DNA of 63,694 nt, the filler included, from Platydemus manokwari (lineage: Eukaryota), in assembly GCA_037951405.1 (NCBI GenBank). It is 6 parts of 6 records of this genome, joined end to end, with 100 filler letters (N's around TTAATTAATTAA, not from the genome) between each part and the next. Parts side by side here need not be neighbours in the genome. Positions count along the whole stretch, not along the records: positions 38,514 to 52,371 come from JBBMOY011592520.1; 5 more parts are not named here. One strand, written 5' to 3'. The notes under the pieces were generated by a model. That model saw nothing but the letters and a program-made list of their open reading frames with translations. It made no database searches and was not told where the DNA came from. Each line of letters opens with the position of its first letter. The first letter of the stretch is position 1. Below, piece after piece: positions 1-63,694 of the stretch. Position numbers and translations under genes: made by a program.

Positions 1-329
1 TAGTAGTATTATTATTAACTAACATTATTACTTCTATTATTTATTTTTATCATCATTTAAAATTAAAAGTTGATTTTGCTAGAGATAATGTTTGATATCA
101 TACAAATTTATTCCATCGTTCAATAAAAAAAACTAAGTAACGTTACCCATATGAATATCTCATGCTGTGTCCTCATTTATTATATTTGTCCAGAAATTAT
201 AATTTATGTTCTTGTTTACAATTGAAAATTAGCAGATCCAATTTAATTAGAATAGCCGCAACAATTTATTGGTCACGTTCATTTCTTACTATAGAGATAT
301 CACCATAATCATTAATAAATATGTTTCAG

Positions 330-1032
330 TTGCAAATTTGGCTTACAAAAAAAGTGCTTGGATTAGTATGGACGGTGGCAAAATGCAAAAGCGACACATT
401 GGAATTTTACCATCGGAGAAACGAAACCAATTTTCCAAACATGCATCCAAAGCTGTAGATGGTCACACTCAGTGGCCAATGAACACTGAGCATCAACAAG
501 ACGGTACAAGTGTACGAATTGATCCTATAATGATTCGTAGACGACAAATGAAAACCTGTACAGTTCTCCAATATAAATCACCTTTCAATAATAACCCAAC
601 CTGGTTCGTCAATTTGGGAGAACAAACCACAATTAATGGAGTTGTCATTTACAATGGAAACGATGTTTTATTCGGTGATAAGTCAGAAGGTAAGATTGAA
701 AATTATTAACTGCTATCATTTAGAAAGTAGATGATAATTAATTTATTTATTATGTTTTAGATTCGTCAGATCGATACCAAGTAGAAAGTCTGGAAAAAAT
801 ATCAGTTTTTGTAGACCAATATAACTCTTTGGATTTGAATACTGGTCAACGAAAAAGTGACCATTTGTGCGGTCATGTCACAAAATTTAATAAAGCTTTA
901 TCAAGACCTAAACTTCACATAAGTTGTAGACAACCAATGGTGGGTCAATTTGTCTACATACAAGCATCTGGAGTCAGCAATCGCCGTAGAACGGAGTATA
1001 AAGCCATACTTTGTGAAGTTATGGTATATTGA
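330..1032 (+). CDS. F-type lectin (fucolectin/FTP, F5/8-like fold) domain protein, last two exons (330-689, 761-1032); 5' exon not identified
   Basis: Acceptor tttcag at 329 and GT-AG intron 690-760 join the two track ORFs in frame: VANLAYKKSAW...ASKAVDG...CTVL...PTWFVNLG...VVIYN...LCG...ISCRQPMVGQFVYIQ...LCEVMVY*. NLA/AVDG/WxVDLG/G+YV/LCEVxVY are FTP-fold hallmarks. Confidence 0.75.
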
Positions 1033-2249
1033 TTGTTCATGATTGAATTCATCATGATTACCTCTAAGTTGTGAGTTAAAGAAACATTTTATCTTAAGTT
1101 TTTAATTTTCATTCATACCATTGAATTGATGAAGGTCGTTTATGAATCTTCATAGATGTGTCATAATACCTGCATGTGTACATGAATTATCTTTGTTGAT
1201 TATATTTTGTATTTATCTGTTTTCTCAAATATGCCTGGAATAATAAATCGATTTTTCTATTATATTTTCGTATTATTATTATGTTCTCTATAAATCATTG
1301 AAACAAATTGTGTCTGTCATAATCCTAACTTTACAAAAAATAGATAAAGATTTTTAAAAAAATGTCGGTTAATTTTTGTTAATAATTTATGAGGGCCTGT
1401 TATTTTGATAATTGTGGTCATTCTTTATAGTGCCTTCAAGTAAAGAAATAAAGTAAAACTAACAACAGCAATATTATTAACTATGAAGTCAGGGCTTCAT
1501 AATCATAATTTAAATACAACATTCCAGTATATCCATGGCTATATTAGAAAAATTATAAGCACAGGGATGTGTAACAAAGCATTGATGCGATATTCATCTC
1601 AAATTTCATCAATTATTCAAATTAAGACTGAAGTACTCTTTTGGTTGTTTTAATGTTTAAAATCTACATTAATTTGATAAACCTCGATTCATCGAATTCC
1701 TTTGGTTTGGATAATTCTTCTAAATGATTATTTAGAATTAATCTTATATGTAAAACACTGTTTGATAAATGCTAAATATTAGACCTAGATTAACTCAAAT
1801 ATGCTACTGTACTTCACAATACATAATTGAATACAAACAACGATGTATTACACATTGAATACACTAGACAAGCATTTCAACATATAAAGTATGTAAAGGT
1901 ACTAAAAGATAAATTAATTATTTGTTTAATGAATCCAAATAAAAAGTCATTCAAAAGAAAAGGTGTAGATTTAAATTGTTGAATTTCAAAATTCATTTGA
2001 AATTGTTATTATTATATTGTTAGATACATAAATAATATATACATTAAAATATAAAACATGGGTGTAAAAAAATGAAATACAAAATTATGATTAATTAAAA
2101 TTTCAAAAACCCGTTACCATGTAGAGATTTAATTTTAAATTCCATGGCAACGCAAAAAATCACCATAGAGAAACAGAAATATAGAAAAAATTAGTCTTAC
2201 GCCCAAAAATCAGAAACCTATAAAAGCAAACAGATCAAATAAGAAAATG

Positions 2250-5200
2250 CACAAAAATCCAGGCATCGACATTAGACGTACGAAACCAGGCACAAGTTTC
2301 TCCCACCGGATTTACTAATTTTAAATTATCATTTGGATTATATCAATATGCCATTGTACCTGAATCAGTTAAATGTACGCATTCGACAGCAGAATCAGTT
2401 CAAGATATACATTCATTATTAACTTGGATTTTTCATTATTCAAACTTTACAACAATGGTATTTACTATTATTATTAATCATATCATTGATTTTTTTCATC
2501 AGTTTCCGACAGGAGATTATTTGAGAACTATTAATTACGCCATTCACAAAGTCTGAATAAAATTTATTGGAGTTTAAAAGTCAAAATCTTCCTTATTTTT
2601 TCAACATTTGCAGTAAAGTGCCCCTGGTTCTTTCAAGTGATTTATCATCTTCGGGACATCACAGCTTTCCCGATTTGAAACTTATACATTGCATATTTGT
2701 TAATTTTTATTATAATATCTTATTGCTATCAAAATTTGGTTATTATTACTATAATATGTATATTACATAACACGCAACCTATTATTTTGTCAGGAGCCAG
2801 ATATTTGGTGGAATCATCAAATATCTCTTCGAACTTATCATACTAATTTGCTGAATAGTTCATTGATAAAATATGTTGAATTATTTCTCATAATCACCAA
2901 ATCCCAAATTGAACTAGTGAAATTTCATCAATATAGCCCTTCAACTTTGCAAAGTGTTTTAGTGAAATGCTGATCAAAAATCACTTATTTGTACTGGTTC
3001 AGAAAGAGAAACACAGATGTGACACTTGTTCTTGACTGTAGGCATGATCTTTTCGACAATTCTGTTCACGGTCTGACAAATATATGTCATTAAATTTTAT
3101 TGGGCTTCAGTCACTATCTAATAAAGAAATTAAAAAAAACAAAGTAATTAAGGGATCCAGAAAATGGGGTTGCTAAAATTGACAGAAGATTATACCAATC
3201 ATTGGCCTAATACTTATTTTGGTATTTTTGAAGTGATTGTTTAAATTTTAAGAAAGAATAAATAAAATATTTGCTATAAATGAGGTCTCATTGTATTCCA
3301 GTCTTAAATAGAATTCTTTTTGGAAAATATGATCAGGAGTTTATACTAATCACTTAAACAATAATACCAGTTCAAAATACAGCTGAATTGGTTAAAAATA
3401 AACTTCTACAAGTGTTAATCGAAAAACATTTGTTTTTTAATAATAAATTCAAATATTTTTTCTCATCAGAGTTTGAATGCCATCCTAATTTTTAAAAACT
3501 TAAGTGAAATCTCATCACATAATTCTAATAAAAGACGGCATATAATTAAACCTCGTAAAATACGGAATTTATCATTTTCGAATTATTTCAAATTACTAAA
3601 ATAACTTGGTAAATTTATAAAAATACCTAAGTTTAACTTTTCAACCAATAGCAACATTTTATAGAAGCCATTTATAATGATAATAAATAAAAGATTTTAT
3701 TTGGTGTTTTTAAGTTTCAATGATGATTTATTAAAAAGTTTAAAGATAAAAATTAATCACTTTAATTATTTAGATATTTTCTTTATTTAAAGAAATACCA
3801 TTAATTCATTGTAAACTTTTATCTAATTGAAATAAATTAAAAATGAACATACTTTTTAAAATTTTTAAATTTAAGTTATTCAAAAGCACGAATAACAATT
3901 TCTGAGTAATGAATTCCAACATTTCAGAAAATTAGATTAAAACCTTCAATTTACTAATTTTATAAATGAAATATTTAAACAATAGGATTTTCAGAAATTA
4001 TTATTTACAATTAAAAAATATAATTTTTTTAAATTATGTCTGGTTAAAAATGCGTTGCTTGGAAAAGTTTTACTAATTAAATGTACAATAAAATATTTTG
4101 AAATATTATTAGGGTTGATAAAATTATTTTCTTCTGGAGTCTAAGCAACATAGCTGGTTGATTTATTTTACTTTAATCTTGAATTTAACGAGAACTGAAT
4201 TTCTGGAAACTAATTTATTTGTGCTTGGTTTTGATATTTATTATTTGTTCTTTCCGAAACACAATAGCAAGAGTTCGTTGGAATAATATTTTTATTCCGA
4301 CTAAATACAAAATTTAGAATACTTTTATAAATCTCTATAATGAAATCAAAAGTCATTTTAGACACAGACAAACTTTATTCAATATTTACCGCAGTTAAAA
4401 AGAAGTTGTTATCACTACCTACCTTAATTTGAAGTCTATAAAACATAAGTCTCTTCACACACGAAAATGCTGATAAGGTACGTGAACAATCCCAGTATAC
4501 TTGCTCCTGATAATCAATTTAAATAATTAATATGGTAATCCATCAAATAATAAAATTTATAAAATAATAGCATTCAAACATAATGATGAATTTCAGTCAC
4601 TCTTCACATAATTAAGCTCATTTTGACTTTAATCCTACTACAAGGCTAATTCCGAATGGCAGTGAGTACTTCAGTTAAAAATAAAGTTTCCTATTTATTT
4701 TTCAAATAAATAAATACTATAAACTGGTTAAGTGCAAATAACCTTATATTAACTATCACAATATACCTTTTACTGGTTCAGAAATAGATTTTTTTCAATA
4801 TAATTAGTCGATGATAGTAATGTTAACGCTGCTTATTAAAATTTCGCTTTGTAATATCTTCGGCCCAATAAACTTGCAAATTATCCTGCACAAAAATCGT
4901 TGTTAGAAGTGCATTTGTTAATATGGTCTGAAAGTCTTTCAAATTTGCTATGAAATTGTTTTTCCCTCCTTGGGTTTATTTGTTAATGTCCCTATGATTT
5001 CGTCAGGGTCTTTATAGTCACCATTTACAAGTAATTCCCTTTCCATGTAAAAAATTTTATTTTTATCTCACCAATTATTAAATTATTTTATTTTATCATG
5101 AAGAATACATCTCAAGGTCATCGTAATGACCTAATCTATTTATCTCTAAACGATGTTAACCCACGTTTATTTTATTTAATTAAATATAATGCTCATTTTT

Positions 5201-5330
5201 CTTCAAAGTTGTTCTAAGGTCGTATAAATGACCATTATAATTTCTTATTTTTATTAAAAGTTTTTTCCAGCTTATTTATAACTTTCATAAATTTATAAAC
5301 ATTATTTTATCAAATTTATGTAATGGGGAT
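2250..5330. mobile_element. Highly decayed LTR-retrotransposon (gypsy-like) integrase fragments
   Basis: Scattered stop-riddled peptides resembling integrase core and GPY/F motifs (minus strand DDSTKYLAP near 2800, KFIGP near 4870). No intact ORF; boundaries approximate. Confidence 0.35.
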
Positions 5331-5409
5331 CCTTTGATCTACTTTCGTATTGATGATAATTTATAACTTAATTTTATATATAATTGCGATATTTGATTTA
5401 TTCATATAA

Positions 5410-5860
5410 TGTAATTAATATCTCACTTTTTAGGATGTCTAATAGTGACAAAACATAGTTTTTTAATTAAGTTCCTGTTTTAATTACAGGACTTATATAT
5501 GATTATTTGAGTTTTTAAATTTAAATTTTTAGTTAACAGGCATGTTTAATGATATCATTGCCTATTTTTATAAAATAATAAAAGAATTTCTCTTAATTTC
5601 CTTCTAATATTAAAAAGGGTCCCTCGCAAATTTTCAATAAATTGCAACCTACTTGCGACCTATTTTGACTGAATTTTCAAGTAATCAAATTTTAGGAGAT
5701 TTTGAACATTTGATTTCAAACAACTAAAATTCTTCTTAACTACTTAAATAAAAAATTCAAAATGTTTTTAAAGAATATAATTAAATAAACTATATGGATT
5801 TTTGCAATACATTCAACAAATTAAAAATTTTATTTTAGTTCCTCTTTTTCTTAACTTTAA
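5410..5860 (+). repeat. Dispersed AT-rich repeat family, copy 1 (other copies ~23940-24200 and ~29460-29830)
   Basis: Shared block aaaatgtttttaaagaatataattaaataaactatatggatttttgc (~5760) recurs nearly identically at ~24127 and more diverged at ~29740; tcactttttagga at ~5423 and ~29473. Confidence 0.7.
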
Positions 5861-7060
5861 GCAAAACTTCTTATCACGATGAATTTACTTTTACGTATAT
5901 TTGGTAACATTGCTAGAATTTTATTAAGGAAAAATATATAAAATTCATATAACTCACTTCTTCATTAAATAATTTTCATTATATTTATTAATTAAGGAAG
6001 TTTATGATTAGCTTGATAAGAAGAAACCAATTTATAATAAAAAATATTAAAGACAGAAGAATCCAGATATTTTTGCAATATTTTTTGAAATTCATCATTT
6101 ATACATTGATATATAAATGTTATACATTATAAATTTATATATAACTATATTACATTATACTTTTATATAACTATAGTACATGGAACACCAGAAATTGATT
6201 GCCAAATTATATATATATCATTTTAATTTTACTCATATTTGTCAGAACCCCAACAATTTTATGAAGGAACATCTAAGAATTAATAATTTTAATATAATTA
6301 ATTTAGGGAATTAATAAACCCAATAAAATAATAAACGAAATAAAAAATCAGTTAATGAAATTTCGAAATTAAGTTTTAGGATGAGGATTTGGATTTGTGT
6401 AAGTCATGAATTTAGATCTGAAAAATTCAGCTGTCAATTTAGATTTTTATCAAGCTTTATTTTATCGTCCTATTAAAATTTGTAGACTCATTTACACCTG
6501 CAGTCTCTAATAAGAAAAATAGAATAGTCGGCGAAACTCATTATAAAGATATTTCCCATAATGGAAACCCCATGAAATTAGAAACATAATATGAAAAAAT
6601 AGTAGCAGAACACGATCAATAATAGACCAAATATATTATTTTAATAATTAAAATATAAATTGATAATAAAATACCAGTAAATGTTAGCGAAAATAATCAA
6701 TAAATTCCATTAAAAAATGCGATATTTTATCGGGAGAAAATCAAAATGAAATATTTGTCCATCTATTTAGTAAAATTGGTTGTAATTGGATCACTACTGA
6801 CTTTAAAAAATAAAATGTTTGGTTTACTGCGCAGTTGTGCAAGCAAATCAATATTAATACCGAATATAATGTTGGGATCCAATTACGCCCACAGATTAAC
6901 TTAAATAACCTACACATCTACAAGAAATAATATAATCAAAAATAACCGAAAATTCTAAAAATAAACATGGCGTAATTCCTAAATTAGAAACACACTTTAA
7001 TATGAAATTTTAAAATCACATAACTAGAAATAAATATACAAGTAGCTAAAAATAGAATTA

Positions 7061-8550
7061 TGTCATAACAAAAATGGAAAATTCATGATTGACTGAGAGA
7101 ACGACAAAATACAGTATATAAAGCTAACAAATTTTAGAACAAATCGCCATAACAATACAAGGCAAGCTAGTTGCAATAGAGTGAAATAGGAACTAATTGT
7201 TAGAATAGCCATCCTTCAGCCAGAAGTTACAAACAAGAGTATCCTTAGTCAGCACGATAGAGTAACGACGCAACAGGAACCGACAGAAACTAACATATCA
7301 GTCGATTTATTGACAGTTTAGGTATAAATCGCATTGCTAACTGTTTCATATCGTGTCACAAGATTCTATGTTAAGTAATCAATCCTTCGTTTTTCTCCTA
7401 TCTTTTCAGAGTTTTTATCCGTTGAACCGTTCACCAGTATCGTGGATTAAGCGGGTCAACACTTCGCCAGCTCCATGTTCACGCAATTATATTAATCACC
7501 TCTGTTAATTACTGATTGTATTTGTTTTGATTATTAATTATACCTTTCAGTATATTCACGTTATTGTAATTTATTATATTATTACCTATAATTAAATCGC
7601 AACCTACATTACGTCACTCGAAACACAACAGATTTTTTGTAGTCCCATATGTAAAAACAACGAGCAACTCAACAACCAGACACAGCTCACTCAAATAAAA
7701 TCCAAAATCCAAGCCGAGGTGGTGAGTGAAGTAGAAAATCTATCAGATCACGGAGAAATTCAGAAGATTCGGGTACCACATCGAAGAGGATTGGGTACAA
7801 AAAACCTAAAAAGGTGGCAACAAGATAATTATTACGAGAGACAACCACCATACCACAAGGTGAATAACTTCGAAAAAGAATAGAGGGCATTAGGAGAAAC
7901 GAAAATCACAAAGATACCGATGACGTCATACAATGGAGACCACTCTTATTTGCACGAATTCATGGGGAACTATTACCAACTGTCAGAGGCTTACAAAGTC
8001 CATGAACTATGCATGATCAAGATATTGTCAATATATTTAACCGAAATGGCAAGAGAAAATTACCACACCGCTCTCATGACGATGCGTAACAATACTTGAC
8101 TATCATTCAGGACAGCCTTTGGAAAGGAAGTCTTACTCGCAGAAACCGGTTTATTATTCCGGAAAAAATATAGGGAAAGAAAGCAGTTGTCAGGCGAGCT
8201 TGCCGGCGAATTTACACACCACTTAGCTATCTTGACCGAGCGACCCTATGGACCCAGAGAGGAATGGCCTCCCAACACGGAAAATGATTTAAAGGACACA
8301 CTCTTTGAAGGATTCCTCCCACCGATCCGAGCAGCACTCAGCCTGCACATGGGAGATGATTTTGACGAGCTGGTACGAAAAGCTGGTCAACAAGGAATCA
8401 GTATATGTCGTAACTGAACAAAAAGAATCATACAGATCCCTGAATCAAGGACAGAGTTACTAAAGAAACAACCTAGGCAAACCAAACCTGAGTTGCTTCA
8501 AATGTGGATGGCAAGGTCGCGGATTGAAAAACTGCCCAGTACAAACTAAT
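7061..8550 (+). mobile_element. Ty3/gypsy LTR retrotransposon remnant: LTR-like segment plus disrupted gag
   Basis: ~7909-8417 reads KIPMTSYNGDHSYLHEF...YLTEMARENY...*LSFRTAF...RERKQLSGELAGEFTHHLAILTERPY...LFEGFLPPIR (Retrotrans_gag-like pattern). A degenerate zinc knuckle CFKCGWQGRGLKNCP follows at ~8495-8540. TG..CA-bounded segment at 7061-7360. Confidence 0.7.
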
Positions 8551-11041
8551 GAAATGCAAGATTTGGAAAGAAATAGTTATAAAAATTTATACAATGCTCT
8601 ACATAATTTCTCAGTGTGAATTAATTGTTGGACCGATATCCCAACCGGTCTAAAATTGTGAAAAAGGATTACTTAAATCAAACGTGATAAAGGTTATGAA
8701 GTCTATCTTATCATCTTTACAATTTTAAACTCATTATTTGTTTATATTTTCTTAGCAACTAATATTTACATCTTTCTAATTGAATTAAATCGCGATCTTT
8801 GAGCTTTGTAGGCTGTGAAGATACAATGCCACATAAAATTCATAATAAAATAATTGATAAAATATTAAATCATGAAAGAAATTTTTAAAAATAAATCAAG
8901 TTTCACTTAAATAAATCAAAATAATTTTTAAGCAATGAAAGAACCCTCAGACAATAAAATGTTCTAAATGAAAAACAAAGACCATTAAGAGGCATAACAA
9001 AGTTAAATGCAATTAAACAAATCATAAAGAACAAAGATATTTTGACCGCAATAGGAGAACAATTAACGTTGCCATAACCGGAAAAAGAATGGGCAATACT
9101 ATAAATATCGGCTTTAACAAATTTATTTTCACAAAATTATTACGGTATTAGCGAGAATTGATTGAAATTCTTTCTCTTGTTTGAACACAGATTTTTTTGT
9201 ATTCGTTCACTTATAGTGCCCCCTATTTACATTAATTGGAGATCAATAGTTTTAATAGATCATTTTGGGATTTATAAATAAAATTTCTGTTACTTCGGGA
9301 TTTGCATCTAATATACCAGTGAAAATCAACGCGGAGGAAGATTTTTCTTGAAATCCTATCAGAAATTTCATTTGTAATTTCTGAATCCAAGGTAGCGTAC
9401 ATGGTCTAATTAAAAAAATAAAACTATTGAAATCATCATCTTTCCTTGAATCAATTTATTGGCCCGACAACTTGGCCTTCCCACTTGAGATATAAGTTAG
9501 TGCACATTTGCATTTAAATTCATTTCCGATTTATTTATTACGTTATGGTCATCTACTACAATATAAATATCGCATTGTTTTATTATACTTATAATAAATA
9601 TTCTAGATTAATTCCGGTTGTAGCTGCGTTCTATTTGTGTGAAGGAAGACCAGTTAAAGAATACTTTTTATCGATATACACTTGTAACTTTTTGAGGTCA
9701 CTGCTTTTATTCTTTTTATAATTATTTCACTTGATCTATATTTACGTCTTTATAAGTACTCTGAGCCCGTTTCTCCCCTCAGGTAGTTATTTGACCTATA
9801 TTATTTGATTTTGTTTCGCCTCGACGTTCTCAACTTATATGAAGATAAGTGGAACGGCGTAGAATCGATTTGAGTTTAACTCTATTTTTACCTCTATTAT
9901 TGTCTTTTTACAATCCTCTTTATCAGTCCCGATTTTATCAGCAAAAGCTTTTTCCTAAAATTGGTGGTAAATGTCACTGAAATTTATGTATAATGAAATT
10001 GTGATATCTTGTGCCAACTCGATTTTATGCTACAATTATTTATTATGGGTAACAATATGCACCGAATTATACGTATATGATAATTATTATAAATTACCAC
10101 GTTATACAGCAAATTATATGTTCACAACAATTAAATAAAATAAATTATAAATTACTACTTTTATACGTTAATTTTAAACACTACTTTTACACAGTTAAAC
10201 GATGGGATAACTATTCAATGTGCAGTTTAGGGTAGAAGATCGTGGACCAACAAGACCCTTCGTAATATTAGGTAGGTGTCTGTTTACAAGAGTTTTTTCC
10301 GATCTCGGCTCTATAAATAGGGAGAATATGCGATTTATATAATTTAATATTGATTTTATACGAACGAAAATTAAATACTTTTATACACCAAGATCATGCA
10401 TGCAAAAAATTGTCATATTGAACGTTAATTTTCCCAGAACCCTAAGACACTTTTTATATAGATATGAATTGTAGTTAATGGAATATATTTGATGTTATCC
10501 CAAAGTAACACAGACTCTACTATTTGAAATAGATTTACTCTTTTTAGTACACATCATTTCATACGAGTTTCACTCAGTCCCCTCCATCCATCATACCTTA
10601 ACGAAATTCCAAAATTATTTAGTATATTAATTCACCCAGATTATTTTGGTCTTAGAATTCATTTTGAGGTACTCTACGAACTATAAGAGAAATTTGAAAT
10701 AGTTAATGTATGTAAACACAAATGTGAAAACAAAAATTCTTGAAAATCTTAAAAACATTTAAATATTTTTGAGTAAGTGACCAAATGAAAATAAGTAAGT
10801 ATTTTCAAATTATATGCATGAACTGTCTTAATATTTATGTAAAATTTAATGGAAAGAGACTATAACAAAGTAGACTCTAAAAATTTATATTCGCTGAAAT
10901 TAATGTAAATATAATTTAAATTACCTCATAAAAATTACCATAGAACTAATTTATTCTAAAGTTTCTCATTTACAATATATTTACCACACTAAATAATAGT
11001 GCAGTGAAATTTAACATAAATAAGTTTTATTATTAGCAATA

Positions 11042-11141
11042 NNNNNNNNNNNNNNNNNNNNNNNNNNNNNNNNNNNNNNNNNNNNTTAATTAATTAANNN
11101 NNNNNNNNNNNNNNNNNNNNNNNNNNNNNNNNNNNNNNNNN
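11042..11141. other. Artificial contig-joining linker
   Basis: N44-TTAATTAATTAA-N44 (stop codons in all six frames), identical at five places. Confidence 0.97.
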
Positions 11142-13899
11142 TGTGCAATTCGTACCAAAATTTAAATATAAAAATCAAATAATCATCTATTTGTAAGATC
11201 ACACATTAAAATTATATAATCAAGTGGATCACAGAGTCAGTGTCAAGCATTAATATGAAAATATCGATATCGAAGAATTTTTTAATTTATTACAGTTTGC
11301 ATAGTCAGGACCGAGATGATTGGCTATTTTTGAAAACCAATTTTGTGGATTGCGAAACGTTTATGGTGGTTTTCGGGATATTAATTATGTCCCCTTCCAA
11401 ACACTGCCCATAATAATCAATAGGATAAATATGGATTTGGTTTTAATTAATTTATAGTTGGTATTAAGAATTTCAATATATTAATGTAAATATATTTAAT
11501 ATATTAAAATATAGTGCTAATAAAATAAGTTTTTAAAATTATAAATAAAACTATTTATAATTAGATTTTTTGGATTACTTTCGAATAAATTTTTAGAAAA
11601 GATCAACGACAGCGCAACTTATAACCAGGTAATTAATTCCAAGCCTATGTTATGAATTTCCTTATTAGCAGTTTCACTTAAAATATCTGCAAGGTCACTC
11701 TCATATCCAGTATAAATTCAGATTTGAGAATATGGCAAATAATTTCAATAACATTTAACTTTGTACTATAAATCTTACAATCTTTGAATGAAAATTAAAA
11801 TTATCTTTTGTTCGATAATAGCACAAATAAAATTAATTCTAAATATCTTGCAATTGAGCTGGAAAATTTAAGATTTTGAATCAATATAAATTAATTTTCA
11901 AAAATTTAATTCTTTCACACGATATCTCAATTCGTTAATTAAGGAATATAAACAACTTTTATTATTAATATTTTTTAAAGTAATTTTATAGATAGGAAAT
12001 TTACAATATACAATTTAATGAATTTTTCATTTTTAAAAAAAGTTATGATTATTAAATATTTAATCTACCTAATTGTCATCAATAGAAGAACAATTTTAAT
12101 ATACTTTTATGCAAGCCAGCTTTATATGTGAAAATTGTTAACTTCATTTAAACGATAAGACGTTAATTGATAACTGACAACTCAAATATGTAATTCTAGT
12201 CTTCAGAAATTAATGTTATAAATTACATTTTAACGACTCTTGCGTTCTAGTTTTTAATTCTGACCCGAATCGTATTAAATCTTGATAACCGAATGATAAC
12301 ATATGCCAATATTTAAAATAAAGAACTCTTTTAATTTACGTCAATGGCTCAATTTTACAAACAACAATATTATCATTGATGAAGTGTATAATTGATTTTA
12401 AAAAGTTTGATGAGTTCCTGTAAGATGTGCTTGTAGTATATTGCATCTTGCCATGAAATTACACTACTGTTACTTACCATACATTTGGGTATTCCAGTTG
12501 ATATTTAAATAAAAACCTTTGGAGATATTTCTTTTCACATAACTTCGAATCCACGGGAATAAAGAAAATTGTTTTTTTCCAAAAGACTATACTGAGAGTT
12601 AGTTATTTCGGAAATGTATTATTATAAAAATCAAGATAAAAAATTTTAATTGTACCATGATCTAATTTCTAATAATTTTGAATTAGAGAATCATGTCTTA
12701 CTACAATATTAATTACAAGCATTTTTGGGTAATGACGTTTATCAATCGTAAAATTATCTCAATAGCAGAATATACTTATATAAAATGTCAATGTCTAATG
12801 TCGAGAAAAGAATGAAATATCTCACGTCTATAAATAATTTGATTTATCAGATTGTTGAAGATTTAGAATGAATCGTTTCCTATTTACACTGATTAATTTC
12901 AAATGGGTGTCATAAAATGAAACTTGTTGTGGTTTTATCTAACATAATATGGGCACTTGTATACCCTACAAATATGTTTTTTTTTTATTTTTGTATTTTT
13001 TTACTATCAGAAAATATGAAAAACAAATCATAATTTCCATAATGGCGAATAACAGTTCAAGAAATGCAAATGTTCATGAAATACTTAACGAACTCAGAGA
13101 ATATTGAAACAAAAATATATAGATATCATTAAAGAGGAATATCACTATAATACCCAATAAATGAAAGATAATATAGAGTTCATTATATAAATTTAATCAT
13201 GCTTATGGACTCTAAAGGGTGGAGCAGCTGTAATTGAAAATCAAAAAACAATTGTTAATATAACAAACGGAAGTTCGACTCAAAAATTTTGAATGAAAAA
13301 GATTTACAACACTCCTATATCGATAAAAGAATAAAGAATCTCAGTTTGTTTCACAAAGGATACTGATTTGAAAATAATATTTCACAAAATTAACTTTTAC
13401 AGAAGAATTCAATGTTCCACGTGACACAAAAATTTCAATTCATTTTGAAATTGAAAAAATCAATATTGTGGCTTGTGATTTCGATATTTAATAAATTAAT
13501 TTGTTATCAGCTATTTTTGATAATTAAATAGGACGCTTCGAATGATTTTGATTGATTTTCCAATATCCCTAACTAACTTATCTACTAATTTCAGACAATG
13601 GAAATTATAATTTCTCTTTCCATGGTTAATGTAGTGAAAATAAAATAAAATTTCTGAAATTATAAAATTCCAATAAAATATTTTTAATTAATTAATTTTT
13701 GGTTTTATTTTTAATAATTTATCGATATAAAACATTTGTAAAAAGAAATAAAAATTCATTTAAACAATCCATTTACGCTTTTCAGAATGTCAATAACTCA
13801 GCTCATCTTTAATCAAATTACAAATCAATATTTTCGAATTTCGCAAGCTAAATTTTTGATTTTATAATTGGTAAAATAATAAATCTTACAAGCCTTTCT

Positions 13900-14800
13900 T
13901 CTCTCTATTCTTTTTCAGTCGTTCATAATCACCCAACTCCTCCGAACTGGCATCATCCGCACTTAATTGTGCTTTTTGCACAACCTGCACAAATCAGTAG
14001 TTCCTGTTACGATCAAGAATCGATTAAACCTTTCTACTGGACATATTATACATTCCATTAGCTTTTACATCCGCTCTTGATCCTGCACTTTTACTTCTTT
14101 GTAATGGCTTAGAGAATATTTTATCCCAACCATAACTTCGCTTTTCAGTGTCAAGTCTAACAATCGACTGACATTTAAATTCTCTTCATAATTACAAATT
14201 CTTACTTGACTGTGGGTGACAGACATTGATTTTCTGAATAACTTGCACATCCTTGCTTCATACAGTCTAAATCATTTCCTACCTTAGTATGATCCGTTTG
14301 ATCAGAAATTTCTCCGCCATCAGGTGGTGTTATGAGAAACGTTGGACTTCTGTTATTCATTGCGTAAAGTATAAAATCACGTGGATACAGGAACTGACCT
14401 CTAACAGATGGTCAAGATACATTTAAATCAATCACAAATTTTTTGCAGTTTAATATTGCGCAAATTATTTCCTTGATCCACTCTTGAATGATGCGTTCAG
14501 CATTCGCATCAAGCATATAAACTTAGCGCATTATGCTACCTGTCTCAAGCATGAGTAAATTTGTTTCTTCTAATTTTGTTTTCTGCTCTGCACTTGTGTG
14601 CCGTGCTTCAACTGGCTCACTGTCTTTACATTCCTTCTCTCCTGTCATTTGTTACACACATTCAATGTTTACACACCATTACTTGCTCTTACTCATATTA
14701 AAATCAATAGTGGCATCTTGCAGAAGGCATTTTGTAGAAAGTACAGACACAGTTCTTACATATCATCAGAAATATTATTTTATTGATCTATTGGTGATAA
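13900..14800 (-). pseudogene. Decayed protein-coding segment of unknown family
   Basis: GC-richer than the flanks. One minus-strand frame runs ~180 codons with only four stops (VRTVSVLSTKCLLQDATIDF...DANAERIIQEWIKEIICAILNCKKF...GQFLYPRDFILYAM...), then frameshifts into ORF 14065-14250. Confidence 0.45.
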
Positions 14801-15312
14801 ATTACTTTTATTTCTACAAAACATTATAGTTAATTCATACAAATGTCCAATCTATTAATAAAATTCGTATCAGTCATTTACTTAAAGTAGATCACGTGAT
14901 TTTTCAACTGAATAATAATAGGCCAACCTTATACCATTTTAATCATCATATAATTTAACCTATCTATACTGCATAGTAACCATGACGGACGAAATGCGTA
15001 ATGGAAATAAAAATAACATTAATAAAATTCGTAACCGGGACTGATAATAATTTTATACACTAAGTAACTGTTCCAATATCTGTCATCGTATGTACAACAA
15101 TGATTTGCATTACGTATTCAGCTCGCACACACAACTTGTTTGCCATTCATGAAGACGCGCTGCCTACATAAAGTAAGTTGTGCAAGTATGTCAACTCTAT
15201 TCTGACCATATGATGTGTCAAATTTGGCAACCAATGAAATCACGATGAAGAAAATTTTGACTATAAATACGATCTGCTTTTGGATTAAATTGTCTCTAAT
15301 ATTTTTTTTGAA

Positions 15313-16667
15313 ATGAATGGAAATTCCGTCAACACCTTTTTGTTCACTTCTGAATCGGTTGGTGAAGGCCATCCTGGTAATTTTTTTTGTTAATAATTAT
15401 GAATTATGGTATAAAATTATCTATGCGTAGATAAAATTTGTGATCAAATAAGCGATGCTATTCTAGACGCTCATTTGAGTCAAGATCCAAATGCAAAAGT
15501 TGCTTGTGGTAATTTTAAAAATATGTTTTAAAATGTTTAGTATTTTAAATATAGAAACTTTTACCAAAACTGGTATGATTTTGGTTGGTGGAGAAATTTC
15601 TTCTAAATCTGTTATCGATTATCAGAAAATAATCAGAGATACAATAAAAAACATTGGGTATGATCATTGTGAGAAAGGGTTTGACTATAAAACATGCAAT
15701 GTTTTGCTGGCTATCGAAGAGCAGAGTCCTGATATTGCACAAGGAGTTCATCTTGAAAGAAATTCAGAAGATATCGGAGCCGGAGATCAGGGTCTTATGT
15801 TTGGTTATGCCACTGATGAAACTGAAGAATGCATGCCACTGACAGTGGTTTTGGCCCATGCATTAAATAGAAGATTGGCAGAATGTAGGCGAAATGGAGT
15901 TTTGCCTTGGCTCCGACCTGATACAAAAACTCAGGTTTAAGCTTTTTGCAGCGTTATATTTTATGTACCGAAAAATGTTTTATAGGTTACCGTTGAATAT
16001 ATGTCAGATAACGGGGCATGTGTACCTTTGAGAGTTCACACAGTTGTCATATCAACACAACATGATGAGAGTATAACTCAGAAACAATTACATCAGTCTT
16101 TGTTAACAGAAGTTGTTAAAAAAGTCATTCCAGATCATTACTTAGACGAAGATACTGTTTACCATTTAAATCCAAGTGGAAGATTTGTTATTGGAGGACC
16201 ACAGGGTGATGCTGGGTTAACGGGTCGAAAAATAATTGTTGACACTTATGGAGGTTGGGGAGCTCATGGAGGTGGAGCATTTTCTGGTAAAGATTTCTCC
16301 AAAGTAGATAGAAGTGCTGCATATGCTGCTAGATGGGTTGCACTCTCGCTGGTTAAAGCGAAATTATGTCGACGAGTTTTAGTTCAAGTTTCTTATGCTA
16401 TAGGTATATCTCATCCCCTGTCGATATATGTCGACAGTTATGGCACATGCAAGAAATCAGATTCAGACTTGTTGAGAATTGTTAAAGAAAATTTCGATTT
16501 ACGTCCTGGACACATTGTCAAGTACGCTTGTTATGATCAATACTTAGTTAATATTTCGTTTTAGAGAACTTAATCTGCGCCAACCAATCTATAGGCAAAC
16601 TGCTTGTTATGGTCATTTTGGTCGCAAAGAATTTCCTTGGGAAAAACCTAAGAAACTCAATTTTTAA
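15313..16667 (+). CDS. MAT: S-adenosylmethionine synthetase (methionine adenosyltransferase), 5 exons: 15313-15376, 15431-15508, 15555-15934, 15986-16521, 16565-16667
   Basis: Spliced product [34 protein letters not shown]...[12 protein letters not shown]...[34 protein letters not shown]...[12 protein letters not shown]. Four GT-AG introns of 54, 46, 51 and 43 nt restore the frame. Confidence 0.98.
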
Positions 16668-19559
16668 AGAATATTGGTGTATATAATAAATTATTGCTCT
16701 AGACAGCTGTGCATAATTTATTGGTTCCTATTTTTAGTAACAAAATTGATATCTTTTTGGGTTTCATGTTTTTGATAAAAGTGCCTCGAATTTTTGTGAT
16801 AATTATTAAAAAAAATACATAAATGAAAGCCTTTATTCTTTTGAGAATACTAGTCGGCAACATATCGCTAAAGCTTAAATATGATATTGAATACACTTTT
16901 AACAGATGAGTCGATTAGCGAAATCAATTTAGGTTGTACATTGATTTTTAATGGATTTAAAATTGATTGTTATCATTGCTAAATTAAGTACTTGAGTTTT
17001 ACTATCGAAAATCACTGACACGTGTTTACACTGATTCATTTTCTATTTATATCCACCAATAAAATTATTTCCCTTGTTGCAACAACCCAAAATTTTATAA
17101 GTTTACCCAATTTTATACTGACTATCGGTGACATCTTCAAAAATGGATTGTATCAACTACATTCTTGCTAAAGCGACTCAAAAATTTTGAAATGATGTTT
17201 TCGCTTCCAAATAATTATTGACAACATTAATAATATGACGAGAAATTGATTTTCAAATTATTGAAATTCTCAGAATGCGTGATTTTCTAAAAATAATTAT
17301 AATTGTCTTTCAGTTTTTAAAATTCAGTTTCAGATGCTTGTTAATTTTCATTAGTTTGGTAAAGCTATGAATGTGTTTGATTTGTATAGTTTTGCTGATT
17401 CATCAATACTATAATTGAACGTCTATATTTATGCGTTAAAATGAGAAATTAGATTATACTGATTTAACCAACCACATATCTTCTTAAATGATTCAATAAT
17501 TCCCAATACAATCCTTCTGAATGAAAATAATACGAATAGTGCAAGTCGAGTAAAATACAGAAATGAATCTGAAAATGCTGGTGTATCAATATTTTTGAAT
17601 TTATGTACAAATTACTTCCGTTAAAACTATATTTAGCTTGATTTAATTTAAAAATTGTATCTTACTACAAAATCAATAACGTATTATAGATTATCTTTTA
17701 ATATCTATTTAACTAAACTATTTTATGTATAATTTTTTAATGGAGAAATGAAATGAATAATATTATCAATAATTATTATTTTAAATCATTTACCACAAAT
17801 AATTATAAATAAATGGGTCAATTACTTTATATCGAACTGTTGTGGTTGGGTCTTATACATTGTTTTTATTATCAATGTATATTTTACTTTATTGGCGATC
17901 ACTGTCGTCTAATCAGTCTCACTGAGTTCATTTAAGGCCTCCTGTGCAATCTCACTTTTATTAGATGTTATTTTCACCTTGAAAAATTGCATTATATGAA
18001 GCCAATAAGTGTGCTAATAGTGATCCAAAATTTTTAATGTCCCTTTAATCAATCTCAACTTTATTCTTTACTTTATCACTATTACGCTTATTGATATCAG
18101 TGATTTCTTTATGCTATATTGTGATTACTTCTTCAATCAATAAACGCTAATTTGAGGTGTAAAACTTTATTGCTAAATGACACTGATACAATGTTGAGCA
18201 ATGAACAAAAATATAAAAGTTACAAATAATTTTAGAACTACTTCCAACACAGAACTTTATGGTCAACCTTAACAATTCGTCGATGAAGCACTTTAAGATG
18301 TTCAAGACAAAGCTCGATAATAAGAGATAGGATATTAACGGTCAATTGTTTACCCAATGTGTTCGGAAAATATCGACAGACTGCTTCTCTACTCAGATAG
18401 TGAAGAAACTGAGAGTGAACCAGAGGACGAAAAAGTATCCATGACTTCATACGGTGCATAGAAAAGGAAGAATGTAGACTCAAGGATGACAAGATATCAA
18501 ACAGCAACCAAGAACTATAATCTGGTGGATAAAGAATCAAAAATTAAAATTTAAGCCCATAACACCTGGCGGTATTGGCCCAGTCTAAACAAGAACTGGG
18601 AAAAGTTAGAAAAAGACCTAAGGTAAGAACAGCCTAAGTGTGGATTTAGATGCTTGAGGTCTAGATAGAACATATCCAAGAACAAATCTTCGAACTCCTT
18701 CGAGATCCATAAATCAATTCAAAACATATTTATAATTTAAAATTTTATCATTCTTTCTCGACTTGATATCGATTTAATTCGTCATGAAGGTTGATTTATG
18801 ATTTGAGATTTTATTGTACAAAAAAATTGTAATTTATTGATACGATTAATGACTTGTACAAAATAACTGGAATATTTGTAAAAATTAAAAGAGCATAAAA
18901 TGGTAATAATAAAAAAATATTATTATTTATATAAATTTGATTATTTAAGGCAAAATAAATTATAAAAAATTATAAATATTATTTGAATAAAATTTATGAT
19001 ATCAAATTATAAATAAAATATAAATTATTAAGATACAATGTATTAAAAATGAACAAATTTGTGAGCGTGATGAAAAAATCCTAGGTGCAAAGTTCCTATC
19101 ATCAGCAAGTTTATTAGTTGATGGATTTTCATCACAAATCACTCTCACAAAAATTCGTAAAAGAATAATTTGAAAAAATTTAATTAATTATAAAAGACAC
19201 AATCTTGTCATTAATAATAATAAACCAATCGTGTTATAACTAACAACATAAAAAATAATATCCACAAATCGACAAATGAAACACAAAATATCTTCGAGCA
19301 ATCAATGAACAAACATCTTTCTTCAATTTTAAAAGAGGCTAGTAGTTTTTAAATTAATCGCTCATTACAACGGATTTTCCCCTCTATTTATACTATCTCT
19401 TGGATGATTATTAATTTATTTAAAAATAGCGAGGACTCCTTTTTAGTAGTAAAAACATCGGTTGTTTCCATAAAAATTTATTGTTTCAAAAGTTACACGC
19501 GTGTTTTGCGAACCTTTAAACAAATCTAAGATTTATCCAACTTCTCTCTCCCTTTGTTT

Positions 19560-20322
19560 TTGAGATCTTTTTAACCACTTAATTCTTCGAGGTTTTGGCT
19601 GTCCCTAGAAATCAAGAAACACTTTATATGATCTTAAAATTTTTAAAATTCTGTGAGGACCTTCATAACGGTCTTTGTTCTTCTTTATCTCGTGTATTTC
19701 TTTCTTCGCTAAAACTTCTACTCAAACAGTGAAAATTCTACTACCTCTTTTTTTAGCATCGAATTTCCTTAAATTTGTGGCTACTGATTTTAGTTGGTTT
19801 TCCGTTTCTTTGATGATCTGATGTCATCCAACTGGCCTAGAACGCCGTCAATCGCTCCGAAACTAGCGTCGGTATCTAAAATCATTTCTTTGTTTGGATT
19901 AGGAAAGGTTTCAAAACTTTTCTCACACTCTGTAGTTCACTCCAATTTCTTGTCACTTGCGGCCATCATTGCATGTAACGGAGCCGTAATTAATGCGTAT
20001 TCTGTGATAAATTGCCTGTAATAGTTGCATAATCATAGAAACGATTTCACTGGGTCATGCAACCGGGTTTTATTACTTCCTTAATCTTCTTTACCTTGTC
20101 TTCATTAGTTTTTATACCTTCTGCACTAATCGTATAACCCAGGAAATTCAATTTTCTAGTGCCAAAAGCACATTTTTTGGGATTGATTTTCAAAACTGAT
20201 GATTTTATCAATCTGAAAACCTTGTCTAATTTCCCATTGTGTTCCTCTACTGTTCTTCCATACACTAAAATATAGACCAGACAAACAAGAACGCCTTTGT
20301 AAATCAAGTCCTTGAATATAGT
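19560..20322 (-). mobile_element. Ty3/gypsy pol remnant (RT C-half, RNase H start, integrase GPY/F tail), internally deleted, cut by contig end
   Basis: TVEEHNGKLDKVF...KINPKKCAF...FLGYTISAEGI...LCNYYRQFI..YALITAPL...WTTECEKSFE...ILDTDASFGAI.GVLGQ, then DRYEGPHRIL near 19660. Catalytic YxDD has decayed to CLVY. Confidence 0.9.
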
Positions 20323-20422
20323 NNNNNNNNNNNNNNNNNNNNNNNNNNNNNNNNNNNNNNNNNNNNTTAATTAATTAANNNNNNNNNNNNNNNNNNNNNN
20401 NNNNNNNNNNNNNNNNNNNNNN
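20323..20422. other. Artificial contig-joining linker
   Basis: N44-TTAATTAATTAA-N44. Confidence 0.97.

Positions 20423-20498
<76 letters not shown>
20423..20498. repeat. (TATC)19 / GATA microsatellite at contig edge
   Basis: Perfect tetranucleotide tandem, directly visible. Confidence 0.97.
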
Positions 20499-21728
20499 GG
20501 AGAGATGACTGTGGCTTTGAATTCTCTGTTTGGTGAATTATTTGGAGTCGGATTCGAATTTACTATCATTAATGATGAGAAAATAGAAATACAAAACCTT
20601 CCAGCGGTAGACTAGATGTTGAGATTTTCTATGCTTCTTATATGTATCATTATCGAGCATTACATTTGATAGTCATCAGACCAAATATTTTATAGTTTAT
20701 TCTTTTCATCAGTATCAGAACTAACCTCGAATATACCGCTTAATATCTGCCACTCAGTACTGGACTCTATTCATTTTCTTATCAACATTATCGCTTACAG
20801 AATCGGTAAATAAATTACGACAAAATTTTCACTTTTTCTGAATTAAATTTCAAATTTTCTCATCAATAGCTGCAACGAAATTGCAATAATTGATGAAAAA
20901 AATGTTTCAATAATTTTAATAAAATTCAGATAAAAAAAATAAATTTTTCTCTCAATCATATTTCTTACAACAAAAAATCGAAAACAAATAATTCTATCAT
21001 TGGTCTATCGATGAAATTCTTATCAAAGTTCAGTTTGGGATAAATTCTCCATTGTTAATGTTTACATTGATGTCGAGTCAACTTTTCAATGATCGATGAG
21101 TGTAATTTGGGATTTATTAGAAATGAATAATCGAGAAATATTTCTATCATCATTTATAAGCCATCGTTAATTTTGGAAATTCTTGTTTACTGTTTCTGGT
21201 TGGTGAAACGTATGTGGGAGAAAATGTGTTTATTATGTCGGGATTAAAAAGTATAATCCATTTAATGGCCTAATCATAAGCAGGAATAATTTCAGTCTCG
21301 AAACACCAAAAACATTCATGCGTAGAGATAATTCTCATCAATTCGTCGGTACATTTTCATTGAAATAAACCGCTATTGATTTATCTTTTTATTTATTTTT
21401 CCTGGTGATTTTCAAATGAAATTGTAATTTTAAAGTGTCTGTAAATTTGTTGGAAAAATTCCTTGCGTTGCCTTGGTGATAAATGATGAATAAATACAGC
21501 ATGATCTCTCGTGACACACTTACACACTATCGAGGTGCCAACAGTGAATACACAATTACAACATGTGTATTTTATTATTTTATTTAATATTATGAATGAT
21601 CAATTATCATTAATAAACTTTTTATTAAATTTTCAGTTTTAATATTATAAAAAATCTATTATATAATTCTTGAAAAATTTACATTTTTTTTCATCTTTTT
21701 TTTCGAATTAATAAAGAAATTATCTTAC

Positions 21729-21881
21729 GTGTTTCAGCACCAATAAGTGATCGACCAAGAAGACCAATTCACTCTTAAATAACTCCCATACGGCGTCACG
21801 TCTGCGACATTCCATGTCTGGAACTAGGGTTTCCGTTTCGAGTTTATTAGAATGGGGAATTAAATCAGTCCAGTGCAAATC
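21729..21881 (-). CDS. Single internal exon of a Dbl-homology RhoGEF, PLEKHG7/PLEKHG5-like
   Basis: ttttag|GAT...CAC|gtaag, 153 nt, phase 0/0: DLHWTDLIPHSNKLETETLVPDMECRRRDAVWELFKSELVFLVDHLLVLKH. This matches the DH helix-1 pattern EAVWELFxSExxY/FxxDHLLVLK. Not in the ORF track. Confidence 0.8.
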
Positions 21882-23299
21882 CTAAAATAGAAATTGAAAT
21901 AGAACAATTTTATTTTATGTGGTATTCATAAAAATTCGAATATATGAACTTCAAACTTGATTTGTGTCATTTGTGTGACTGGGAATTCAGAAATATCTCC
22001 ATAAAATTACTTCAGTTAACGAATTTTAACTCGATTTATATTCGTAGTTATTTTGTACTAATTTGAATAACGGATATCATATAAAATTGATAAGCGTGGT
22101 TCGACACTAAGATAGCAATATTCGTTGTGATGCTTGCAAATATTGTATTTCCAGATGTATAATCGAATAGATAGTTTTGGTTTATTTTCTTTACAAATAA
22201 TATTTAAATCGCCTCCTAAGACTGATGTAAATTTGAAGTGTTGCTGCACTCCATTTTCGAATCAACCATATTAATTTCCCGATATTGGATTAGGTGTTTC
22301 TTTGCCTGGCTTTAAATTGGGGGGTATGTGTGCATGATGGTGATAAATGGCTTTCAACTATATCAAGGATTGATGATATCTGGTCTTCGGTTTGTTTCAC
22401 ATTATTTAATTATATAAAAATGAATTCGATTGGAATCAAAAAATACTGAAATTCTAAAAATTAGTTATAATAATTATTACTATAAATCAATATTGATTAT
22501 AATATTATTTCATTTCCGATCATAATTTGATATGATCCAATAAACCAATCAAATGTGTACATGACAAATGATACAAGCTGATCTAAGCGTTGGAAATCCT
22601 CGTCTTCCAAAGTGACTACAAATTCTTAAGCAATTTTCATGTCGTAGTTTTAAATGGGTTTTTAAATATTTTTTATTGATTTCGCCTCTTTCGAAATTCA
22701 AAACTGGAAATAATTATTAAAATTCCTTCAACCGTGTTTTGATTTATTGGAAAAATTTTACAATTATCCAAATTAGAAGTTCTTGTTTTTTGCAATTTTG
22801 TTGAAATGTCATTTAAAATCGAAAAATAGATTTGTTTATTTGGTCACCTCTCATTAATAATTCAAATGTTTTCGAACACATTTAATATATTGTCTAAATA
22901 CAATCCTTTCTCATTATATAATGATGCTTTAGTTAGACAAATGATTACAATGATGTGAAACACAATGATCACATTGCAACAATAAATTATGTTTTTTTTC
23001 TGTTTAAAATGAGAAATCATGAATTTTAAGTTATAATAAAATATTCTCCACATTTTCAACATATTTTGAAGCTTTAATAAAGTAATGAAAATTTTCGGCT
23101 TAAGTTAAGAAAAAGGGTTCTTTGATCCCACTTGAACGTAATGATTTTTCGCGGGTTATTTAATTTTAAAATTCTAATCATAATTTAAAGAAATTTTTAC
23201 ATTAAATTAAATTTTGAATTAAAAAAGAAAAAATAACTCTAACAATCCTTATATGTTATGAATCACTGTTTCACAAACCTACAATTAAATAAAAGTATC

Positions 23300-23900
23300 A
23301 TTTTAAATATGACATTTCTATTTCGATGGGCTTCAAATGAGGATTAAAAACAAGAAGCAGTTCTTTCTTACTATAAATCTATAGTATTTCAACGACTCAA
23401 ATACTATGTCTTCGACGTCAGCTATTATATACCGTTCGCTCAAAATGGGCCTCATCAATTTCTACGACGATATTTAGACCTGGACTTATATTTCTATACC
23501 AAGCTATTTCTTCATAGGAGTGGAATCTACAAATTTTGTACCTTAATAAATAATTTTGAATTCGTAGTTTTATTTTAATAAAAGTCGTCATCATTTGCTG
23601 ATAGTCGGTTTCCTTATGGAGGTCATTTGGTTTTGTGTGAACCTCTTGCACTATAAATACCTTGTTCAGAATGTCGAAAAAGGACAAGGTCGAATTGTTG
23701 AACCAATTGCCTATTCGAATTCCAAAACTTCTTGAAAAGTTGTGGCATCTCTATCCATACGATTTATTTGATTTGGATCAAATTTTGATTTCATTACACC
23801 ATCGAGAGGTTTTAGATCTATGTATCCAATCTATTAAATAGATATTAAAACACTTACTTTGAGATAAAATACAAATACTTAGTTCCTGGTCCTCCTTAAT
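23300..23900 (-). mobile_element. Merlin (IS1595/IS1016-like) transposase remnant
   Basis: PGLNIVVEIDEAHFERTVYNS*RRR resembles the Merlin motif GxGxxVEIDESxFxxxKYNRGR; frameshifted and truncated. Confidence 0.7.
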
Positions 23901-24369
23901 GATTACCAAATCACCTTTTTATAAAACATCTAAAATCTCAGATATTGTTCATTTGCTTCTAATGTTAAAAAAGTGGTCTTCGATAATTTTCAGCTAATCA
24001 CATTTTGACCTACTTTGACACGTTTTTCAAATAATTAATTTTTAGTAGATTTTAAAAATTCTGTCTGTATATTATTTGATTCTAAACGACTAAAATTTTT
24101 CTCAAGTACAAAAATAAAAAGTTCAAAAATGTTTTTAAAGATTATAATTAAATAAACTATATAGATTTTTGCTTATTTAAAATTTTATTTTAGGATCATC
24201 AAATTTTCAAATAAATTTTCACTAATATAATATTCTCAGAACCTTATTTATTGATTTATAATGTGTATAATGGAGTTTCAATTAAATAAAATGGTGCTTA
24301 TCTTTATTTTTCATTAAAAAAAATTAATGAAAATAATCCGAATTTTACAATAACGGTTATAATTTAGTA

Positions 24370-24597
24370 CAGGAGTCTCTAAACTTTTTTAGCAAGGGGC
24401 CACATTGCTGATTTTTTAAAATTTGGAGGGCTAAAACTATGATAGGTTTACAAAAATTGTGGTTCAAAATGAGTAGTTGAAATCATTAACAAGTCATTTA
24501 AATTTTCATCAGACAACCGTGACCTGTAGCAAGATTTTGGTCATAATGTTCGTGTGTTTCATAGTAAGCTTAGCGGGCCGTACTTTAGAGACCCCTG
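24370..24597. mobile_element. hAT (Charlie/Buster-type) MITE, 228 bp
   Basis: TIRs CAGGAGTCTCTAAAC and (reverse complement) CAGGGGTCTCTAAAG match 13/15. Flanking 8-mers atttagta / ttttagtc match 6/8 with central TA, as expected for a decayed hAT TSD. Confidence 0.85.
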
Positions 24598-25094
24598 TTT
24601 TAGTCAATACAGATTTGCAGATTCAAATTGTTATTTGATAACAAAACAGGTGTATTCAAAACTATTGGTACTTGATTCATGGTCCCTATGAAGCATTAAT
24701 TGCTCGTAGTTGACTGATAAACTTTGATTTCTCATCACCATTGTAATCCGCTACTATTTTATAAAGCACTCTTTGGAAACTGATGGAAAACTAATTTAAC
24801 ACAAAATAATATATCTAACTGTTATCATTTAAAAAAATTAAAAATTTACACATTTTATATGAAATTTAAATCAAATATTTCAAAATTTAATTCATTTTAC
24901 AATTCTCACAGCTAAATTTCTCATAAGCACTGTAATCCAATACATGATAAATTATTAGATGATTCTATGTAAAAATTAACCAATAATTTCAAAAGGAAAA
25001 TCATCAAAATTGTTTTTTTTATTATAAATTTAAAAACGAAAACAAATAATGCAAAGAGAATTAAACTTTACAGTATTGATTTCTTTTTAATATT

Positions 25095-25622
25095 TTACAA
25101 ATCAATAAAATCTAGAGAATCTGAATCATATTGAATTTGACGAATCGGCTTAGGTTTCTTATCTGTATTGTCGTTTTCAATTTCTGCTTTGTTCAGATGT
25201 TTAGAACTTATTGATTTGTAAATCTTTTTAAAATTAAACATCGCAGCATGAGATGTCAGTGCTGACTCCAACGATTTCTTCGATGGTTTTTTAGATTTAC
25301 TAATGAGCATTTTATAATTAGATACTTTTGCTTTTTCGGATTTTTTGTTCAACCTCTGTCTACGGTTCCTTCTTTTGTGCTTTGGCAGTGATCCACTGTG
25401 ACTTGCTTCATCCTGATCGATATCGAATATATTGCTTATTGGCAGATAAACTGGATTTCGTAATTGTTTCAGACAGTAACACACAAGATAAAGGAAACAC
25501 CACGACCAGATACCAATGATAAAAACAGATGTTGTGATAACCGCTGCTATTGATATTTCCGGATCATTTTCTTTTTTCATCAGAAAATAATTCGTGGAAT
25601 TAATTGAGATATTTGTATTCAT
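25095..25622 (-). CDS. Uncharacterised single-pass membrane protein (~175 aa)
   Basis: Long uninterrupted ORF in very AT-rich DNA. Short N-terminus with NxS/T sites, one hydrophobic helix (ISIAAVITTSVFIIGIWSWCFLYLVCYCL), basic cytoplasmic tail. First ATG is at 25622 (the track starts at an upstream TTG). Confidence 0.6.
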   Translation of the reverse strand: MNTNISINSTNYFLMKKENDPEISIAAVITTSVFIIGIWSWCFLYLVCYCLKQLRNPVYLPISNIFDIDQDEASHSGSLPKHKRRNRRQRLNKKSEKAKVSNYKMLISKSKKPSKKSLESALTSHAAMFNFKKIYKSISSKHLNKAEIENDNTDKKPKPIRQIQYDSDSLDFIDL

Positions 25623-27649
25623 GTTCTTCAATTCATTATTTAAGTTAACAATTTTCAAAAATAATTCCTACGATATGATGATTGGATAAAAAAAATGAAA
25701 ACCTTATGTCATATACAAAAATCAATATCGAGCAGAACGGTAAAATAATTGTACCAAATACATTGCTTCGGATATCACATTACGTTTCATATCGCAAATG
25801 AATATGTTCATAAATCAACAGGATTACAAGTAACCAATGGAAAACATGCATGATTAATTGGGAAATATCTTTCGTGTAATAAATACAGTAATCTAAATAT
25901 TTATCATATTTAGTCATGAAAAAAAATCGATATCTTAAACGAAACTGTAATTCAAATAGATTTTGTGGCTGTATTTTTAAAATTAAAGATTTTCAAATGT
26001 TAGTACGGCCATTGTAGTTGTTGTAAATATTGTAACATGTTTTTCGGTGGTTTTATGAGGATATTCTCAATAAATCTGATTCCAACTTTTGATTTTCTAC
26101 TTAATATGCTGATAAAATAAAATATCAAGTAATACATAAATAGCTAGACAACACAAATCAATAAAATATATTCAATAAACCAAGTAAAAATATCTGGCTT
26201 TAAATTAATATGTAATATGGTAAACTATTTAGTTGTATCGAACAAACTATTTAGTGAAATGATTCAAAGTGTTCTTAAAATTGGCCAGTGACTCTTGCGA
26301 TTCGTAAAAAATAATAGCAAGCTTACAGTGGAATTTTATATATTTTAATGAAGTTACATCACTATAAGAATCATAGGTCGTTTAGACAGATCAAAATTTA
26401 TTCATCATTTTTGGCATAAAAGTTCAAGAATTTTCAAATTAATACTTTGCGTTCTCTGAAATGGATTTTGCTTTTATAAATTGTGTTGTATGAATATTGA
26501 AAATATCTACCAATTTCAAGTACTAAAATAAATATATAATCTTAACATTATATTTTCAGGCCGATTCAAGTGCTTACATGCTGGATTATCCTAATTGCTT
26601 TTTCTGTTCAACTCTTCGATTTGTTGACTAAACTAATCTTCATTCCTTTTGTCTAAACTTGGTGACGAATGATATCAATTTGTTTCTGTCTTTTTTTTAA
26701 ATAAAATACTGTGTCCAAAGGAATTATTTTGCATTTGTGTGTTGAGATTCAAACTCATCGAATCAAAATAAATTGTTTTTGACAATGATCAACCAAATCC
26801 AATATTCTAATTAAATCACATCGAGGCTTTGAGGTCAGTGAATCTCAGACATGCACTTTAGGACGCACTCTTCAACAATTAGCCTACAATCTTTCCCGCC
26901 AATTATCTAGATATTGTTCAATGCAAATTTCAATTGTCTATAATTCACTAAAGAAGGCACAAGTGGATTTCGAACATTAGTGCATGAACAGTGGCAATAA
27001 TTATGGTGCTAGGCATTAGCAATCATTATCGTGATTAACGATATCAACATTTGTTATGTCTGTATAATTGTCTCATTCATTATTACAAGTTAATATTACA
27101 TTTTATTTACACATTGTTTTACTTATTTTTCATGTATAAGAAACAGTGTGTTGTAACGTGAAAATAAGTAAAATTAATAGACTTTTAAACCATTATACAA
27201 ATAAAACTCATTTAATAAAGTAGTCTGTTAAGCCAATAATATAATAATATACACAATTTATAATTATTCAAAGGCGAGAGGCGATTGATGACAACCATTT
27301 ATTTCAAATTTTTTCTACTACATTGATAAACAATTTAATAGTAACTCACAAGAAAGTCATTCAACTTTTATATAAGTAAAATAATCGATATCTTGTTCTA
27401 TTAAGTAACGTTTGAAAATAAAAAGTAATGGCTTGTTATTTCCATTTTCCTTTTGCAAACACATAGAAAATGTCATTTCACCAAGCACTTCAAAATCCCG
27501 CACTTAAAGTAAATAATCTACAATTCTCTTCAGTTGGTTTTTTTTCATTATTCGAAGAATTTTTTGATTCATATCAAGTCATAGTTATAATTCATTATTA
27601 AAATTACCCCATTAAAATCTTTTATATAAAATATGGATTCTCTTAGTCA

Positions 27650-29300
27650 AAGCAGTTACATACAAAACATAGCCCTTTTGATATTATGCCTAAGGTTTAG
27701 AAAAATCAAGAGAAATTCATGAAAGTTTAGTCATCTCGAAAAAAAGTTCCAATAAATCCCTAAGGAAACTTATAATAACCAAAAAACGTTAAACATGGTC
27801 ATCCAAAAACACTATATAATAAATAAAATCAATAAAGATTTCATGAAATTTCAGATAAAATACGTACCAAAAAACCTATTTTTAGCGAATATCGTTTATT
27901 ACAGATAAACACTGCTCCTTTGGCATTGGCACAAAAAGAAAACAAATTGTGGAAGTTCATGAAAGTATAGTGACCTTGAAGAAAAAATGTGAATAAACCC
28001 CAGAGTAAATGTTAACTGGCCAAAATAGAATTTCAAATGATGTTCACTCAAAGTCAAGGTAAATCACAGGAAATCAATTGAAAATTCATGAAATTTCAGA
28101 CAAAATTCGATCTAAATATGCCATTTTAGCAAATTCGAAAAAATAAAAACATATTGCACTTTACAAATTAAAATTGAACTATCAAAAAATCATGAGAAGT
28201 TCATAAAAGTTAAGTCATCTCGAAAATAAACTCCAATAAAATCTAAACGAAACGTAAAACGATCACTTCGAATTAAGTACTCCAATAACTCCATAAGAAA
28301 ATGTAAAATGGCCTAAACAAGGTTAAAAAAATCACTCAAAGTCTTCGTATATTATTGCAAATCAATAGAAAATTCGAAAAATTTAGGAAAAGTCGATATA
28401 GAAGTTCATTTTTAGCACACTATAACAATTGGAAAACATTCCACTTCTGATATTATACTTCAATTATAGAAAAAAACATGAGAATTTTAAAAAGTTTGGT
28501 CATCTCGTAGAAAACTTCAATAAATTCCTTACAAAACGTAAGAAGACCATAACAAGATTAAAAAATAGTCGCTCAAAGACTTGGATTATTAAAGGAAATC
28601 AATTTCAGATATTTTTTAGGGAAAATCATAAAAAACGATAAATAGTGCCCATTTGATATTATCTCTCAAGTCCAGAACAATCATTAGAATTTCTAAAAGT
28701 TTAGTAATCTCGAAGAAAACTCCAATAAATCTCTAAAGAAATGTAAAAACACCATAACAGGGGTAAAAAATAGTCACTCAAAATCTTGATCAATGGAAAA
28801 TTCATAAAATTTCAGAAAAAATTTGTGCCAGAAAAGCTATTTTTAGTGAATATAGTTTATCATAGATAAACATTGCTCGTTTTATATTGACTAAAAATAG
28901 AAAAAACCGCGGAAGTTAATGAAGGTTTCATGATCTTGAAGAAAAAATGTCAATAAATTTCAGAGTAAACGGGAAATGGCCAAAAAAGAATTTAAAAAAA
29001 AGTAACTCAAAGTCTTCGTATATTACAGGAAATCAGTTGAAAATCCATGAAATTTCAAACAAAAATTGATTTAAAAAGACCATTTAAACAAAGTCAGAAA
29101 ATTGGAAAATAAGGCACTTTTGATATTATGCCTAACGTATAGAAAAATCATGAGAAGTTCATAAAATTATGGTCACATCGAAGATAAATCACACTTCAAT
29201 AAATCCTTAACAAAATGTAAAATAGCCAAAACAAGCTTAAAAGAAGATCACAAAAAGTCTTGGTATATTAGGCTGAGTCAAAAGTTATTCATGTTTTTTA
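27650..29300 (+). repeat. Diverged satellite array, ~240-bp monomer
   Basis: Motif aaagtt(t)agtcatctcgaa...caataaa recurs at ~27721, 27961, 28205, 28490, 28695, 28921 and 29163, running up to the contig end. Confidence 0.85.
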
Positions 29301-29340
29301 GTTGTTTAAAGTTTTTGTTTTACCAAATCATTTAAACATA

Positions 29341-29440
29341 NNNNNNNNNNNNNNNNNNNNNNNNNNNNNNNNNNNNNNNNNNNNTTAATTAATTAANNNN
29401 NNNNNNNNNNNNNNNNNNNNNNNNNNNNNNNNNNNNNNNN
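29341..29440. other. Artificial contig-joining linker
   Basis: N44-TTAATTAATTAA-N44. Confidence 0.97.
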
Positions 29441-30899
29441 ATTAAATTTATAAGTATAATTCAGTTAATACATCACTTTTTAGGACGTCAGATTTTGTAA
29501 ATTTGAATTTATTTAATTATAAATGAACTTAAGAAACTCATGACATGTTTTATATTCTAGTATTACTTATTTTTATCAAATAACTGAAAATTTGAAATAT
29601 GCCTCAATTTGCTTCTAACATTAAAATAATGGGTTCAACCTAATTTGATTTTTTTCAAATAATCAAGCTTTATTATATTTATTATTTTATTTCAAATAAC
29701 TAAAATTTTTCTTAATTACTTATATCAAAATTTCATAATATTTTTGAAGAATATAATGAAATAACTACATAGATTTATGCACTCAATACATTAAAAATTT
29801 TATTTCAGGAACCATTTTCTTACGTTGGCCCACAAATTATGACAAAATCATCCATTTTATACTCCAAAAGAAGTCAAAAACTGTTGGAATGGCACTGAAA
29901 CAGTTAGACTAAAAATTTAATTTTGAAAATGTTTACAATAAAGTCAAAAGTTAAAATCTAGAATACCGGAAATAATCGTGGTAATGACAATGTGAAGGAA
30001 ATTGATTGTTGTTATTCTCGTGTTCTTCATTTATTTTATACCTAATGTTGAAGTCTTTGATTTTTCTGGTTTTATCTGGATTTCATGATATTCCTCAAAT
30101 ATTTTCGATTACTGATAATTGTTACGGTGAACTACTTTTAATTTAGCTACTATTGTCAATCGCTGCCTGCTTAGTTCTAATGGTTTAATTTCTTGTGGTG
30201 TTATTGATTTTATGTTTGTGATTTTGAACTTAACTGTACCATTCTGTAATCGTATTTAGTCAAACATTTTTGAAATTCTTTTTCTACTTAACTATTTAAA
30301 TCGTATTATATTCATTTATTCATTTTCTTTAATAACTGCCATAACAGTCTACCGCTTTTCTCGTCGTTTATTTTTATTTGTCATCAATTATTTATTTAAT
30401 CATTGTTTATGAAATTTTTAAAAGATTTCACACTTAACGTGAAATTTTACACTACAAAATAAATAACCTTTTTATACTCGAGTATCGCTTAATGAACTGT
30501 TAAGTTTTAATTAAGTTTTCGCATGAAATCACATTATTTATAAAATTGTCATAAATAAAAATCTAAATTATCACCATATTTTTATTATTAAATTGTCACA
30601 CGGTGATTTATTTTTGAATTATTCTGGAAATTTTAAGTGCTGTTTAATTTTTGAATTCTTCAATGATTTTTACTTAAAATTTATATATTAAATCATGAGT
30701 ATTTTAAACTGAAGATTAAGAAAATAATTACAAACGTACAAAGAAAATAAATGCTTAGGCAAAGATAATTGTAGACCTAAAACTAAACTTCTAGTTGAAG
30801 TTATATTATACAACTGAAGGACTATTTGGTGATATGAAAACCGAAATATTACTCATCGAATTATCTTTACTCAATTTAGTCAAATGTTGATTGTAGAGT

Positions 30900-32600
30900 A
30901 CATAACATGAGAATACTAAATCGCCCACATGTATTATCTACTAACGAGCAAACATTAAATGATTAGGAAGACTGTCGGACGTTCCTTGTGCAAAAATGCC
31001 TGAGAGAATAACCAATCTGAGTCAATCGAGGAATCACAAGATTAGGTTAATTTACATACGCTGCACAATGAAAGTCGCAAAACACAGCGGGAGAAAGCAA
31101 GAGAAGGCATTAAAAGTGACTCCAAGAAAATATATACCATGGTTTCTTTTATTTTTGACAAGTTTCAGATAATGATCTAAGTTAAACAAAGCCTTACAAT
31201 CAATGGCTCTCATTACAAAAGGAGCGCCAGAATGGAACTTAAAAAAATCAAAGATACACCAAACTGCCTAGGCAATGTCTTATGAGATCGTACCAATTAA
31301 ACTGGACTAATGAAAACAGAAATGAGTTCCATAACAGCTATGCAAGAGCTATTAGTCCCATGTGATTTAATGCGGGTGGGCATATCATTATTGCTGAATT
31401 CAAATTTACTTTTACCTTCTGACTCTGAACAAAAAGTACATGATAGGGATTACATGCAGAAAATGCTTATATGAAGTGGAATCTCAAACATACGTTCTCA
31501 CCTGGTGTAAACCATACAACTCTTTTACAATCCTGTTGAGTGTATCACAAGTCAATCAAAGGGTCAAAAGAACTAAGGAAAAACCCTAAAAAAGCACACA
31601 CAAGTCCGATAAACACAAGTGCTGTTAACCAATCAGATTCATTCTAATGTTAATCCATATTTAGAAGCTAAGAATCGACAGGCACATACCTCAAAACGGC
31701 AACAAGCTCAATTATCTGCCAATGGCACGAGAGATATAAGGAAAATTTCAAGTAAATCGATTCACAAAGAAATACAGCGAATTGAAAACGAAGATCCGTA
31801 ACATCAAGCAGACACACTCGATGGATCTATAAAAGAGGATGAGTTACATGGATTCCTGCCAGTATTTTTTGGTCGGTAACCTCAGTGCTTAGCTTATGTG
31901 TGATTTCAGCAATCAGTCTTTTTGATCACTCTTCATTCTGTTTTTAACTTTCGGGCACTGATCCCATCTTGAATGATTTTCTTTGTAAATTGTGTAAATA
32001 TTTGTTAATGTTATTATTGAGATTTTAAGTGTATCATCTTGGTTAATAGAAATTTTCAGATTTAAGTTGTTGATAACGCAACACTCCATAGGCATAAAAA
32101 AATAATAGATATATTGACCAAGGAAATCGTAGAAAGAATGCTAATTCAGACAATCCAAACAAAATGTGAATCTTTATATAATAAATGACTGACAGTCTAA
32201 AATTGTCCTAATATATGGAAAATGTCCATCGACGAACCTGCGGTAAATGATCGAAACAGCTGAAAAGAAATTCAAAATATTCAGACCTCCAAAATGCAAT
32301 CAAAAGAAGTCGTCCAAACTGGCATGTGGAACTGTCTATCTTTGTCGCAAGTGTTCTCGGAACTTGGCAAACATAGGCCTTCCAACACAATCTTAAAGAA
32401 ACTAGAAACGGATAAGAAAGTTTAATATAAATGCGATATATCTACAATGGAAGTTCCACAAGAGAAAGCCGATAGTGAAACATGTGTGAAGATATCCCAG
32501 AAAATAGAGACTAGAAAGTGGAAACATAATTGATTGAAATGTTGGGTTATCAAGAAATTTACATCCTACTATTTAGCCAAAATAAATCGAAAAGAAAATA
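30900..32600 (+). mobile_element. Probable heavily decayed retroelement
   Basis: A-rich, GC-elevated, coding-like strand asymmetry with many stops. No diagnostic motif recovered. Confidence 0.25.
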
Positions 32601-35600
32601 TTGAGAACAGAAAATGAGAAATTTTTAGCTTTGTAAACAATCTTATTCATCCCCCTCCACTTGAATAGTTGGTTAAAATCATGGCCAATTATCACAAAAG
32701 TGGAATGAAAAAAATATTGTTTTCGTTTTATTCTTTTTTGGCAATTGTAAACATCAATAAACGTATTTTATCACTTGTATTTATTGATGTTTTCGATTTA
32801 TTTGTGTCAAAAGGTAAAAATAATTTTAATAATCAATAATCGCACATATTAATAAATAAGAAATATTAAAGCCAGGAGCATAGAACTAAAATTATAAACT
32901 TGAAAATTTGAATAAGGGGGAAAATCGTGTAAACTTTCACTCTGTAAAAGTCACCATGCTATTAACAGAAGACTTTTTGGGAGTCATAGAATCAGTGTTC
33001 CTAGTGCCAATTAATAACCATGATCTCAAAATACTATTAAGCGATTAAAAATAAAGTGAATGTTAGGTTTTGCTTTTCAAGTAAGGTCAAACTTTTATAT
33101 TTCTATTCAGGCTTATCACAATTAAAATCGATTTATTGATCAGATAGTTGTAAAAATTGAATCTGGTATCGGTTAGAACGCATTCGACCATTTGAGGTAT
33201 TTAAATTTATTTAACTTAGACTTTATAGAAATGTTGTTCCTCTATTATTATCAAGATTAATGATCAACAAATAATGATGACAAATAATCCAACAATACCA
33301 GCCCTCTCAATTACTCAATAATCTTCTTCGGATAATTTGATTGAACAATTTCCTGATTCCCTATCTTCCAATTGCCTGCCTAGTAGTTTAATTGCTAACC
33401 GACTGAATTGATCAGTCTCGTAAGGTGTTTATTTTGCTCTGGCTATTCCATAATTTAAATTTTTGTTTTTTATTTAATGTTGATTTAGGTGGATGGTCTC
33501 AGTCCAAATCCTAACAAAAACAAATCCATTAAAATTAATTAAATTCTAAAAATAAGCACTCGCACGATCAAATAATTAATCGTACGAGCACGATTCTAAT
33601 CAAAGAATTGCATGACATTCAATGGAAAAAGTTATGATAGTAATTAATTATCCAAAAATAGAACAAAGAATAATTATCAAATTAAATGTAGAGCTTTCAA
33701 ATAATCGATAGAGAATGTATGTATCACCCAATAAAAACAATTCCTCAGCAAAATCAGGTGTAAATATAATAAGAAATTGCATTTAAACTGTTAGAAAATT
33801 TTGTGATTGTGACGTTTTTGATAATTTATAATGCGCATCAAATTTAACAAACGAATCTCGACGGAAAGGTTTATGGAGGAAAATTAATAGCGATAATAAA
33901 CAGTAAATTAAAATAAACCATTGGAATTAGATCAATTGAAATAGGAATTAAAAAATAATATAAATAAAAATAAATATAATTAAATAATAAAGAAAGGAAT
34001 TATCACTATAAAATAATTTAGAATTCTAAATATTGAAGAATCACCAATGGTAAACTTAGGATTGCTGGATCATATGAAGACATAAGACTCCAACTACAAT
34101 GTGGATCTCTTTTATTGATTATTAGTGTCTTAGACTCATAATTATTAACAAATATTTATTCTTATTATTATCATTATTGTTAAAAAATAAAAAGAAAATT
34201 AATTATCTACATTTCTTATATTCTTTAAGATAATTAAAAAGTAAAATATTCCCATAAAAATTGTGTTTCTATGATCTGTTTAAACTGTTTCTAGTATTTT
34301 GTTGATTTATTTATAATGAATTCTCATCATCTTCCTTTTTTATAATAATAAATATTCAGCTTATTAGTTATTATTTCGTTCTTGTTTTGATTTGTGAATC
34401 ACTTTATAATAATCACATTTCTAAATTTGACGAAAACTCTGAGAAGATTCAATAACGGATATAACTATTTCCCATACATCATATCCCATGAAGCAGTGCT
34501 TCATTTATAAGTTTTTTTTAAAAGTTATCTCTTTTGAGGTGAATTTATTTTCAGGAGATTTATTTGCTAAAATTTTATTGGATAAAATTATCTACGTTAT
34601 TGGTTTTTCAAAGATAATGCAATTTTATTTACCTGATCAGATTTTGTCTCTAAAATTTCATAAAATTTAATTAACGGGAATAGTATTATGAGAAAACATA
34701 CTGATGAAATCTTTTCCAGATAATATTTGAAGATATGCTTAACTTGTTAAAGATAACCATTTAATTAATTTTATCTACGGCTTAAGAGAGTTGAGGCGAT
34801 TCAATAAGAACGCATTAAGAACGCAATGTGATGTAACCTATTAAATGATTAAACTCATCAATGTCACAAGAGTTACACAACATAACTGTTATTTATAAGT
34901 CAACTGAGATAAGGCAAATAAATACATAATTATTTGAAAAAAACTTAAGAACGGAGTTAAAGCCCAACTTCCTTCTTAAATTTTTTTTAAAAAATAGAGA
35001 TGCATAATGAAATAGTTTTGGGTTTAAGTTAAGACTTAATTTCGTTATGATAATTTTTCGCTTGTGATTTGAGGATATTATTTAATTTTATCTATATTCT
35101 TCTAAAATTCCAAGGAAAAATTAATTTTAACATTTAGTCTATCCTAATCACAACATTTTTCCTGCATTTCTGACATTGTATTCTACATGACTCTTTACAT
35201 TTGCAAGAAAACTTTATCTGATTTCTATAAGTTTCCGATCTGTGCATCATAAGTTAGTTATAAATAAATACTTTTTTATTACGTAAATCAACTTACCAAA
35301 CTCTTGTTATGTTTAACAATGTGATTTTACTTGTTCTAATAAATGATTTACAAAAATTTGAAGTATCTATCAACTTTCTCATAATGTTAAAAAAAGAGGT
35401 CCTCAATATATTTTAAAATTTGTTTCAACACTAAATTTATCAGAAGAAATAAATGATTGTGAGATATTTATCAACTATATATGTAAATATTGAGAATTTA
35501 AGAGGCAATTTGAACACACAACATTTGTAAGAATTTATAAATTCAATCCTTTGAAATGATCTGGGTTTATTTTAAACTCTGTAAACCCAGTTAAAACTCT

Positions 35601-35605
35601 AAATA

Positions 35606-37263
35606 CAGTCAACCCTGTTCAATATGAACTCTAGCGTTCCAAATTTTTCAAATGTTCATATTGAAAAATAATATGAGCAGGTATTAACATAACAATATCA
35701 AATATTTCACAAAAAAGTATTTATTACATCTATTTAGCACAACTTTTATTACTTTGACACATAATAAAGTCTGTGATTTTCAATTGCCTAGATGCTTTTA
35801 CTCTTTAAATTTCTTCAATCAAATCCCATATTTTGCTCATCTTATCAGGTGTATTAGTTTGGAAGTATTTTTAAAGTTTTCTTGCATACTCATAGGCTTC
35901 AAATCCTGTTTTTATTATATGTTATTCCACCCCTTCAACCGATTGATCAGTTGTTTCTTCATTTTCATACTTTTCGACTAAATTAAATAAGAAATATTCG
36001 CCAAATTTTGGATTAATTTAAAAAAAAATCATCACATTCAGTATTCATTTCTTTAACATACGTATTTTCGAAGGACTTGGTAAAACAATTAGAAATAGTC
36101 GCAGGTTTTATACTATTCATGCTTTTGAAATCCCAACTACTGCTTGATATAAAGCAACCTTTTTACAACATATCCCTTGTGTAATGTAATCATCTAAATT
36201 AAAATTCTTTGACAGGCTGAAAAGTTTCTTATAATGGTCTTTAAAGCTTTTTATAATACCTTTATCACGAGGTTGAATAAGAGATGACGTATTTGGTGAA
36301 AAAGAGAATAATTCGATATTAGTCAATTCAAAGTCTTTTGGATAAATAGGTGCTAACAATAATAAATTTTTCAGATCCTCTACTTTCATTATACTGTTTA
36401 AATCTTTTAACCAATCTTGGAAAATTGCCAACGTCATCCGAGAATTTGTATTCCAACGATAATAAATAGGCCATTTTCCTATATCAAAATTTTTAAAAAA
36501 ACGAGGTTTCTTCAACCTGTCTATCACTAAAGGCTTTAATTTTTCTCCTAACATGTTTGCTCCCAAGAATATAGAAATTCGATCTTTAGAAAACTTACCA
36601 TATGCCTATTCTCTTTAGAAATTGTATATGTTCTGTTTAATGAGGATTTCTATAACAGTATAGTTTCGTCACAATTATAAGTGTTTCTGTCTTCATATTT
36701 TTTAAGTTTTCCATATACAATTCCTTAAAATTAAGAACATGCATCTCATCTACGGTTTTAAATTCCCTAATAATTCTTTTCAATGATATCATATGCTTGA
36801 AAAGAAAAGAATTAAGCCAATCATTCGATGCTGTAAAATTATGATTTCCTAAGTGATTTGCTAATTCTAATGCTTTTTGTGTAATATATCATCACTGACA
36901 CTGATATTTCTTGTTCTCTGGATCTGAAAGATTATATTTTGATAAAAGAAAGCATTGAGAACAACCTTTATCTTCATCTAATAATTTTAACAATTTCTGT
37001 TTCTCTTCAATACTTAAATCTTTTCTCTTTCGTTTTGAATTTGTGTCTTTCATTTTCATAAGGCAGTTAAAAATTAAATAATTAAACAATAGTTTATATA
37101 TGTATATTTTATTGATTTGTTTTGCACTATTTTGTGTTCATTGTTCAAAATAAACAGTGTTCGTATTATAAAACATAACTTCCTATGAAAACCATGTGAT
37201 TTCCAATAATTTTTGGCTTCAATGTTCACATTAAACTATGTTCATATTAAACAGGATTGAGTG
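35606..37263 (-). mobile_element. Full-length pogo/Tigger DNA transposon with disrupted CENP-B-like DDE_1 transposase
   Basis: TIRs CAGTCAACCCTGTTCAATATGAAC and (rc) CACTCAATCCTGTTTAATATGAAC match 21/24, with TA on both flanks. HTH KRKRKDLSIEEKQKLL; DDE_1 motifs GANMLGEKLKPLVI...KPRFFK...MT..IFQDWL...PNTSSLIQPRDKGIIKSFK. Several frameshifts. Confidence 0.93.
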
Positions 37264-38413
37264 TATATCAAAAATAGAAGTGATTTGCCTGTTTTTTTTA
37301 TACATAAAAACCATACTGTAACAATTATTATAAAAAAAAGTTAATTATTTCTGGAAACTATATCGTCGACTTTAAGCTTTAAATATCAATTTAAAAATTC
37401 CGAACCACTGTTCAATTTTATATAATTTAACCCATATTAATATTCACAGATCTTTTGTGATGCAATCTGCTATATTTATATTTCATTAATCTGGATATAT
37501 ATTTGGTGGAAAAAAAACTATAAGAAATGGAAATTATATTTCTTTAATTAACAAAACATATTCACCCAATAATTAGACTCACTCTCATTTTCAAAACAAA
37601 TTAGTCAAATGGATTTCATTTTTTGATAGAAAGCCTAATTCTATTTATTTTGAGAAATTGGAAAAGTTCACATTCTCTTAAAAATAAGCTCAGATTTGTT
37701 GTGTTTTTAATAAGTGATGTGAAACGGTTTTAAATAAAATTACTGATCCAGTTGAGATCACAATGGATTGTTCCATTGTTGAATTGATGATGAATGATTT
37801 GAATATTATCCTCAGTGTTGGCCTATAAGTACTGTTGATGTGATTTATTACTATATTCAACATTCGTCAATATTGAAGACGATTTAGTTCCAAGTTTGAA
37901 ATCGCTAATTTATCAGTCTTTAAAATTCAATTCACTAGGACAAATGAGTGAAACGATTTTGTATTAAAAATTTATTAGGTTCAATAAAAAAAATATTGAA
38001 ACCGTCTTCTTTTGAGGGCTGCTCTCACTGTTACTGCATATCAGACATTTCTGCACCACGACAATCTTTTCACATCTATTATAATTTATTCAGCATAATT
38101 AATAAATTACTGTATATATTGAAATGTCATTACCTACCAAACCGATAGAATTGACTTTCAACCTATATTACAAAATAATTTTTATTATACGTGTAAGCCT
38201 CTGCGATTTTAAATTCCTAATTACCTCTATCGAATTCTCATGATAAAATTCTCGATATTAAAATTTCTATTTCTTCTCTACTTTATATAATCTCTATTTC
38301 TTCTTTATATCTTCTTTCCATCTTCTTTATAACTTCTATTCTTTACATCTTTTCTATATCTAACTCTTTTTCTTCCTTACTTCGTACCACAAACGTTATC
38401 AGAATCGAATCCA

Positions 38414-38513
38414 NNNNNNNNNNNNNNNNNNNNNNNNNNNNNNNNNNNNNNNNNNNNTTAATTAATTAANNNNNNNNNNNNNNNNNNNNNNNNNNNNNNN
38501 NNNNNNNNNNNNN
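38414..38513. other. Artificial contig-joining linker
   Basis: N44-TTAATTAATTAA-N44. Confidence 0.97.
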
Positions 38514-41346
38514 ATATATTGCTATATAATAATGAATAATAATAATTGCATTTATTTTCGTAAATACTTAAAAAAAACAATAACTAATAATAAAAACAAT
38601 AACAATGATGAGAGTTGTAAATAACTGCTAGTATTATATTCATAATGAAAATAATAATTTAAATTAATATTATTAAATAATAATAAAATTAAATAAAAAT
38701 TTTATGGATTTTAGAAATCTTAATCAGTTGAAGCTTAATTTAACTTGATACAACTTTATAAAAAGATACACTTATTTCAACATCTAATTGACAGAATATT
38801 TCCAAAAATTATGCTAGCCACATTCTAATATTTTGACCAATGAAAAACACTCATGGAAAATTTTTGATCTATTAATTGTTAAAATCTGTGATAAATTTAC
38901 CAAGTTCACAATTTAAGTGATTATTTTTTAATTAGTTGATATAAAACTTAATCTCTAAACTACTTAAAACCAATATAGACGAATAAATAATTTAATATTG
39001 AGATTAATTTCAGAAAGAGGCGCTAATTCAATCGAGGAAGAGATAAATTAAACCTTAGATAACGTTTAACTTCATATTATAACCAAGGTTATTAATAAGT
39101 TTATTAACTTGAATAATGGAAAATCAAAGAATCCAAAATAACAAGGATGGAAATAACATGTTCATAGTTTTCTATTTTTCAATTTTATTCTTGTCCAAAT
39201 GATGGAACAACAAAAGTACAAATTTAATTGTAATGTCAAGGAATTAAAAAATCAATTCAACCAACAACAGCTTAAATGATGAATTTCTCAATTATAAAGA
39301 TAGGTAGATTAATAAATATTAATGAATTCCAATGATAAACATAAACAATTATGATAATTTATGTAAGAGAATATCCTGCATTGAAAAGATCCGATAAGTG
39401 CAATGGTACTATTTGATCTACACTGATAAACTAACTTGCTGGCAAACAAAAACAACGTTAATGTGTCAACACACAAACAGGTTGACAAAAGAAAATCTCA
39501 CGCGTAAACCAGAAATAGTGATCATCACAAATTGAAAATGATATTACAAGATCACAATGAATATTGACGAGATATTTATAGAATATCTATTAAAAATTGT
39601 GAAATATTGATGTTATCAAGATGAATAACTTTGGAATTTCAGTGCACAATTCTCTTAATGAGATTCAAAACTGTAACTCAAAACCAATCTCAACTCAACC
39701 ATCAAGATAAGTCTGGAATAGATTAAAAGGTTGTGTCATCTCGATTGAAGAGGGTTAGAGAAATTTTTACCGAGTCACTTATGTAATTTAATTCCATGTT
39801 TTTATCATCAGTTTATTATAATCACAACAATTGTCGATGTTTATATGTTACCTGCATTTGGAATCTATAAATTATTATTAATTATTTTTTGAAATAAAGG
39901 TTGGACTGAGATCCAATAACGAACTAACAGTTGTAATTGCAACATTCTGATATTTATTGGATATCATTTGACAAATAAATATACAAATATTATGACAATA
40001 AAACATTATTTAAAAAGTCTATTTTAAACAATATTTATCGCACAGTTATAGATCTTTAAATAACATCTCCACTTCAAACACCTTATTTAAATATAATTTT
40101 TGAATTGTCATTATCAAAACAGAAAACAATGGAATGAAGCTGTTGAAATCCTGCTTCAGATAACTTTCAGAAAACAATTATTCTTAAAACTTTCAAATTG
40201 AATCTTGAATCATAGGTGAAGAGACTTAATGAAAAAACCAATAAAAACAGAAACCAAATATTGTCTCAGAACAAACAAGAACAAACAACGTAGAATTCTG
40301 TTTTTCAGGCACTTCAATGAAACTAGTATCAAGTGTGCTTCACATCATGTGATTATTCTTGCAATGCAACACCTGATAAAGATTGAACATCGTGAAAGAT
40401 TTTGTGGTGAATCACATTTGAAATCGGAAAGCACATTGATAGAACCTTATTTTTAAGTTCAAACGATATATTTTAGCAGATGTATAAACTGAATCTTGAC
40501 AACTTTAAAAGCATGTGCAAAATTCTCTCAAATACTACTACATTAGCTATTGATATTTATTTTCAGCGTTTCAATGCGAAAAATTGGATATGTGAAATGT
40601 CATTTATTAGAGCTTGGTTTTAAAAGTAATATTTGCAGTTATTTATGAAATGCCTTCTGATATCACACTTTTCTCTATATTGATTATTTCTGAATGAAAG
40701 TGAATATTTTGTACTTTTATGAACTAATAAATAAATTGTAATGAATTAAATACGATTCTTAATAATTAATCTGACAGTCAGTTTTGGATTTTTATTTAAA
40801 TACTTATAGCCGAATAGGAACAGAGCATTCTGTCAATAATGTTTGAGAAGATTCGCTTTAAAGACAGTAGAAGTTTGAATTATAAACTTTAATTTGCAAG
40901 TAAAACTTGTTGTTGAAAGAGAAGAAATAAGAATTACAATGGTAAAAGATTTTATATATTATCAATATTTATGAAAATATAAAAATGTATTAATAAAGAT
41001 AAATAATATTGAATAAATATTGTTTTATGAAATATTGTTGACTCTTAGATTTGAACTTTTTATTTTGAAAGTAACCTAAGTTCATTTTCCAATACAAATA
41101 GACCAATCTATTTAGATTTCTATTTATTTTCATTTGACGAAAATCATGGCTAACGTATTAAAAATCTTTTGGTTAATAAAATGAAAAAAATAATTTTACA
41201 AATGGTATAAGTCCCATTCGGAAAATTTAAAACGGATATTGAGAATATTTTCGAGTAAAATTTTATATGGTAAGAGCATTATGTTTTATTAACGGAATAT
41301 TTATTGATTGATCAACTCAAATATTGATTTTTAAAATAATAATTAC

Positions 41347-41533
41347 ATTACACAAACAGGTTTATCGTTGTAATTAGGTTGGTAAATTACAGCCCAATTT
41401 ACAAAAACATTCTTTTACCAGTTATGAATATTTGTAAATTTATTAAAACGCCGGCTTTATTATACTTTGGGGGCACTTTCGCCTTGACCCAGATTATTGC
41501 TATGGTTACATAGCAACCTGTAATTTCTGTAAT
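41347..41533 (-). ncRNA. Candidate structured RNA element B downstream of the DDX5/17 coding region (family unknown)
   Basis: Nested helices: closing ACAGG(UU)/(AA)CCUGU (41515-41521 with 41356-41362), UUGCUAUG/CAUAGCAA, a GAAA-tetraloop hairpin, AAUUUACAAA/UUUGUAAAUU (41431-41440 with 41396-41405), UGUAAUU/AAUUACA. Confidence 0.5.
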
Positions 41534-41989
41534 TTCAATTTAATATTTTAAATTTGGATTTCTTATTTTGATTTAAGATTTATGAAATGATTTATGAAAA
41601 ATTATTTAAGTTAGTTGTTTTTATATGTGAATATTTTTTTTAAATAATAACGTGTTATTCTATATTTTTTTCAGCGTCAATCTTTAATTATACTATATAA
41701 ATTTTGCAATTCGCTTGGAATTCCTTTATTTACTGGTTACTAGTTTGTTGGTGTCCTCAGAGTATAACATAGCCAATTTTTTTAATTGATCTAATTAATT
41801 TTAAAATATTAAATTGTGAAATACAGGACTTGAAAGAATATGTTAACAAATTTGAGTAAAATTGAAATCTTTGATATACAAAAATGATATTTTAAGCTAT
41901 TTCCCTCATAATAAACATAACAAATTAGGTAATCGATAATTTCGCTATTATGTAATACCATAATATATTATCAAATATTATTTCATTTG

Positions 41990-42155
41990 TGCTAATTTAG
42001 AAGTGGCCAACCCTCCACATGAGCAAAGCGTAAATGGATGATAAAACTTAAATAACAAATTTAATTTACAATCAGTGTAAATTCACAAGCTTAACCTGTG
42101 TCGGCAAAGGTTTATCTTGAAGCTCACGCGAAGTGGGCTGGCCTCCTCAAAGCAA
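41990..42155 (-). ncRNA. Candidate structured RNA element A downstream of the DDX5/17 coding region (family unknown)
   Basis: Arms 42122-42148 and 42000-42024 form 19 Watson-Crick plus 5 G-U pairs on the minus strand and enclose two hairpins (42086-42119, 42063-42083). Confidence 0.6.
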
Positions 42156-42159
42156 TTTC

Positions 42160-43441
<1,282 letters not shown>

Positions 43442-43589
43442 TTTAAAAAATTGTTATTGTAAATTGAAAGCTCAACAAATAATTAAATTAAAACATTCAA
43501 AGAAATTATTAAATTATATGTATTCTAATGTTTTATTATATAATAAATAATTGTTATCAATAAAAACAAGCAAAATTTATAAGTGTAAT

Positions 43590-44410
43590 TTTAGGGGGTA
43601 GAATTTTTTTTAAGTGTAATTTTAAAAGGAAAATAAAATTACACCTTATAATTAAAATTTAACCGAATAATTTTATCCAATATAATTATTTAATAGAGAT
43701 GTTAAATGTTCTCTATAGACGGTCAAATTAAGAGTCTATAGTTTAAATTTTAAAATCTTTGACTATTTCAAGACCTACATCAACCAACATTTTTAAATGT
43801 TTAAGTTTATATATCAACAGATATTTTGATATCATTCCTGTTAGGCTTGGTGGCAATGATGTAATCTGTCAATTCGATTAAAGCATGTTTTGCCATAAAC
43901 AAAAATACCATCGAGGTAGAGTTCCTAATGACCGAATTTCTGGGCTTATAATTGTGGAAACGTCATATGTACCTGCTAAAGGATATATGAAAGTGGTCCT
44001 AAATAGATAAGCTGCTATTTTATAGCCTGTTATTCAAGAACCAGTGCTTTCAGGATCCATTACTCATAGGGATGAATTGAAGGCCTATAATAACCTTGAA
44101 GTTTTGAGATATGATCACTATACCGATAATTATTCAGTTAACTTTGTGGAACCACTTACAGGTGTTCACACTCAAAACATAGAATCTTATTTTGCTAAAA
44201 ATTAAAAAAAAGATGTAAAACAATGTATCAAATAGGAATTTTTACAGGATTATTTAAACTAATGTACGTGGAGAGATAACGATAAAAAAGAGAGTTTTGA
44301 AAGTACTTTAGAATTAATAAGATAATTTTATCCTTAAAAATTGTTTATTCCTTGAAATTGTGTATTTTTATTTTTTAGTATTATTGTTGTTGGGGGAGCA
44401 GAATTCTTAC
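43590..44410 (+). mobile_element. Merlin (IS1595-like) transposase remnant
   Basis: ~43843-44205 reads RLGGNDVICQFD*SMFCHKQKYHRGR...VLNR*AAIL*PVIQ...GSITHRDELKAYNNL...HYTDNYSVNFVEPLTGVHTQNIESYF, the Merlin DDE pattern with stops. Outer bounds approximate. Confidence 0.88.
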
Positions 44411-45639
44411 AAGATCCAAGTTTATATTAGAAAACGTAAGTAAGAGCTCAAAATTTTTCTTAATTTCATTTTTTATTTTATGATATTTTTAGTGATTAAC
44501 TAAACTAATCATGCAAACACATAACAAAATCTTAAACAAATTAATAGTTATATTGAGTATATTAGAACTTGAATTTTTTCTGAATTCACTTACATTCTTA
44601 TTTAACCATACAATCCTGCATGTCGACCGATCAGAATTGGGTTTAAGCGGGATTTGACAAAACATATTCTTACAGAACTGCACAAGCATAGAGATTGACC
44701 AATTATTGTTTGCTTAAATTAGAAAACCCAATAAAAGTGTCAAAAACTTAGACATCGTATGAAATTCGATTATTCAATTCTCAACCAAGTCTTTAATTAT
44801 GAATACAGCAATAATCATGCTTTATGCCAAAGTAAAGTAAATATAGTCATTATAAAACCATTGAATATTATTGTGAAGATTAAGTCAGTGAAAGTATAAA
44901 GTGAGTTTTGTAGTATTACTATGAAAAACTTATCATGCTTTTTTACTTTTGATTAATACCACTTGAAATAACAAAAATATTAGTCAACATTGAGCAAATA
45001 GTAGTCACTTTTGTGCAGATTTTTTAATTATAAAATGTTACTAAATCTTTAACATGTTTATTAATCTAATGTTGAGGTTATGTTTCTTTTATTCAAATCC
45101 TGGTATGAGTTCTGTTCTACCGATTGAAGCGCGATGCAAATCCAGTAAATTAAAGTATTATAATCAAGATAAATTAATAATAAAAAAACAAAGATTATTT
45201 CAATATTTTTTATTTGAATTTACTACAAATACACAAAAATCATATGAGCTAATAATACAGAAATCTAATTTAAATCATTTCTCTTTCAAAATTTCAATTC
45301 AATCAAAATTAATTAATTTTTCATGGACTCAAAATTACAATTTTACAAAGGCACGCAATGAAGGAAGGCTCTGATAACAAACATCCTTTGTGTTGAAAAT
45401 ATAGATTTTCAATTTTATAGATTTTATGTAAATATGAATGCTCAACTTTTAAATTTTTTACCCTTTAAAGCCGTTAAATTTTCTTTATTTTTTTAAAAGT
45501 TTTTCAAGAATTCAGCTCAGTAAAATTCAATAATTGGGGTATCGAATTTCTTCGGTATTTATTTTGTAAATTTCCGTCAGAATTATTTTTGTGAACGAAT
45601 TTTCTAATTTTCCTATCTCTCATATACTGGTTTCCATTA

Positions 45640-46225
45640 TGGATTATGAATAATTATTTTTGTTTATTGTTTTCTTTTTTCTTATTGGATTTTAAATTTA
45701 ATTTTATAAATCCGCCTACATTAATAATTTCAATTCATTTTTCGTCCAAATTATTAATTTAAATATCCTTATTGCCCAAAGTAATTTGATTATGCCCACA
45801 TTTATTTTTCATAATTTATATCTTGCCCACATTTTTACATTTTATTATAAATTTATTCATTCTTATAATTATTAAAAATATAATTTTGCTATCATAGATT
45901 TTCATTATAGTTATTCAATAAATTTTATACATCAAATTTTTTTTACATATTCAACAATGTAATTATAAAAAAATATCGACATATTCAAAAATAAATTATA
46001 CAAATTTCATGAAAAATGGTCACAAAAATTACAAAGTCACATCATCAATTTCCACTTTCCACTCGGATTGGGGCTTTTGTAGACTTTGATTGGTGGATTT
46101 GGTTTGGGATTGGTAGATTGAAGACTGGAATTGAGAAGATTATCCAGCTCGTTGAGACATTTGAAAAACTGAAGACATGGAGAACTGTTGTGATTTAAAT
46201 TATATCATTGATCCAGCTGTGTAAC
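45640..46225 (+). repeat. Dispersed repeat, direct copy of ~49640-50090
   Basis: Collinear shared blocks ggattatgaataat, ataaatccg.c.aca..ttaataa, attgagaagatt, atcca.ctgt. Confidence 0.6.
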
Positions 46226-47296
46226 ACTAACATTACTCATTATTAAAAAATAACTGAAAAAATTAAAGCATCTATCAATTTGCTTCTTACAGTAAAAAAT
46301 GATATCCACTAATTTTCAATAAATTGCAATTTTACTACTTTGACCCAATTTCAAATTATAAAATTTGATTTATTTTTCATCTCGATCACTGCACTCTTAT
46401 AAAGATAAGGTGCAAGAAGTATGAATATTTAGTGTATATATTTTTATGATGTTGTTGTTTATTCTGATTTATGGAGTTTTTATTGAGTTTTAGTACGTTT
46501 TAGTGAAGTACAGATTGCAACCCTCAATTGAATCCCATCACACATGATCACTAGTCCAAACGTTATTTGGGTTAGGGTGCTTGATCTGGACATCGTCATC
46601 TAATCTCTGCTTGACTCCTCAGTTCAAAACATTTTAAAACCGACAAAGAGTAACTATACGGACTGGGGATTATTATAAATATTAAAATATAATATTTATT
46701 ATTCTCGTTGTCAAGGTAAAGCGAATATTGGTTATTATCATAATGATTTACAAATAAAGTTATAAATCACATCAATTAAGAAATTTATAATAATGTTTTT
46801 TTCTTTGATTTCCTAATCACGATAAAACCTGATAAATATGCTAAATTTGCGTAGACCGATCACAATTTGTCAGTTTAACAGAATATATAATGAATGAAGC
46901 GACTAACACTATAAATAAATTGAATACTTTATTATATTTATTTCTTAAGTAAAAAAACCTTTTGAGTCGATTAGCATGCTTGAAATTGTGAGGTGAAAAA
47001 TACGAAACTTTGAAATTGTTATTTTTATCAAAAGCAATTATTCTATTAAATTTTATATTATTAATATGACAAACAAATTAAATCTGCTTATTAAATAAAT
47101 AATTTATCATTCTTAATTTTCATATAATCTTTAAAATCTCTTTCCAAATTATTTTAAACATTTGAATAATATGATATTTTGAAATTATTATTGTGTTTAT
47201 GAAGACAATTTAAAATGGTTTAATTTCATTGGATGGTCCAATAACAAAGAAAATTATAAATGCACTTGATAGAATAATACTAACAATTTTTTAAAT

Positions 47297-48127
47297 ATGA
47301 AAACTGAGATTTGTGCTCCAAACTATATCAACATAAAAAATGAACCATTGATCTGGAAGTATAGATTTCTTCATCATTTATAAAATAACCCTATTCCTTT
47401 AGAAATAACTTAGAGCAGTTCATAGAGAAGGCTGAACAGGATGAAGTGGAGTTACTAAATTATGGAAATAACACTTTCAGTCTTAGAACAGTCATTTACG
47501 AAGATCTTAGAAACAATGACATATATTCTCATCTATTTATGGATAATCCAAGAACCTACCCATCAGGAAATTTGAATTATGGAGTGAATAAAAATCTTTT
47601 GGGTTCTGAATTAAGAAATATAAAATTAAATGAAAGTGCTTTTAAAAAATATACGACAATGAATGGTGTAAGCTCTTCGAATAATGTATTTGAATACGCA
47701 ATCAATGATTCAAATGTTATGATTCAAACTTCTAGCAACAATAACAACAAATCGATTCATAAGAATAAACCATTGAATAAGAAAGCGGTAAGAATTATGG
47801 AAAAGTGGTATATTAACCACATAGATTATCCTTACCCGAAAGTTAAACAAAAGGAAAAACTTGCCATGAAAGGATCGATATCAATTGCCCAAGTGAAATA
47901 CTTGATACAAATAATATGTTAATGATAAATTTCAATTTTAGGTTAATTCATGGTTTGCTAATCGGCGTAATAGAAGTGATAACACCAAACCAAAAAAGAA
48001 TCGAAAATGCTTAGAGACCCAACTGATGCTTTATGCTAAAGAACTGGAATCACAAAGTTACGGAAGCTTAAAAGGGTCTTCGATTTCAAATAAATTATCA
48101 AAAATTCTAAATCAATATCAAAATTAA
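47297..48127 (+). CDS. TALE-class homeobox protein, spiralian-specific (SPILE-like) type; exons 47297-47358, 47403-47892, 47942-48127
   Basis: GT-AG introns of 44 and 49 nt give homeodomain KPLNKKAVRIMEKWYINHIDYPYPKVKQKEKLAMKGSISIAQVNSWFANRRNRSDNTKPK (PYP loop, Ala50). Confidence 0.9.
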
Positions 48128-50329
48128 ATCTGGCCAGTAACAACTACTAAATTTTGATCAATTTTCGATTTGTATTTCAACTCTTTCACCTTTGCTCGTG
48201 ATAATTATGATTTAACTTAAAACGAAAATAATGTTTAATAAATTGTCAAATTTCTTTTGCTATTAAATTATTAGTGATTCTAATTTATATTTATAATTGA
48301 AATTATATATTTTCTAATTATTTTCATATTCAAATTATTCAACAGGTACATGAGGTTCTTTAGAATTCTATGCCCAATATACCAATGCAATATCAAAACA
48401 TCGAAATCGTAAAAATTAATGATATTAGAAATAACCATTATAGATATATTAAAGAACAAAACAGTAACAATTCATAAAATTATGAATAGTATTTGTAAAC
48501 ACTAAAATAACATCTCAAGTTTTTCTAAAACACTAATATTCAAATACGAATAATAAACATTGATCAACTAACAATATTTTTTAGTAACCAATGCTGGATT
48601 ATTTCAAAAGTAATAACACACAATACAATTTAAATAATGATATACTGTTTCTTTTAGCTAAAAACTATGCAAAACAAAATGAGATAAAATGATTTAAAAA
48701 TATTTCTTCATCTAGTAAAACAAAATTTATATAGCCATTAAATTTGTTTGCTTGTATATATAAATACTTATATGATGGCGCTTTATAATAATAAATTGTA
48801 TTTGAAATTATTTATTTTCGATAAGTGGATGAAAGAAATTTTATACTTTTCAAATATTAAAATTCTTGTTTTATCAATTAGTTAAACTGGACATATATGT
48901 TATTATGAAAAGATATTTTTAATTAAAAACAATTCAAATTGTTTAATTTATAAGAAAACTGAAAAGAAGAAAATATTATAATGAATTCTATAAATAATAT
49001 CAAAATTCTCTTTACATAAGTTATAAAAAATATTTTAGGAGATTAGCACTTTCAAGCATTTAACAAACTGATTGTTTCACAGTGTTAAAAAAGGTCCGTA
49101 AAAATCTTTCAAGTTTGTCTTGATGGTTCTATTTGTTACTGTCATACCTAATGTGAGTTATATGCTGTCATTTGAAACGCAATGTGAATTATAAATAATA
49201 AATGACAAATACTTAATCAATACTTGTTACTTTCAGGTTTATAACAATGTAGACATTAATTGAATATAAATCACTTTATAAATTATATTTAAAATATCCC
49301 AACCAAGCAAACTTAATTTAATAATCAAATAAAGTCAATGTATATCAAACACCAACACCAAGGAAAGATAGTTCGAAGAGGAAAAGTTCAATTATCGAAC
49401 CTCAGTATTTTTGATATAATAAATGTTAAAATATAATGGATTTTAATATATTTATTCAGCAAAGCTTAAATGTAATTTTTTTCTTATCTTTTTTGATAAT
49501 AAATTTCAATAAAGAGCAAAAATGAACTACAAGCTTTTTGAATAATAAGTCTTTAAGTCTTCTAAAATTACTCATTCAAAATAATTTCTGAAGTATTTTT
49601 ATAATTTACTAAATGCTTTCATATTATTTTTCCCAATGAGGATTATGAATAATCAATTTTATTATTATATTTTCGCCCATTAGATTACAAAAATTTTAAT
49701 TTTATTATTCATCATAAATCCGTCCACAGTATTAATAAAATTAATTTTCCTCTTACATAGATTTTATAAAATTTATAATATTAATGATATTTTTCAATAA
49801 AACTGTCCCAAATAATAATTTTTTTTACATTTATATTTTACAATGATGTTTTCGATAAAATTTTTCACAAATAATAAAATTTACATTATTATTTCTTATC
49901 AATAACAAGTAATAAAAATTTTTCAGTTTATAAAAATCAATTTCAATAAAAGATGGAATTCGAGAGCAACTGCTGATAACCTGAACATTGAGAAGATTGA
50001 CCTTTGTTGTCTATCAATTGCTGATAATTTGAAGATCAGGAAGAAAATAGAGAAAATTGATGTTGAGATTTTTTATGCATCCACCTGTAAAAGGTTGGCC
50101 TAAGAATAAACATTTTTAAAAAGTTTAAACATGAAGGTAATTTAATTTGGAGGATTCAAAATCCATTTGAAACTATTTTGAACTATATTAGTGTGTTTTA
50201 AACGAAGACCATTGGAAAACTTATATAGACTATTGAATCAACAGAAATGAACGGCCATATGTTGGGATTATTATAATTCACGATAATTGTCAAAACGTTA
50301 TTGTAAGTCTACGAGACATACTTTTGGGC

Positions 50330-50810
50330 TCCACTTCTGAACAACTGAATAATAATTGACTCCAAAAATCGAAGGCTATGAACTTTATTTCTAATCTACA
50401 TAGTAATCAGTACGACTCACAAAATAACATAGATACAATCAAACTAATATTCGTACTACTCGAAAACATAACTAAAACCGTGCTTCCAACTGACAGTTGA
50501 CCATCTTTACATCAATATTTATATTCGAGATCTGTCTGTAATTTGTGTGCCATGTTTTCATTACATATAGAGTTGATCTTAACTTTTCCATGTTCTTATT
50601 GAGCTTACTAGCTTTTGCATTGGTGGGATTGGTCAATCCCTACGTGCGTGTCGTGTGGCTATGTCCCTTTTTCCAATTGTCATTTACCATATAACTGCAC
50701 TGTGATTGGTTGGTTGCTATACCTATATGGTTGTGTAGGTATGCAAATGTTTAAAGTGCTTAAACAAGGACTCTAAGGTGCATATTCGTTTTTCTTTTGC
50801 AGAATTTCAT
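50330..50810 (+). repeat. Dispersed repeat / decayed coding family, copy 1 (copy 2 inverted at ~55500-55920, partial copy 3 at ~57150-57310)
   Basis: Blocks such as attggtcaatcccta, gtgtggctatgtccctttttccaatt, tgtgtaggtatg and ttaaagtgcttaaaca are present as reverse complements at 55540-55700. Confidence 0.85.
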
Positions 50811-51286
50811 CTCACTCAACAGTACTACAAGAGGCAATCTAAAACATTGAGTACAGCAAATAACTGTTTATTTGGATCAATGTTTAATGCATTAAAGTTC
50901 TTCATGCTATTGTTAAATCAAGAAAATCATAACTTAAACAGTCTAATGAAGAAATTTGGACTCAAACATAGAATATGACCAAGGCATACAATAATCTCCT
51001 TGCTTGGTATTTATGCTCAGGATTAATTCTCAATTAAAGTTATTCAACTAAGCAAAAATACTTAAAATAAATTTATTATCTGAAAAATCAATAATAAAAT
51101 CAATAAATAAAAATGCGAAGCAATTGCAATTATTTATTAATGTAAATTTAATGGTAGAAAATCTTTAGAGTAAAAATATGCATAACCAATTTATTGGTGT
51201 CATAGCAACATTTAATAATCTATAATCAATAATAATCATCATCATTAAAACACTGACATCAAATTGGTACAAATATATGCTACAAA

Positions 51287-52233
51287 TTATTCTGCTTTTC
51301 TTTTTAATTGCCCGAACAATAATGCCGAATCCATTACTCGATAAACCACCCAAACGGCTACTAAAGGTGCTGCCCAATAAACCAGTAAATGATCGATGAG
51401 ATTCGAATTGCTGCACCACAATGTCTGGGCAGAAGCATTGACAGGATTTACAAACATACCCGTCAGATCGACACCTGGAACGAAGAGATGAAATAATACA
51501 CAGTGATTGGTGGAAATTACTGACCAATAGCAATCCAGGACAAGCTCATTGCATTATTCAATGCAAAAACAAATTTCGATGTCAAACCACTGTGACTTTT
51601 ATTGAGAAAATATTTTCTCATAAAATTTTCCGAAAAAACGGCACCAAATTCGAGAAGACAGCCAATTGAGATCGAAACGAGGAGATTATTACATTGAACA
51701 TTGGTGAATTTCAATTTATGCCACTCTGTCCAGCCCATATCACACCAAACACGGTTATATTGATGAGCAATGTAACCTCCAATTATTTGGAAAATAATCG
51801 ATAATGCACTCAATATAAAATTAAAATCCCCAATGAGATACCTTAATGAAAATTTGTTTGAAAATAATTTTCTTTTAAAACAATAACTTTAAGGCGCTGT
51901 TACAAGGCGTTCCTGCAGTCATAGTTGGAATTATGACAGACAGAATCTGTGAAAATAAAAATATGACGAATAAAAAACAAGAGTCCCCAAAGTATTTTCT
52001 AATAAATCCATTTTCCATACTGCATGCAACGATAGCGAAAGATGATATCATTTCGCAGGTTAAAAGTTTAAAAAGAGATTCACCCTGAAATTTTCGATTT
52101 ACTTTCTTTAGAGAACAGAAGAATAAATTACCTTTTGTAAATGCAAAACCTGAATGACAATATATGCGATTAGACATGTAAAAGTCCAATACAAAACTGA
52201 TGGAAAGTAAATGGAATTAACAATCTCAAACAT
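51287..52233 (-). CDS. Unorthodox aquaporin (AQP11/AQP12-like superaquaporin), 267 aa; exons 52233-52132, 52084-51888, 51841-51525, 51474-51287
   Basis: GT-AG introns of 47, 46 and 50 nt give 804 nt in frame: ...CEMISSFAIVACSMEN...AGTPC...FQIIGGYIA...GCLLEFGA...GVDLTGMFVNPVNASAQTLWC...HLLVYWAAPLVA. The NPx-x8-C signature of superaquaporins is present. The last exon is in a frame missed by the ORF track. Confidence 0.92.
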
Positions 52234-52371
52234 TTAATCTAAAAACAGATATATAGTAAATACAAATTTAGGTATTTAATTAATTAAAGTATTTTTATAA
52301 TAAACAGTAATATAAAAAAAAATTAAAACTACTAAATATATCAAATGAAGGTCGATTTTTTCTTAACAGAA

Positions 52372-52471
52372 NNNNNNNNNNNNNNNNNNNNNNNNNNNNN
52401 NNNNNNNNNNNNNNNTTAATTAATTAANNNNNNNNNNNNNNNNNNNNNNNNNNNNNNNNNNNNNNNNNNNN
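52372..52471. other. Artificial contig-joining linker
   Basis: N44-TTAATTAATTAA-N44. Confidence 0.97.
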
Positions 52472-55400
52472 GTGTTTCTATTTAATTATTTAAGTGTCTG
52501 TAGGATTCATAATATTCATTTGGTCAAAATCATCTTCAATCCTATTCATCACCAATTTGGAATAGTTCGGTGTTGCTGTAAATTAATCAGGACAAATGAA
52601 AATAACCAGAGAAGTAGTGAGACGATTGAAGAGGTAGATGAAGAATTAAATCCACATTTTATCCATTATCTACGTCCCACTATTAATCTCTATATAAGTT
52701 GTTGAACGTCGAGAAGAAGGAAGATGTTAACTTAGTACATGAGAATCGAAAAGAACTCAACGGGATGATATAAGTCGTAGCAAGTGAGGATCGATATTGT
52801 AATTAAATAGAAATAATTAAAATAAAAAACCAACGACCTCAAAACGTAACAAATAAATACTTTTATTTTTAAATAAATAATATTAATGATATAGTTTAAT
52901 AAATTCCTTGGCTTTTTGTTATCCCAAAATATATTGAGTCTTTCAAGCTGAAAATGCTCGACAAACATAATCATAACTAATTTTAAAATGAAATGTTATA
53001 TTTTTTCAAATTTTTCTACCAATAAGATAACATTGAACTAGACATAATTCATGAATCAAATAGTTTAACAGGAACTCATTTGTGGATCAATTGACAATAT
53101 AAATCAATTCTGTGACGTACACGTCTCAATTCCGTTGTTTTGATAAAAAAATATTTATAATAATAATGTTATTATTATTATTGTCGTTATTATTAATATT
53201 ATTATTAACCTTGATATTATCAATGATTCGAATAATGTAACAGTCTAAATATAAAATTAAATAATCGAATTTTGTTAAAACCAAAGAAAAAGTAAAACTC
53301 GAGCAATCATAAGAGACCTTGAAAGAGTAAGATTTGTGTTTTATCTTTAGAACTTTCTTTTCGTTAATCAATTTTTGGGTTCAGCAAGTTAGCTGTATTT
53401 CCGTTGTAGATTTATGCAATAACCTGAATTATCAAGACATCAAGAATAGTTTGGATCCATAAATGACCCCACCGCATGTATGAGGATTAAATGAAATTAA
53501 TTTATATGCAAAATTTTGCCATGTGATCGATTTTTAATTTACTATTTTTAAACTAAGGGTCAAAAAAGTTTCTCTAAGGAAATACAGCCTGAGTTAGAAT
53601 ATTAATTTATTGGTACAGCTTCCTCTGGGAAAAAACAATTTATGAGCAGTTGTATATATCAGATGATTCCAAGGAAGATTAATATGACTGCTTTTTGTTA
53701 TAGTGAGCCCGGCTAATAAAAATATAAATATAAATAAAATAATAAAAATAAGAATAAAATAATATAAATAAAAATAAAATACTAGAATATAAAATAAAAT
53801 AATGTTTCATTAAAATAAGCTATTGTTCTGATTTGTGATAACGGAAGTAACAACAGTTATAGATCATTGCGAAATTGTCAAAAAATCGGCACTAATGCAG
53901 ATCAAAGTAATAAATTAGTAAAGTTGGTGAGAATTTGGACTCTGGAAATTTCTAGAGATTGTGAATATATACAAGTAATTCGACTGACTTAGAGACAGAA
54001 AACATCGATTTATTAAAATTTATGAGAATTTGACATACAAAAATAAGATTGATTGGTTTGCTGCACATTGCAATAAATAAACCAATATAAATACCTTGAC
54101 AATCTGATTAAGATTGCATTCGTAGAATTTTGTGATTAGACAGGATAACCGGTTTCCTGGCCTGATCAAGAAGAAAAAATTATCGAGTAGAACTTCCTGA
54201 AGACAACCAAGAAGAGCTGTTTAAGATGAAAACGAGTTCCAGTGGATTGTTGTAACGAAAAAGATTACGGGTTATCTATGCTATTGATTATTATTTGCTA
54301 TAAGACAATCATGATAGCGTTTCTGTATTCCGATAATTTAGATATTACCACAATAAAATGGGAAAGTAAAAGTATTTGCAATCACCGGTAACACTTATTC
54401 GTATCTCGATCCTTGACCAGTATTTCAATTTAAGGGATCGGACCTTGTGATTAAATCTTGTACATTGAGAGGATTTCATTTATTGAGAGAGTGTAACATC
54501 ACATCCATCTTATTGATGAACTTATTAGTGTTTTGGAGTCAAATTAATAAGTTAATGACTATTGTTGTGCTCTACACCAACTAATCCAACATAATTAATC
54601 TCAAATATATCTGAATGTATCAAATTTGGATCAACCTCGACAACTATTAGTTTTAAATTGAATATTTTTACAATTTTTAGTTCTGTTTGATTTAACTCTT
54701 CAATGTTGAAAATTGACTTTCAACGAATCAACAGTTCTCAGCTCTGTAGCATGTTTTTAATTCCTTGATGCAAGGATTTTGTAATATTTATCAGACTAAA
54801 TAATTATTGGGTTTTAAAAAAAACATTTCTATCTCCAAAAATTTGTATCTTTTCAAAATCAATATTCGAAATTATAATCGAAAAATAAAAATAATTATGG
54901 AACATATAAACATCTATGAAACTTACTGAAATTGTCCATGTTTGAAAGTGATGGACGTATTTGTTTATTAAGTATGTACGCATGATCTTGAAAAACGATT
55001 CATTGATATGGTTGAAGTTGATTTTTGAATTCCGTTTTATTATTATGTCCATATAGTTTCATACAAATTAAATTTTCTTCTTAAAATTGTGAGATTATTT
55101 GATGTTTCAGTTGGTATATTAATATGGGCAGAAAGATCTTAATTGAAATTTTTGATTTTTCATGAGATATAAAATCTTGAATTGTATTGAAATCGATAAT
55201 ACAAATTCCACATTTCTTTCGGCCATTTTTATTGATTATTTTTTTCAATATTTTTTTCAAATTATTATTATGTTTTATTCAAATTATTATTATGTTTTAT
55301 TTTGAATTTTTTGTTATAATTTTTTATTATAATTTTTTATTTTATTCTTTTATTTTATGGTTGCAGTAAATATTATGTTCGGGATGCCGTGGCATATTTT

Positions 55401-55499
55401 CAATTTGATTTTTTATATACTTTTATTAATTTTATAGTATGAAGGAGCGAGTAAAATGAGTCATTGAACAAGTATTAAATATATTGTTGAGGGAGATGC

Positions 55500-55920
55500 A
55501 TTTCTGCTAAAGAGAAACGGATTTCCACCCTGGTATCCGTGTTTAAGCACTTTAATCATTTACATACCTACACAGCCATACAGGCATAGCATCAACCAAC
55601 CACAGCGGAGTTGAATAGTAAAGGATAATTGGAAAAAGGGACATAGCCACACAACAACACACAGATAGGGATTGACCAATTCCATTCATGCAAAAACTAA
55701 TAAGCCCAATAGCGACATGGAAAAGCAAAGATCTCGAATATAAATATCAATGTAAAGAACTCAGTTAGAATTTGGGTTTTGGTTATGTTCGTGAGAAGTA
55801 CGAATATTAGTTTGAGTGTATTTATGTATTTGATAACTCGTACTGATTGGTACACAGTTTGAAAATAAAGTTATAGCCTTCTAGTTTTTGGAGTCAGTGG
55901 TTATTCAATTGTTTAGAAGT
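55500..55920 (-). repeat. Copy 2 of the repeat family at 50330-50810
   Basis: Collinear reverse-complement similarity over ~420 nt. Confidence 0.85.
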
Positions 55921-56099
55921 AACTGTAATAATATTTAAAAAGAAAAAAGAAAGAGTAATTTTGATGAAAACATATAACGAAAACGATTATATAATGATAT
56001 AATTTCTAACTTCAAGAATGGAGCTTAATAATGCTCTTATTACTAATATATATTTAAAATCAATAATACAATAATTTGAATTAGATAACTGTTATTAAA

Positions 56100-56690
56100 A
56101 TGCCACCTAAGCCTAATGTTAAACCTGATCGAAGAACTCAATATGAAATACAATTAGAGGGTGAATTGTCCAAGTTAACCAATTTGATTGATCTATTCAA
56201 GATAAAACTTACCTTTGCTCGAAACCTTATGGGAAAAGAAAAACTACGCATTAGCCTCTCAGAAGCTGAGTGTCTTAAAATTGTCGAAGAAATGAATGGA
56301 TTGAAATTTACATTAGAGGATGTCATATTTCGATTGAATATATTTGTCAAAGTTCTTCAAAATCATGCTCGAAATGAACTATTTAAAATGAGAAAGAATG
56401 TAGCGTTTGCTGAGAAACAACTTACTGATGCTAAAGCACTCATAAAATCTCAAAAGCACGAAATCGAAAAACTAAATGAAACTCTTGATCAAGAAAGAAA
56501 GGAGCATGCTTTGACTGTAAAGAAAATATGGATAACATCAAATAATGTCATACAAGAAAGTTTTGATAAATTGAAATCAAAGTGCTTCATGGACTTGGAA
56601 GCCTGGAATGCAAAAGCCACAATAATTCATGAAAACATTAAATCAATTTATAAACCAGCTAATGAATATTTATTATTTAATATATTATAG
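56100..56690 (+). CDS. Coiled-coil protein, CCDC153 (DRC12)-like, intronless
   Basis: MPPK start, heptad-rich body, and a C-terminus NVIQESFDKLKSK...WNAKATIIHENIK resembling the CCDC153 tail as I recall it (EILHDSLDRLLAKL...W...A..LH...K). Confidence 0.65.
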   Translation: MPPKPNVKPDRRTQYEIQLEGELSKLTNLIDLFKIKLTFARNLMGKEKLRISLSEAECLKIVEEMNGLKFTLEDVIFRLNIFVKVLQNHARNELFKMRKNVAFAEKQLTDAKALIKSQKHEIEKLNETLDQERKEHALTVKKIWITSNNVIQESFDKLKSKCFMDLEAWNAKATIIHENIKSIYKPANEYLLFNIL

Positions 56691-57865
56691 AAATATTCCA
56701 ACGCTATATTAAAATCGTGAAATATGATTTATACAAAATAGGTATAAAAATAAACAAGTTTTCATAATTAGAGTTAAATTTTATTTAGGCAGAAATAAAA
56801 AATTGTAAAACCAAATAAAGAAAAGATTGTACATTATTTAAGAAATAATAAAATTTGATCTTTATTCTTATTGATTTGCTTGAATATTATTATTGGGTTT
56901 ATCAAAATAACGAAGGTTGTTAAGTTATATTATTAACACGATTTGTCCTTTTCTCCACAAAACTACCTTGACACTAAGTCAAAAAGAAATACAATTTTAA
57001 TCAATTTTCATCTGACAATGGACCATATTTCCATTGTTATTTATACTTAAGATTTGCTTGTATTTTTCAATACGACATTTCAATTTAATTTTTTATTTTT
57101 CCATTTCTAATTGTGCTAACTGATTTTCTATAATCAGGATTGATCAATCCTCATATGTGTATTGCTTGGGGGTTTTGTAGTTTAACGAATTAGAATCTCC
57201 GACTTATGTCATCCCTGATTGGTCGGCTGCTAACTACGTACGGTGGTATGGGTATGTATGTATAAACATCGAAACAAGGGTTCCGAGATGCTAAAGTCGT
57301 ATTTTTTGTGTAAAATCAACTGCGAAACAATTAGTATAATTAATGACTTTTAAGTTACGTAATTATATTAAATCATATTAATCATTGTACAAAAATTTAT
57401 GTATAAAATTGAGAAATAGAAAATCTAACATGGAAATAGACAATGTTTTCGATTATTCTTTAGGATTTATTTAACTTTGAAATCTTTTTTATCTTAATCT
57501 ACATAGTTAGATAACAGTGTTATTATCTATAAGAAATGTCATGTTATTTTGTATGTTTTAATTATCTAGTGATTTGATCAATTGTTCATAAATATTTTTA
57601 CGTTTAAATTAGATATCAACTTCTTAGTTTAAAAAATTATTATCAATTATAAAAATAATATATTATTAGTTCAAAATTAAAAAAAAACTTACACAGAAAT
57701 ATTATTTTACAAATCACATCGATTTGATATTAATGAAGTAACAAAATATTTTATTAGTGAAATTAAATGACAATATTGAAACAAGCAAGCGTAATCCGAT
57801 AATCTTTTATATCAAAACTGAATCACAAGAACAAATTAATTTCTTTAATAATTCAAATAAATAGT

Positions 57866-59023
57866 TCATACATATAGTTTGTTGTATAAACAAATGATTA
57901 CTACTACCGTTATTAGCATTCCTAAACCCAGGAATCTATCGCAAAAAATCATTAATCGTGTATAAATTGCAATACTGGAAGGTGGGCCAGATTTCCATTG
58001 AGGAAGAAATAAAAATTGTTGAAGTCTTGATATTAAAAAACCATCGAATTTAACGAGTAAAGACTGGTCGTCTATCTTTGTTATCAAATCAAACTGACCA
58101 GTTGATTCAGCCAGGAACAACTTTTCAGCTGCATATCGTTCAATAAGATAATTGGAAACAATTGTCCAACCTAATCCAATCAGATTTACAATTGAGATGT
58201 AATGTAAAAGAAATACATAATTATTGCCTAGCCGTGGTTTCATTTTATAATCAAACCGTGTTTGAGCTGCTGACATGATAACAATAGAAAGCATTATAAT
58301 TATTAATATCATTCTATTTTTACTGGTAATTGGTAGTAAATATTGAACAAAAGTGAAAACAATCATTCCAACAATCGGTAAAAGAATGGCAGTTTCAAAG
58401 TCTATTTGAGGCTTATAAATGACATCCATTCTCATTATGTGAGCTGTTGCCTTCATGTTTTCATAAAAACTCAGTCGTCTTTTGTAAATGATTGGTTTTT
58501 CAATGACATAAAATTTGTTCTCAATATCAGCATATTGATATACGCATTTATCATTTGGACATGTAGTATTGGCTTTGATTGGCAAATAAATTACATCGTA
58601 ACAAAGGTATCGTTGTTGATCCTTAGAATACCATTTAAAACACGGGAATTTTACTTCATGGCGATGAAGTATATAAATGTAATTATTTTTCACGAAAATA
58701 TTTGAGTTGATAGAATTTCCAAATACATGGTAAGTAGGCAATTTTAGTCCACGATGTGATTTAAGACAAGAAACCTTATTTTCCGATTTTGAACAGTAAT
58801 TATCATTGGTGTAATTAATTTGTGTAAAAACCGATGCATGGAGACTGAATGATTCTTCGTCAAAATAGGTATTATATAAATAAAACGAAATAGAAATTTC
58901 AATCGGTTGATCATGGTTGTATGGAGGAATATTAGTAGCAAGATTCAATTGAGAGTTGGGATAAATATCTTGAGCGACAACTAAGCTGAATAAAGTTATT
59001 AACAATAACGACAAACCAAACAT
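57866..59023 (-). CDS. Highly divergent pentameric (Cys-loop) ligand-gated ion channel subunit, intronless, 385 aa
   Basis: Signal peptide; beta-rich ectodomain (PIEISISFYL, LKLPTY, CFKWYSKDQQRYLC); three clustered TM helices starting AILLPIVGMIVFTFVQYLLP; loop; final TM preceded by DR (IFCDRFLGL). Confidence 0.72.
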   Translation of the reverse strand: MFGLSLLLITLFSLVVAQDIYPNSQLNLATNIPPYNHDQPIEISISFYLYNTYFDEESFSLHASVFTQINYTNDNYCSKSENKVSCLKSHRGLKLPTYHVFGNSINSNIFVKNNYIYILHRHEVKFPCFKWYSKDQQRYLCYDVIYLPIKANTTCPNDKCVYQYADIENKFYVIEKPIIYKRRLSFYENMKATAHIMRMDVIYKPQIDFETAILLPIVGMIVFTFVQYLLPITSKNRMILIIIMLSIVIMSAAQTRFDYKMKPRLGNNYVFLLHYISIVNLIGLGWTIVSNYLIERYAAEKLFLAESTGQFDLITKIDDQSLLVKFDGFLISRLQQFLFLPQWKSGPPSSIAIYTRLMIFCDRFLGLGMLITVVVIICLYNKLYV

Positions 59024-60714
59024 TGCTTTATATAATTAACATTTGAAGGACATTACTTTTATAAGTGTCGTTCGGTGATTTATGTTAATGGCATGCAGAT
59101 GAAAATGCTAATGAGAAGTTAATCATTGATTTATATTAATCGAAACGAAATGGATAATATATTCGAACATGGTTTACTGATGCTTCCGTTATCAATTAAT
59201 AGTGATTTCAGAGAGAAAATAAATTTCAAAATTATTTACCAATGTACTTTCAGTCAAAATAATTTCAAAATTATAACTTAAATTGTTATTTTCAAATATT
59301 ATTCCAATATTACTCACAAATGGAGCTATAAATACCCAATAAGTGAAAATTTGATTCCATCAATATTAGCTATTTCATATCAATTGAAATTTGTTACAAA
59401 TAGATTCGGAACTAAAACGATGGAAATATTAATTCAAAGATTTTTCACCAGATTATATTGAATTTCAAGGAATAAATTTCATAATATTTAATTAATATTA
59501 AAAAAAATCCTTGGCTGCACAAAGAAATCGTACATGATAAGATTGGATAATCAATAATTCTCTGATTTCAAAATTCATTCAAATTCCATGAAGATGATTG
59601 GATTATTGAATGTTTTATTGAATCATTTAAGTGTAATGTTAATATCAATACGGATAACGCGGTAAATTAGAATTGGTGAATTCGATTTACTTCCAAATGG
59701 CGTTTATCATTTAATGATATTTTGAAATACAACATTTTGGAACACCATTATGCTAATATGCAATAATCATTAAATTATAATGACAAACAAAGATCAAATT
59801 GTCAGGACAAATCGTTCAAATAAATTTTTCATTGCAATTTTCTATCAACAAGCCAAAAATGAAGAAATTTATCACATAATGTAATGTATGAAGTTTCCAT
59901 GAACTGATTATGAGGTTGTGTATTGAAAATATGGACGAATAATGAATAATTCGAGCATATAAAACACAAATGAAAGAACTTGAATAGCTGTTTTTGTGAA
60001 AATTTCAACCAAATTAACAGTGAAACTGTCTCACCAATGCAACATAATCAATATAAAATAGCAGAATGATTATCGACTCAATCCCAATCAATAATATTGT
60101 TGAGAATGAATATAAATGTCAAATTTATTTTGTTTATGACAGATTTGAAATTTCGGATAAGAATAAAAATTCCACACGTAACAGATATGAAATATGAATA
60201 TATTTTTCACTGGACAACAAATGCACGATAACAACTGAAGATTTGTGGACTTCGACTGTCATGACAGATATTGAAATAGCCATGGAAACATAAAATAATC
60301 GATCAACAGTTAGAGAGAAAAAAAAATCTATCAACACCAAAAAACACATCGAAATGAAGGAACCAAATGAGGTAATATTTGGAAATACAATTTATATGAC
60401 ATGTAAAGATAATAAATCAACAAAACAAATTCATTGAAAACATTTTATTAAAAAATACAAACAAATTCAATTGTTAACTGTCATCAGATTTCGAGATTTA
60501 TTCAATAAGTTTTCCAATAAACAATACATATTCACCACAAATATTATTTATTTATAAACATAATTAATAATTATTATTCTCATATCTATATAAATTTGCA
60601 ATTCTTCCAGAATGAGAAATAACTGACAATCATAATTTTATACTATTAATAATATATTATGAACGATTGATAATATTGATTAATTTTCATAAATCACCGA
60701 ATAAACAAATCAGC

Positions 60715-61939
60715 TGATTATGATCATCGATTTCGTCCAATCCAGTGGAAACAATCGATCAATTGTTGCAATAGAAACACGGTTATTATCAAGCATATGT
60801 TCTTCATCAACTCATACCAATCATGATCTCCTTAAACAAATAATGATTCTCTTAATATTTATTTGTTTTGAAACATTTCCGCTTTTTGTGTTAAATAAAA
60901 ATATTATCAACATCTTCCGCATTTTATCGAATCCAAATTTGGTGAAAACTGTATGTTTTCTTATCGCAGCTTTATCTCTTTGCTAAAACATAAATTGAAA
61001 AGTCTTATCTGAAAGCAAGATCAATTTTTATTGTGACCCAAAATCATCAATTTCAGCAGAAAACCCAATCTGGAAGATTAATTTCGTCGTCTGTAATCAA
61101 CAATGTCCAGCCGTAATTTGTTCGCAAATCAAGTGCAGGCTTCCGGTGCGATTTTTCACGAGATTTTTTCATCGAACCTTGGTGAGATTTGCTTACTGAT
61201 TTTTCTGATATTTTATTTGTTGGTGAATTTTTCAACTGGGATTTTCTGTCTAATTTCTTATTATTTGATTTGTGTTCAGCCGGTTCATCCTCAGATTTAG
61301 TTAGTTCTGTTTCTTTTGAAAATTCATTTTTGTTGTCTAATTTCTCTGATTTTTCTTTGAAGCCTTCCACGTTTTCTTGGGTTATATTGACGGAATCCTT
61401 TATAACCCAATCTGGCTTTTCCGAAGAATTTATTTCTGACAGATTACTAACATTGTTAATTTTCTTGTTTCCATCAATATCTGATTCTCGGGAAAGTTTT
61501 CGTTTGCGTTCAGATGATTCGATTTTCTCATTATCCATTAAATTTGTTGCTTTTAGTAATTTCAAATTCGGAGAATTTTTAATCGAAATAGATTTATTTT
61601 CTGTTAAATCCTCTGACCGTTTTCTTACATAAGTGTACTTAGATTGATCATTCACTTTTTTATATCTACTATATTTAAAATCTTTTCTCGAAAATTGGTT
61701 ATAAGATCTGCTATTTTCATTTAGATAAATCTGATGTTCTGAACTACTAAAGATTTTTAGTGGGGTTAATCAAAGAAAAATAACTACTTATAAGAGTAAA
61801 TATTTTTATTTAATGTCCTCATACTATTTATATTAACATTTCTTTGATTGTACACTCTTGGTTGCTTGTTGGTCTTTCTTTCATAATTTCCACCAATTTC
61901 AACATTTTCATCGTTTGAACAAGAGTTAATATCTTGCAT
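60715..61939 (-). CDS. Uncharacterised protein with long K/E/S/N-rich disordered region; exon structure uncertain
   Basis: Open frame from ~61770 to 61053. Probable upstream exon from ATG 61939. Probable downstream exons (tttag|CAAAGAGAT... QRDKAAIRKHTVF, and VDEEHMLDNNRVSIATIDRLFPLDWTKSMIIIS*). Confidence 0.55.
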
Positions 61940-63694
61940 TATTCTAAAACATTAAATTGATAACTTTTATATAAAATTAAACTGTAAAGGCTATTCGTAA
62001 AATCATAATTTATTTTAGTAAAATTTCTCTTACTATTTTAAAATAACTGTTATATCATAATAAATAAACAAATTTATTTTAGTTAAAGTGAGTTAAACAA
62101 TATTGAAAAATGCTTACAATCATTTTACCAACTCAAGTAGGTTTTGTGAAAATGTTTTTTATAGTGTAAATTAAAAATGTTAATTGTTGATTTTCCGGAA
62201 AACAGAATAAGACTCCGGCTTTTATATCAAAGATGACTTTAAAGCTGTTATTTTTAAAGAAATAAAGTTGCAATCAATTTAGTCGTTGCAATTTTTGTTT
62301 GATAAATAATTTTTAATTGTTCGTTAATTTTAAATGCTAATTTAAGTTTATTTAAAAACTTACTTAGAATTTATTAAAGAAAATTGACAAAGTTTTAAGG
62401 ATAAGCCACTTATAACATGTTTAGTAAACCAAATTGGTAAATCTGAACCATATCATGTTGATAACAATTCTAAAATATTTGTTAGGTGAAATATTCTAAC
62501 AGGTAATATAATCATTAGTTGAGGTTTGTCATTGTAATAGTTTTACATAACTGATTATATAAATTCGGGTTTAATAGTGGAAGTTTATTCTCAGTCTTTA
62601 TATTTTTATTTTAAATAGAGATAGATTATTAATTAAATTACATAATCCAGTTGGGCTGACATTGTGATTCAACCATCATGGGAGAACCAACAATGGTTTT
62701 CAGCTTTTAATCCTAAGCACAATATTTTGTTTTTTAATTTTTTGCTAATTTTTTAAAATTATTAGAAATAGTGAGACTGAATTAAAACCTCAAAAAATAA
62801 CGTAATAAGAATTTTAGATTTTCCTGATGATGATATGCATGCTAAATGCAAAAATGACAGTCGATATTTTTATTAATATAATGTTGGTAATTTGCAAGTG
62901 GTTTATGATAAATATGCTCGTTGATTTCAAAAACTCACAGTTTTCTATATTTGGATAATTCCAATTTTGTTGTCTAAAAACTTTCTAGGACTGCAATAAT
63001 TAGGTAGTTTCAAGTATTCCATATTTGTTTATTTTCAAATTTAGTCGGCTTGACTAGTTCATTTAAGATGACAGTTTGTGTTTTTGTTTTACTTTATAGT
63101 TTTTAACAAGTGTTCATATAGTACAACTCGAATATTTGTAATTTTCGCTTTGTTGTTTGAACTTTATACGGTCATTGGTAGCTATTTCTTTGATTTAATT
63201 TAGTTAATTTATATTTCTGTCATTATTGTTGGGCCTGCCTGATGTAGAGAACAATTATTCAATTATTTACTGATATTACACTTTACTAACTTACTCGATA
63301 AAATCACACATGGTCCAAGCTCATGTAAAAGTTTATATAAAGTTATATAAAGCTGAGCTACTAGCCAAGATACTATACTAATGTTATATAAGGAAAAGTT
63401 TTGTACATGTTATGCCATTTTAGTACACAGCTTTGGTGCAATTACCTTTGTCTTGAGGAAATAGCTCTTTCGTCAATCACATCCTATGTTTCTGTCTTAA
63501 TATCTTCTGATTCAAAATGTTTTCAATTTTTTTTCTTATTGAATTTTTAACAGATCATCTTTATTTGACTGTCTCTATGCTTATATTATTTTGCTAGCAC
63601 AATTGGTAATATTGTTAGGGTTGATAAGTTTTATTATTCTATTATTGATCTCTGAGTTTTCCCAACTTATGAGCTTATACTTTTTAAACACCTG

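What the first reader, a model, noticed from the sequence alone, without database searches (positions are those of the whole stretch)
41990..42155. Structured RNA element A right after the last recognisable DDX5/17 exon
Seen: a GC-rich island in otherwise very AT-rich DNA. On the DDX5 sense (minus) strand, GAGGAGGCCAGCCCACUUCGCGUGAGC (42148-42122) pairs with GCUCAUGUGGAGGGUUGGCCACUUC (42024-42000): 19 WC pairs, 5 G-U, one A-A and a 2-nt bulge. Five of the six substitutions between the arms are wobble-compatible only on this strand, which fits an RNA helix better than a DNA inverted repeat. It encloses two hairpins (CAAG..AACCU-loop-AGGUU..CUUG and AAUUUACA-CUGAU-UGUAAAUU), making a multiway junction, and an ACA triplet follows the stem. 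Established: yeast DBP2 autoregulates through its intron and vertebrate DDX5 has a conserved retained intron in this part of the gene. Inference: an undescribed cis-regulatory structure or intronic ncRNA.
Basis: partly seen in the sequence, partly recalled or inferred. Interest (0 to 1): 0.8.

Follow-up and report, generated by a model that had tools for sequence, protein, structure and literature searches.

The report
Strong RNA fold in helicase intron
A single-copy, 149-base GC-rich stretch just inside an intron of a DDX5-type RNA-helicase gene folds into an unusually stable RNA structure on the gene's own strand; it may let the helicase sense and limit its own production, but this rests on one sequence and is not proven.

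Summary
On the minus strand, which is the helicase sense strand, 42148-42122 pairs with 42024-42000. That gives 19 Watson-Crick pairs, 5 G·U pairs, one A·A mismatch and a 2-nt bulge, enclosing three small hairpins.

- **Stability:** the 149-nt element folds at -51.3 kcal/mol, z -5.5 on the minus strand against z -2.0 on the plus strand.
- **Rank in the piece:** it is the most stable of 1370 windows scanned. Its closing duplex (-36.9 kcal/mol) is far beyond every other long-range duplex (next best -23.7).
- **What it is not:** it matches no Rfam family and no tRNA. It is not repeated: contigs of the one public run that holds it lie at single-copy depth over it, while a high-copy repeat 214 nt downstream is obvious.
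- **Position:** it starts 82 nt inside an intron whose position and phase are shared with flatworm DDX5 genes.

The weak points are these. In those relatives (55-59% protein identity) the same intron is only 36-238 nt, is not structured and has no homologue of the element. The helicase's downstream exons are absent from the remaining 3.7 kb. No RNA data exist.

Most likely (about 0.4) it is a lineage-specific cis-acting pre-mRNA structure, possibly a helicase-sensing autoregulatory element like the plant DEAD motif. The main rival (about 0.35) is a functionless inverted-repeat relic.

The parts
42122..42148 (-). 5' arm of the closing helix (27 nt, 70% GC). It can also form a local alternative hairpin.
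42000..42024 (-). 3' arm of the closing helix (25 nt, 60% GC). It carries four of the five U residues of the G·U pairs.
42086..42119 (-). Inner hairpin 1 (CAAG/CUUG, AACCU/AGGUU, UG/CA). Its 3' side holds a 5'-splice-site-like CAG|GUUAAG.
   Evidence: sequence read
42063..42083 (-). Inner hairpin 2: a perfect 8-bp AU-rich stem with loop CUGAU. On its own it is at chance level in this AT-rich DNA.
   Evidence: my estimate of chance frequency
42044..42062 (-). Inner hairpin 3: a weak 7-bp AU/GU stem that forms only on the minus strand.
42025..42043 (-). 19-nt single-stranded segment of the multiloop.
42149..42230 (-). First 82 nt of the intron. The 5' splice site is GAAA|GUAUGA at 42231|42230. 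Read-through adds 22 full codons after the junction-spanning AGT (Ser) codon, 23 residues in all, and stops at TAA 42162-42160, 11 nt before the helix.
42231..42670 (-). Helicase exon (motifs II and III, start of Helicase_C, ending ...[14 protein letters not shown]).
42671..42718 (-). 48-nt intron (GUAUGU...UUUUAG). It shows this genome's GUAUG-type 5' splice site.
42719..43275 (-). Helicase exon (Q motif, motifs I, Ia and Ib; Pfam DEAD E 3.5e-31).
41828..41839 (-). 12-nt complement (11 of 12) of the 5' splice-site region 42238-42227. In the 531-nt fold it closes a domain that contains the element. Near chance level.

Best explanation
The element is most likely a lineage-specific cis-acting RNA structure in the pre-mRNA of a DDX5/DBP2-type DEAD-box helicase gene.

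Shown:
- Starting 82 nt after the 5' splice site, a long intron carries a 24-pair GC-rich helix. The helix is interrupted by one mismatch and one bulge and closes a 97-nt multiloop with three small hairpins.
- The helix is 14 kcal/mol stronger on the sense strand, because all five non-Watson-Crick transitions are G·U there.
- The element is single-copy and matches no known RNA family.

Inferred mechanism: the helix acts on the splicing or retention of this intron. The stable fold may mask or present nearby signals. Candidates are the 5'-splice-site-like CAG|GUUAAG in hairpin 1, the AG 8 nt after the 3' arm, and the authentic 5' splice site, which can pair with 41839-41828. The helicase encoded by the gene prefers GC-rich junctions between single and double strands. 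It would loosen the helix when abundant, shifting output to non-productive transcripts; intron read-through stops 23 codons past the junction (counting the Ser codon that spans it). This would be negative feedback of the kind shown for the plant DEAD motif and proposed for the yeast DBP2 intron. Transcription, splicing outcome and helicase dependence were not tested.
For: Thermodynamics and uniqueness. Strand asymmetry: 5 G·U against 0 A·C in the closing helix (read), and the favoured strand is the gene's sense strand, about 1 in 32 under symmetric neutral decay. The intron's sense-strand composition is nearly symmetric (GC skew 0.02, TA skew 0.07), so no obvious mutational skew explains it. 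GC-rich arms persist in intron DNA of 20-30% GC. Single copy at 80% likeness or more in 543 Mb of contigs, while a neighbouring repeat reaches depth 1,800-10,000. No Rfam or tRNA match. No coding frame. The host is a DDX5-type helicase with intact motifs, and the intron position is shared with flatworm relatives. Precedents: plant DEAD hairpin as helicase sensor; yeast and human intron-mediated autoregulation; DDX5 preference for GC-rich ss/ds junctions.
Against: There is only one sequence, so no covariation or conservation. The orthologous intron in six relatives is short, unstructured and lacks any homologue. No RNA evidence exists. The next helicase exons (motifs V and VI) are absent from the 3.7 kb that follow, so the gene could be a truncated copy and the 'intron' untranscribed. 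GC-rich arms around an AT-rich core are also the anatomy of a MITE. The strand-asymmetry statistic is modest (p about 0.03). The splice-like signals inside the element are weak matches in AT-rich DNA.
Confidence: 0.4

Rival explanations
1. It is a functionless DNA-level inverted repeat. It could be the relic of an old or low-copy MITE-like transposon (GC-rich terminal inverted repeats around an AT-rich core), or of a local inverted duplication or template-switch event. It now decays neutrally inside a long, repeat-invaded intron. The good RNA fold is then a by-product of the inverted repeat.
For: The anatomy fits: 149 bp, arms of 25-27 nt that are 19 of 24 complementary as DNA, and a 29% GC core. 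The plus strand still folds somewhat better than shuffles (z -2.05). The intron has been invaded by a very high-copy repeat 214 nt away. Relatives lack the element. A near-duplicate AAATTGC / AAATTAGC lies close to both ends (read), though it is offset and AT-rich.
Against: No other copy at 80% likeness or more in 543 Mb of contigs of the same organism, none in the piece, and none in JGI metagenomes for the 5' arm. There is no clean target-site duplication directly at the ends. All five transition mismatches are G·U on the sense strand and none A·C (about 1 in 32) without matching compositional skew. The arms keep 60-70% GC although the arms differ at about 24% of positions.
Confidence: 0.35
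2. The helicase copy is 3'-truncated by a rearrangement or insertion near 42160-42230. The element belongs to unrelated DNA joined there and is not part of a spliced intron.
For: Motif V and VI exons are missing from the whole piece. The open frame simply runs 23 codons past the junction (counting the Ser codon that spans it) to a stop 11 nt before the element. The Pfam Helicase_C match runs a few residues past the presumed splice site. A paralogue with about 84% identity over the DEAD region exists in the same run (records 7 and 8).
Against: The break would coincide exactly with a conserved intron position and phase and with a GUAUG-type 5' splice site like the one in the neighbouring 48-nt intron. 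All upstream helicase motifs are intact. Long repeat-filled introns are plausible in a genome whose contigs total 543 Mb.
Confidence: 0.12
3. It is an independent small non-coding RNA gene hosted in the intron, such as a novel snoRNA-like, Y-RNA-like or other stem-closed RNA released by processing.
For: It has a stable terminal helix joining the 5' and 3' ends, a sense orientation in an intron, and no protein-coding frame.
Against: No Rfam match even in a 301-nt search (best E 6.6). There are no C/D or H/ACA boxes in the required places, and the ACA is 12 nt from the stem. There is no T-run terminator. It is single-copy and absent from relatives.
Confidence: 0.08

Closest known systems
Plant DEAD motif in DRH1/RH46 introns (Burgardt et al., bioRxiv 10.64898/2026.01.23.701338)
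   Same: It is a long GC-containing RNA helix inside a long intron of a DDX5-orthologous DEAD-box helicase gene, in sense orientation. Helix length is of the same order: about 20 bp there and 24 pairs here, beyond what a DEAD-box protein unwinds in one step. The proposed logic, a helicase-activity sensor giving negative feedback through non-productive splicing, would fit.
   Different: The plant motif is a simple hairpin with a 3-5 nt loop. It overlaps a proven alternative 3' splice site, is conserved with covariation in 123 land-plant species, and is absent outside land plants. Here the helix closes a 97-nt multiloop, no alternative splice site is proven, there is no sequence similarity, and there is only one instance, in an animal.
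Conserved autoregulatory intron of yeast DBP2 / S. pombe dbp2 intron 2 / human DDX5 (Barta & Iggo 1995 and Moore et al. 2011, as cited in PMC4695336; PMC1920232)
   Same: The gene family is the same and so is the region (RecA2 domain). The intron is unusually long for the species and lies late in the gene. Retention yields a non-productive transcript.
   Different: By my inference the conserved intron sits after ...ARG(I/L) of motif V, about 20 codons downstream of this one. Flatworm and fungal relatives have an intron there. The S. pombe mechanism uses Mmi1-binding motifs, not a helix. No structure like this one is described for those introns in the papers I could read.
MITEs (miniature inverted-repeat transposable elements)
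   Same: Size is about 150 bp, with terminal inverted repeats of about 25 nt, an AT-rich core, an intronic location and a strongly negative folding z-score.
   Different: It is single-copy at 80% likeness or more in the organism's contigs. There is no clear target-site duplication. The mismatch pattern is strand-asymmetric (G·U only).

Membership tests
Plant DEAD motif | Lies in an intron of a DDX5/DRH1-type DEAD-box helicase gene | tested here: met
   Pfam DEAD and Helicase_C. Best hits are DDX5/DBP2 proteins. The intron position is shared with relatives.
Plant DEAD motif | Single hairpin with a 19-20 bp stem and a 3-5 nt loop | tested here: not met
   The 24-pair helix closes a 97-nt multiloop with three hairpins.
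Plant DEAD motif | [quoted passage not shown] | not testable with these tools
   An AG lies 8 nt after the 3' arm and a CAG lies in the 5' arm, but no RNA run is available.
Plant DEAD motif | Conserved across species with covariation | tested here: not met
   There is no homologue in six relatives' loci and no closer relatives are available.
MITE | Terminal inverted repeats around a short non-coding core | tested here: met
   The arms are 19 of 24 complementary as DNA and the core is 97 nt at 29% GC.
MITE | Many dispersed copies in the genome | tested here: not met
   Depth is 11.3, equal to the single-copy flanks, over both arms at 80% likeness, against 1,800-10,000 for the repeat at 41500-41786. 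Copies below 80% identity would be missed.
MITE | Target-site duplication directly flanking the repeats | tested here: inconclusive
   Only an offset, imperfect AAATTGC / AAATTAGC lies near the ends.
Any Rfam 15 family (snoRNA, snRNA, Y RNA, ribozymes, miRNA and others) | Covariance-model score at or near the gathering threshold | tested here: not met
   There are no hits on the element among 13.8 kb at E up to 10. In a 301-nt search the best hits are 13 and 11.5 bits against thresholds of 60.
H/ACA snoRNA | Two hairpins with pockets, an H box hinge, and ACA 3 nt from the 3' end directly after the stem | tested here: not met
   There is one closing helix with a multiloop, and the ACA lies 12 nt beyond the stem.
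Yeast/human conserved DBP2/DDX5 intron | Same intron position in the protein | tested here: inconclusive
   This intron lies after ...RERERALE. Relatives and fungi have a second intron after ...ASRG(L/I). Dbp2 numbering (G392/D393) together with my recollection of a 424-codon first exon places the yeast intron at that second site. The original papers are not held.

The most novel reading that the evidence does not exclude
An animal (flatworm-like) DDX5 orthologue has independently evolved a helicase-sensing RNA helix in an intron of its own gene. This would be a convergent counterpart of the land-plant DEAD motif. It would suggest that 'a duplex in my own pre-mRNA as a gauge of my unwinding activity' is a recurrent solution for DDX5-type helicases.
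Probability: 0.2. Interest if true: 0.75.

Novelty: new variant of a known kind. Interest (0 to 1): 0.45.

Why it matters
DDX5/DBP2-type helicases remodel RNA structure across the transcriptome, and their dosage is tightly controlled. Yeasts and human use an intron of the gene for feedback. Land plants use a conserved hairpin as a direct sensor of helicase activity. No structured sensor has been described in animals in the papers I could search. If this helix is functional, it would be a second, independently evolved example. It would also be a compact test object: 24 pairs whose arms can be mutated and restored. If it is only a decaying inverted repeat, it is an ordinary by-product of a repeat-invaded intron.

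Tried and rejected
- **Known RNA families:** an Rfam scan of the piece and of the element alone and a tRNA scan found nothing.
- **Second copy nearby:** pattern search with 3 mismatches, blastn-short and a covariance model built from the element found only the element itself.
- **Copies in the genome:** contigs of the one public run that holds the locus show single-copy depth over the element. That run's contig is identical to the window and may be its source, so it gives no polymorphism data.
- **Exact 5' arm in JGI metagenome contigs:** 0 hits.
- **Orthologous introns:** six relatives were fetched. All share the intron position, but the introns are 36-238 nt, not structured and unalignable to the element.
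- **Covariance model on relatives:** the best hit (15 bits, E about 0.015) is a GC-rich hairpin far downstream in L001 and L002, not in the orthologous intron, and I treat it as chance.
- **The window's own ORF:** it is not in the gene-position index.
- **Search for the missing exons:** regex and tblastn with relatives' exons found no motif V or VI exon in the piece.
- **Coding reading of the element:** rejected, with stops in five of six frames and no similarity.
- **Bacterial-type promoter and terminator scan:** uninformative, and no T-run terminator was found.
- **Failed or unavailable steps:** One z-score scan timed out and was redone another way. The original papers by Iggo 1991, Barta & Iggo 1995, Moore 2011 and Rössler 2000 are not held.

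Full report
**What is there**

Read on the minus strand, the piece carries a DDX5/DBP2-type DEAD-box helicase gene.
- One exon runs to 42719. It holds the Q motif and motifs I, Ia and Ib (Pfam DEAD, E 3.5e-31).
- A 48-nt intron follows at 42718-42671 (GUAUGU...UUUUAG).
- A second exon runs 42670-42231. It holds DEAD, SAT and the start of Helicase_C, and ends ...[14 protein letters not shown].
- The 5' splice site is GAAA|GUAUGA at 42231|42230.
- Reading through that site adds 22 full codons after the junction-spanning Ser codon (23 residues) and stops at TAA 42162-42160.
- Eleven nucleotides later the element begins (42148-42000).

**The observation**

Both arms are at the stated coordinates and occur once each.
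- The closing helix has 4+9+11 pairs: 19 Watson-Crick, 5 G·U, one A·A mismatch and a 2-nt bulge.
- It encloses hairpin 1 (42119-42086), hairpin 2 (42083-42063), a weak hairpin 3 (42062-42044) and a 19-nt single strand.
- For the exact 149 nt the minus strand gives -51.3 kcal/mol, z -5.53, with 0 of 200 shuffles as good. The plus strand gives -35.7 kcal/mol, z -2.05.

- Among 1370 windows of 160 nt on both strands, the element on the minus strand has the lowest energy. It is also the largest composition-corrected outlier at -5.4 sd, with the next at -3.6.
- Among 6802 tests for a long-range duplex (a 27-mer against the 160 nt lying 40-200 nt downstream), the closing helix scores -36.9 kcal/mol. 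The background mean is -9.8 with sd 3.1, and the best unrelated site is -23.7.
- The same helix on the plus strand reaches only -23.0.
- The fold survives in a 531-nt context, in both MFE and centroid.
- The arms are 70% and 60% GC. They are two of only six stretches in the piece where 25-nt windows reach 60% GC, and even the helicase exons have none.

Most of the signal is the closing helix; hairpin 2 alone is at chance level for AT-rich DNA.

**What it is not**
- *Known RNA family:* no Rfam family matches, either in the piece at E up to 10 or in a 301-nt search. The best scores there are 13 and 11.5 bits against thresholds of 60. There is no tRNA.
- *Coding sequence:* five of the six frames are closed and nothing resembles the missing helicase motif V.
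- *Small RNA gene:* no run of T follows the stem. C/D or H/ACA boxes are not in the required places, and the ACA lies 12 nt beyond the stem.
- *Dispersed repeat:* I laid the contigs of the one public run that holds the locus on 41500-42700 at 80% likeness. Every bin over the element has depth 11.3, the same as the flanking exon, from a single 2026-nt contig. The stretch 41500-41786 reaches 1,800-10,000 and ends sharply at 41786. The method therefore sees repeats, and the element is not one at that stringency. Copies below 80% identity would be missed.
- *Other copies elsewhere:* none in the piece, and no hit to the 5' arm in JGI metagenome contigs.

**Strand**

All five non-Watson-Crick transitions in the helix are G·U on the minus strand, so they are A·C on the plus strand. 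A DNA inverted repeat decaying symmetrically would give either kind with equal chance. Five of five on one strand, with that strand being the host gene's sense strand, has a probability of about 1 in 32. The sense-strand composition of the surrounding intron is almost symmetric (GC skew 0.02, TA skew 0.07). No strong transcription-linked mutational skew is therefore visible to explain it. This is suggestive evidence for constraint at the RNA level, not proof.

**Relatives**

The closest proteins in the large collection are only 55-59% identical. The best named one is from the monogenean flatworm Protopolystoma xenopodis. The window's own ORF is not on record.

Six loci could be read past the exon end (L001, L002, L004-L007).
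- All have an intron at the same codon position and phase. It lies after ...RERExxL(N/S/R/D) and before a micro-exon of about 61 nt encoding (E/D)FRxGRxxxLVATD(V/I)A(S/A)RGLG.
- A second intron follows directly after ...RGL.
- The first intron is short in every case: about 36-50 nt in three loci, about 90-130 nt in one, and 226-238 nt in two.
- The longer ones do not fold better than shuffles (z -0.45, +0.66; sub-windows -0.7, -1.2, +2.4).
- They do not align with the element.
- A covariance model of the element finds nothing in them. Its best hit is a 15-bit GC-rich hairpin far downstream in L001 and L002.

So the intron position is old, but the element is at most lineage-specific, and covariation cannot be tested with what is available.

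**Which intron this is**

Fungal partial proteins in the hit list also stop right after ...ASRG(L/I). The Dbp2 structure paper numbers the HGD glycine and aspartate as 392 and 393. Counting from there puts the I of ARGI at residue 424. My recollection, not checked here, is that the first DBP2 exon has 424 codons. The famous yeast/human 'conserved intron' is therefore probably the second intron, about 20 codons downstream of the one holding the element.

**A caveat on the gene**

The micro-exon and the HRIGR exon are nowhere in the piece, by regex or by tblastn with the relatives' exons. Either the intron is at least 3.7 kb and invaded by repeats, or this copy is truncated. In favour of a real intron:
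- all upstream motifs are intact;
- the break coincides with a conserved intron position;
- the 5' splice site is of the same GUAUG type as the neighbouring 48-nt intron.

A paralogue with about 84% identity over the DEAD region exists in the same run, so a truncated duplicate cannot be excluded. No RNA run is on record.

**How it most likely works**

The host gene family is known for intron-based feedback.
- In S. cerevisiae the DBP2 intron mediates autoregulation, and retention is relieved in a helicase-dead mutant.
- In S. pombe, dbp2 intron 2 promotes decay.
- Human p68 controls partially spliced p68/p72 pre-mRNA.
- In land plants, a conserved 19-20-bp hairpin in a long intron of the DDX5 orthologues DRH1 and RH46 masks an alternative 3' splice site. 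The helicase opens it, shifting splicing to non-coding isoforms.
- That paper also cites DDX5's preference for GC-rich junctions between single and double strands.

The element here is a GC-rich helix of similar length, in sense, close to a 5' splice site of the orthologous gene. My best reading (0.4) is a cis-acting pre-mRNA structure that tunes splicing or retention of this intron, with helicase-dependent opening as the attractive version. Candidate signals it could hide or present:
- a CAG|GUUAAG sequestered in hairpin 1;
- an AG 8 nt after the 3' arm, which pairs in an outer 4-bp helix;
- the authentic 5' splice site, which has an 11-of-12 complement at 41839-41828 that closes a larger domain in the 531-nt fold.

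All of this is inference from one sequence.

**Rivals**
- A functionless inverted repeat, either an old MITE-like relic or a template-switch or inverted duplication (0.35). It explains the anatomy and the absence from relatives. It does not explain the single-copy status, the G·U-only pattern or the retained GC.
- A rearrangement junction in a truncated gene copy (0.12).
- An intron-hosted small RNA gene of an unknown kind (0.08).

**Verdict**

If functional, the element would be a new variant of a known kind: an intron-borne autoregulatory element of DDX5-type helicases. Interest is moderate, because the structural signal is strong and the host gene makes it meaningful, but there is neither conservation nor expression evidence.

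Noticed in passing
window 41500-41786: A very high-copy repeat. Summed contig depth is 1,800-10,000 against 11 for the single-copy flanks, rising towards a sharp boundary at 41786/41787, where several contigs diverge. It lies 214 nt downstream of the element, on the intron side. The profile would fit the abundant end of a 5'-truncated retroelement on the plus strand. The family was not identified.
   Followed up: partly
window 47446-47919 (+): An ORF with a TALE-class homeobox (Pfam Homeobox_KN, E 4.4e-06; motif WYINH...PYP). It shows the piece is from an animal and that a second gene lies about 4 kb upstream of the helicase on the other strand.
   Followed up: partly
window 41828-41839 and 42227-42238: A 12-nt inverted repeat (11 of 12) in which the downstream arm is complementary to the helicase 5' splice-site region (ACUUGAAA|GUAU). 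In a 531-nt fold it closes a domain that contains the element. My rough estimate puts it near chance level.
   Followed up: partly
L001 1510-1747 and 1809-1988; the same in L002, L004-L007: In flatworm-like relatives a micro-exon of about 61 nt encoding motif V (FRxGRxxxLVATDVASRGL) is flanked by two introns. The second, after ...RGL, is also present in fungal partial proteins and is probably the classic conserved DBP2/p68 intron.
   Followed up: partly
window 42593-42656: Two further contigs of the same run (406 and 2890 nt) match the DEAD-motif region with 10 differences in 64 nt. The genome therefore holds at least one close DEAD-box paralogue.
   Followed up: no
L001 3023-3088 and L002 2766-2831 (+): An identical GC-rich hairpin (-31 kcal/mol, z -2.1) in the GC-rich downstream part of the relatives' helicase locus. 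It is the best, weak hit of the element's covariance model (15 bits) and shares GGAGGCC.GC with the 5' arm. I took it for chance.
   Followed up: partly
window 50009-50117 (+) and 46132-46218 (+): Sub-threshold Rfam hits to C/D-box snoRNA models and U6 (16-24 bits, E 3-8), far below the gathering scores. They are probably noise.
   Followed up: no
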